The notes beneath the pieces are model-generated. The model ran no database searches and had not been told where the DNA came from. It saw only the letters and a program-made list of their open reading frames with translations. DNA of 61,324 nt, filler included, from Dirinaria sp. TL-2023a (Eukaryota): NCBI GenBank assembly GCA_051941275.1. It is 5 parts of 5 records of this genome, joined end to end, with 100 filler letters (N's around TTAATTAATTAA, not from the genome) between each part and the next. Parts side by side here need not be neighbours in the genome. Positions count along the whole stretch, not along the records: positions 49,165 to 61,324 come from JAVEBF010000788.1; 4 more parts are not named here. One strand, 5' to 3'. Shown here piece after piece: positions 1-61,324 of this stretch. Made by a program: the position numbers and the translations under genes. Within the stretch, counting starts at the first letter, position 1. Every line of letters starts with the position of its first letter.

Positions 1-1437
<1,437 letters not shown>

Positions 1438-2077
1438 TCAAGGAAGCAGATTGAGTAGTAAAGGAGTGCCTTAGGAAATAACAGGTATCGAGGATCAATT
1501 GAATGATTGCAAGACAGGAGTGCAGGGAGAGATGCGAAGACTTTCCCTACCATTTAATACGGGTTCTGCCAGGATTTCTAATTATTTCACCTTCGCCTGA
1601 GCTCCGGGTAGTTTCGATGGCGGGATCAAAGAAATGACGTTGAGATGATGCGCTGCCGCCGCTACTTACCGGGCCCATTTGCCGATGGATGACTGTGCAG
1701 AATTCAGGAACACAAACATACATGGAGAGATACCTAAGATGATGTCGGATGGTCATTATTCGGCAACAAATCCGTTTCCTGGGACCTCCTCGGAACGTAT
1801 GCATGTAGATAAGGTAGTATTGCTGATTTTACGGAATATTGGTCATCACCTTAGCTACCTCAGTTCTGGGTTTCGATTCCTCAACCCGAGGTTAAAGTAA
1901 TGTATAGCTTGGATCAGAAGATTGGTTCCAGCAATTGAGAACACCATCAACCTAGGCGGGGCCTAGTACACAGATGGCTACGTGGACTGGTCGTGGTCGG
2001 CTGGCAGATCGGTTTGCGATAAGCTGTGGTATTGTTCTTGACCTTGAGTCTGGTGTTGTGAGGGAAAAGAGCGAGCG

Positions 2078-3829
2078 CTACCAGCCTGCAACTTCATTCA
2101 TTCGAACTATCAAACCCCCTCTCGGCTTCGCTGTGATACCTCCGGAGATGTCCAATGATACGTCCGGGTCCCGTAATTCCATCTCGAATCTGCCAACCAA
2201 ACTGGCCAATAAACATGAGAACTCCGCCTTAGCGAAGGCTTGCCCGATACAACTCCGGGGTCCATGTAAGAATGTCAAAAAACTGTAGTTGCTTTCCGCG
2301 CCGCCACTGTTAGCCCTTCCGGGCCCCATCCAGCGATCAGGATTGAAGTTCGCGGCATCTTCGCCCCACAGCTCTTTGGAGTAGTGTACGGCCCATGGGC
2401 AAATGACAATCAGTGTGCCAGCAGGGACGAACTGACCCTGGATGCTGGAGTCATGAGCGGCTTCGCGAAGAGTTATCGAGACCGGCGCCCAGACGCGGAG
2501 TACCTCATTGCACACAGCGTTGAGAAAGGGAAGTCTGTCCAGTAGATCGGAAGTGACTGTAGATTCGGCGTCATCGATTGAAGGCAAGCAATTGCGAATC
2601 TCTTCACGCAATCGAGTTTGATATTCCGGATGCCGGCAGAGAAGGTAAACAGCCCAAAGCATAGCTGTAGCTGTCGTCTCGTGTCCCGCCGCGAGGAAAG
2701 TCATGCACTGGTCAACAAGATTGTCGTCGGTGAAACCGCCAGATTCGAGAGCGACCGAGATGATGTCCTTGCCACCTTCTTTTCGTGCAAGTTTCTCTTT
2801 CTTCTGTTCAATTAATTGCCGGCAGACTCTTCGGATCGAGGCAATGGCAGTTCGCATCTCATCGTTTCGTTTCACTGGGAGGCTCCGTATAATCCAGAAA
2901 GGCAAGAAGAAAGTCATGATTCCGAGGGTCCGAGCTTGCTTGTTTGGTTGAAAAATGGATCGATATACCGATGCAAGCTCAGCATCGGGGTTTTGTATTG
3001 CTTGGAAGTCTTGACCCATCCCGGCTAAACCGATGATGTCGAGCGTCGCGCGGCTCGCCCAGTGACCGAACTCGATAGATGGAGCTTTTTTGGACTCGGC
3101 CGTAGCTTGCTCTCTTTCTGCTTGTAAGGCGGACTGTATTGCTCTCACCATCTCGCCAGACTTCGACCAAAAAATGGGATACAGATCCTTAATATGCCTA
3201 AAGGCAAAGGCTGGCGTGAGGTTTTTTCGTTGGCGCTGGTTAAGGCTGTTAGGGATTCTCCCTTCTTGTGGATTCTCTTACGCCGTACCTTGTGTTCATC
3301 GCCCTCGGCCAACAAGACACCAACGCCCAAAAGCCGTGCTATACTTTGCCTGACGCTACGAGGCTTGATGAAATCATAGCTCTTCTGGGACAGGACTTCT
3401 GCGAGCGCCTTCGGGCTTGTGGGCATCAGCCGGCTTGCGTTTCCGAGGTGAGTATAATGAATAAGGCCGTCATTGGGAACCTCGTTGATCCATCTCTGCA
3501 TAGGCACACCGGACGGTTCTTTGATTATCGCCCGGAAATGGCCGTAGAAGGGGTTTGCTCCCTAAGGTGGAATCCCCAGTCAGCAGTCGAGTCGGTGAGC
3601 AAGGCCAGCCCAAAAAACCTACAGCTGGAGAGGGTAGATGGCGTAAAGGGTTGAAGAATCTCGGATAGATGAACACAGACCACAGCAATCCCATGCAGCT
3701 CTGCACCAGAAAGAGCGACAAAAAAGCTCGGAGATACGACGCCGATATAGACCATTGTGGAACGAACTGGACACACAGTACGGAGCCAGCAACGGCAGTG
3801 AGCGCGATGGTATTCCACGGGATAGCCAT
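2078..3829 (-). CDS. Cytochrome P450 monooxygenase, 3 exons
   Basis: N-terminal membrane anchor, I-helix AAGHETT, ExxR (EVLR), PDRW and heme motif FLHGPRSCIG. Two GT-AG introns (~3236-3289 and ~3563-3622) restore one frame. Confidence 0.95.
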
Positions 3830-4377
3830 AACTTTCTAGATCTTGAGGATGCACTCTTTCGAGATACCTTAAAAATAATAAACGCTTGCTCGAAAAACGT
3901 ATAATTAACAGAGAATCCGAATGGAAGGATCATTTAAAATGCAGAAAAAGCACAAAAGGTGCTGCCTGTGCCGAGGCATATCCAAAACACAACATCGAGT
4001 CGCTGACTCGTATCACCTTGATGACGGTATTCTGTTCGAAGCTCGCAAGCGGTCAAGCTTGACTGTTGCTCCGCCGCCGCCGGCGTAATCCTTTGGGGAG
4101 GGGCATATCGGGCAAACAATTGGCCTTCTTGGCATGCCGAACGATGAATTGCCTCGGCAGTATCTAGTGCTGCGAGATCAGGCTTACCTTAGGGTTTTGT
4201 CCAGAGTATCACCAAGAACAGGATCGGAGCCGACTGCAATTCTACTCGTAGCGGCTCCAAAAAAGCTCTCATGTACATAAGCCCAACACTACGTTACACT
4301 ACGTTACACTGGCGTAAGGTATTTGTACTCGTACCATCATTGTTGCTGCTCGTCCATCTGTTGCCCACTTCATTCCT

Positions 4378-6093
4378 TCACTCCGTCGCGTTCTCGCCAA
4401 CCCCGTCCCCCACCCACATCCTCCTTAACATGGCATGCTCACTATCCTTTTCATCTTCGTCATCTTCCTCCCCCCTTCCGACTTCGAACCTCACCCTTCC
4501 CCGACTAGACGGCCTACTCTCCACGCTTTTCCCTACACTTCCTACCTTTCCCTCCCGCGTTTCCCTCTTATCCCGATCTCCCTTCCCGTCCCTTTTACCA
4601 CCGATTAAACCCCTTGTCTCCAACCTCTTCACAGCTTTCGCAAACACATCCTCAAAGCGCTGCGCGTTCCTCAGCTCCCTTTCCGCCTGCGCATACTGTT
4701 TCCGACGTCTTTCCAGTTGGTTCTCTGTGCCTCCAGCACCATCGACACCGACTTGGGAATTGGAACCCAGGAGATTGGTTGGCGCAGATTTCTTGGCTGC
4801 ATCATGATTGACGGGGTTCATGCGCTGAAGGTCGAGCTTCAGCTGGGTCATGGATTTGGAAGGCGCCTTGGGCGTCGGGGGATCGAAGGGTGAAGCACGC
4901 AATCTGCGACCATGGCGGGGACGAGGCGAAGGCGGGGACGAGGAATGTGACAAGGATGCGTTAAGGCCAGAGTGTGTGAGATTAGCGGCTGATTGGGCGC
5001 GGCGAGCCGCTTGACGGTGGCTGGATGGGGGGGATGAAGTGGGCGAACGTGATCTTCTATGCTGTTCTTGATGGAGAGCCGCAAGCGTAGATTGAAGGTG
5101 CGATATCGAAGCTGACGCGGCACTGCCAGATCCAGAGGAGCCGGTGGGATGAAGAAAGCGGGAAATGCCGTCTGGCGGTAGAGAAGGATCCGTGGGGTTG
5201 GAGGCTGAGCCGTGATTTATGCCTGCAAAAGCGGGAGACGCATTGGAGCCGGTGGGAGTTATGGTAGCAGAAATAGAGGATAGGTGCGGTGTCGCATTGT
5301 GCTTACTTAGGATGCGCGATGTCACGGCTCCTGCGTTTGGCGGGCGATTGTCGTGGGTTAGAGGCTGCCGTTGCTGTGGAGAACGGCCGTGCGCGAACTC
5401 AAGATTTTGCGCTGGCGGAGACTGAGGCGGTGAATGAGGCAGATTCGGTGGGGAACGTCCAGGTGGATCGTCTGGGGATGGTAGATCGGCAGGTTGGGGC
5501 AGCTTCTGAACAATAGGAGCCTGCAGCATCACCTCAGGCGTTGGGCTTTCCTCGGTCCACTCTTCGTCCTGGCAGTCGCTCCCCACGGAGAACTTGGGTT
5601 GCGCTTTCGATGTTCTCTGGTTGTCTCCCCCCTTCTTCACATGGAGCACCTTCTCCGAGCGACCGCCTTTGCCTAGCTTCGCCGCTGAGCCATCGCGGTG
5701 TTGTAGAGCTATACCAGATGAGCTTTTCTTCATCGATGCCTTTGAGCCCGTCCTCGGCAGGCTAAGATATGAACTGCTGTGGTCCATCTGTTGAGTGACC
5801 GGACTTGTAGGAGGCGTCTGCGACTTCCTTCGCACATGGTGTTTCGACGGGGTTTCCTCACTATGCGCCAGACCTTGCTTTGGCAGCCGATTCAGATTCT
5901 TGCCGTATGAAGGCACTCTGCCATGAGGATGTCGGCCATGGCCCACTGCGTGCATTTTATGCAGCCTCTGGGAGGACCCTTTCTGCGACGTTGAGATGAG
6001 GCCCGATGGCGAAGCGCGGGATATAGAGTGCGAAGATGAGTTTCGATCGGTCAATTGAGGTCGCTTGAGGGAGGCGGCGGCGCGCTCAGCCAT
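4378..6093 (-). CDS. TORC1 subunit Tco89-like, intrinsically disordered protein
   Basis: 571-aa single-exon S/P/H-rich ORF. SMTQLKLDLQR followed by helical RRKQYAQAERELRNAQRF resembles the conserved Tco89 block (SRTQQKLWLQR-like). Confidence 0.65.
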   Translation of the reverse strand: MAERAAASLKRPQLTDRNSSSHSISRASPSGLISTSQKGSSQRLHKMHAVGHGRHPHGRVPSYGKNLNRLPKQGLAHSEETPSKHHVRRKSQTPPTSPVTQQMDHSSSYLSLPRTGSKASMKKSSSGIALQHRDGSAAKLGKGGRSEKVLHVKKGGDNQRTSKAQPKFSVGSDCQDEEWTEESPTPEVMLQAPIVQKLPQPADLPSPDDPPGRSPPNLPHSPPQSPPAQNLEFAHGRSPQQRQPLTHDNRPPNAGAVTSRILSKHNATPHLSSISATITPTGSNASPAFAGINHGSASNPTDPSLPPDGISRFLHPTGSSGSGSAASASISHLQSTLAALHQEQHRRSRSPTSSPPSSHRQAARRAQSAANLTHSGLNASLSHSSSPPSPRPRHGRRLRASPFDPPTPKAPSKSMTQLKLDLQRMNPVNHDAAKKSAPTNLLGSNSQVGVDGAGGTENQLERRRKQYAQAERELRNAQRFEDVFAKAVKRLETRGLIGGKRDGKGDRDKRETREGKVGSVGKSVESRPSSRGRVRFEVGRGEEDDEDEKDSEHAMLRRMWVGDGVGENATE

Positions 6094-6686
6094 ATGTAGA
6101 AATAGTTATCGTAAAGAAGGTTGCTGAGGGCGGCGGAGCTGAAAAATCACGGCTGACGGAAGTAGGGAAGAAGACGGGAGATTGGTTCTATCGAACTCTC
6201 TACAGGCGGTGGACACTAGAACTCAACGCTGGTATCCAAGTACAAGCATCCGTCTAGTTGATGAACATGGCGATTATGAGTCAATTGCTTTGCAAAGTCA
6301 TACTCACACTCGCGGTGAAGCGTGGGACATTGGAAGGAACGCTCAAAAGGTGGCGCTATGCCCGATAGGGCCCAGCCAATCAGGGGCTGCTCTCGGCCAG
6401 AGTGCTCACTGCCCCTCGTGCCCTTTCATGGTCCCTTGGGTATGCCGATGGAACCCGAGTAAGGTAAGATCTTTAAGGTACCTCTCTATCGAACTACTTT
6501 ACATACAACATAAATCTTGTATAAGAATCAGTGCATATAGGGTAAACGAGAAAAAATGGTGCTTTTCTCTGCGTGCTATTATTCAACCCGTTCACATTCT
6601 TCCGAACGACTCATGCTCATAAAGTAGCCCTAGATTTGAGACCCGCCAACGCCGTCGCTTGTCATTGATCCCATAGATGAGAGATC

Positions 6687-9600
6687 TCAGTAGACTTCCA
6701 GCACGTATCTTGATAGATCCTTTAGCTTGTCGATCTCCTTCCTTGGATCGACCTTTTTCCCCACCGACCTTGCATCCCGGCCAATGGCTTCCTCAAGCAC
6801 ATTCGTTACGTCTGGCACTGGCCATGTCGGCCCGCAGAGATAGAACGCGCCATCCTCTTTGATATACGCTCGGATGATATCGTTCATCGTCTCTCGCATT
6901 CTATCTTGGATATAGATTTTTTGGGGCTGGTCACGAGAAAAAGCCCGACCGAGCAGCGTGATGATGCCGGCATCCTGATAGGCCTCCCACTCCTCCCCAT
7001 AGCAGTACTCTTCGCGTTGGTGCCGTGAACCCATGTACAACAGCACGGAGCCGATCTCTTTGCCCTGTTGCCTCTCCCACGCGCGATGCTGGACGAAAGC
7101 ACGGAAAGGTGCCAACCCGGTGCCAAGGCCGGCCATGATCAATGGCTGAGTTGATTGCGGTGGTAACTTCATGACGCTGGGTTTGACGGAGACAACAACT
7201 TCATCACCGATCCTCAAGCTGTTCAGATACCTCGTTGCTTGACCCCATCGATCACGTTTTCTTGGGTCGACCCAGCCCACAACGACAATCATCAGTGCTA
7301 CGCTGGTCGGAGTCACCTTTTGGCACGATGCTATGGAATATTCCCTGCGCTTCATGGGGGCGACAATCCGAACGATGTCATGGAAGCTTGGATGCGCCGA
7401 TGGGAATTCGAGTAAGATATCTGCGTAGGTCACGGTGTCGACCTCGGCCCTACGTTTGAATTCGACTGCACCTTCTGAGCCACCCAGCGCCCGAAGTTCC
7501 TTTTCCTCCTTAGGATTATCAGCGAACTCCGCCAGAGCCTCGTAAAAGCGCTTTGGAGGGCGACCGAAGATATCGATGTTTTGCATCAAAGATTGGAACA
7601 CGGTGCGATTCTCGAGTACATTCGCATCCTCTCGACTAGGCACTTCCACAACCTCCTCGGGATCAAGTTTATAGAATTTCATGAATTCCATGACTTCCGT
7701 CTTGTCGTTTTGCGCATGCACACCCAATGCTTCTCCGATATCGTATGTCAAACCCGAGTCGCCAAGGTCAAATTCGATATGGAAAATGTTGCGCTCATAT
7801 GTCATGGGTGTGAGCCGACGATTCTCTTTAACGCGGACTCGGTATGTCTTAACAGCGATGTCAGGACGTACTAAGGGCTTTGTGCCATATGCCTCTTTGA
7901 ACGCCAAGCCTTTGGCTGCTGTCCGCCAATCTCGAAGATAGGTTGGTGGTTCGTGCTCGGATTTGTCGTAGGCAATGTAACTGTTGATGCTGATGTCCGT
8001 GGCTAGCCGGAGAGGATCCGCGTCGGTCTCTAGACTGGTCCACTCCTTGGGAATCTCGATTTCGCGTAGGGTATGGTCGAGCGATTTTGCAGCCTTTTCG
8101 AGAGACACAGTGGATGCACCAATATTGGCAAGCTTCTCCAATGCGATCTTCTCTAACGTGGACAGACCTACGCGCAGAAAAGCGACTTGTAACAAGTAAA
8201 TCTCAGACGCTGGTTCGGTGATGATTTCTTCCACGGCTGCTGTGTCGAGGATAAATAATTCGGCGCCTTTCGCAGCGACTGCCCTGCGAAAATTCACGGG
8301 CAACTTTCCTTCGAGCTCATCGTCTTTCACGCCCGGGTATTTCAGCAGAATCCTGCCGCCACTTTTAAGGCTATTAAGTACATCGTAGTGCTTTAGTAGA
8401 CTCTGATCGCTCACAACAATCAAGTCCGCAGTATCGATTGAGTGATTTCCTTTGATGGTTTTCTTGGATCTTCGGATATCTGTACGAGAGACGCCACCTT
8501 CTGTCAAATTATCGTATTTTTTATTGAGCGCGATATGGTGCGAGGAATCCTTCGCTAGAGCTTGGCCCAGGATTGTCGATGCATCGGCAGCTGGTGAATC
8601 GTCCAGTTCCCAAAATATGAAATGCTGTATATGTGATATATCGATTGATTGCTGGAACAATTGCAGATGATTCTCCTGTGAGGTGCTGCTATCACGTGGC
8701 AGGTGAAGGATCGGATTCGGACTGAGTAATTGAAAAGCCGCAGCTATGGAAACTGGTGTCCAAACCTCTTCCCTGGGGTACTTGATGTCAATGACTTCCG
8801 GCACAGGAACAACGTGGTCCGACATAAGTAAAGTCGCAGCAACGTCGTTGTAAAGATTTGAGCGAACGTTGGGATCGGACGCAGAATTTGAATCGTGAAC
8901 CTGGCCCAACACACCGAAAGCTTTGACTGACTTGGGGATGGTAGCCAAAAACTCCGACTCAATGAAAGGCCTGTACACTCGGACAGCGATAAGCCCGACT
9001 TTAGCGCCTCTTGTCGACAAAGCACTGGCGACTTCGGAGCCCAGTGTAGCTTCTACGGATCCAAAAACGACCAAGACAAGGTCGGGTTCTTGATGACCGA
9101 AGTATTCGAATGGTTTGTAAACAGTACCTAATTCTTCATTCAGTGCATCCAATGCACGAACGACTTTTGAGTCCAAAGTTGCCTTCTTCAGATCAGGATC
9201 GCTCATGGCAGGTAGGATTGCTGTGTATGCGTTGTGAAGGCCATTGAAATCCCAAGAATCCACGAGCCGCATCGTCTCGCGGGCTACATGTATGCCGTCG
9301 TAGATGTGCACCGTGGGCACTAAGCTCGCGAGCAAAGTCGCGAACAGAGCCATGTGTTGCGATTCGTGGCCTGAGAACGTAGCGACCATGCCAAAGCCTA
9401 ACTCGTCTGCTACCGTTGTAGCCGTGATATAGTCAGCCACTAATTTCGAAGAAACAGGTGCATAGTCGACTGCCGCGATGTGTAGAACGCACGGGCTGGC
9501 AACCCTATTCAGAAGAGACAACTGCTCGAGGGAAGGTCGGAGGAAGGTCAACGCAGAAGCGGATGCTAGGATTGACTGAGGTACATGACGCTTTCTGAAA

Positions 9601-9974
9601 TCAAAGTCGGGGGAGAAAATGCACCCGAGGGTGGCTGATCCCGCTCCATGTCGAATTTGCATCGGCTCGACACGAGGTTGATAGCCATACGCATTGTTGA
9701 TCATTTCTCCTTTCCAACTCTTTACCATTTGGTCAAGATCGAAGCTCTCCGATGAAAAGGTCCATATCCAGCTGGAAAGGGCATAAGCGACTTGCTGCAC
9801 CACCACTTGAGCGGTGACATAGGAAGGACCAGTAATTGCCGTGGGGCCAATTGATTGTTCAAAAGGCCCACATATTACCCTTTCTCTTCTTAGCCTTTCG
9901 TATATATCCTCAGGCCTAGGCTTCGTCTTGTCATCCCCGGTTAGGCCGTCAACCACAAATTCTTGTACCGGCAT
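6687..9974 (-). CDS. MET10: Sulfite reductase [NADPH] flavoprotein (alpha) subunit
   Basis: 1095-aa intronless ORF with PFOR-like N-terminal domains and an FNR module: RREYSIASCQ, IMAGLGTGLAPFRAF, AFSRDQPQKIYIQDR, FYLCGP, C-terminal RYVLEVY. Confidence 0.95.
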   Translation of the reverse strand: MPVQEFVVDGLTGDDKTKPRPEDIYERLRRERVICGPFEQSIGPTAITGPSYVTAQVVVQQVAYALSSWIWTFSSESFDLDQMVKSWKGEMINNAYGYQPRVEPMQIRHGAGSATLGCIFSPDFDFRKRHVPQSILASASALTFLRPSLEQLSLLNRVASPCVLHIAAVDYAPVSSKLVADYITATTVADELGFGMVATFSGHESQHMALFATLLASLVPTVHIYDGIHVARETMRLVDSWDFNGLHNAYTAILPAMSDPDLKKATLDSKVVRALDALNEELGTVYKPFEYFGHQEPDLVLVVFGSVEATLGSEVASALSTRGAKVGLIAVRVYRPFIESEFLATIPKSVKAFGVLGQVHDSNSASDPNVRSNLYNDVAATLLMSDHVVPVPEVIDIKYPREEVWTPVSIAAAFQLLSPNPILHLPRDSSTSQENHLQLFQQSIDISHIQHFIFWELDDSPAADASTILGQALAKDSSHHIALNKKYDNLTEGGVSRTDIRRSKKTIKGNHSIDTADLIVVSDQSLLKHYDVLNSLKSGGRILLKYPGVKDDELEGKLPVNFRRAVAAKGAELFILDTAAVEEIITEPASEIYLLQVAFLRVGLSTLEKIALEKLANIGASTVSLEKAAKSLDHTLREIEIPKEWTSLETDADPLRLATDISINSYIAYDKSEHEPPTYLRDWRTAAKGLAFKEAYGTKPLVRPDIAVKTYRVRVKENRRLTPMTYERNIFHIEFDLGDSGLTYDIGEALGVHAQNDKTEVMEFMKFYKLDPEEVVEVPSREDANVLENRTVFQSLMQNIDIFGRPPKRFYEALAEFADNPKEEKELRALGGSEGAVEFKRRAEVDTVTYADILLEFPSAHPSFHDIVRIVAPMKRREYSIASCQKVTPTSVALMIVVVGWVDPRKRDRWGQATRYLNSLRIGDEVVVSVKPSVMKLPPQSTQPLIMAGLGTGLAPFRAFVQHRAWERQQGKEIGSVLLYMGSRHQREEYCYGEEWEAYQDAGIITLLGRAFSRDQPQKIYIQDRMRETMNDIIRAYIKEDGAFYLCGPTWPVPDVTNVLEEAIGRDARSVGKKVDPRKEIDKLKDLSRYVLEVY

Positions 9975-10205
9975 CTTCGGCGAAAGCGTGAAGCGAAGAC
10001 TTCACGGATTGAGCGCGAAGAGGAAAACTAAAGCAAAGCAAAGAAAGGTAAAAGCTGGAAATCGAGAGTTTGTGGAAAGGCAACGAATGGACGGGATCAC
10101 TAGTCTGTTTCCTTAAGGAAGGAGATTCCACGAAAAAATTCCCCGTAAGACGGCCATGGCATTCATCATTATCATTTGTCACCACCACTGGAAGGAAAAA
10201 AAAAA

Positions 10206-10231
10206 GAGACTAGCGAGACTAGCGAGACTAG
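10206..10231. repeat. Triple 9-bp tandem repeat (GAGACTAGC) in the MET10/FMP52 divergent promoter
   Basis: gagactagc-gagactagc-gagactag read directly from the sequence. Confidence 0.85.
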
Positions 10232-10408
10232 ATCATTGCGTGATTGAGCTAGTATGTTTCGAGATTATCTTATCATATCTCATCTTGCTTGGCACCATCT
10301 CCGGGTGCAAGTACTCGTACAATTCACGAGCTTCCCCCAGCACTACCGTACTTAGTACTGCATCTATCCTATCTCGGTGCTGCCTTACATTTCTGTTCCA
10401 GTTCGATT

Positions 10409-11116
10409 ATGGCAGGGTCACACCCGTCTGCAGCTCTCGTGGGCGGCACTGGACTCGTTGGTTCCCATATTCTTAATACCCTGCTCACGCATCCCCATTC
10501 TCCCCAGACCTATGCTCTAGTACGCCGCTCTCTCCCTAGCTCATCCCCCAATCTCTCCGTAATCGTCAATTCCGACACTGGCACCTGGACAGATAGTCTG
10601 AAGTCGCTTTCACCGCCTCCCAGCATCTTCCTCTCTGCACTAGGCACCTCACGAGCTGCCGCGGGCTCCTTTGTCGCTCAGCGAGCGATAGATTACGATC
10701 TCAACCTGTCTCTCGCTCGCACTGCGAAAGAGTCAGGGGTACAGACATACGTGTTGATTTCTTCCGCTGCTGTTGGACTGAGTTCTCCCTTTCCGTATGC
10801 GAAGATGAAAGCAGAGCTTGAGGACGCAGTCAAGAAACTTGAATTCCCCTACACCGTGATTCTGAAGCCTGGCTTGTTAGTTGGATCACGACAAGAGACC
10901 AGACTAGCGGAAGGCTTCGTGCGAGGCATCGCAAAAGGTCTGGGAGCAATCAGCAAGGGGTGGTTGACGGAATGGTGGGCACAAGATGTCGATATCATCG
11001 CGAGAGCCGCAGTAAGAGCTGGCTGGGAATGTGTGGACGGCAAAAGGGACAAAGGAGTCTGGGTGCTAGAGCAGAGTGACATCGTGAGGATCGGGAAGCA
11101 CGTGGATAAGGAATGA
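10409..11116 (+). CDS. FMP52: Fmp52/TIP30-like NAD(P)-binding Rossmann protein
   Basis: ATG at 10409; motifs LVGGTGLVGSHIL, SALGTSRAAAGS, IDYDLNL, YAKMKAELE and ILKPGLLVGSR. Confidence 0.85.
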   Translation: MAGSHPSAALVGGTGLVGSHILNTLLTHPHSPQTYALVRRSLPSSSPNLSVIVNSDTGTWTDSLKSLSPPPSIFLSALGTSRAAAGSFVAQRAIDYDLNLSLARTAKESGVQTYVLISSAAVGLSSPFPYAKMKAELEDAVKKLEFPYTVILKPGLLVGSRQETRLAEGFVRGIAKGLGAISKGWLTEWWAQDVDIIARAAVRAGWECVDGKRDKGVWVLEQSDIVRIGKHVDKE

Positions 11117-11413
11117 CAATTGACCATTGGACACTGGAAGCTAAGCTCTTCGTTGCTACTCTTGGCTACTGCACGGTTTGGAGATCCCACGAGACAGCGA
11201 CATTCTCGTTGTCTCATATATTTCATTCTCAAGCTTCATCATAATGTCGTCCCGAAACCGCATGCAGCACTCGCAGGTTTGAACCGTCAATGCGCGTCTA
11301 GAAACTTTCCTTTTTAACAATCTATCGCCATCAACCATGTACTAGAACGCAAGATGTCGAGAGTCCGGCAAGTGCATTTATGATAAAAACAAGATCTCAA
11401 GGTTTGCATTGAA

Positions 11414-11848
11414 TCAGCAACTTTCTTTTAACAGAATGATGCTAAAGTCTCGGTTCTGGAGAGCGGAGAAGAGCCAGTTCAGCCGATACGAAATCTTGGA
11501 TCCCTCGTTCATAGTTAAAGAGTGCATACAGTTACGGCCCTCCTCGTCTTTAATATTGCCGATGGCGGACTGTAAATCGACATCCAAAGCTGCGATCGGG
11601 AATTTGAGGTGGCTGGCATGGTTGAAGACGGTGTGAATGGTGCAAACCTGGAGTGGCCTTCCGACCTCGAAACCCGATCAAACATTGTAGGTGCGATATC
11701 TCCTTTGCAAGGCTTTGTATGCCTCTGCTCTTCGGTACGCGATGCCGTTGATAAGGCGACTGATCGGTGAGAAGTTGATGAGATATCTGTCATGCATGTA
11801 TCCCAGAACCAAGAGGAGAAGCTGCTCAGGTAACATGATAAGCGACAT
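11414..11848 (-). pseudogene. Probable decayed F-box protein gene
   Basis: MSLIMLPEQLLLLVLGYMHDRYLINFSPISR resembles an N-terminal F-box. In-frame TGA at 11678-11680 after 56 codons; the frame then stays open to a stop at 11414-11416. Confidence 0.45.
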
Positions 11849-12203
11849 TTTCTTCTGAACATGGAAGAAGCTGGGGATCGTGAGAAATAGATGATGAAGT
11901 GTGTGTGAGTAGTGAGTTGAACCAGCAGTTTCAAATGATGAAAGCCTATCAGAAAGAATGGAGAAGAACGATGATGATGAGCGATGAGGAGGGGTATAAG
12001 TTTCGAGAATCAGAAGTCGAGGTAGATGAACAAATAGCTGTTCAGACAGATGAGAAAAGCAGGTGAGGAAACAAAGAAGGGAAAAAAGTATGGTACTCGT
12101 ACAGCTTACATATAAACATAACTCCCTTCCCCCCCCCCAATCTCTCTCTCTCTCCAAGACCCTCAAAACAAAATCATCTCAACGCCCTCCCTTAACAACA
12201 TCC

Positions 12204-12303
12204 NNNNNNNNNNNNNNNNNNNNNNNNNNNNNNNNNNNNNNNNNNNNTTAATTAATTAANNNNNNNNNNNNNNNNNNNNNNNNNNNNNNNNNNNNNNNNN
12301 NNN
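12204..12303. other. Artificial contig spacer (N44-TTAATTAATTAA-N44)
   Basis: Identical 100-nt spacer occurs four times; the 12-mer gives stops in all six frames. Confidence 0.98.
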
Positions 12304-12550
12304 CGCGCTTTTCGCTACGATCTACCGGAGACAACACAGCAGCATGCCGTACTGAAGTACCTGATATGGCTCACGCCGCCGACAATGATAATACCATAAT
12401 AACAATGCCAGTAGCAGTAAAGTAGCCAGCACCTCCAAAAAGGAACAAATTCTTCACATGCTCTTTCACGTTTTTTTTTTTAAAAAAAACTTCATTATCT
12501 ATTTGATTTTCTTTTTACATGTCATGCTGAATAGAAAGAAAGAAAAAACT

Positions 12551-14394
12551 TCAATCCTCGTCCCAATTCGGGTTCTGGCCGGGGGGTTTGGGTCCGCCGG
12601 CCTGCCTCGCGACAATGATCTGATCCACGCTCAGCACCGTCCGCGCCGCTTCCGTCGCCAGCCGGATGGCCCACTGTTTGGAGATGAGCAGGTCCAGGAT
12701 GCCTTCATCCTTGGCGTCGAGGGTGCCGGTGCCGTCTTCGTTTTCGATGTCTACGCCCGTCGTCCATTCCTCTTCCCCTTCATCTGCTTCTGATGATGAT
12801 GATGAGGATGAAGAGGTCCCTGATGATGTAGAGGAGGATTCCGATTTCGAGGCCGATGATTTTTTATGATGATGGGCCGCGTACAGGGACGCCAGGACGG
12901 CGGTGGCATCCAAACCCGCGGATTCGGCCAGCGTGCGGGGGATGACTTCGAAGGACTCGGCGTATTTCTTGATGGCGTATTGGGACAGCTCCGGCGTCTT
13001 CTCGCCGTAAGCGGATATTCGTTCGATGAGCTGCATTTCCGTTGCCCCGGCCCCGGGCACAAGCTTCGCGTCTCGCGTGATGGCTTTGACGACGTTTACG
13101 CCGTCATCTATCGCGCGCTCGACGTCGTCGAGGTGGTTCTGCGTCGCGCCCCGGATGACCAGCGTCGCGGTCCTCGTGGCGTCGTTTTCTTGCCGGAAGA
13201 CCGTCACCCTGTCACCACCTATTTCGAGTGTCTCGACTACATCCACGTTCCCCATCTCGTCGGGCATGGGCGCTCCCAAGCGGGCGAGCGGTGTAGCGCC
13301 TACGACTCGGCATAATCTCCGTAGTTCGAATTTCGAAAGGACCTTGACAACGAGGATGCCGAAACGGTTGAGGTAGTGAAGAGCGAGTTCCCCAACAGAT
13401 GCGCCTGCTACAACAACTCGTAGACCTGAGTCGTGGAGCTCTTTGATGATCGTCTCCAGCTGGGTTTCTTCGCCTTTGGTGAAGTCAAGCATCTCCTTGG
13501 CGTTATGCAGCAGTACTGTGCCCTTGGTTTCCGTTTGTGAAATGTCAATCGGACAGGAGAAGACGCCCACTTTTGCCCTCTTGGCGTTCTTCACGGAGCC
13601 ATCGGGCTCACGGCCGAAAACCATGCCTTTAACGACTTTACTCTGCTCAAGGCTGCCGCCCATGATCTTAACGACTCGCACATTGTCGACATTAAAGTTT
13701 GCAGGTTGTTTGGGGAGGACGGCAAGAATCGCCTCAGCAACCATGTCAGCAAGGAGATCTTCCGTGCCACTTTGCTTTGAGGCGACCACTGTGCGGATAG
13801 CTTTTGCAAGTTCCACATGCGAGCGCAGGTCGGACACTTCGTCAACGACAAGTTCTGCTACAGGTCAGTATACAGCGATTAAAGCCAGTGGTATGGTAAT
13901 ACATGTGACATACTATCCAAAACTCTCAGAGCCTCCCTCTGCGCCCTCTCGTAGCCTTGAACAATGTCGCTCGTCTTAAGGCCCATTCGTATAAGTTCTT
14001 CCGCTTTCTTCAGCATCTCCCCTGCAAGCACGATGACCATGTTCGTAGCATCCCCCATCTCCGCTTCTTGCTGCTGACTGGCCATCACTATGAGCTTTGC
14101 GGCGGGATGTACGACGTCCAATTCTCGTAATATTGAGGCGGCATCGGAGGTGAGGATCATTTTCTGGAGATGATTGATGACGATCTTATTCCGGCCATAT
14201 GGCCCCAGCGAAGTCTGTACAGTCTGGGCTATTGCTCGACAGGCTTCTATATTACGGATTACGGCGCCGTCTTCGGATTCATAGCTACGCAATCCATCAG
14301 CGAGGTTTTGCCGGATCTTCGATGTCCTTTCTTACTTCTGGTATCCTTGCTTGAAAAGCCCACCATTAGGGGCATTAGGCATTGACAGAGACAT
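12551..14394 (-). CDS. CCT8: T-complex protein 1 subunit theta (chaperonin CCT/TRiC), 3 exons
   Basis: MSLSMPNAPNGGLFKQGY, TSLGPYGRNKIVINHL, QQQEAEMGDATN, ETKGTVLL, LSVDQIIVARQAGGPKPP, C-terminal NWDED. Intron 14285..14335 and a second near 13857-13912. Confidence 0.96.
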
Positions 14395-14544
14395 ATTGGG
14401 GTGAGACGCGACTGTTCAAACAAAAATCGTAGGGTGCAAATTGAAAGTCCGAATCGATCGAACATTATTTCAGAACGCGCTACGCGAGAAATAGATGCAC
14501 TTATGGTCATCTTTCCTCGCCGTATTAAACCCTTATCGTAAACC

Positions 14545-14553
14545 TCACGTGAC
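14545..14553. promoter_or_regulatory. E-box (TCACGTGAC), Cbf1/bHLH-type site about 150 bp upstream of CCT8
   Basis: Exact RTCACGTG match on the minus strand in the promoter; binding is inferred only. Confidence 0.4.
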
Positions 14554-14817
14554 CTTTCTGGTCGTGCCTATCTTACTATCTACCTACATAAGTAGAGTCT
14601 GAAATAGGATAGGTTTGGTATTTCACTCGCAGTGCGTTACATGTAGCTAGTTATGACTGGTTCATTCCATGGGAGAGACCACCTAAGGAGTAAAAATCCT
14701 CAATTAGATATATCATGATCTGGCTATGTGACCTTTCAAGGCTACGAGCTAATATAAACGTGCTCTGAGGCAAAGCGCAGGCTGAATATACAACTTCTCT
14801 CATTTGAATAGCCCGCC

Positions 14818-16090
14818 TCAGTGGCCACCTGTCGTTGGTAGACCTAGTGATACCTTGAATGTGTCGTAAATGAGCCATTGAAAAGCGGTCTAGAGGATGT
14901 TAGCTCCGTCACACGTTGGATGAACTTTGACGAGATCCTACCAAGGTACCGATCTGTATAATGCGTTAGCTTTAACAACAAATATAGAGACAGTGGAGAA
15001 GGATTCACCCACCATTGCAATCCTGACCGAAAGCCCGTTCCATAGGCCTTTGAATCCTATATTACTGTATATCCTTGACATAGCCTTGCCCCCACTCTCG
15101 CCAGCTTGGAGAAACATTCAGTCAATATATTGGTGATGTGATATGAGGAGACTCACGTTGCCGGTCCGCATTCAACTTGCTGACCATGACATCCGCTGGA
15201 TGGCTGACGACAGCGCAGCCAATGCCAGCAATGTAACCACCTAGAAAAGATACCCCGGTCTGCTGCACCGTATTGTAGCTTTCTTTGGGCTTCCCAAGGA
15301 ACTTGTAAATTTGTTCTACGGTTTTCTCGAAAGTCGCGAATTTTACCATCGTATATGGGATTTGACGACCCCATAGTGGGTAAAGACCTTTGTACAGCCC
15401 TCCTGTGCCTTCCTTCGCAGTTATTTTTCCCCAGCCTTCTCGCATGGTGTTCGCGAAGGGGGGTAGGGTTGTCTGCATCCTCACTTTTATAGCCTCGAAT
15501 GGACAAAGAGCTAGGTCTGCTAGAAATTCTGCTGACGCGGAAGCGCCAAGGTAGACGAGTGTCTTGTTCGCATTTGGGAACATCTAGAGTCGTGAGTGAG
15601 CACGATTTTAGGGACTTGGTTTTGATAGTACGTACTCTGTCGCCGTAGAGGTATTTGAACACCTCATAGAATCCATACTTTCCAGCCCCTTGGAATGAAT
15701 ATCCAACGAAGGTCGGAGACCAGCCGAAAAAGACGCCTCGGAGGCCTTCTTTCGCGTAGATACTGCGCCATGCTGAGACATTCGAGGAGTAAATATTGGG
15801 ATCGACCTGACGGCGGCATTTGACCTATAGTTCAGACGCGGCTGGTTTAGCATTTTGTCTATGAATGACCATTGGGGTGTTTGAGAGCTTCGGTAAAGCT
15901 TACGAGGTCGAGAGGTGTCACAGCTGCTATTCGTTAGAGTGCGAGAACCATGCTATTCAGCAAGATGTAGCATACAACTATGTGTTGGACCGCAAGCTAT
16001 GATTCCGCCCAAAGTGCAAGCTCCGAAGTAAGTGGGCGAGAATAGTTCGATCTTGGACGGAGCACGTCCCTGTGTCTTTGTTTGCGCCAT
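14818..16090 (-). CDS. Mitochondrial phosphate carrier (Pic2/Mir1 family), multi-exon with micro-exons
   Basis: Spliced product [37 protein letters not shown]...[14 protein letters not shown]...[12 protein letters not shown]...[13 protein letters not shown]...[31 protein letters not shown]; three Px[DE]xxK carrier signatures. Confidence 0.93.
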
Positions 16091-16530
16091 GCTTGAGCAG
16101 CAACCCCAGGGAATGGGAGAGAATGTGTTCAAGGTTCCGAAATGAGCATTTATATATGACCACGAAGGTTCAATGGATGGGACGGAGACTTGGACTGAGA
16201 GCTTGAATTATTACGCGCAGTCCAATTGAGCATCGAAGATCGTCATCCCGCCCCTCTTCGGCAATTGCGGCCAACAACGCCGACAGCGCAGCGCGATAAG
16301 CCGTTAAAGCCACTCCGAGCAGGTAGTCTGACTAAGCGACGATAACAACAAGCGGTACATCCGAGCCCAAAAAGGGGCATCAGGTACCTGATTCAATTGC
16401 CTGTGATATCGAATGGGAATGATATGGAAGGACTAACCCAAGTATGTCTCCTATACTTCTATACTCTACCTATGACATTCCTGATATACTCGCGAATATC
16501 CTCTAAACGCATCTTAACAGCATTTTTTTT

Positions 16531-17930
16531 TCACACGTCTATAGCTCGTCGTATCATAATTGTGAGATCTCTTAACCCTTTCTGCCGCTGCGTCTGTGTG
16601 TCGGCCAGAAAGAGGGCTGCAACCGGCCAGGCATGAATTGATCCCGGTTCCTCCCTGACGCTTACGTAGGATCCACTTTTGCGCAACACAGTTACCAGAT
16701 CCCTGATCTCAGGACCGAAGACTTCCTCTGATCCATACATGAAGGTGAAGCCTGCGCCAGGTGATGCTTTAGACCACAGTTTGATATCTTTGCATACCCC
16801 AGGTGATACAAGGGGATCTCGGAGGTTTGCTTCGTTTCCTGCATACTGACGCCCATACAAATGCAAGCTTTCTGTATTCAAATAATCGCTTCGAGTGTCT
16901 CGGTTCTTGTTACTGACCAAGGTTGGCCAAGGTGAAATAAGACTAGCATAACCCGGTCGATGGTTCTCGTAGTCTGGCAAGCCTGCAATGACTAGCAGGA
17001 GGCTGAGTATCAACGTAGCCCCCGCTGAGTCGCCGCTGACGCAAATGCGCGATGGATCTTGCGTGATCGAACAAACATATTCGTAGCCTGTCACTGTTTG
17101 CTTGAGTTGAGTTGGAAATTGTGCGTCCGGCACGAGATCGTATTCCAGTGCAAAAATGGCAGGATTCCTGTAGCCAGCCTCCTTGAGCAGGCTCAGCCAG
17201 GCCAGCAGGAACTCGAGATAGAAATAGTTCGAACCCATTGAGAACCCACCGCCTGAAAGAGCCCGTCAGCACGAGGGTTTGAAGCGAGTCGAATCCTCAG
17301 CGAACCGTGGCAGTAATAAAGGACCAGATCAGCCTTCTGTGAACCATCATGAGAAATCCAAAGACCACGAGTTCTGTTTTTCTGCACGTAATGTAAGCGG
17401 GAATAGACTGCAAAACAACAAGTCGTCTTACGAGTGACACCTCCTCCCATGCAATGGGAGAATTTAGATACCCATGACGTAGTAAACGAAATCTGAAGAA
17501 CGGTAGAGCCACACCCTTAGAGAAGAAGGCGCGGCCTATCCTTTGTCACTTTTTGATGATTCTGAGGCTCAGGGTATTGTGTTACCTATCTTGGAAGGTA
17601 TATTGGCAAAAGCATATCGCACAATGCGAATTACAAAGTCTTCGAAAGGTGTGGCTTGCTGTATAAAAGGGGACCTTGCAGATTTGTGGGTGAAAAAGCG
17701 CTCTTTTGTGAATCCATATGGTAACTGAATCACTGAAATATCCGTCAGATCACCGGGCTAGGTCCAGAGTATCTTGAAGCTGACGAAGCAGCTTGGTTCT
17801 TACATAGGAATGGCAAGGCTTTCGAAGCCACAGCAATTAAATCAATCAAATTGACTTGCAACAAGAGCTGTGGTATCAAGAACAAAAGAAAGACGAGGCA
17901 GTCTAAGTAGGAAATCTGGCCCAGGATCAT
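16531..17930 (-). CDS. Alpha/beta hydrolase, HSL/Say1-like esterase with N-terminal hydrophobic segment, 5 exons
   Basis: Oxyanion HGGG (split by an intron), nucleophile GDSAG, LISPW and C-terminal HAWP; ATG at 17930. Confidence 0.88.
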
Positions 17931-18515
17931 ACTTTGTCGATCCAAACCAATGAATCAACTCCGCACAAAATTGAATGCACCGACAATAAGAGATCCGACG
18001 AGATGTGAAACAAAGAAAAGGTGGATGATTTGTCAAAATGAATGATGATGAAACTCATTGACAATAGGACTAGTGGCAGACTACGAGACTACGGTGTACG
18101 AGACTAGTAAGTATCTTAATTCTTAGGTAAGTTGTACTTCAGTTCTGCCAAGTGCCAAGCCCCCACTTGGGGAAATTTACCCCTAGCGGAGCTCTAGCCG
18201 TTTTCCCGCCATACAATACCAGCAAGCTGCAACTTCACCTGCAATCTGCCCAACTCAACACCCAACGCTCCAATCTCTCCCCCCCCCCCGGTGTTGCTCA
18301 GTTTGACATACCACAAAGATGGTTCCTCGACAGGCTATCGTCCTCCCATCCTCCAAGCTTCTCCTCAAATCTCTATCTACCCACAATACAGAACCATATT
18401 CGTTCTGTGGTCGAAGCTCGTGACCGATCTAATCTACTTTTACTTTGATCTCTTTCGGAAACACATCTCGGCATTCTAGCATAACAGGAAGGAGGCTATA
18501 GCGGTGTTGGTGACG

Positions 18516-21500
18516 ATGGCTGCCCCAGCAGAGATTGCTGCGTAAGCGTTCAGCACGCCTTGAAAAAGCACCTAACTGACCCAATTATCCTAGGTCGCTC
18601 CCGCTCGAGGAGATTCCAGTCAAACTCCGCTGCGGAGCGTGTACTCAACTGGCTCTTGATGCATACCGTACACCATGCTGTGACCAGTCCATCTGTGAGA
18701 CATGTACGCAATATCTGCGCTGGACTTGTATCATGTTGCGGGGCTCTGACTACTAGCCAGGTCAAAAATCTCTCGGTCCATTTTGCCCAATATGCTTGCA
18801 CGAGCCCGTGAATGCAGATGACTGTAGACCTAACAAAGCTCTGCGCACCACCGTTAAAGTTTTTATCAAGAAGAGAGGCCATGATAAACAGGAGGCCGTC
18901 AAAAAAGAGATGGCCACCAAAGCGTCTCTTGCTTCAGCAACCCCTACTGGTGCCAAAGACGACGTGAAGTCTGTTGACCAATCTTTTCAGCCTTCGACGA
19001 CGCCCGCCACGCACGTTGCCGCTGACGCAGCTGTCAGCCTCTCGTCAGTTCCTCAAAGGAATTCCGAAGCCTCATCAGCATCACAATTACAATTGGGGAT
19101 TGAGCCCAAGGCTAATGGGGATCTTTCGTCATTGGAAGCGCAGAAGGATATTGTGAGACCCTCTGTTGAAGTAAGCTCCCAATAATGACCTTTCGCCAGT
19201 AAAGGAAGGCTGACCGAGTTAGTCCGGAAACCAAGATGCTGTAAAGCACGAGAGTGAAGATCAAGCTGGCCCCACGAATGGAACGACAGAGCAAGGAGAT
19301 AAGGGTGAGCAAAGCGTTGGAAAGTCCCAGGTTCCAGAAAGCCAGCCAAATCAGGAGCAAATGTCTGCCATGCCCGAACAGCAATGGGCGGCTATGAACG
19401 GGCCCGTGCAAGGCATGAACAATGGTAGCTTCGGATTTGATGGAATTAATGGTGGGCTTTCAAACATGGGTTTCGGCAACGTTGCAGACTTCAACCAAAT
19501 GTTGCAATTCATGCCAAATGCCATGCAGAACAACATGATGGGCATGCTTCCGAACATGATGTGTAAGTCGACCCAACGGCCCATTTCCAGCGGCTGTTGC
19601 TAACCCTAAATGAAAGCTATGCCAGGCATGGGCATGGACCCCTTGGCCATGGCTCAGGGTATGTACGGTGGTATGAATGGGCAAGGTATTGGAATGAATG
19701 GAATGAACGCTGGTATGGGCTTTGCCAATGGGCAATTGGCGTTTGGAGGGTTCAACGGTCAGCCCGCTTCGTGGAACGGAGTCCACAATAATTACAATCA
19801 AAATACATATGGCGGTCATGGAAATGGTCAGGTTGGTGACTATGGCTCCAACACAGGTTATGGTGGATATAATATACCACAAGGAAACTTCAACCAGATG
19901 AATCAGCGCCAATTTCCTAATAATGATTTCCAGCACGGATATCACGGACAAGGCTTCCCAAACCGGGGCCGCGGCCGCGGACGTGGCTATCAAAATTACG
20001 GCCGTGGCCGAGGCGGCTACAATCAGGTAAACTCAGCTCACCAGGCTAACTTTGAAGCGTCCCCCTCTCAAGTACCACCACAGGTTGCCGCACTCCAAGA
20101 CCCAAATCAGCAAGTGGGCTCCTCGAATCAGGAGCAAGCAGACGGGATCATTCGACGTGGATCGCCTGTCTACGATACGGAAGCCCGCACATCAGCTGAT
20201 GACTTCTCTAAATCGTTGAATCCTGGCGATGCCGAAGATCACATTGAAAGTCCTCGCCAAGAGCCAAACAAGCAAGATAATGACGCGTCAAACGAGACTG
20301 CGGAGGCTCCACCAAATGTTGAAGGGGAACCGGCTATAGACTCGTTGACGAAAGATGAAGCACCGGAAAAGCCATCTGCTAGCCAGCCAGCCACTTCATC
20401 AGACCAAACTGAGATAGAGACTACTAAAAATGACAGTGCGACTGCACCTTCGGTCAAAATGCCGCCCCCACCTAGCCCTGTAGTACCAACAGGTCCTGCT
20501 GCGCTTTCGTCAGCTGATCATTCTCAATTCTATGACCACAACTCTAGAGGACGAGGTCGTGGGTTCTATGGTGGCGCTGTTAGTTCGCGTGGTGGAGCAC
20601 GCGGTCGTGGTACAGGTTATGTACCAAATGGTGGTTCTGCTCATGTATCCAACGGACAGCCTCCACTAGTTTCTCCAGTTACTCCTATTACTGCTGCAGA
20701 ACCCAAGGGACTCGGCGTTGAGGGCGCACCGAAAGGTCCAAAGGCGATGAGAGAAGGGTTACCCAATACAGGTGCCAGTGCTGGCGCAAAAGGCTTTTCA
20801 ATTGTGGGCCGTGCTTCAGCGGCTGCTCAAGCTCGCACCAGTGGCCACACTAGATCGCGGAGGTATGTTCTCTTCCGCGAAACACCTTCGGCTTATTAAT
20901 TTTTTTGTACAGTCCAAGTCCTAGTCGATCGCGCTCACGCTCGCCTCATCGCTCACATCGCCATCGTCACCACCGACACCGGTCTACAGATAGCTCATAC
21001 AGTAGCGATCGAGATCGAAAGCGAGAACGTCGCCACCGACATTCACGAAGATATGATGACGACGATCAGGCTGATGATCAAGAATCGAAGGCTGCGGATT
21101 CTTCATCGAAACGATCATCACATCGTCACCGAGCTGAGGATAAAGATCAAGAATCTGGCCGAAGCAGTCACCGATCGCATCGATCTCACCGCGACAGAAG
21201 CAGAAGACGTGATGGCGACCACCACTCCTCGAGGAGGCGCTCACGGTCCCCTGTTTTTGAGGCCGAGAAACCTCAGGTCACTAACGGTACGCCCCATATG
21301 AACGGTGTCCCGCCCACAGGACCTAAAGCAGATCGGCAAAAGGCCGAGGAACTGACATCTTCGGGCCGTAAGAAACGTGAGAGGGAGGAAGAAGATTATT
21401 ACCGAGAGCGGAAACGCTCCAAAACAGATTTTGTGGAGCCTGGGGAGAATGGTGACGATCGACGAAACTCGAAACGTGTTCATCGAGAGGATGAAGATAA

Positions 21501-21807
21501 TTCACGCAGTAAGAAGTCGCAAAATCTTGAAGGAAAGGAGACGGTGAAGTCGGAACCCCCAACCCCGAAGAGCGAGGTGGACGCGCATACCCTTGAGCGA
21601 GAGGCTCGTAATCGAGAGCGTATGCAGAAGGAGATGCAAAGACGCTCGGCCATGGACGGCAAAGGTGCGGCGCCGAAGCGTAAGATGAGCGGCACCGGTG
21701 TCAGTCAGGGAGGGAGACGTGTCAGCTACAAGTACGAAGATGAGGAAAGCAGCGAGGCCAGAGCTTCTAGAGTCGAGAACGAGCGAGAGGCTGGCAGGTG
21801 GGGATAG
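18516..21807 (+). CDS. RING-finger protein (Mpe1/RBBP6-like RING) with M/N/G-rich region, RGG boxes and RS/RD-rich C-terminus, 6 exons
   Basis: Splicing gives LRCGACTQLALDAYRTPCCDQSICETCQKSLGPFCPICLHEP...PNKALRTT. GT-AG introns join ORFs 18796, 19361, 19610 and 20905 in frame. Confidence 0.8.
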
Positions 21808-22247
21808 CAGGATCGATGTAGTGTGAAGCAGAAAACCTGAGCACAGGCTACGACTACAACAGCAGAATCCGTAGAAGGCGTCTGATACAGCGAGGCCATA
21901 TCGCCTGTTGCGCTCCCTTCTATGAAGGTCTCAACATGATGTTGTTAGATCAGATGGTGTTGGATCAAATGCTGATCTCGTGCTCACAATGCCATTGTGC
22001 TCGGCATTGTTTGGTTCGTGTGTTCTATGCCACACATCATTATTTAGCAATTCGCAAACACCTATGATTGCAACACTTATTCTGATTGCAACACATTCGC
22101 TTTGTGTGTAGGCGTTCGTCAGCATGTGATCATGAGAAACGCGCCAAGGGCCCAATTACGCGAAATACTTAAACTCCTCCCCCGCGACTTTCTTTCTTTC
22201 TCTCTTTCCGCCTGGCAGAAGCCAGTGTCGGCGTATATCTGTTCAAA

Positions 22248-24501
22248 ATGAAGTATATTTTGGTATCCGGAGGTGGCATTAGTGGCATTGGGAAAGGGAT
22301 TATTGCATCCTCAACTGGCTTGCTGCTCAAGGTTATGGGACTGAAGGTTACCGCTATCAAGATTGACCCCTACCTGAATATCGGTGAGTGGCTTCGTGGC
22401 ACGGACAGTCTCGGCTATATACTGACTCGGTTCTGGCAGATGCTGGTCTCATGACTCCTATGGAACATGGAGAAGTCTTTGTTCTCGACGATGGTGGGGA
22501 AGTTGATCTGGATCTTGGTACGCCCCGCTTTCCAACAAATGGGGCAGACTTGTGTGCTGACTGAGTCCTTTGCAGGGAATTACGAACGCTACTTGCAATT
22601 ATCAATGACGAGGGACAACAACATTACGACCGGCAAGATTTACCAGTCAGTGATAGAGGCGGAGCGTAGGGGCGACTTCCTCGGCAAGACAGTACAGGTG
22701 GTTCCGCACATCACGAACGCTACGCAAGACTGGTGTGAGCGCGTGGCTGCGATTCCCGTGGACGATAGCAAAGAGACACCGGATGTCTGCATTATCGAAC
22801 TCGGGGGCACCGTGGGTGACATCGAGTCCGCACCATTCATCGAGTCCATGCGTCGTCTTAGGATGAGAGCCGGCAGCAAGGAGAACTTTGTCAGTAATGC
22901 ATTCGAGAAAGGAAGTCCACGTGCTAATGTTTCAATAGCTACACATACACGTCACCTACATCCCTGTGATAAACGGCGAACAGAAGACCAAATTGACGCA
23001 ACAGGCCATCCGAGATGTGCGAAGCGCCGGCTTATTCCCAGATCTCATCGCTTGCCGTTGCGAAGAGGAGCTTGAGCCGTCCACAGTGGCTAAGGTTGCT
23101 CAATACTGCCAGGTGAGGGGGTGTGCGATCCATGGATTACGAGCCAAAGTTAATTTGTAGCAGGTTGAGCCAAGCCAGGTCGTGGCAGCCCCTCAGGTGT
23201 CCAATACTTACCTCGTCCCTGTACTGCTCGAAAAGCAAGGCATGCAGGACACGCTTCGAAACCTCCTTCGCCTTGAGGATCTCGCAGTCTCGAAATCACT
23301 CATCCATCGAGGTGCCCAGACGTGGGACGCCTGGACGGCCCTGACCGACTCACAAGTGCATGTGCGGCAGGAGGTTACTATTGCCCTAGTGGGCAAATAT
23401 ACCAAATTGCACGACTGCTATTTCTCAGTTATCAAATCCTTGGAACACTCTGCAATGGCGTGCTCTCGAAAGCTTAAAATAGAGTGGGTCAAAGCTGAAG
23501 ACCTCGAGACTAAGGCAAAAAACGAATCGGCCCGCGACCATTACGAGGCATGGCATAAAATTTGTACAGCCGATGGCATCCTTGTACCCGGTGGTTTTGG
23601 TGACCGGGGTATAGAAGGCATGGTTGAAGCGGTGAGTGGACCAGCATAGCAAGTCCCCGCTCCTTTCTAACGCTAATTTTGTGTTATGAAGGCAAAATAT
23701 GCTCGCCTGAACTCGAAGCCTTATCTTGGTCAGTATTCCCCATCTTGGAGTTGTTCAAAGCTAACTCGCTGGGGATAGGTATCTGCCTAGGTATGCAGAT
23801 TGCAGTATGTTTTACTCCATTTCCGCTTCATGAGAGTTTCTAATCTAAGAATTTCGCAGGTGATCGAGTACGCACGCGACGTGTGCGGCATCGCGGCAGC
23901 TACGACGGAAGAAGTTGACGCCAACGCGTCCGACCCGGTCGTCATTTTCATGCCTGAGATTGACCGCACGGTAAGTCGGTTCTCCCTAATCTTCCTTTCC
24001 CTAGCTAATATCGGCCGCTCAGAACCTTGGAGGAACTATGCGTCTTGGCCTCCGCGCAACCCATTTCCAGCCCGGGAGCGAATGGTCCAAACTCCGCGCT
24101 CTATACGGGGAGGAAGAAGCCGCCCTCTCCTCCTCATCCAACCACACCTCGGCTGCCAACGGCGTATCCAACGGCACCACCGCCGCCCTCCTCAACGGGA
24201 CCACAGCCAACGGTCCGACAACCACCAAAGCGCCCCCTACGGAACCATTAATCATCCGAGAGCGCCACCGTCACCGCTACGAAGTAAATCCGGCCTACAT
24301 CGACGTCCTGGCCCAGAACGGCCTGAGCTTCGTGGGCAAAGACGACAAAGGCGAGCGGATGGAGATCATGGAGTTGAAGGACCACCCCTGGTACGTAGGC
24401 GTGCAGTACCACCCAGAATACCTGTCACGGGTGCTGCGACCCAGTAAACCCTATTTGGGCTTCATAGCGGCCGCGAGCGGGTGTTTGGGGGACATTATCA
24501 C
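22248..24501 (+). CDS. URA7: CTP synthase, many introns, 3' end cut off by the contig end
   Basis: [62 protein letters not shown], catalytic [18 protein letters not shown] and QYHPEY. Confidence 0.96.
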
Positions 24502-24601
24502 NNNNNNNNNNNNNNNNNNNNNNNNNNNNNNNNNNNNNNNNNNNNTTAATTAATTAANNNNNNNNNNNNNNNNNNNNNNNNNNNNNNNNNNNNNNNNNNN
24601 N
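24502..24601. other. Artificial contig spacer
   Basis: N44-TTAATTAATTAA-N44. Confidence 0.98.
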
Positions 24602-24658
24602 GGCGGTGGCTTTAGAGGGGGCTATAGAGGAAGAGGAGGTTACGGCGGCAGGTGGTAG
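24602..24658 (+). CDS. 3' end of a gene with an RGG/GAR tail (GGGFRGGYRGRGGYGGRW*); rest missing
   Basis: Open frame from the contig start to TAG 24656-24658 encodes a typical RGG tail; identity not determinable. Confidence 0.55.
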   Translation, partial: GGGFRGGYRGRGGYGGRW

Positions 24659-24815
24659 CCAACGACCTGTATATCATTGTGATTCTCTGGACTCGAGCGA
24701 GGCGTTGAGGAGATTCCATGGATTATTTTTATTTAAGGGACATCCTAAAGCTGATTGTCCACCCCGACCTTGAACTCCTCGCTATAATTAGTGCTATGGA
24801 TCACGCAAACGAAGC

Positions 24816-25706
24816 TCACTGGCCTTTAACGGGCTCAGCTTTCTCAACTTGATCAGCCCAACTTTGATTCTCACCAGTGGTGGATGCTGGTGGCCCTGAA
24901 GCGTTTTCTGCAGTAGGTTTTCCTGACGTGGGTTTTGCGGCTGGCAGAGTTGGGAAATCATCCTGTTGCCCAATTGGCAGTACTTCCTGAAGGCCATCTT
25001 CAGGGGCCTCACGCCCTCTTCCACCTCTACCACCCCGATTCCTGCCACCTCTGCCTCGTCCACGTCCCCTACCGATGCCTCGAACTGCCTGATCACTAGT
25101 CTGCTCATGGCCTCCCGGCGAAGCCACGCCACCGTATGCGCCCCTCCTGAATTGGCTTCCCCTCTCATTCCTCGTATCCAGGTCCTCTTTTCCCTCGTCC
25201 CACTCCCGACCTCCTTTCACTGCCAGCTTCCTCAATCGATTCTTTTCCCTCTCTTGATCCATGACTCTTCGTGCAGCACCTTCCTCCTTCCTCTTCTGCT
25301 GCGCATGAGCTTCTCGTTTCTGGAAGCTTGCTTCATCCGCTGCTGCTAGCCGGTGGGCTTCTTCGCGCTTGGCATTGTTGAGTTTAGCAGCCGCTAGACG
25401 AGCGCTCAATTCATCCTCGGTCAATTTAGGTTTGTTGACACCCCCAGTCGCAGAGCGGTCACCTCGAACGGCAGATGGTGCTTTCGGAGCCTGCTTGGGC
25501 GAGGCAACGATAGATTCGTCGGTAGTGTTCACCTCCGTTCGTGGCGAAATTTCTTTTGGTTGTGCGTTCTGGGAGCGGCTTTTGGTTGGGCTTTTGTGGC
25601 TTTGTGAACGGTGCTGTTGTACTGTATGTGGTACAGGCTCATTGATGGGCGTGAAGTCGTCATCGAACAGATCATCTGGCTGTCGGGTTTGAGCAAATTC
25701 ATCCAT
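24816..25706 (-). CDS. Hypothetical protein with coiled-coil and RGG motifs (possible RNA-binding)
   Basis: 296-aa single-exon ATG ORF: MDEFAQTRQPDDLFDDDF, charged helix ending REWDEGKE, RGRGRGRGG, DDFPTLP and SWADQVE. Confidence 0.8.
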   Translation of the reverse strand: MDEFAQTRQPDDLFDDDFTPINEPVPHTVQQHRSQSHKSPTKSRSQNAQPKEISPRTEVNTTDESIVASPKQAPKAPSAVRGDRSATGGVNKPKLTEDELSARLAAAKLNNAKREEAHRLAAADEASFQKREAHAQQKRKEEGAARRVMDQEREKNRLRKLAVKGGREWDEGKEDLDTRNERGSQFRRGAYGGVASPGGHEQTSDQAVRGIGRGRGRGRGGRNRGGRGGRGREAPEDGLQEVLPIGQQDDFPTLPAAKPTSGKPTAENASGPPASTTGENQSWADQVEKAEPVKGQ

Positions 25707-26707
25707 AGCTTAGAGCTTTGGTAATTTTCGTTACAATCTGATTGCGAGATGAATACTTTTAAGGTGCGCCTTGACGACCCTGTAGGGTTTCGACCAGCGT
25801 TGTCACGTGTGTGAAAATGTGTCTATGGAAAGAGCGAAATAGATTCCCGCGCGATGGTTTGGTCAATATTAAGCTCAGTTAACAAGAGCCGGATTATATG
25901 TGATTTCGGTGTGGTACTGCTATTTTTGTGCGAGGTCACAGTCCTTGTATGCAAAGCCTGATTTTAATATCTGTTACATTTGAAGAGCATAGATCTAGGT
26001 AGCTGAAGGTTTGCAAGCTTTACATCATTTTGCTCATGGGTCCTTTTTACGCTTTAGGGAGTGAGCAGCAGAAGGTAGGTTCTCGCGGTATGTTAGAGGT
26101 GCTCACTAACTGTCGATGGCTACCTTACGTTAATGTGGCTCAATGTAATGGCACATTTCTCATACTGAACATTGTTGGTGTTGGATGTTATTAAAGGTTC
26201 TCAGAGCAAAGCATAGATGTCATCGTCAATCCAAGATCGGAGTCATATATTTGGATCCATCACAAGTATGGATGTAAACCAGCAAGCTTCTAATGAGATG
26301 CTGTAGGCTTGTAGGTACTCGATCAGTGAAGCCTTCGCGTAGTCCGCTCGTTTAACCAGTAGCAGCATTTTCAAGCTTTCAAAACCCATTGGACACATCG
26401 AAAGGATCCAGAAAGTGGTCTGTCCGCATCGATGGTGTCACCGTAAGTCTAATTAATGGTAGCGTTTCCCCCACATCAAGACAAACGGGCCATGATGGAA
26501 ATCAAGGATAGTTCTTTGTGTCACATCCACAGTAGGGACAGAGGCAGCCCGTCGTAGTGGCGCTGCTGCTTTCGGTGTATCAGGTCCCGGATATGCTGTT
26601 GCGCTCAGTGCTGCTACTTGTGCCCTTGTTGATGAGTGAACACGATGACAGCCGTTAAGCGCATGTTCAGATACGAACATGGTAACACAATATTCAAGAT
26701 AGACCAC

Positions 26708-27950
26708 TCAACTAGAGTTGACAGTGTCCTTCTGGCGCTCTTGTTCTTCGATTCTTGGAATCTGATGAGTTGCACTTGGATCTTTGTACAGGCCGTGTTT
26801 TTCTATGTAAGCAACTGCCACCTCGTTAACAGCTGAGTTTCAGATACAAGCACAAGTGATAAGACTGACCGACGGGTTTGGGGAGGAGATAGTTAATAGA
26901 TAAAGACTCTTTAACCGCTAGCCTGGCCATGGTGAGTGGACATCTTCTTCGTCGATGGCGCCGTATTTTGATGACTTACCGTACCCGCGTTGAGCTAATC
27001 TCGTTAGGTATCAGCTGAGGGACTAGATAAATATTCTGCTTCCATCGCTCTAAAGCAGCCAACGCATCTGACTCGTCTGTCCCAGGTCTTTCGATAATGA
27101 CAACCCCACGCGCCAAGATCCTATCGAGATCTTCTTCGCTCCATACTGTTACAATGATCAACAAGGGGCGTAATTACGAATGATGACAGCCTAACCTCCT
27201 GGCTTCCTCATCGTGTCTAGCAGGTCGCTTCCTGCTAGTAAGCATGCTCGGATGGGCCGCTCATTTGATGCTGGCCCGTTGCTGTGGGGCGCATTGAGCT
27301 CTTGGTCGAAGCTACCGATATTTAGCCTGGTAAATGTGCATTTGTGCTCAAGATACTTACTGGTCAAGTACATCGGCCGTAGGAGTATACTCCTGTCTAT
27401 CAATTGAATTATACATTCGTCCGCAGTACGGTTGGTCAATGTAGAGCTTACTGCAAACCTTCCCATGGATCAACCTCGACGTCAGAACCCTCCACAGCAA
27501 GCTGGCACATCTCGATTCGAGCCCGGGCTGAGGCTAATCCAACCTTCTTGTATGCATCGCTGACCTGGCAACGGTTGGTAAGAAATGATTGCAATTGCTG
27601 GTTTCACCTACTCACTGGAGACAGATACATGCCAACGACCTCTTGCGGCATGTTAGCAGTGGGCGCCATCTACTCAGAGACGAGCGCACCATAATCTGTG
27701 TGTTCGCGTTTTAAGTGATCAAGAGCCATTTCAAACATCCGTAGATGGAGAAATGTGATCTGCAAACATGTCAGAACAGAAGCCACGGAATTAGCAGCTC
27801 GTGCGTTACCGGAGAGAACGAGCCACAGGCAATGAGGGCAATGGGCTGTTTCGAAGGATCTTTGGGGCTTTTTAATTTGTTTCTCGGAAATACATAATTC
27901 GCCAAGCTAGTTATAGGTTGGACTCCTTTAATGTTTCCTGTGCCGTTCAT
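26708..27950 (-). CDS. Nicotinamide/nicotinate mononucleotide adenylyltransferase (NMNAT, Nma1-like), about 9 exons
   Basis: Manual splicing: [77 protein letters not shown]; stop at 26708-26710. Confidence 0.92.
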
Positions 27951-29136
27951 GATGCCGTTGGCAGGTGATAATTTGTGCAGAGATGCCAGACCTAACTCGG
28001 ACCAGGGACGGAGTTGATAGAGAGCAGCAAGCACCTGCCCTCCTATAGCTGTCGTGGCTGAGAATTGGCCGTAACTGTTCTCTGATAATGCCCGCTTGGC
28101 ATCGAACCTACTTGGTAAGGCGGAGCACTGGATTGCTGTGGATCGACCAAGAATTGGAAACAGTCACAGTAATGTTGAGAGATAAATATATGTCTGTTGA
28201 ATCGCTTGCCGCGATGTTCGGGTAGAAGTTTGTAGAGAAAAGAAGCCTAAGCAAATAACCACCCAAGTAAGACACCGAATTCCACCTAATAACAATGAAA
28301 ATTTGCTCTTTTCTTGTTCCACGAGCAACAATGCAGGCAGCAGGTGAACACCGTCATCGGCCTACGGCAATTGTCCTGTCAGTACTTAAAATTCGGACAG
28401 GACATGCTCTTCGGCGTTCTTCAAATCTCCGGTAAAGTGTACTTTAGATGTTGAAAGTGACACCGGAGGTGATGCAGAGGTCGATAGGTCCGGGTGTAAA
28501 GTAGTCATGTTGAAGATAGACGAACATAGAACGACATGGGTATTCTATTGGTTTCACCAATATTCACACCATTTCCAGAATAAGTAATCAGTACTGTACT
28601 CTGGCTCGTCTCGGTACTTCACCTAGAAGCCAAATGCGAAGCGAGGCGTCGATTCAAGGTTCGGGTGATAGCCTCACCCAAGACACAATCTAACACTTCT
28701 TGCATTCAAGACTTTCCCACCCAATCCCGCCTATTCCCATCTGCTCATTCATGGCCTTATTTCAATGAAGGCCAAGCCAGACATCACACCTGATTAACCC
28801 ACACTCGTTACTGCTTTCAGACAGTATTATTCTCAGGTTCGACAGTCGACACTCTTACGATGAACTAGACTGTGCCTTCCTGATTTATCACCACTTACTG
28901 TGTATGGCGGACGATCAGGCGTATGGCCCTCGAACCTCCTTTTGACACTTCGACCTCACATTCACTTCCCCCTTCTAGGTAACTCCCTCCTTCATCTTTC
29001 TCCACATTACTGCATCTGTCTTTTCTGAACCTCAAGGGCAGCGGCTTTTCTCCATCCGCTCCCCGCCCGCTCGATCCGTCGTCCGTCGCTCTTTTGAACG
29101 GACTCTACACTGTACTCGCTGAAAAGCTTGATTCTC

Positions 29137-32100
29137 ATGTCTTCCAGAGTAACTCGCTCCTCAGTGAGGCTTGCGGCAGCAGCGGCGGCGGCAGCGTCCA
29201 ATCCTCCTGCTGCTGGAGCCACCAACACCGACCCGACCGACCACCAGACACCGGGCCGGCCCAATAAACGCAAGGCCGGAGCTTTAACAGAGCCTGGTGC
29301 GGATCAGACGTCCGACGTAGAGAGTACTCCGCCTACTAGGCGCGTGAAAAAGGCAAAGGTCACGGGTGCAAGGGCTTCACTACCGAACCCTGCACCTTCT
29401 CGAGCACGAGCTTCGAAGGGCCCTGCTGCTATGGCAAAGCCAGGGTGAGTTCGCACCGGTGGTACTATAGCTGAGTAAAACTGAGATGTGCTATCAGATC
29501 CTCTTCGGAACCAGCTGGTGAGAAAGTTAATCCTACCTCGCCGACGCCTGAGGCATCTCGTAGGAAGTCTGGTCGAAGCAAGAAGACTGGTCCAGGTATG
29601 AAAGCCGTCCATATTTCAAGCATATCTAATCCATTTATGTATAGATACGGAGCCCTCGAATCCAGCAGTAACAAACACTTCTTCCCGACGTGCAAACAAG
29701 AAATCCTCTTCCAAAAAAGCCGAGGGCAACCCAGCCAAAAACGCCGACGATCCATCACCTAGTCATTCTAAGAGAGCACCTTCAATACCAGTATCAGGCT
29801 CGCCTCCGGCCAACCCCAATGCCGACAACGAGAGCCATGAAGGAAGACCCTACGACCACGACGATGAGGACGATGGAGAAGAACCGTGGCGAAGCGGTCT
29901 ATTTGGTGCTAGAGATCCTGCAGCAAGCATAGCCAGTGAACTGCGTAGGTACAGCAGCATGTCCTCCAATGTTCCTTCACAGCTTCGATCGATCATGAGC
30001 AGCCTCAAACAAAAAGATGACCCTCTAGGCCAAAAATTGGCGTTGGAGCAGCTCTCAAACCTCCTCCTCATCTCGACAGAAGACAACTTGGCCGGCCATT
30101 TCTCGCCGGATCAGTTTATCACAGAGCTTGTCAATTTATCGAGGCCTAGCGAGACTGGGGCGGATAACTCAGAAATGACGATCCTTGCTTGCCGATGCAT
30201 TGCAAATCTTATGGAAGCTTTGCCACCATCCACGGCCAACGTTGTTTATGGAGGTGCAGTACCAGTGCTATGCGCACAGCTTCGTAATGTCATGTTCATC
30301 GACGGTGCAGAGCAAGCGTTGAGCGTAAGGCCCATGCCAGAGTCCTTAAATTTTTGAGCACTGACCACTATAGGCCTTGGAGAAAATATCCGTTGAATTT
30401 CCCTCCTCGATCGTTCGTGAGGGCGGTCTCACTTCCTGTCTGGAGTACATTGATTTCTTTGCGACAAGTACCCAGAGGGCGGCCGTCAATACCGCCGCCA
30501 ACTGCTGCCGCAATATCCCTCAAGACTCATTTCCAGTCGTCAGGGGCGTTATGTCGACTCTACTAGGCGTCCTCAATAACAGTGATCAGAAGGTTGTCGA
30601 AAAGGCTTGTGTATGTGTCTGCCGGGTTGTGGAAAGCTTCAAGTACCACCAGGACAAATTGGAAGAACTTGTTCGACCCGACTTACTTGGTGCCATACGA
30701 CGTCTTCTACTGCCTGGCACAACTAATTTGATTGGACCGAACATCCACACGCAATTTCTAAGAGTACTTTCCATTACAGCACGGGCTAGTCCCAAACGAT
30801 CGGCAGACATGTTCCAAATGGATATCGTTGACACGCTGTATCAGGTTTTGACTGGTGTCTCACCGCCAACTGATCTGGACAACATAGCTTCACAGATCGA
30901 TGACGTTCTCATTATGCAAGCTCTAATCCATCGGCCCCGGGAGCAAATCTTCGAAGCGCTCAACGTAATCTGTGAACTTCTTCCAAGCGTTCGCAAGGAA
31001 GGGCCATTAGACCAGGAAGACTTGTTTGAGTTGGCGGTTGAGGGTGACGATCCATTAGGCATGCGAAGTCCTCTGACCGAGAATCCTGGAAACTCGGACA
31101 GGCTTAAGATGCTCAAAGATTGCAGTAAAGAGCTTAAGCGATTTGCTATTGTTCTCCTTCCAACGCTGACCAGTGCCTTTTCAAGTACAGTCAACCTTGG
31201 TGTTCGACAGAAGGTTCTGACAGCTCAGCTCAAGATGTTGTCCAATTTGGATGTGCCGATTTTGGAAGACGCGCTTCGGACAGTGCAATATGCGTCATTC
31301 CTGGCATCGATTCTGTCGCAGCAGGATCATCCTTCCTTGGTCCTTTCCGCTCTGCAGGCAGCCAACCTGCTCTTAACAAGGATGGAACGCATATATCGTC
31401 ACCAATTTTATAGGGAAGGGGTCATGGCTGAAATATCGAAGTTGGCAAGTCAGCCACTAAAGACTCCGGAGACAAAAATCAAGTCTGAAAAGTCGCACCT
31501 TAGTCCAGAACCGGTCAAACCAACATCGATTGGGGACAAGGAAGACATTTCCGAGCCCAGCGGCGGCATTCCTCAAGATAGTGAGAGCTCGGATAGCGAG
31601 GCTGATCGAGATGATGAAGACCAAGAACCCGATGATGATGACCAACCAGGAATCCATGAGGACGTGTCGTCTTCGCCTAGTGAATCATCTTCAGATAGCG
31701 AGGAGTATTCCTCTCCTAGATTTGCGACGAGCCTTCAAGACTGTATCACATTGCGGGCCAAGAAGTTTCTTGAGACTCATGAATCCTTGAAGGGTAACAA
31801 AATGAAGGAAAAGGCGTCTGATGATTTGAAAGCGCTCCAGACCCTAGCACAAGACATTGCATCATGCTACCTGGCTGGTGGTGGTGGCAACGGACCAAAG
31901 CTCTTTGAACGCCTAGCTAAGTATTTTCAGGGCGACGCATTAGAGAGCATCACAAGTGCCGAATTAATCAATTCCGAGATTGGCAGTGTATTGTTGGATA
32001 TATTCAGCAATTCTAACGATGCTCTGAGGGCAAGAGCAAGGGCAGCATTCGTTCACATTTTCATGAAACTCCCTACAAGAAGCAAAACTCGAACATCTAC

Positions 32101-34989
32101 TGCGACTAACTCCACCACACCCTTCAGCGTGCTAATCCATAAACTGCAAGATGTCTTGAGTCGTTCCGAACATTTCGAAGTCGTCACTGTTCATCAGAAC
32201 GCATTGGACAGTGGTCGGTCCAGTGCGACTTCAATGATCTCGAAACAAATGCGCTTGAGGCTTATGGCTGGTGACGAGTCGGAGATACCGAAGGCTTATA
32301 GGAACATAATGATCTCTGTTCACGCCATTGCAACTTTCAAAACTTTGGACGACTATCTGCGCCCTCGCATCAGCCTTGCAGAGCGCCCGAAGACCCCAAG
32401 GAATCGTGACCGCGAAGGCATGTCTGATGGCCTTTCCCAGACTCTAGCGGCCCTTGCTGGGCTTCCAAGACCGACCCCAAGGCCCACAGAGCGGAGTGAT
32501 GCCGGGACTGGAGACGCGTCTGTCCCCTCGACACCATCAACAGCTAAGCCTGCAAGCCGCACTCGGAAAGCTGCGAAGGCCAAGCCTAGCACTCCCGCAT
32601 CTAATACGAAGGAAAAGTCTTCTGCTCCGCGACGATCAAGTCGGAAGCATCAAGACTCTGCGAAGGCAACCTCAGCAACGCCTACCCAAGCGCCTGAGCC
32701 AGAAATGACACAATCACCACTAGAATGTGCTGATGAGAGGCAGCTTACAGATGAGGATGATATTGATGACAGCAGTGCACTAGATGCACTTGTGGAGCAG
32801 TTAGAGTCCAGCATGGACGAGGAGGAAATGCCCGACCCTACTGCTGTAAATGTCGAGGTCGCAGCCACCGGCAAGATTACAGCGCGCAAGGAAGATGGTA
32901 CCAGAGTTGCCACGCCTTCGCAAGGCTCGATGTCCTCTTTGCAAAATCTCCACTCATCACGAGCTCAACAGCTTTTAGCTGCCGGCATGCATCCCTCATT
33001 AGCAAACCGAGCGATGTCCTACGCTGCCGCTATTCAGGCAGTTCCCCAGGATTGGCATCTTGAATTTAGCATTGACGAGCAGTCGATCTCGCCTGAGACC
33101 ACTATCTACCGTGCCGTGCACTACAACAACCCGCAGTCGAGTGATGCTGCTATGCGAAACGTTTGGTCTTCAGTCCATCCGATCAAGTTTCGGCGGGTCT
33201 CTGGCCCCCCTCCACCAGAAGCGTCAACTGTCTCGCAGGCGCCGGAAGCAAGCCCGGCAGCTGAAAATATATATATGCCCAACTCATTGCACGAGCAACC
33301 CACCACATCGACAATTCTGCGATTGTTGAACATTTTACATGAGCTCAACTCCAACCTAGATGATGTGCTCGATGACAGCAAGGAGATTATCAATGCTGAA
33401 CCATTATCTCAATTCGTCAATACTAAGCTCACTGCTAAGCTCAATCGGCAACTCGAGGAACCTTTGATTGTGGCCTCTCGATGCCTTCCGCCATGGAGTG
33501 AGGATCTTCCACGGCTCTATCCATTCCTATTCCCTTTCGAGACTCGGCACCTATTCCTCCAATCTACCTCCTTCGGCTACGCCCGGTCGATGACCAGATG
33601 GCAGAACGCCCAATCCATCGATGATTCTCGCCGTGACCGGCGCCATGACGATCGACCCTACGTTGGTAGACTCCAACGCCAGAAAGTACGCATTTCCCGC
33701 ACAAGAATCTTAGAGTCTGCCATCAAAGTTATGGAGCTCTACGGCGCCTCACCGAGTGTGCTCGAGGTGGAATATTTTGAGGAGGTAGGCACCGGTCTTG
33801 GGCCGACGCTCGAATTCTACTCTACTGTTTCGAAGGAGTTCTCGAGGAAAGAACTCAGACTATGGCGGGAAAACGAATCTTCCGAAACCTCCAAATATGT
33901 CTTTGGCAAACTCGGGCTCTTTCCCGCACCAATGAGCGAAGCGCAAGCCGACACGGAGAGCGGAAAGAAAATTCTACAGTACTTTAGGATTCTCGGGAAA
34001 TTCATTGCGCGGTCTATGCTCGACTCTCGGATCATCGATGTCCCTCTGAATCCAACCTTCTTCCGTGTTGGTACCAAATCCGACACTGTGCCCCTTTCGC
34101 TCGGCGCTGTCAAGACCGTGGATGAGCATCTCGCAACATCTCTGAAGCTCGTTAAACAATTTGCTGCCGAGAAGGAGTACATAGATACTAGCGAGCACAT
34201 CCCGGTCACAGAAAAGCCCGCCGCCATCAAAAAGATTGCAATCGGTGGCGTAACGATCGACGACCTGTCGCTCGACTTTACCCTGCCTGGATATGCAGCA
34301 ATTGAGCTTGTACCGGATGGGGCCAACGCAGCTGTGACGATCGAGAATGTGAACAGCTATGTGGACAAGGTTCTCGACATGGTTCTAGGAAGTGGTGTCC
34401 AACGCCAAATCGATGCTTTCCGAGCTGGATTCTCTCAGGTCTTCTCATACACGGCCTTGAAAGCGTTTACACCCAGTGAGCTAGTGATGCTATTCGGGCA
34501 AGTCGAGGAGGATTGGAGCCTTGAGAGTAAGTCCCAGCATTGCAGTTTCTATGACTCTTGACCTTACTTACTGACTGTCCACCGTAGCTCTTCTTGACTC
34601 GATCAAGGCAGACCATGGATACAACATGGATAGCAAGAGTGTGCGGAACTTGCTGCAGGTCATGAGCGAGCTGTCTCCTCAACAGAAGCGAGATTTCTTA
34701 CAGTTCGTGACTGGAAGCCCGAAGCTGCCCATCGGTGGTAAGTACTTTGAAAGCCTTGTTTCTGGCTCTACCTGCTCACGTGGATATCACAGGCTTCAAG
34801 AGTCTCACTCCTATGTTCACGGTTGTTTGCAAGCCTAGCGAGCCTCCTTACACGTCCGATGACTTTCTAATTTCGGTCATGACTTGCGCCAATTACGTCA
34901 AACTGCCGGACTATAGCAACATCGAAGTCCTCCGTAGGCGGCTGTTGACCGCGATTCAGGAGGGCCAGGGTGCCTTCCACCTGTCGTGA
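29137..34989 (+). CDS. UFD4: HECT E3 ubiquitin ligase of the Ufd4/TRIP12 family, 6 exons
   Basis: ARM-like N-terminus (ACRCIANLMEALP), LTAKLNRQLEEPL, GRLQRQKVRISR, LEVEYFEEVGTGLGPTLEFY, catalytic VMTCANYVKLPDY and terminal GAFHLS. Confidence 0.96.
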
Positions 34990-35495
34990 TGAGGCAGATA
35001 CCAACCCCATCACCATGGTGCTAGTCTTCGATTCGCGGCCAAACAATGAGCACCTTGGACTGGGGGATGCTCTTCCAGAAGGTCACGCGTAACGACGGCG
35101 AAGTGCCTTGCATCACAGCCATTTTAATAGAAGAAGCATTAACGGCAGACAAAACGGGAAAGGAGCATGGGGACTGGCTAGAGATGGCGGAACACTTGCT
35201 TTGCATTTAGATTGAACTCGCATGTTCGTGGGAGATGACAGCAGCATGTCCAGCAAGAAATACTCTCCCATCCCCTCGGATCAGGCTATGAGTAGTTCAA
35301 GGAATACCCAATACAGCAGATGGCTTACATCGATACCGCCGAGTAGACAGCACAATCAAATTCGCTTCACCAATTCACTTCTCATTGTGCGTATTCTTTT
35401 TACCCACGGTAGATTGGGGACGAAGCAGGCAGGGAGGAGTGCCTGCATGTAATCGTACTCTCAGTACTGAAGTGCCCTTTGATGCCTTCGACCTG

Positions 35496-35503
35496 ATCAC
35501 GTG
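35496..35503 (+). promoter_or_regulatory. E-box ATCACGTG (bHLH/SREBP- or Cbf1-type) about 210 bp upstream of cytochrome b5
   Basis: Exact motif; function inferred only. Confidence 0.35.
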
Positions 35504-35713
35504 TTGGGAGTGCTAAGCGCTATACCCCATTGGGACAATCAGCGAGAACTGATAGGATGATGCACTTCCAACGCTTTTCCAGCCCATTAGATGATTAGAT
35601 TTCAATCGAGCTTTTCCGAATATTGATTTCTCCCTACTGGTTTTGTTAAATATCTTGCCTTCTTCACCCTCTCATTCTCACCTCCTGCCTTGCCCATCTC
35701 CCGTCCTTCCACC

Positions 35714-36549
35714 ATGTCAGAAACCAAAGGGCTCACATACTCCGAAGTCTCGGGACACAGCTCGAAAAAGGTAAGTAGTATTGCTCCTCTCCCCAACACC
35801 TACACAGATACGTATCCTCCAATAATTGTGACCCAAAAATTGTCCGAAGAGTCTCAGAGCGCTGATGCGGGTGGTAACAGGATCTCTACCTGGTAGTCCA
35901 CGACAAAGTCTACAATGCCACCACTTTCATAGATGAGCATCCGTACGGCTCCTTTTTCCCCACCTCCGCCAACCTCCGCCCCCAATCCCAATATCCACCC
36001 CATTCAGCCTCTTGTTGAACAAAATATGAAGCAAAAAGGACCCAATAGCTGAATCCGTGCTACAAACAGGGGCGGCGAAGAAGTCCTTCTGGACGTAGGC
36101 GGGCAAGACGCAACCGAAGCCTTCGAGGACGTAGGACACAGCGATGAAGCGCGCGAGATACTGCAGGGCCTTCTCGTGGGCGATCTAAAGCGACAGGTAC
36201 CACGCCCTCCATTTCATCCCTCCCAAGTCCCTATTTCCTTGTTCATTTCCACCCTCCTCGAGGAAACTCCTCGCTACTCGGGTCCCCTTTCCCCCTACCC
36301 CCGATAAATAAATACATTGCCCTTTCTCCCCGTCAAAAGGATAACGGAAAACTGATCCATGGGTATGCAATCCAGCCTGGCGATCCCTCGCCAAAACCCC
36401 AACCCGTTGCCGGAACGCCCGCAACATCTTCCACGGGGACCGAGTCCACAGGCTTTGGCGTCGGGCTCTATGCTGTGGTCCTGATAGGTGGCGCATTGGC
36501 CTTTGGCGCTTACAAGTACCTTCAAAGCCAAGGCGCGGAGCAGAAATAA
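35714..36549 (+). CDS. CYB5: Cytochrome b5, tail-anchored, 4 exons (missed by the ORF track)
   Basis: Exons 35714-35770, 35881-35942, 36070-36196 and 36377-36549 give [30 protein letters not shown]...[35 protein letters not shown]...[21 protein letters not shown]; both heme His present. Confidence 0.95.
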
Positions 36550-36797
36550 TTTTCTCCCCTCTTCCTCATTCCCCCTCTTCTGCCATTTTCCCACCCCTGA
36601 GAATATTGTGAAACAGATTGGGGGTTTGGGAAAGATGTGGTTAAGAAGCACATAGCATGGCAATGGGCTTTTTTTGTAATTCCGTATCACTCGAGCTGGA
36701 GGCGGTGAATGAGGCGGGAGAGGTTGACTGGCAACTTGATCAATTTGCCTTTGCTTTTGGCTTTTCAACACGGAGCAAAGCAAGCAGGCAAGGCGAC

Positions 36798-36897
36798 NNN
36801 NNNNNNNNNNNNNNNNNNNNNNNNNNNNNNNNNNNNNNNNNTTAATTAATTAANNNNNNNNNNNNNNNNNNNNNNNNNNNNNNNNNNNNNNNNNNNN
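36798..36897. other. Artificial contig spacer
   Basis: N44-TTAATTAATTAA-N44. Confidence 0.98.
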
Positions 36898-36906
36898 CTT
36901 GAGTAA

Positions 36907-37014
36907 GTTTACATGAGGATAGTAATATGATAGTTGTCTACGACATTACTGAAAAATTGACCGGGTTTGCATGAGGATAGTAATAATAGTTATCTACGAG
37001 GTTACCAAAATTTG
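36907..37014. repeat. Degenerate direct repeat, two copies, period 58 bp
   Basis: gtttacatgaggatagtaatatgatagttgtctacga (36907) versus gtttgcatgaggatagtaataatagttatctacga (36965). Confidence 0.85.
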
Positions 37015-37452
37015 TTTCATGATTAACAGCTTTACCAAGATCTAAGGTCATGAGTGGGGTTTCATTAGTAGATAGACGGCATGGAAGCGAGTTTCGGCGC
37101 AAAATGTTTTCACCAGAAAGAATAGGTGATTCTATGTGAGTTCAATCTGGCTTCGTCCTGCATAATCAGTTTTACCTACAAACATGGGCGGAGAAATCAA
37201 CTACATACGCGAACACGTCGTTACTTGTTTTTCTTTTCTTTTCTTTTCTTTTTTTTTCCGAATTTGCCAAGATTCACATCAGGTCGACTCCATATCTTTC
37301 AACCAGGCTGCACAAGAGCTTTCTTGCGTTTCATCATTTCGATAAAGTCGTATAGTCATCGAGCGGCTTACCCTAGAACATGGCATTCATGTGCTCACTG
37401 ATTGGTGTATACAGGAATGACACGCTCTCTCCTTTCGCGCATTTTCGCCGCT

Positions 37453-38767
37453 TTATACATTCGAGTACTTGACAAAAATGTCCTCCCTCACCAACACCCT
37501 ATCCTGCGGCGGTTGCTGCTCCTCCAGATCAATGTTCGAATCATGACTCGCTGGATGCCCATGTTCATTGCATTTGTTGTCGCGCATGCGCGTGAATGGA
37601 TGTCCTTCATCCTCGGGTTCCATCCCGGGGTAGGACTTGACCGTGCGGCCTTTGGAGCCGAAGGTGGCCAACGCCTTGTTTTTCAGTGTGGAGCTGTCGG
37701 TGAATTGCCGCGGAACTTTCTTCGGGCCTGGATTCGCAGTTCCTTTGGTGACCAAAAGGTAGATGGGCCGGAGGGAAGGCAAGCACGAAGTGACGACGCT
37801 CAGATTGATCTCCGTGCCGGCCCAGATCACAATTGGAGATATGGTCCAGCTGACGTCTGGAGATGCAGGGTCGAGTCTGGAGCAAACGACAAGGAGAATG
37901 ACAGAGATGGCGACGACGAATCCTCCGAACGTAAACATGCACCCCACAGCGATCTTTTTCGAACGCTCGACTTGCAATTTCTTTATGTATAGCATCGGAA
38001 GGATGAGAACGATGAGATCCATGAAAAAATTAACAGTAACCGTGCCGAGGAACCATTTTCGGTCGTTGACACGACATGTTGCATTCTGGATGCTCTTGTC
38101 CCAATACGCTTGAACGGGAATGCAGTGTAAGATGAGAGAGATGTACTAGTTTGACAAGTTAGTAACATGGTTAGGTAAAAGCGAGTGCTAGAAAGAACGA
38201 TATACCCGTGCAAGAAGCCACGATACCACACAGGGGGCCATAATCCAAATGGGCCATCGAATACTCGGGACATTGAAAATGCGTCGATAGAAAGCAAGCA
38301 GGGATAGCTTAACAAAAGAGGTGACAGTAGCATAGAAAAAGTCCTCAACGAAGAGATTCAGTAGTATGTTATGTGCAATCGTGCTGTAGCTCGCTGGAAT
38401 GATTTGGTAATGCACACCGAGACCAAGATGGATCCCTGGGAGTGATGGTGTCAGCGCACTCATTTCCCTAGGCTTCTTACGAAACACGCACAGATTAATT
38501 CATCGATGAAAAATCCAGTCGCGACTAACTAGTATTGAGGTCAGCTTCAACAATTTGCAGCTGCGCAAGACGGCGTACCCATGCCACCACGCACAGCCAA
38601 TCATCATACCACAGGTCAAGATGCCTCAAACGTCGCGCTACGAATCGGAGTATGACCGCGCTTGTTGCCAGAGTGTACGTTATAAACGCTGCTGAGTACA
38701 ACGACGGCCGGTAGCTTTGAGCGAGGAAGCCCGGAGACAAATTGGGCTGGGCCTGTGGAGTAGCCAT
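37453..38767 (-). CDS. PTH11-like (fungal rhodopsin-domain) integral membrane protein without CFEM, 4 exons
   Basis: LRFVARR..LWYDDWL, GLGVH, VKLSLLAFYRRIF, CIPVQAYWD, DLIVLILP and EINLSVVTSCLPSLRP are hallmark PTH11-like motifs. Confidence 0.9.
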
Positions 38768-41675
38768 GACCGTGCGATTAAAAATCTTTTTGGTAGGCAC
38801 TCACGGAACACCTAGCGAGCCGACTTCTCATCCCTTCGTCGTTCGACACGGGTCTGGGTCCTGCTTGTCTCGCTAAGCATCTGGAGTTGCATTGTCGACG
38901 CTTTATGTACGAGTCGCAGCGGTAAAAAGGGCATCTGCCAATAATGTTTCAGGCGGAGGTGCTAGTCGATCGTTCCTTTGATGGATCGAATTAAATCAAA
39001 CCCTGCGGTTTCGTTTTGAATAAACCATAATTGAACAACATGACTGACATAAAGCTCGCAAGTGATAGGTGATAGGATGCCGAGGAAGTGGCACAGGTAG
39101 GCTCGGTAGGTACTGCCAAAGGTGTTCTGCGTGGCACGTAACAATTCCATGATTCTTTGGCCAATCTGGTCAGTGGTCACGCAAATCCTACCGAATTGAC
39201 CTTACCTAAGATTCAAACCTGTCACGAGCTGAATAACATCAATATTTTTAGTGACGGAAGAGATGGTTGCTTAGTGCTGATGTCCCGTGTTCATGGTGCC
39301 CTCGGTGTTTCTCCGCCGCTTCTTTACCTTAGCCCGACCAATGCAATCCACGTATATTTCCCGCCTGGTAATTCCTACTGCAAGGACGGCATGTACTCAT
39401 GTAGCCTAAAAGGTCACAGCCATACCTTAGTCTTCAACTTCTGCTACTTTACGCATGTATGATGTGGGATGCTATCATGCTTGTCCTACAACGTTCCGAG
39501 GACTTGCAGCCCTAGTCTCCGACGCTATATGAGTAGGAAACGCCAAATATCTAAGCAGGATTGAGATCATGTGATGAGGAACAGACAGACACTGCCACGG
39601 AGATCTGCTGTTTGTAGTCAGTGGCACGGCTAGCATCAAAATATTCCTCCTGTCCAGAAAAAATAAATCGATCGAAGTATGCACACACGATAATGCGGTT
39701 TCGTCCGTACTGAGGAACGCGAAGACGACGCAGAAGGCACTCAAACGAAAGAAAGCTGGCGTTTCTCAGACTTCCGCACATTCATGTCTTCTGGCCAAGT
39801 ACGGAATAAAATGTGGGAGTCACGTATAACTACCTGTGGGTGCTCTTATGGCTAAGGAGCCAGTCGTACATCGGCATAGCTTTGGAATTAGCCTAACTCC
39901 AGTACCTTGGCTTATGTGTTTACCAGCGCGCTTCCATACGACCTCCCTCAGTCATAATTGAAGGCAGGTCGCAGGGCACCTAGTGCAATTTGACCCTGCT
40001 TGCATCAGGTATGTAACTTACCTACCTTGCTGTACCAAGCGCTAGCAAGACCTTTTCTCCTGCGCAACCAACTCACTCATCATTCAAGCCCTACAACTTA
40101 CTATACATGCGCATTCCCTACAATACCAAGAGCGATTGATGTCTGAAATCTACCGTGCCTGATTAATATGTCACACACATTTGGGGTCCTATTCCATAAT
40201 TGTATCGGCGGCCACTGGGTGGCAGCGTTCTCGAGTCTTATTTTTGCCTTCATCGGGCATTTGACAGATACTGTCAAATCTTTGCTTCGCCAGTCACTGC
40301 AGCAAAGAACCTTGTACTACGTTCCCGGCACAACCCTCTTGTCGCTCATCGCATGAAAAAGTGATTGATTAGTCCTTCTATCGCATGATTCATTTCCAAT
40401 TTATTGGTAAATTGGCTGTGCAATCCGCCAAAAGAATCAGCATTGAAAAAGAACCATGGCTGGATTATGGCATTATAACTTTACTGAATACGTGATCCCG
40501 CATCGCTTCAACGACCCGAAGATGTTGGAAGCATTCGTCCTTCGAGATTTCTTGGCATTTTTCATGTTGTAAAAGGTTCGGAGCAAGCACTACGTTCAAA
40601 TGCATCTTGTCGCTGACCGTAGGAGGCTTGGGAAGTCAGAGAGAGCGATTTCCAAGAGCGACGAGTTCCCGAAATATTGTATTGCTGCTTCGGGTCTCTA
40701 TGTTCTAGTTCAATTTCTAACCTTCCCCTTTCTCGTTCACAGGACTGAATACCCCTGCGTCGGAGCCTGGTAGCACAACAATTGATGGGGAACGTCCGAA
40801 CTGGATCCATCCAAGGTCAGACATCAAGTCGTCTTCTGCTACCGCTTCAGCCGTGCTTTTTCCATGGATACGTGGTACGAACCTAACAAGATCGCCCATG
40901 CCATGATTACATTGCGGAGAAGTGGGTTAGCGCTTGTATGCGTCAAACCAAGATATTTTGAGTTGGTAGGCACAATGTGTTCCGTGGCGCTTCCCATGCT
41001 GCACTACCATGTGACGGCGAATCTATGACCAAAAGCAGTATGTAAATAAAGAGTTTCACCCATCCCTCAAGTGATCAGTGCATTTTGTCAACAAGGTGGG
41101 CTCGGATCTGGCTTTCATGTGCCTATTTTTTCATAGCTGGCGAGGCATTCAAGCTGAAGACCTGCTCTACCTTCATCTTCCCGCTTCAAAGCATCCAGAG
41201 GAAGCTTTCTTTACTTGATTTGCTTTCACATCTCAAAACCTCTCTGCCCGAAGAGGGCCTTACGCGCTTTGAAAGAGCGCTGACACTTAGAGCTGGTTCA
41301 GCATGCTAGCATGGCCTTTGACGTTGAGGAGCAAGGAAGGAATTGCCGCCATTCCTTAGAAGCTATAAATTGGGCGCGGAGGAGGGTTGACGATGGGGTC
41401 GTGAAACGTTACTGTCGTTTTCCGTGGCACTGAAAGATAATGCGAGAGGGAAACTAGCAGATTTTCAAGTGAAATGAATCTTTGGTTAGGCCCACAAGGG
41501 GAAGCTTGGAGGACGTCGTGAATGGTTTATAACCCTGCTGATCCACCCAAACGCTTGCAAAGGAAAGATAATCCATCATTGTAGCTTGCTCAGCACAGCT
41601 GATGATTCCAGAATTCGGACTCTGTTGGTGGCCCTGCGGCTGGCTGAGATTACCAATGTATCGCTGTTCGATGGG

Positions 41676-42100
41676 GTCTCGACTATTCTGTCTTTTGAGT
41701 GGATTAAAGCAGGCTGGAGCTGAAAGATTTGTGTCTTGAAATTCGGTCCATTTTCGATGGCCATAGGTAAACGCTAACGCGATAGTAAATTTTTCGGAAG
41801 GCTGGCAAGAAGCCTACTGGGCGCTTGCTCACTAATTAGTCGGAATTTTATCGATCAAAGTCTACCCCGTCTCGACAATTCTCTCTTTCGCGTGATCTAT
41901 TAAGTTGGCACGCAAACATTCGCAAGGAAAAGAGACTCCATCATGGTGGCTTGCTTACCACAGCTCATAATTCAGTGGCTGGCTCAGACCACTGGTCTAT
42001 CAGTGCTCGACAGGATCTCGACTGTTACTCTCCTTCGCGTGACCCAATTAAATTGGCACGCAAACACTTGCAAGGCAAAGATGCTCCATCATGGCAGCTT
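41676..42100. repeat. Degenerate dispersed direct repeat: two ~83-bp copies plus one partial copy
   Basis: 41870-41952 and 42016-42100 share tctcgac..ctctc(t/c)ttcgcgtga..ttggcacgcaaaca..gcaagg.aaaga..ctccatcatgg; partial copy at 41676-41709. Confidence 0.8.
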
Positions 42101-43647
42101 TTTCTGTATAGCTTATGGTTCTGGTTCAATTTTGTTGCTGGTTCTGCGGCTTACCTAGTTTACCAGCCTTCCGCTGTCCGATGAGTCTCGAGCTTTTCCC
42201 TCTTATGAGTGGCTAAATGAGGTTGGAGCTTAAGGGTTCGTGTCTTGCAACTTAGACTTCGTTCGATAGCCATGAGAAAAGCTAGGGTAAGGCTATATCG
42301 CCCTAGATTGGGCGTGTACATGTGTGTTACGAAATCTTGACATCTTAACATTCTTCTCTCCGCTACGGAGTACATGCGCAGTTATCACTACGTCCTGTCA
42401 TCTATCAAAGTCTTCCTCAACCCGTTGCTTCAGGATTGAAATTGCAAATTCAACTTCGTTTTCTAGTGGTTTTTAACATTTAACGATTTCTCGATTTGAC
42501 AGTGGCTCTTTCATGGTGAGTCAGTCCATCGTCACTTCGTGAAAACGTTATTTGCTTGAAACGCGTTCTTTCGCTAGAAGCTAGAAAGGAACGGATATAC
42601 TTAATTCTCAGGCAGCAAAAGGTCGAAGGGTATTGATAGATGAAAACGAATTGTTGATGCTGACGAGGGTGATGTGGCAGTAAAGTAGAGTGATGTGGTA
42701 GCAGTGGGATTCAAACCAAAAAAATAGAGGTTACCCCATGGCAGCGCATAGGGGGAAGGGAAGAATCTTGAGATGTCAAGATTCCGCAACACGCATGCTC
42801 ACGCCAAATACTGATCGCTTGCTGACCAATCGATAAGAAGTCACGGTATATATTTGGACTTGAAGTAAAACAGGTCTCAACTCGATGAAACGTTCATCGG
42901 AATCAGATCATGCCATCCACAGCTAAAGCCTGGATGCTTTAACGCTTCTCACTTCATGCGTTGGCACGAATTAACGCCACTTGGTCTTGACTATTGGATG
43001 AATCGCCCATCTCGGAAGAAAGCGCACAACCTATGCTATCACCGGATACGATGATACTTTCGCTCTCAGAGAGATAGTGATAGAAAATATGGTCTAGGCC
43101 GCATGCAAATCGTCTGTTCACAGAAATCACGAACATAAGGAATAGAACTTAGCTTCGCACACCATACATAGCTCCACACCATATCTCCAATGGTCGTGGC
43201 CCACTGTCCCCTGCTCAGTGTCTCTACCAAATTTCTCTAGCGCGCGTGGTCAGCATCTCCCTCAGAAAAAATTATTTGCATCTCGCTATCTCAAGTAGCG
43301 TAACTTCTAGGTCCGCGTGGTTGAACCTCCCTAACGCCGACAAGTGAGGCGTGTAACGAACATCTGTTATGAGTCAACTGATCCTACCGAGACCGCCAGA
43401 AGCGCTAGCTTTCTTCGCTTGATGGAAATTCTGTATCCGATGAGATATCGGACACGAGGCTCTGCTTGTTGCAAAAGACTTTGAATTAGCGGAATACTGC
43501 TATGCAAATAAACGATATTTGTCGCAAGCAGAGCTCAAATACACAAGCGAGACTTCCTGAGAGAAGAGTTCCTGACTACCACCGACTATCTTACATATCT
43601 ACGCCTGGACTCAGGTACCGTGCCTACGACTTAGGGAAAAGGAGAAT

Positions 43648-44922
43648 TTATGCGTTAAGCAGCTTCTCATGTGCACCGCCATACCGCTCTCCAGACACAG
43701 GCAGGGTGTCGATGATGTTCTGGAGCTCAGCCATATCTTCATCGGTCAGCGAAGTGGTTTTGCAGTTCTCGATAACACGTTCGACCCTGATGGAGCCCGG
43801 GATAGGAATGGCGCCCTGACGACATACCCAACCGATAGCGACTTGCGCCGTGGCGGTGTTTTTGCGCTTGGCAATCTGCTCTACGGCTTCGACGAGCTTG
43901 AAGTTTTGGTCGAAGGCATCGGGCTGGAAGCGCGGCATCATGCGACGAAAGTCATTCTGCGCAAGGTCGTCGAGTTTGCGTATCTCGCCAGTCAACCAGC
44001 CGCGACCGACAGGGCTGTAGGCTACGATAGGAATTCCAACTGTATGTGCGTACATTACGCTGTTAGTACACTGCATGGTTGAGATTTCCCGCCCCTTTTT
44101 TTAGGACTACGTACGCTCATGGCACGCGGTCGCGATACCGTTTTTAAGGGGATCGGGCGTGAACAGGCTCAGCTCGATCTCGACAGCCGAGATGGGATGT
44201 ATGGTGTGGGCTTTGCGGATCGAGTTCGCACTGACCTCACTTAGACCGACGCCGCCGATTTTGCCCTCCTTGACCAGTTCTGCCAGGGCCTTGACCGAGG
44301 TCTCGATGGGAACATTAGGGTCGCCTCGAGCACATTCAAAAACATCGATGGTTTTGATGCCACCTAGCACCTTAAAGGCCTCTTCAACAGATGCGCGAAT
44401 ACCTTCTGGACTGCCGTTAGGGCCTAGCTTCATGTCGTAGGCGCCTTTAATGCTGAGAACAACCTTGCTAGCATCCTCGGGATACTTCTCGAAGTAGTAC
44501 TTAATTAGATGCAGCGAATTCGCCTGCGGTGTACCGTAGTGGATTCCCTACATACAAATCAGTTCAGCTCTGCTGAGTCATCTCTGCTTGACAGGCCTGT
44601 AGGCTGGATTGGAGGTTTATGTCGGTGCTGTTCTTTAGTGAAATGCAGTACTTACACCGTTCCAGAAATTGGCACCCTGGTCTAGCGCCGTCTTCATAAC
44701 TTTTACCGCGATCGGATAGTCAACAGGGGCCCACGGTTTGGTCAAACCTGAATCACCCAGCGTCAACTCAGCATACTTATGTGGTCGCTAACTCGCTTGT
44801 CTTGGCCTCTGCACCATGAATTGAAGGAAGCATCCAACCGGTTACGTACCCAACAACCCGTAGCCAACGGGACCGACCGTCCTGCCGCCGACGCTGGTAA
44901 GCGCTGCACTGGCCGTACTCAT
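43648..44922 (-). CDS. Aldo-keto reductase, pyridoxal reductase (Plr1/AKR8)-like, 4 exons
   Basis: VGPVGYGLLGLT, ANFWNGGIHYG, KVVLSIKGA, IDVFECAR, GKIGGVGLSEV, AVEIELSL, VAYSPVGRGWLTG and IPIPGS. Confidence 0.9.
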
Positions 44923-46312
44923 GGTCGAAGATTTGTGTGGCTTTTGAGATGCGACAGGTAATTAGCGATGAATTCCTCTAGTGTTTCCTAGTGCTCTGGA
45001 AAGGAAGGTCTTTGACGTTTATCGTACATAGACGTCGGCGCGGACACTAGTTGGACGAGATATGAAAGTTGGGCAGTGGCCAACTAATATATGTGCGCTT
45101 CGTGGCGTTCGCGATGTAGTTGTTCATGGAGTTTATCCTTAAGTCCGCCGTGCAGGCTTATGAAGGCCCGTTATGACCGACAACCGCGTTTACGACCAAT
45201 GTTCTTGACGCTTTTACGTTTGCGGTAGATTTGGTGGTGTAGATATCGTATATAAATAGCAGAGCCCCTCCGACGGGAAAGCTTCAAAAAAGGGAGGACA
45301 TTGGGATCTCATTGACAACATCATCGCTAACTTTTTAATAACGTATGTTATCATACAGTTGATGTAAGATTTTTCACACGATTTCGCATGCGCTCAAGAT
45401 CTGGGCGCGAGAAAGGGTCCGCTAGGACCGGATAAAATAGCTTTGAAGAACATAGTCGAATAGCATCTAGGTGATTTCAAGTAATGCTTGCGCACAATGT
45501 CGCAGTAACGGAAAGAGAAGCGAATGATTCAGCCATAGCAGTCAACATGACGAAGTGCAGCTGAGAGCGCCAAGAAGATGAGACATACCTTTCCCCCTTT
45601 GTAGCGTCACCTCTTGAGTCACAAGAGTGGCATGAGCAGTACCTTCTCTGAAATTAACTCGTTCAGTTCTTGCTTCAGCACCAGCGCATTCCAAGAAAAA
45701 GCGTTCGAGTCAATGCCGTTTTCCGCCTGCTCACTCTCGCTATGGTTTATCCAGCAGTCAGTTGCCTTGGTGTAGGCGCCAGGAGAAGTAAAGGCACTTA
45801 TGATGATAACCAAAGATCGGCATCGAACACAGGATGAAGAGAGATGACAGATTTACTCCGAGCTATAAGAAGCAGCTTAGAGTCAAAGAGAAAGCCTGTA
45901 CGCAAAGAACAAGAATGAAGAATAGTGAGTGAGAAAGACCGGGAGGCTTTCGACAGGACAAATACCATCGTGATCACTAGAACTGCCTTGCTCAGCAGGA
46001 GGGTGGTGGAATTCCTACACGAACGGGGAGCACTGGAACACAGAGCGTGCGTTTACATTTGTGAGAAAAAATTACCAGTATTCCAACCTTGATGGCAGAA
46101 GCCAAAATCCGTAGGGAGGGAGAGAGGCACGCGACTTTGGGAAGTGGATGTCGTCCAATTCGCCTTCCTCCCACTCGGGAATTAACCAAAACTAGATTGT
46201 GGTTGTTATCGCCACAGCATTTTTCTCAAACCACCAACCGCCGCTTCATAGTAGTAATTCAACCTATACAGTAGTATGTTCGAGCTTGAAATGCTTCACG
46301 AATGCTTCCTTG

Positions 46313-49064
46313 ATGGCATTTTTGAGTCCCACCAAGGACTGGGAGCTCTGCGGTGATCGTTTCTACAGAAAGACAAAGCTTTACGATGCGGTCTTCGATC
46401 AAGACTTAGAGCTTGAGGATTACGTGGTAGCCTCAGCACCATATGGAGGAGCTATTGGTACTATGCTCAAAGCAATTGATCATTTTGAACAATCTATTAT
46501 AGGTTCTGACTGCGCTAGCATTGTACCGAAATGAAGCAAAACTTCGCGCCTATCGGGCAGGGCAGAATTTCAAGTCCGGAATTGACATCTACAGTTGTGC
46601 AGGAAAATTGTTAAGACGAATTAATGTGCGCAAAAGCAATGAACTGACCTGAACGAGGAAGACTTTCTGGCTAACACTCCTAAGTGGGACAAAGGGTCGA
46701 TCCGTGGACTTGGCTGGTCCGAAGACGAGAAGCTACTTGTCGTGACTGAAGATGGCACCGTGCGATGTTACTACGATCTGCAAGGAGATTTTACTCAATT
46801 CTCTTTGGGCCATGTGCGTATGCCTTGAGAAGGAAATTCGCTTCCTTCACTGATCAGCGAAGAACTAGGGTGCAGAAGAACATGGTGTAACAGCCTGTCG
46901 CTTTTGGTTGACTGGCTTCATTGCACTTCTCTCAAACAACCATCTCATTGCCATCTCCAATTACTCAGAGATTAGACCACGGCAATTGGCAGTGCCCCCT
47001 AGCGACTTGGTCCATTCCTGGACCGTAATCCCACCAGCACATACTCTCTCAAGGAGCGTAGAAGTGCTGATGGCAATCAATGAGACAATCTACGTCGTAG
47101 ACTCAGCAGAAGCCGAGGATCGAGTACTGTCCAATGGCCCCTTCAGGCACGTCAGTGTTTCGCCAAATGGGCTTTATGTGACACTTTATACCGAGGATGG
47201 CAAGGTTTGGGTGATTACCAGTGATTTCCAGACCAAAATAGGCGAGTACGAGTCCAAAGCGAGAACAGTACCCAAAGACGTGCAATGGTGTGGCAATGAC
47301 TCCGTCCTTCTAGCCTGGGAGGACGAAGTGCACATGATCGGGCCCAATGGTGCAGTGCTGAAGTCGGTATCCAGTTGAGGATTATCTTTACCATGCTTAC
47401 TTGCTGATCATAGGTATTACTACGACGGCTGGGTCCACTTGTTAGCAGACGTCGACGGCGTCCGGATACTTACTAACGATGTCTGCGAGTTCCTCCAGAA
47501 GGTACCAGGTAAGCTAGAGCGTCAGATTCTAAGATTTTCTACTGACGCATCATCGAGACGCAACGGAAGACATTTTCAAGATAGGGTCCACATCTCCAGC
47601 ATCTGTACTTCTAGACGCTGTCGACCAGCTTGAAAAGCAGTCCCCCAAAGCAGACGAAAATATTCAATTAATAAAAGCCAATCTACCCGACGCTGTAGCT
47701 GCTTGTGTAGAAGCCGCTGGCCAGCAGTTCAGCCCGCACTGGCAGAAGCAGCTCTTGAAAGCTGCCTCATTGGGCAAATCGGTGTTGGACCTGTACAGCA
47801 GCGATGACTTTGTCGATACGTGTGAGAAGCTCCGCGTACTGAATGCAGTGCGCGACTATCGAATAGGTCTTCCTCTTTCTTTGGACCAGTATCAGCGCCT
47901 CACCTCGGAGAAACTTATACATCGTCTCATCAACCGCCATGAATACCAGCTCTCGATCCGCCTTTCCGAATACCTTCACATTCCCACAAACAAGATCTAC
48001 GTCCACTGGGCCTCTCAAAAGGTCCGGCACTCTACCTCGGACGAATCGACAATCTGCAATGCCGTTATCAAAAAACTCTCTAACAAACACGGGATCTCGT
48101 TCGAGATTATCGCTCGCGCGGCCTATGACGAAGGCCGTGCTCACCTCGCCACGGAACTTCTCAACTACGAAACCCGCGCAGGCAAGCAAGTGCCTCTTCT
48201 CCTGTCCATGGAAGAAGACGAAATCGCACTCGACAAAGCGCTCGAAAGTGGAGACACAGACCTCGTCTTCTTCGTCCTGCTCCACCTGAAAAAGAAACTT
48301 CCTCTCGCGGCTTTCTTCCGCTTGTTAACCAACCGGCCGGTGGCCACTGCACTCGTTGAATCCTCCGCCGCCTCCCAAGACAAAGACATGCTGAAATCGC
48401 TCTACTACCAAGACGACCGACCTCTGGACGGGGCCAACCTGCATTTCGGCGAAGCGCTGAACCAGACCGCACCGCAAACGAAATCCGACAAGCTCAAGCT
48501 CGCCGCAAAGGTCCTCACCGATACCAAGGACGCGACCGCCACGCTTTACAAGTCGGTATGCCAAGAAGCGCAAGCCCTGATCCGCGTGCAAGACGCTTGG
48601 GATCGGGACATCGCATCCGACAATAACACCACCACCACCGCCGAAGAAGCCAATAACAACAGCCCCAACATCCCGAAATTCACAGGCCTCTCCCTCAACG
48701 CCACGCTCGTCCGCTTCATCAGCCTCGGGTACGGCAAACGCGCCTCAAAACTGCAATCCGACTTCCGACTCCCCGAAAAACAATGGTGGTGGCTGCGCCT
48801 GCGCGGCTTAGTCGCGAGGCGGGACTGGGCCGAGCTCGAAGCCGTCGCTGCGCAGCGCAAGAGCCCGATCGGATGGGAACCGTTCTTCAACGAGATCCTC
48901 GCCGCCGGCAACCAGAAGCTGGCGGGGCTGTTTGTGGCGAAATGCACGGCGTTGACGGCGCAGGAGCGGAGCGAGATGTATGTCAAGTGTGGCATGGTGG
49001 GGAAGGCGGGGGAGGAGCTGCTCAAGGCGAGGGATTTGCCCGGGTTGGAGGGATTGAAGGGGAA
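46313..49064 (+). CDS. VPS16: Vacuolar protein sorting 16 (HOPS/CORVET core), 6 exons, 3' end cut off by the contig end
   Basis: FYRK..LY, APYGGAIALYR, SPKADENI, LLKAASLGKS, LRVLNAVR, QVPLLLSM, ALESGDTDLV and KSPIGWEPF. Confidence 0.95.
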
Positions 49065-49164
49065 NNNNNNNNNNNNNNNNNNNNNNNNNNNNNNNNNNNN
49101 NNNNNNNNTTAATTAATTAANNNNNNNNNNNNNNNNNNNNNNNNNNNNNNNNNNNNNNNNNNNN
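49065..49164. other. Artificial contig spacer
   Basis: N44-TTAATTAATTAA-N44. Confidence 0.98.
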
Positions 49165-49494
49165 GGGTTGGGGGGGATGGATGGAGTCTCCGATGGCAAG
49201 AAGGAGAGAATGACAGCCTTAGGGTCCTGGAGGTTTCGCTTGGTGTGGCAAACAATTTTTGGGAGGGGATGGATAGAAAGCCACGACTAGGAGCTCAGAT
49301 ACTGAGAGTAGAATACAAGTATCTACCGTACCTCGCGTACTTTACGGGGACGGACAGAACGTTGTCACATGCCGCGTGGCTTAGTCGTGCCTAATTCACA
49401 GGCAATCAAGGTAGCCACTAAGGAATCATGGAAATACTTTAGACTTCCAGCATATTTCCCGAAGCTCTGTGCTACTAGTTCCTAAATCCTCACC

Positions 49495-51563
49495 ATGACC
49501 TCCATTGTTGAGCCTCAGCCAACAGCCAGCAAACGTCCGCACTCTGATTCTGAGGATCGAGGCACGGCTCCTCTTGAAGGTTTTCAAATCAGACTCCGAG
49601 GCTCTACAGCTGTTCTAATCTGCATCGTAGATACCTCGTCGGACGATGACGAGCTCGGCCCTTCCTTGCCTTCGAACGTCCAGAAGAAAAAGAAGAAGCG
49701 CAGAGTGCTCCCGTACGAAAAGCTCTATATGTCGGCGTTGCCCTCATCGTCGCGTTACTCCAAATCCTTAATGCACAAGGAACAACTATCTTTCGTGACT
49801 TTCACGCCCTCTACCGATTTTCTAATCACCAGCTCAACAGATGGCGTCGTCAAATTCTGGAAGAAAGGTGCGGTTGGCATTGAGTCCGTCAAGGAATTCA
49901 GAGCGCATGCTGGAGAGATCAGGGCCGTTAGCGTCAGTTCAGACGGCCGAAGCTTTGCTACTGCTGGCGCGGATAAGACAATAAAGATATTTGATGTCGT
50001 AACTTTTGGTACTGTGAACACCTTCATTGGCGTTATATCATATGCTTATAGCATTCGCAGATCTCCTGTCGATCATTCAATTGGAGGCTCCTCCTAAAAC
50101 AATGTGTTGGGTGCATCGGCGTGGTGCGTCACTGCCTTTGCTCGCTTTGGCTCTCGAAACAGTTAATACTATCAGCATTTACGATGGCCGGGGGGAATCA
50201 CATACGCCAATACATGTTATCACTGGGTTACACAAAATGCCCGTCGCTCACATCGTCTTCAACAACGTATATGACTGCGCTGTTTCTGCTGATGAAGGTG
50301 GAATGGTCGAGTATTGGCGGCCGAGCGGGAGCTACGACAAACCGGACAATGTCTTTCGGTTCAAGAGTTCGACGGATTTATTTGAATTCAAGAAGGCTAA
50401 GTCTCCACCATCGTCAATTACTATGTCACCAACAGGCTCCCAATTCGCGACCTATTCCTTCCCAGATCGCAAGGTACGCGTATTCGACTTTTTGTCCGGC
50501 AAACTCTATCGCACATATGACGAGTCAATTGATACCATCACCGAGATGCAACAGGCTGGCACCGCTCTTCAGAAGTTGGACAATATCGAATTTGGCAGAC
50601 GATTAGTCGTAGAGCGGGAGCTGGAGAACGCCTCGTTGAAGAACAAGATTAATGTCTTGTTCGATGAGTCCGGTAATTTCATCGTATACGGGTCCATTCA
50701 TGGCATCAAGGTCATTAACACGCTTACGAACCGGGTTGCAAAAGTATATGGTAAGGAAGAACCTTTCCGCGCTTTGAACCTCGCCTTGTACCAAGGCCAG
50801 CCTCAGAAGAAAGGTGTTGTTACCATATCTATGGCAGCCTCGGCGAACCCACTGTTGCAGGAGGCAGAAGAACGGGATCCTATACTCGTTTCAACTGGTT
50901 CCGGTAAACCTCGGTTCTACATGTTCACCAATGACGAAGACATCAGCAAGTCAGCACGAGATGTGCAAAATGAGAAACCGAAGAATCTCAATGCGAAACA
51001 GCAAATTGAGCCTAAGCCGGCAGAGACCGGGACAGCTGCGATTTTGCATACCACCTATGGTGACATCCACATACGTCTGTTCCCGGATGCAGCGCCAAAG
51101 GCCGTCGAAAACTTCGTTACGCATTCTAGGACAGGATATTATAACAACACCATCTTTCATCGGGTCATTAGGAAGTTCATGATACAGGGTGGCGATCCGC
51201 TAGGTGACGGTACAGGTGGGGAAAGTATCTGGCATAAGGAATTTGAAGATGAATTTTCCACGCTCAGGCATGATAAGCCATACACTGTTAGTATGGCTAA
51301 TGCTGGACCTAATACAAACGGATCACAGTAAGTCTTACGTTCACTGAAACGTGCCGCAGCATTCAATATAAAAAAGTATCCTGATTCTTTATAGATTTTT
51401 CATTACCACTGAGAAGACTCCCTGGCTTGATAAGAAACACACCATTTTCGGCCGTGCCGTGCAAGGCCTTGATGTTGTGCATCAAATTGAGAACGCTCGA
51501 GTTGGTAAAAAAAGCGAAAAGCCAGAAGAAGACATAAAAATCCTGAACATTGAGGTTAGCTGA
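49495..51563 (+). CDS. cyp15: WD40-repeat cyclophilin (PPWD1/Cyp15), spliceosome-associated PPIase
   Basis: YSKSLMH, WD40 repeats ([17 protein letters not shown]), cyclophilin [32 protein letters not shown] and [10 protein letters not shown]; stop 51561-51563. Confidence 0.93.
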
Positions 51564-53558
51564 AAAGGAATCAGGATTCAGCGGTCCAAGCACATCTTTG
51601 ATGTTTCCACAACAATGCAAACATATATCCGAGGGAAAGGCTGTGAGCTGCGCCATAAAGCTAAGAAGAATGATGCTGATATTAGAGCAATAATTGCTAG
51701 TAACCAGAATGACTAGCTGAAAACCTATTATTTGCAACACTACTCGACTGTCGGCGGTTGTTTCGCTCTTGAGAGCAAAATCAGAACAACCACACTACTA
51801 TAGCTAGGAGTGTAACCTACTGTTATGACTTCCATAAGCCCTCATCCACAACTTTCTATTCCCGAAAGCTGAAAGGTCCGCTAGCTGTTTTCGATTCATT
51901 TATCCAGCCTTTCCTTGATCAAAGGCTGCTTCCTATTCTGCTCAAAACCATACAACAAAGGACGCTCGTCCAGACTAGGTGCGATACGCAGCTCATCTGG
52001 AACCCTCGGACGCCTGCCATGGCCTCCCGCCTTCTATTAGCGCCGGCAAGCACAAGCATTTGTTTGTAGACAGAATGCTTGATAAGGTATTTGAGAGTCA
52101 AGACAACTTTCCTTGAACTGGATGAAGCAGAGCGAATGAACGAACGCCATTGTGGGGCTGGCTCCAGCCAAGAGCTAAGATCATGGAAAGGGATAGCGTC
52201 ATCGACACGAAAATGTCTTACCCATTCATGCTACCCGAGGAATCAGGTAACTTAACTCGTACTAGGGTTGGAAAATTTCCTGAAAGAAATTCGACTCTCC
52301 GCAACGACGAAGCCAACAAATCTCTGAAATACTTAACAATAAAGAAGTCCAGGCACTCAAGCTTGTTCTACAGTCAATCCAGAAGCCTAAACCATAATAC
52401 TCCTCATTATCGGAAAACATTGCTCGTGGTAAAGTTTTTCAGCTCTTCAAAACAGTGTCACGCATCCGTAGAAGCGGCCACAACGCTTTCTGAGTCGAAC
52501 AAAGCGAACGCAATCCTTGAAAAGTCCGTTGAAATCCTGCCATATAGGGGATTCGTCCGCTTTGAGACTGTTCTTTAGATGCCGAAAACAATTGTTAGAA
52601 GCGTTCAAAGGAAGCTTGGTACTAAGGTAGGTAGTTGTTGACTATGAGATGTCTGTAATGGAGCGAGAAGTGAACTCAAGCCTAAATTCCTGCCGTTAAA
52701 GCATAATTTATTATCTTCACCAAACCGAAGTGTGCCATTTTGCAGAGGGGAGAGCTACACGAGAAGCACGGGAGGCGTTAGCGTCAGATCCTGATCCGTA
52801 TTTAACATTGCGCAAAGGGCTCTCGAAGTGGAACTTGGAGAAAGCGGTGGGCGCGTCGTAGATGCATGCCGCTGTGTATAATAGATCAAAGCCTTCTCTG
52901 CCTATGTTCACATTCCCAAGGCATTTCTTTACATCATTCCTTGTTCATTGTGAGGTTTGGTAGTCGTTCGCGCCCTGGAAAGAGGTCACAAATTTTGGAG
53001 ATTAATGAGCAAGTATAGGGTAGCGAGTGGCGATTGATATTTGTATAATTCTTGGCTAATCATTTCCTAACGACCTGCTAGGCAGGCTGCTTTTGATATT
53101 CGCTTACAGACGGCTTTACATTTTGAACGACAACATAGAACAGCATTGCATGGACTCGGCAAATGCTTGCAGAACGTCGCCACGTGCCCTTGCATCCTAT
53201 TTCATGGGATGTGTAAGCCCAAGAGGCTCCAAGAACCGTATGTCTTCGCCTATACGTTTTGGCCCTTCTTGATGGCGCAGATGGCGAGAAGCTCAGCTTA
53301 TGTTTGGATGCTATGCCATGGTAAGAGAACCTCTGGACCGGGACTCCTCCGATTGGACTATTGTGTTTTATTTTGGTACAGTAGATACTACTGTTTAATC
53401 CTCTAACGAGACACTGCCTCATCCGCGTCGTTCAGATCAGACTAGATACGTCAAAGTTAGCGACTTCGGTCAGTAAACGCTAGAAGATACAGCAGATTCG
53501 GTAGCAATCGATGAGGCGCAAATGGCTATTCATCATGCCAAAATGATGTAGAAGTATG

Positions 53559-55110
53559 CTATGTACCCATGCTCTCAAAGGAAACTTGCGGCGTGCTTAC
53601 ATCTCCACTACCGTCGTGCACCATGCCGTCCAATCCTTCGGTTTCACCCCCGATAAGGGGCGCTCGCTCACCCTTCGGTTTTGAATAATGGCTTGCTACA
53701 CTTATTAAAGCGACCGACAAGCCATGGACCATAATGGAGCCTAGGACCACAAAGCAGACTATAGGCCAGATAGTTTCAATTGCTGCTTTATGCGGATGTT
53801 CAGAAGGAGGGTGTGGAAATGGACGCGACGTCTCCGTCTCCAGTTGTGCACGGGCTTCAATGACGAGGAAGAGAGCGCCCACGCCCACTACCAGTTTTCA
53901 AAGTCAGCATTCCATGTTTGAGTTCGTTGGTTAATTTAACAGGGTTGTTGCACCCTCAAATGGGGTAAAATGCCTTGGGAATATATAACTTACTTGGACC
54001 AAAATGACCGCAAAACAATGCCTCTCTGTAAGTTTCGATATCGGGAATCAGTCGTTTCATCGCTAATACTATTGGTATACGACGAAAGAATAGGACCAAC
54101 ACGAGGAGACTGATAAGCTTTCCCACTGCAATGTTTGGGGTTTCTGGAGTGGGCGAGAAACGAGACCATGGGATTATGGCCCCGAAATAGACGAACATCG
54201 TAGAATTCAGCAATAAATCGAGAACGTCTGGCAAATGTGTTTCCTCTGTTTTGCTCGCGAACCAGCCATCCCAAGCAAAGCCAGCCCCTGCGCCGAAAGA
54301 CACCAAAAAATCATCCGTGCCTAGCGAACTTCCAACTCCCACACAAAACAACGCAAGCAGAAAGTAGAACACAAAGAAGAACGAGCCGCCTACATAAGCA
54401 CTCTGCTCAGCGACTCTAAGGGCTCGGTTGGCGCACAGGCCTATTACAAGACCGAGAATAGTTCCAAAAACGCATTGCCAAAGAATTGTTGCTAAGACCC
54501 ACTCTTTGATGGCGAAACCCGCGGTTTCCTCCAGCAGGGCGAAGATTCCTACGTAGAGATATGGGAAGGAAGTCCCGTCATTGCATCCCGACTCAGCTGA
54601 CAGCATATGCCTCAGCCTTTTGGGGACTCGATTTGCAAATTGTGATGTGTTTAGAACACTGGCAGCGAGCACAGGGTCCGTAGGAGCAAGGCAGGCGCTA
54701 ACGATTAGGGCCGTACTAAACCCTGTACGAAAGATGCCATAGATGAACGAGGCAGTGATCAGCCAGCTGAAGATCATAACAGGTCCGAGCATCATGGCTA
54801 CACTCTTCCAATGCCGCTTCAGATATCCTCTAGGTAATTCGACTCCAACAGCAAAGACTTGAACACCAACAATGATCCTGGCCGCTTCCTGAGTGATGTT
54901 GTCCTCCCAGCCCCAACTCTGTGGATCGAAAACATCGGCCCCTTTCGGTCCAAAGGCGATACCTACCAGTGTGGCCAAGGGCGGTTCGGACAAATGGAGG
55001 CGGTTTCGGATGAATCGCGAAAATAGCGCATAAAGAATAAGAAATGTCGAGAGAACGAGATAGAGGATGTGGGCGGAGGTTGGTTCCAAATGTTTGTGTA
55101 TCCAAGCCAT
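53559..55110 (-). CDS. Na+(K+)/H+ antiporter, CPA1 Nha1/Sod2 family, short C-tail, 2 exons
   Basis: TDPVLA, LSAESGCNDG, GTDDFLVSF, FCGHFGP|MGVGA and GSIMVHGLS; intron ~53888-53992. Confidence 0.93.
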
Positions 55111-56488
55111 GGCAGGCTGTTTCAACGCTGCCAAAAGATTGCGTCGACTGTAATAATTAAGGATCGCAATTTCATGAGACAATCAAGAAAGATCTATCGC
55201 ACGTACCAGAAGGGCTATTCATGTAAAGTGCCAATGTTCAGTGGCTTCCAGATAAGATAGGTATACGAAAGCACGACAAGGAGTTTGTGAAGGTTCTGGT
55301 CCGTATTCCATGCACGAGAGTACTTCCAATACTTCCAAACCACCAGCGTGCATTTAGTGTGTGTACGCGGCTGATGCGACTACCTTACGTATACCTACCT
55401 ACATTATGCAGGCATCTCCAACTTGTGGGAAAAGCAAAGACGGAGGCACTTCGATCACGTGAGCCGTCGCTCCAAGCGACTAAAGTTCGGTAGAGTCGGT
55501 AACCGCCTGAGCCGCTGTTGAAGCACAGGGCCACAATCAACCGCAGGGGCTTCGCACGTCCGAGGTGTCTATGTGAGGCTGAAGCAAAATGGAAATTCTC
55601 GCATCTTCTCCACCTACTAACGGATACGAGAGGTTTTAAAAGGCTAGAGAGGATACCTCAAGGTATTTACTTCGTAGACTGCTGTCCATTTTGTTCTTCG
55701 TAAGAAAAGGGTTTGGATCTTCGACAACCTCACTTTGACACCCATCGGTGATATGAGGACCCAGCAGCACACGAAAGAGGGCAAGACGTGCTCCAGACCT
55801 ACTAAGATTCATTAAATAGTACGGGTTTATCGGCGCAGTCTTGCGTCCGTTTTAAACTCTGCCGGTACGCAGAGTTATATCGCTGCCTCAATATATACAA
55901 TCCTCTAAATATTATTAAAGTTGAGCAATTGTACGCTAGTGGCATAGATGAACCATGGTGAGTAAGGAGATACTGACATAATTTACCTGACTATGAGAGA
56001 TGTAATCTTTCTTCGCCGAGGCTATTGTTGCGCCGCAACTGAATCACCACGGTAAAATCACTTTATGCCCATAATTCGGATAGGTAACGAACGACAGCGG
56101 GTAAGCAACGCAAATATTTAAGGCTTGCTCTACTTCCGATGCTTCATGATCCATATCAAGACGCCTAACGCTTTTATCGCACGTGATCGTGGATTTAGCT
56201 CAAACGTGTGATTTTGCAACGTTATAAGGCTCTCTTGAGATCTGCTAAGACGAGGAAGGACCTAAAGTTTGGTCACTTCTGTGCTTCGATCTGCGTAGCC
56301 GCCTTCTCGCACAAGGACCACTAAAGATCTTAATCGACACTGGAGGCGACTTCATGTGACCGGCCAGCTGGACTTTGGCTGCTGAGCTCCACCACGAACC
56401 AAACCAAGAATATGGTCGAATAACTTCGATCGTTAGTATGTAGATCAGAATGATAGATGGTTGAAACGTTGTTTCAAACGTCAAAAAA

Positions 56489-57460
56489 TTGCATCTTCAG
56501 GATTGCCGGTTTGAGTATTTGATGTTGCAGTTATCGACGCTTCTAGTAATAAGGACAGCAGCTTTGGAAGTCTATCATACAAGGCGCGGCGCGCGTGCAA
56601 GGTGCCTTCACGACATCTGGGCAAATGCCAGGACGACGGAACTCCTTGGGAATACCTCAGGAGACGAGATAAGCGATGATAGGTCTAGATACGTACAAAC
56701 AGTATGAGCTAGAGGTGCTACATCAATATCATTTTCGTATGGAAGACTTCGACTACGGACGAGAGTTAATGAATAGCGGTTTCGTTAAGGAAGCCATATA
56801 TAACTCCGATTCCGAGCCTCTTACCAATATTTCACCCCAAATAGGTTGTCTCTCTTTCTTCGGTCTGACGAGCGTGAAATCGGCGGCAAAATAGCCATCG
56901 ATCGCCTTGTAATACTGGATGCCGACGGTCACCTCCACGAGACCCGTTCCTACTACTGAAGAATTACTCATCCACGTTGTACGCGGCGTTAGTATCACCG
57001 TCACTCTGCAGAGATGCTTATCCGTCAACTGACCATTGTTCACAGGATTTGCACGACAGGTATGCTGAAATCTCGACAATCTCAGAATGCTAGATATTGT
57101 AGGGGCTAACACACAATTCCGGTGCGCAGATCGATGCCACGATCATTGATGAATAGTTGAAGGCTGGATTCAAGAAAAGGGATGGCTGCAGCTAGACGCG
57201 GTGACGAAGGCTGGAAGCCAACACCACGGATAGTCACCTTCGTCAGTGCAGAGGTATCCATTAACAGCGCCCTTTCTCAGGCTTCTTTCAGCTGCACTAA
57301 ACAAGCGCGCTGCTCAGACCATAATGACAGCAGCGCCATTTGTGGTGCGTTTCAATTTGATAATGCCTAGACCATCTCGTAGGAACTTTGACCAATTTGT
57401 TTTCTTCATAATAAATCCTTGGGTATTCCATAAGCTGAAAGCCGTAGAGTTGATGGCTGA
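56489..57460 (+). pseudogene. Possible decayed F-box/LRR-like gene
   Basis: Collinear broken frames (CRFEYLMLQLS..ALEVYHTRR; NLDNLRMLDIVG; FHKLKAVEL) with many stops. The resemblance is weak and unverified. Confidence 0.25.
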
Positions 57461-58747
57461 TAAGGTAGTCATGCCTACGCCAGGTGCTGGCTCAATGGAG
57501 AGGCACGGGGGCCAGAAATCGCGCTTAAACCTGGAATTGGCCCGGATGGGTCCTTCTCCACCGTTTCTGAGCATGATCCTGGACATAATTCGAGCCGTAG
57601 GCCTTGCAGACAGGGGACTGTGTGCTCCTGAGATATAGGTCCAGGGGTCCGGAAATCAGTACCTTATGATTACCCCTAACCCTAGGCAGTTTTAATAGCG
57701 CGGAACGAACATAAAACATGCTGCATGAGGTACGAAATACTTAGCTCAACCCAAGGTAAAGACACACTTCACACACTTCTACCAAAGGTTTCACTAGCAT
57801 GCCTATAGCCCGCGTGAAATGCACAGGTCTATCCAGTTTTGCGTATCGTATCGCTTGTACAGTAGTCCTTCGTTATAAAGAATCGCATATAAGGAGTCTT
57901 AGTCTATGAGGAGTCAAAAGTGTCGGAATCCTGATCTTGTATTTGAAACTGGGGAGTTTCAGCCTGTAAAGAAGCTGCTTTGCGTTTGCGATAATTAGCT
58001 AGTACTCCTCGTAAAGCGTATGTAGTGGGGGTCCGAGGGCAGGATAGCACAAATCCAAATTCCGGCAAGAGACTGCACTGCTCGACCTTTAGCGATATGT
58101 TTTGGGTCTCGCCACAAGGTATACGTCCGTGAAAGGAACTCTCTCCGATACGACTTGCCGAAGGATGAGGCGTTTATAGTTAGTACTCCGATCAGTTTTG
58201 GAGATGGAATAGGGAGAGAGGTCAATGCCATGATAATCAGCCGCTCAGAGGGCTTGTCAGGAAATCTTTGTAGTAAGCCTTTTTGCTTCACAAGTGAGCG
58301 ATTGAATAGGAAGACAGAGCGAGGCGAAGCGGGGCGATGGCAGTATCCAAAGACAATAAAGAAGCTCGTTCCACAGAAAACCATACAAATAAGATCTTTC
58401 CCTTTCTCGGCAACGATGGGTTGCGTTTCAAAGGATCAAAAAAAGTGGCGTAAAACTTGAAATCTAGTGCGAATCGTGGCACTTGTGAATTTTATGGCCG
58501 GTTTTTGAATTAGACTTAATTTCCTTTCCCATGAAGGGCTTTTAACATGAAGAATTACTTCACCTTATTAGCCTGCTGGATGGGTTTGGTACAGCTCTTA
58601 CAGCTCCTAGCTGTGTAGTGTATGATTTTATTCGATGTTGTCATGGCAGTCAAAGGATTAGGACCTATGGTAATGATGGCATTTTCGACGCCGACTCGTC
58701 AATGCCCTACAGATATCGATCCAGGCCCAGCTCTAGTCCATCCTGCG

Positions 58748-60144
58748 CTACACCTTGGTGATTGCCCAGATTTCACCAGTCTCATCCGAACTCATGAAGA
58801 GTCTTCCGGCCTTGTCAAAAGCGAGACCAGCGGGTCGGAAACAATCTTTATTCCAAACGTAGGGACGTATCTGACCACATTTGTTGACGTCTACATTGCT
58901 CATAATGTCGATGACTGCGGTCTTGCTGTCCGACTTAGCTACCGGAAATCCATGTGCAAAGTCAATTTTGGAAACTTTATAGCCCGTTGACCCATTGCGA
59001 TCCCTGATCGGACACGATTTAGTTCGTTTGCACATTAATAGGATTTAAGTACTAACCAGCTGCCATGAAAGCTGACATATGCTGCAGTTCCGTCTGCTGT
59101 AAACTTCAAATCGATTGGAGCGTTATGCGGAGGGAGTGTGAGGAGAGGAGCCGCTCTCTCTTTGGCGCAGACTGCATCGTTGATGGTATCGTTCGCCGTG
59201 AATGTATCGTTCACATCACCTACGAGAAATTGATTACCAACCACCAGGTCGCCTCTATTGGGAATGGCATGCACGTCCCAAGCAGCGTGACAGTATGGAT
59301 ATCCGTGATTGAGGCCTTGGTTCAGATCATTTGCTTTACCGATTATGCCGTGATAGTTTAGTTCGTCGCCTGGATTGTTCTCGGAAATATCCTTGCCGTT
59401 TCTCGTCGCATAATCCATGCCCATCTCAACACTGTAGATGCCGCCAGTCAAAGGGTGCTCCGCAACTCCGACTGAGTTGCGTAAACCCCATCCAAGGAGT
59501 TTTCCAGTTGTGTTGAAATTTTGTGTAGCCGTTTGATTCTTCTGTACGGCAAATGACTTGATCTGGCAGTGGCCGGTGGTTAAGTCTAGAGAATTAAAGT
59601 CTACGTTGGACTGGCTACCACGGCTAACAATTAAGGTATTTTCCTGTTTCTTTGCGAAAAGCAGCGTTCTGGTAATATGGTCGCCATCGCTAGTATGAGC
59701 GATATCTACAATGTTGCTGCCGTTTCCGCTCACACTACGCTTCGCAGCATCGTAGGGCCAAGAGAAGACCGCCTCCGCTGAGGAAGCATACAGTGTTTTG
59801 CCATCGCTAGAGAGGGTAATGCCGTGTGTAAGATCGACGTTCTGAATGACATCTGATTTCTGAGAGACTTTCAAGCAGTGGTCAACCTCATCCTGAATGC
59901 CTAAGCTTGTGATGCCGACTTGCTGTTGGACCACAAGAAGGTGACCATGGCTGTCGAAGATGAGTCCGCGTGGTTTTGTGAGGTTTGAAGCAATAAGCTG
60001 GGCTGTATATCCTGGTGCGAGAGAGGGCGCCGGATAGCTGGGGTGTAATGCAGACGCACACGGACTCGAAGCCGGTGCTGAGGCAGCTTCTGTGGCCGCA
60101 AATACAAGGCAGATGAACGAGTGCAGATTTTTTCGTAGATACAT
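58748..60144 (-). CDS. Secreted PQQ-dependent sugar dehydrogenase (CAZy AA12, glucose/sorbosone dehydrogenase beta-propeller), 2 exons
   Basis: Signal peptide, PRGLIFD, HGITLS, HITRTL, GWGLRNSVGVAEHP, GYPYC, HNAPIDLKF, FHGSW|DR and CFRPAGLAFD..GRLFMSSD.TGEI. Confidence 0.9.
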
Positions 60145-60785
60145 GTCAATGTGGATAGCTGGCGGAGTTCGATTGGAGGTTATGATTACGGCTTTTGCAG
60201 CGGGTCAGGTGGTTGATATTGACGAAGAGGAACGGAAGAAAGAGAGAGTGCCCGCAGGTAATAATCCATTGCTTTGAATGGGCAGCAGTCCAGGGTGCAG
60301 GACGCTGCGCAGGCGGGTCGCGAAATGAGGCGGCAGGATGAATGGGTCTTTGCTGGGCCTGCTCCGTCATACTGCACTGCTGCTAGAGGGAAAGAGTAAT
60401 AGTTGTAGTAGCTTCGGTACCTAGGGTAGAAATGGCTAGCTAGTCGTTTTGATAAAAGGTAGACTTAACTAAGGTAAGGTAAACAGTCGCCGCCGCCGCC
60501 GCCGCCAGCTCTCTACCCGCACCTATCATCATGAAATTGCGCGGCTGTACAGCGCGTAAGATCCTAGCTAGCCTCATGAACGCCAAGACTATCGTCTAGT
60601 TATCTGCAGGCGCACTTTGGCAAGCACGGGCAGGATGCAGATAGGAATGGCTTGTCCAGGGAATAATACCTTAGTACTCCGTAATTTTGGGCGTCCCCGC
60701 ACCTCGCATCCCAAAAGTTGTCCGTCAATTAGGTCGCTCACATTTGCATCAGGCAGGTGTTATAGATACCTTAGGAGGCCTTGGC

Positions 60786-61324
60786 GTGATGATATAATTG
60801 TCTATATAGTCTTTGTAAACAGTAATTATTTGATACATGTGTAAATAATAAAATGATGTAGAAAACAAATTTTGAAAGCAAAACAGCGATATAGGAGGAA
60901 CTCGATCATATTATCAATTAAAACTACCTTTGAATTCGAAGAGCTACTGAGGGTTACCACTGACGATGAGGCCCGCGATCCACCCTGACCGTCGCGATGA
61001 GATGGACGCGATCGGCGCGACGTCGACAAGTGAACGAGACATCATCGAGACGTCTTCGCAGAGAAGAATATCAGAATCGAGCGAAATATTGAATGAGATA
61101 AATAAGATTGTGAGACTTTATGAGTTTAAGAGAATCAATGTCAGCGAAATGATGTCGATGACTGAACTGCACAATCTGTTCAACATGATTCGCGCAAAGA
61201 CGCGTCAGAGCGAAGTCGCAATTATTTCGATCACACAAAATGATAACGACGCGATGATTGCGCGACTTAAGAAGATGATCAGCAGATTTGAAAAAGCTGT
61301 ACAAAAGAAGAAACACGTGTAGAA
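60786..61324 (+). mobile_element. Probable 5' end of a hypermutated transposon (LINE ORF1/gag-like), cut off by the contig end
   Basis: Abrupt AT-rich stretch followed by an ATG ORF (60966) with coiled-coil character and no Gly, Pro or Trp after residue 17; complete loss of CC/GG; lies at an assembly break. No diagnostic domain visible, so family is uncertain. Confidence 0.5.

Follow-up and report, generated by a model that had tools for sequence, protein, structure and literature searches.

The textbook genome defence of fungi, RIP (repeat-induced point mutation), has a preference for CpA that is treated as near-universal. In Neurospora the order of the contexts is CpA>CpT>CpG>CpC, and at a CCA codon classical RIP would strike the second C. 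A different kind of retroelement editing is carried out by AID/APOBEC enzymes, which read 5' neighbours; the base that APOBEC3G deaminates, on minus-strand cDNA, is the 3' C of CC, and strand-specific GG-to-AG changes are left. According to the RIPCAL paper, CpA was dominant in the species analysed, CpC>TpC being one of four formal possibilities (PMC2621366). Section 9 of a survey published in 2025, spanning 1,239 fungal genomes, states that RIP-like defences share the CpA preference; that survey screened enriched, not depleted, k-mers, and 'CpC' occurs 0 times in this section (PMC12543289). For a lichen fungus, RID and DIM-2 homologues are reported, as are sharp 'ripped' blocks defined by GC content alone (PMC12542154), and for Basidiomycota (Pucciniomycotina, Rhizoctonia solani AG8) CpG-/TpCpG-biased repeat hypermutation is described (PMC4014442). 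A search of open-access full text, with subscription papers outside its scope, found no report of CpC-dominant hypermutation.

The window, by which we mean the whole stretch of 61,324 nt that was analysed, filler included, is made of five pieces of ~12.2 kb, and neighbouring pieces need not adjoin in the genome. The genes on them are of fungal type (P450, TCP-1, HECT, Vps16, Na/H exchanger and AA12-like oxidoreductase), and the host of the segment described below is a lichen-associated fungus. The N spacers between the pieces make up CC/GG-free runs of 104-125 nt. The features considered are collected in Table 1.

Table 1. Features of the window, with positions counted along the whole stretch.
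Feature	Position	Strand	Remarks
CC/GG-free run	61015..61324	.	310 nt; stops at the cut end of the fifth ~12 kb piece
AT-rich CC/GG-free stretch just upstream	60784..60894	.	111 nt, GC 0.25
Putative element 5' end, CC/GG density normal	60895..61014	+	~15 CC/GG in 120 nt
ORF, 118 codons + TAG stop	60966..61322	+	Predicted N-terminal coiled-coil-like part of LINE ORF1
TAG stop	61320..61322	+	Aligned to Tyr in P0027
AA12-like (TrAA12) oxidoreductase gene	58548-60416	minus	Adjoins the LINE segment
(CGC)n microsatellite	60489-60507		In the spacer separating the AA12 gene from the retrotransposon
Spacers N44-TTAATTAATTAA-N44	12204-12303, 24502-24601, 36798-36897, 49065-49164		

A sequence-only reading had reported that 61016-61324 contains neither CC nor GG, with about 51 C and 70 G by hand count of 61021-61320 and roughly 25 occurrences expected. 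The segment indeed lies inside a run that begins at 61015, directly after the last GG at 61013-61014, and the hand count was close: the bases of 61016-61324 number A117, G73, T66 and C53, and 0 CC/GG were observed vs ~26 expected (9.1 for CC and 17.2 for GG). The block may continue past 61324. CA/TG and CG were found to be abundant, as had been noticed, with 21 CA observed vs 20.1 expected, 21 TG vs 15.6 and 25 CG vs 12.5. Both TC (18 vs 11.3 expected) and GA (45 vs 27.6) are in excess, a sign that the base changed was the 5' C of CC, and TA is low (11 vs 25.0).

The next longest real CC/GG-free runs in the window measure 114, 111, 99 and 97 nt. In 300-nt sliding windows the CC+GG observed/expected ratio (o/e) was 0.07 for the segment, 0.44 for the sliding window at 60901 and 0.61 for that at 60801; once these two are set aside, as they reach into the segment or sit directly upstream, the lowest value was 0.47, in an Arg/Ser-rich ORF. 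The ratio (CpC+GpG)/(TpC+GpA) was 0.0 in the segment vs 0.82 elsewhere in the window.

Such a run might also be found in an ordinary single-copy gene or exon encoding a helical protein free of Gly, Pro and Trp, with a codon bias avoiding CC and GG: the ORF is open, and coiled-coil segments are often without Gly and Pro. Residues 18-118 of the window ORF contain no Gly, Pro or Trp. This part of the earlier description of its composition stood, as did the richness in Ser (12) and Glu (11), while Asp (6), named as a third abundant residue, was only moderate. The probability of no Gly, Pro or Trp in 101 aa was 1.2e-6, the longest stretches free of these residues in nine window ORFs being 25-41 aa. 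Under a codon-aware null, in which residues 18-118 were fixed and codon usage was taken from the same nine ORFs, 16.5 CC/GG were expected and P(0) was 5.9e-9. The CC/GG-free run is non-random at the nucleotide level, beyond amino-acid composition. This probability, conditioned on the protein, and membership of a multi-copy family of LINE ORF1 sequences make the ordinary-gene explanation highly improbable. The same holds for its variant, classical CpA-type RIP, since the indices are RIP-negative in the segment (TpA/ApT 0.37; (CpA+TpG)/(ApC+GpT) 1.31) and CpA/TpG are kept.

Sequence comparison identifies the segment as the 5' end of one copy of a LINE, a non-LTR retrotransposon, with a gag-like ORF1. 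The intact element L001 has an ORF1 of 517 aa, and the window ORF matched its residues 1-109 with 32% identity (E 7e-10); in a tblastn search that returned 57 matches the best 25 of 57 all lay at an ORF1 start. In L001, ORF1 is followed by an ORF2 with an APE endonuclease (Exo_endo_phos) and RVT_1, which is the arrangement expected of a LINE; the window holds the ORF1 N-terminus alone. L001 thereby resembles fungal non-LTR elements, with their gag-like ORF1 bearing Cys/His knuckles and their APE+RT ORF2, as do the distant ORF1 relatives (30-43% identity), of which the longer forms end in three Cys/His knuckles. The window differs from these elements in having 118 codons only, and the clade would be Tad1/I-like. 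Pfam gave no match for the window ORF or its relatives' ORF1, and ESM Atlas queried with the relative P0011 offered no lead, its best score (0.87) being to clusters that are unrelated. The stop codon of the window ORF would be premature in comparison with relatives whose ORF1 runs on; an intron donor could instead lie at this point, the window ending 2 nt later.

Close relatives of the window ORF number 7 (P0001-P0004, P0026-P0028); they are 57-81% identical to it and all come from short ENA contigs. The LINE family is multi-copy, the copy number being taken from relatives and not from the window's own genome. One further match, P0006, is a 641-aa Gly/Pro/Ala-rich protein with 11 tandem repeats that matched query residues 8-37 only, and it is probably spurious or unrelated.

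The segment is preceded by two stretches of different character. A second CC/GG-free stretch had been pointed out at about 60785-60893; it is real, but it is not independent evidence, since 4.0 CC/GG are expected in it (P ~0.02), it resembles other AT-rich stretches in the window, and alone it is not significant. It may be an older relic, an idea suggested by the unmutated LINE copies L003 and L007, which adjoin older CC/GG-free blocks. Between it and the run, positions 60895-60965 form a putative short 5' UTR, followed by ORF1 codons 1-16.

Two of the close relatives allow the changes to be read almost directly. P0028 and P0027 differ at 14 of 80 residues and are otherwise identical; all 14 differences are of transition type, P0028 has the C/G state at 13 of the 14 sites, and 12-13 of them are of CpC/GpG type. 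The CpC/GpG changes comprise Pro>Ser (five times), Thr>Ile (three), Gly>Asp (three) and, where the window codon reads CCC, one Pro>Leu. The window itself has the T/A state at 11 of these sites (residue 11 onward, except residue 17); residues 3, 6 and 17, all upstream of the CC/GG-free run, have retained the C/G state. The direction of change, C/G to T/A, is settled by the states of the intact outgroup L001-L003, which have Gly or Pro at positions 11, 23, 25, 53, 54, 56, 61 and 64, the window residue there being Asp, Glu, Ser, Phe or Arg. At protein level, the relatives differ from the window mainly by CpC-type transitions.

These changes were also assigned to contexts by transition-only parsimony over eight sequences with the real codons of the window. 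With the C>T/G>A direction presupposed and non-synonymous sites alone considered, 22 of 32 window-lineage changes were of CpC type, followed by CpT (5), CpG (3) and CpA (2), and all 22 inferred CpC changes now read TC or GA. Pro became Ser, by change of the first C of CCN, and not Leu, even at a CCA codon. We tentatively infer that the window copy was mutated in place and did not inherit the mutated state of an ancestor. Such an ancestor may have passed on part of the CC/GG-free state, given that the window ORF is open for 118 codons and that the close relatives except P0028 are also poor in Gly, Pro and Trp.

JGI metagenome contigs were scanned with alignments of both subfamilies. The close-subfamily alignment gave 593 pattern matches and 0 confirmed relatives. 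With the distant-subfamily alignment 235 relatives were confirmed, and 80 loci from among them were retained (L001-L080); this sister subfamily has ~32-36% protein identity to the window ORF, and its metagenome host may differ from the window's organism. In the window-locus search, blastn of the window against the sister loci at 1e-10 gave no match beyond one 77-nt ORF1 match. CC+GG o/e was <= 0.12 in 64 of the 80 loci (pooled, 380 observed vs 20,103 expected over 397,454 nt), and 12 of 80, with lengths of 1.6-7.6 kb (maximum 7,560 nt), had zero CC/GG. Unmutated loci were 5 (L001-L004 and L007, GC ~0.44-0.52), and one assembly series contains both mutated and intact copies. In 26 pooled loci (178,701 nt) only 10 CC and 19 GG remained; o/e was 1.52 for CA, 1.55 for TG, 0.53 for TA, 1.46 for both TC and GA, and 0.60 for CG. 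The pooled blocks were RIP-negative by the classical indices (TpA/ApT 0.54; (CpA+TpG)/(ApC+GpT) 1.70). The earlier expectation that standard TpA/ApT indices would miss the signature is thus borne out here as it is in the segment.

In order to follow the changes at DNA level, 66 mutated copies were compared with intact L001 over a gap-free colinear 969 nt of ORF1. C>T (5196) and G>A (9261) greatly exceeded T>C (704) and A>G (1676), and the two strands were similarly affected, with C>T in 39% of C and G>A in 45% of G. Among the 66 copies, 54 are distinct (<97% identical), and as many of the 80 loci may be one insertion sampled in related assemblies, the independent events are fewer than 66. Tabulating C-to-T changes by neighbour, as had been proposed as a check, placed CpC at the top and CpA lowest: the mutated fraction was 0.81 for CpC, 0.40 for CpG, 0.35 for CpT and 0.16 for CpA. 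The 5' base had no effect, N[C]C being mutated at 0.70-0.77 for every 5' base in L005. Where a reference CpC had retained its C, the 3' neighbour was now T in 1118 of 1187 cases. That CpC changes first is seen from the least-mutated affected copies, L005 and L006, in which the fractions were 0.74-0.75 for CpC, 0.22-0.24 for CpT, 0.15 for CpG and 0.03-0.04 for CpA. In-frame stops per 323 codons were 6-10 in mutated copies and 0 in L001-L003.

Loss of C:G pairs on both strands and in repeats only could also be produced by a CpC-preferring DNA methyltransferase acting on heterochromatic repeats, followed by spontaneous deamination of 5-methylcytosine with no dedicated mutator. As would be expected of such decay, CpG o/e falls progressively from 0.83 to 0.23 as GC decreases from 0.34-0.42 to <0.22, with CA/TG steady at 1.3-1.6 and TpA/ApT at <0.9; no sign of classical CpA-to-TpA RIP was seen across the GC classes of the sister loci. 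However, CpC o/e is already 0.00-0.02 in the least decayed copies, in which only 3-4% of CpA is changed. Decay would be expected to leave many intermediates, and among the 66 copies only those like L005 and L006 are of this kind (5-6 residual CC/GG in 969 nt). The P0027/P0028 pair likewise looks burst-like, with 12-13 CpC-type changes, one of CpA type and none else. On this evidence we regard methylation decay as an unlikely origin of the CC/GG loss, slightly more so than the editing of cDNA considered below.

The borders of the CC/GG-free blocks follow the repeats. In L031 the LINE fragment occupies 2797-4287 and the CC/GG-free run 2929-4482, the flanks having 20-40 CC/GG per 250 nt; in L070 the fragment occupies 2839-3900 and the run 2911-4026. 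In both loci run and fragment coincide within ~70-200 nt and the flanks are normal. Altogether 10 loci have a CC/GG-free block with normal flanks, and L031 likewise has one despite a whole-locus o/e of 0.78. Normal DNA in the window extends up to 61014. Blocks may take in other RT fragments in opposite orientation. In the sister subfamily, essentially all CC/GG is removed from both strands in a manner dependent on the 3' and not the 5' neighbour, over whole elements or multi-kb blocks, and the removal ends at repeat edges. Relative to an ORF1 start at 2797, the CC/GG-free run starts at 2929 in L031, at 2829 in L033 and at 2911 in L070, L011, L012 and L018, so the first 30-130 nt of ORF1 escape in several loci, as do the first 49 nt in the window. 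This 5' escape may be due to 5'-truncated partners or to an edge effect. At L003:1-712 and L007:1-848, old CC/GG-free, AT-rich blocks directly adjoin intact unmutated LINE copies, an arrangement from which it follows that new insertions land in or beside already mutated compartments.

The 5' escape can also be read in another way. If an AID/APOBEC-like cytidine deaminase acting on single-stranded DNA (or RNA) edited retrotransposon cDNA, as a restriction factor that is not repeat-induced, the part of the cDNA made last, which is the element 5' end, would be expected to be spared. A LINE does have an RNA/cDNA intermediate, and comparison of P0027 with P0028 shows 10 C>T on the sense strand vs 3 G>A. 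APOBEC3G editing shares with the present case a CC target, retroelement victims and a loss of coding capacity via C-to-T/G-to-A changes. The 3' neighbour, however, sets the specificity here, and a 5'-neighbour-defined, strand-specific pattern was not found: Pro>Ser and Thr(ACC)>Ile mark the 5' C as the base that changes, in place of the Pro>Leu expected from change of the 3' C. Both strands are affected to a similar extent and to saturation. The saturated blocks include inverted, non-colinear RT fragments adjoining the element, and partial fragments are mutated to their edges with normal flanks. For these reasons editing of cDNA seems to us an improbable source of the signature.

Also ruled out were UV dipyrimidine damage (TpC persists in excess, and only repeats are affected), homopolymer-compressed assembly (AA and TT are normal) and reverse A-to-G/T-to-C editing of CC/GG-rich copies (L001-L003 have 0 stops vs 6-10, and the outgroups agree).

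We consider it probable that CpC-directed C:G-to-T:A hypermutation acted on the LINE copy of the window and stripped it of CC and GG. The proposal of the sequence-only reading, that repeats here were saturated by C-to-T changes in CpC context on both strands, gains support from the multi-copy family, the CpC/GpG transitions and the kilobase-scale signature in the sister subfamily. In the mechanism that we propose, the target would be a cytosine whose 3' neighbour is C, 5'-[C]C-3' being changed to TC and GG on the opposite strand to GA. With both strands saturated no CC or GG would remain, and Pro, Gly and Trp codons would become impossible, with Pro turning into Ser, Gly into Asp or Glu, and Thr(ACC) into Ile; CpA, TpG and CpG would be largely spared. 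A slower loss of CpG and CpT would come after the CpC step, with CpA, the canonical RIP target, least affected.

This pattern has much in common with RIP of Neurospora crassa and other Pezizomycotina. Both are fungal and change C:G to T:A on both strands, within repeats and with sharp borders, with a specificity given by the 3' neighbour; both can reach saturation, and transposons become AT-richer relics. The excess of such transitions over reverse changes and transversions was seen in the 66 copies compared with L001 and, at protein level, in the window copy. Action on both strands and confinement to repeats are evident from the lack of both CC and GG in the window and from the borders of L031 and L070. 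In contrast to RIP of Pezizomycotina, neither a preference for CpA nor a raised TpA/ApT or lowered (CpA+TpG)/(ApC+GpT) was found, CpA being the least mutated context: here the order is CpC >> CpG ~ CpT > CpA, TpA is depleted, GC settles near 0.30 and stops arise mainly at Trp codons, so that long ORFs persist. The hypermutation of basidiomycetes is similar in being a RIP-like C-to-T process in repeats with a non-CpA context, and dissimilar in that its target is CpG/TpCpG, whereas here it is CpC with no 5' effect and CpG is secondary.

Our somewhat preferred reading of the agent is a RIP-type, homology-triggered defence acting on DNA, through a RID/DIM-2-like enzyme of the cytosine-methyltransferase type with a changed neighbour preference. 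We lean, by a similarly modest degree, towards the view that lichen-associated fungi have a hitherto undescribed repeat-induced mutation with CpC in place of CpA specificity, which wipes out all CC/GG of a transposon within a few generations. A RIP-like process with a CpC target would mean that the machinery can be re-set to another neighbour specificity, and would offer a natural handle on the determinants of that specificity. The enzyme, be it an unrelated deaminase or a paralogue of RID/DIM-2, would then be a natural CC-specific mutator of cytosine in double-stranded DNA. Standard RIP indices and AT-rich k-mer screens would miss genomes defended in this way, so that the distribution of RIP would be underestimated; surveys would class them as RIP-free or merely 'low-GC', as their TpA/CpA balance looks normal and long ORFs remain. 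CpC-directed mutation would also account for the intermediate-GC (~30%) 'ripped' compartments of lichen fungi (PMC12542154). Kilobase CC/GG-free runs would serve as a simple diagnostic and might assist the binning of fungal repeats from lichen metagenomes. The signature generalises beyond the segment and is easily tested at genome scale.

Mutated sister copies resemble the window ORF somewhat more than intact ones do, L031, L033, L050 and L080 showing 35.8-36.4% identity to it and intact L001-L003 29.9-33.3%; if one mutation rule drove both subfamilies, this greater likeness is the convergence to be expected. CpC-type mutation makes stops mainly at Trp codons, and heavily mutated copies among L005-L080 retain ORFs of 100-380 codons. 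Gene callers report such ORFs as proteins (e.g. P0011, P0017-P0019), and with long ORFs surviving in mutated copies, protein databases carry many Lys/Asn/Ile/Ser-rich pseudo-proteins.

Elsewhere in the window, the two long ORFs of 19610-21807 matched nothing in Pfam; one is rich in Gly/Asn/Gln and the other in Arg/Ser/His. The latter, at 20905-21807, is the ORF with the CC+GG o/e of 0.47 mentioned above and has high CpG; we considered it as a second CC/GG-poor case and rejected it as ordinary low-complexity coding sequence. A relative of the AA12 gene with 95-97% identity was found in 4 public lichen metagenome/metatranscriptome runs. In the same 4 runs the LINE ORF was overlapped by only one contig, of 248 nt and from an RNA library, which covers 61068-61213 with 23 differences and then diverges, and which bears on neither copy number nor transcription. 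The AA12 gene has a 53-nt intron (59003-59055) that is spliced across in contigs from three RNA-labelled runs of one sample, and the degree of sequence identity indicates that the relative in these runs probably belongs to a related strain or species.
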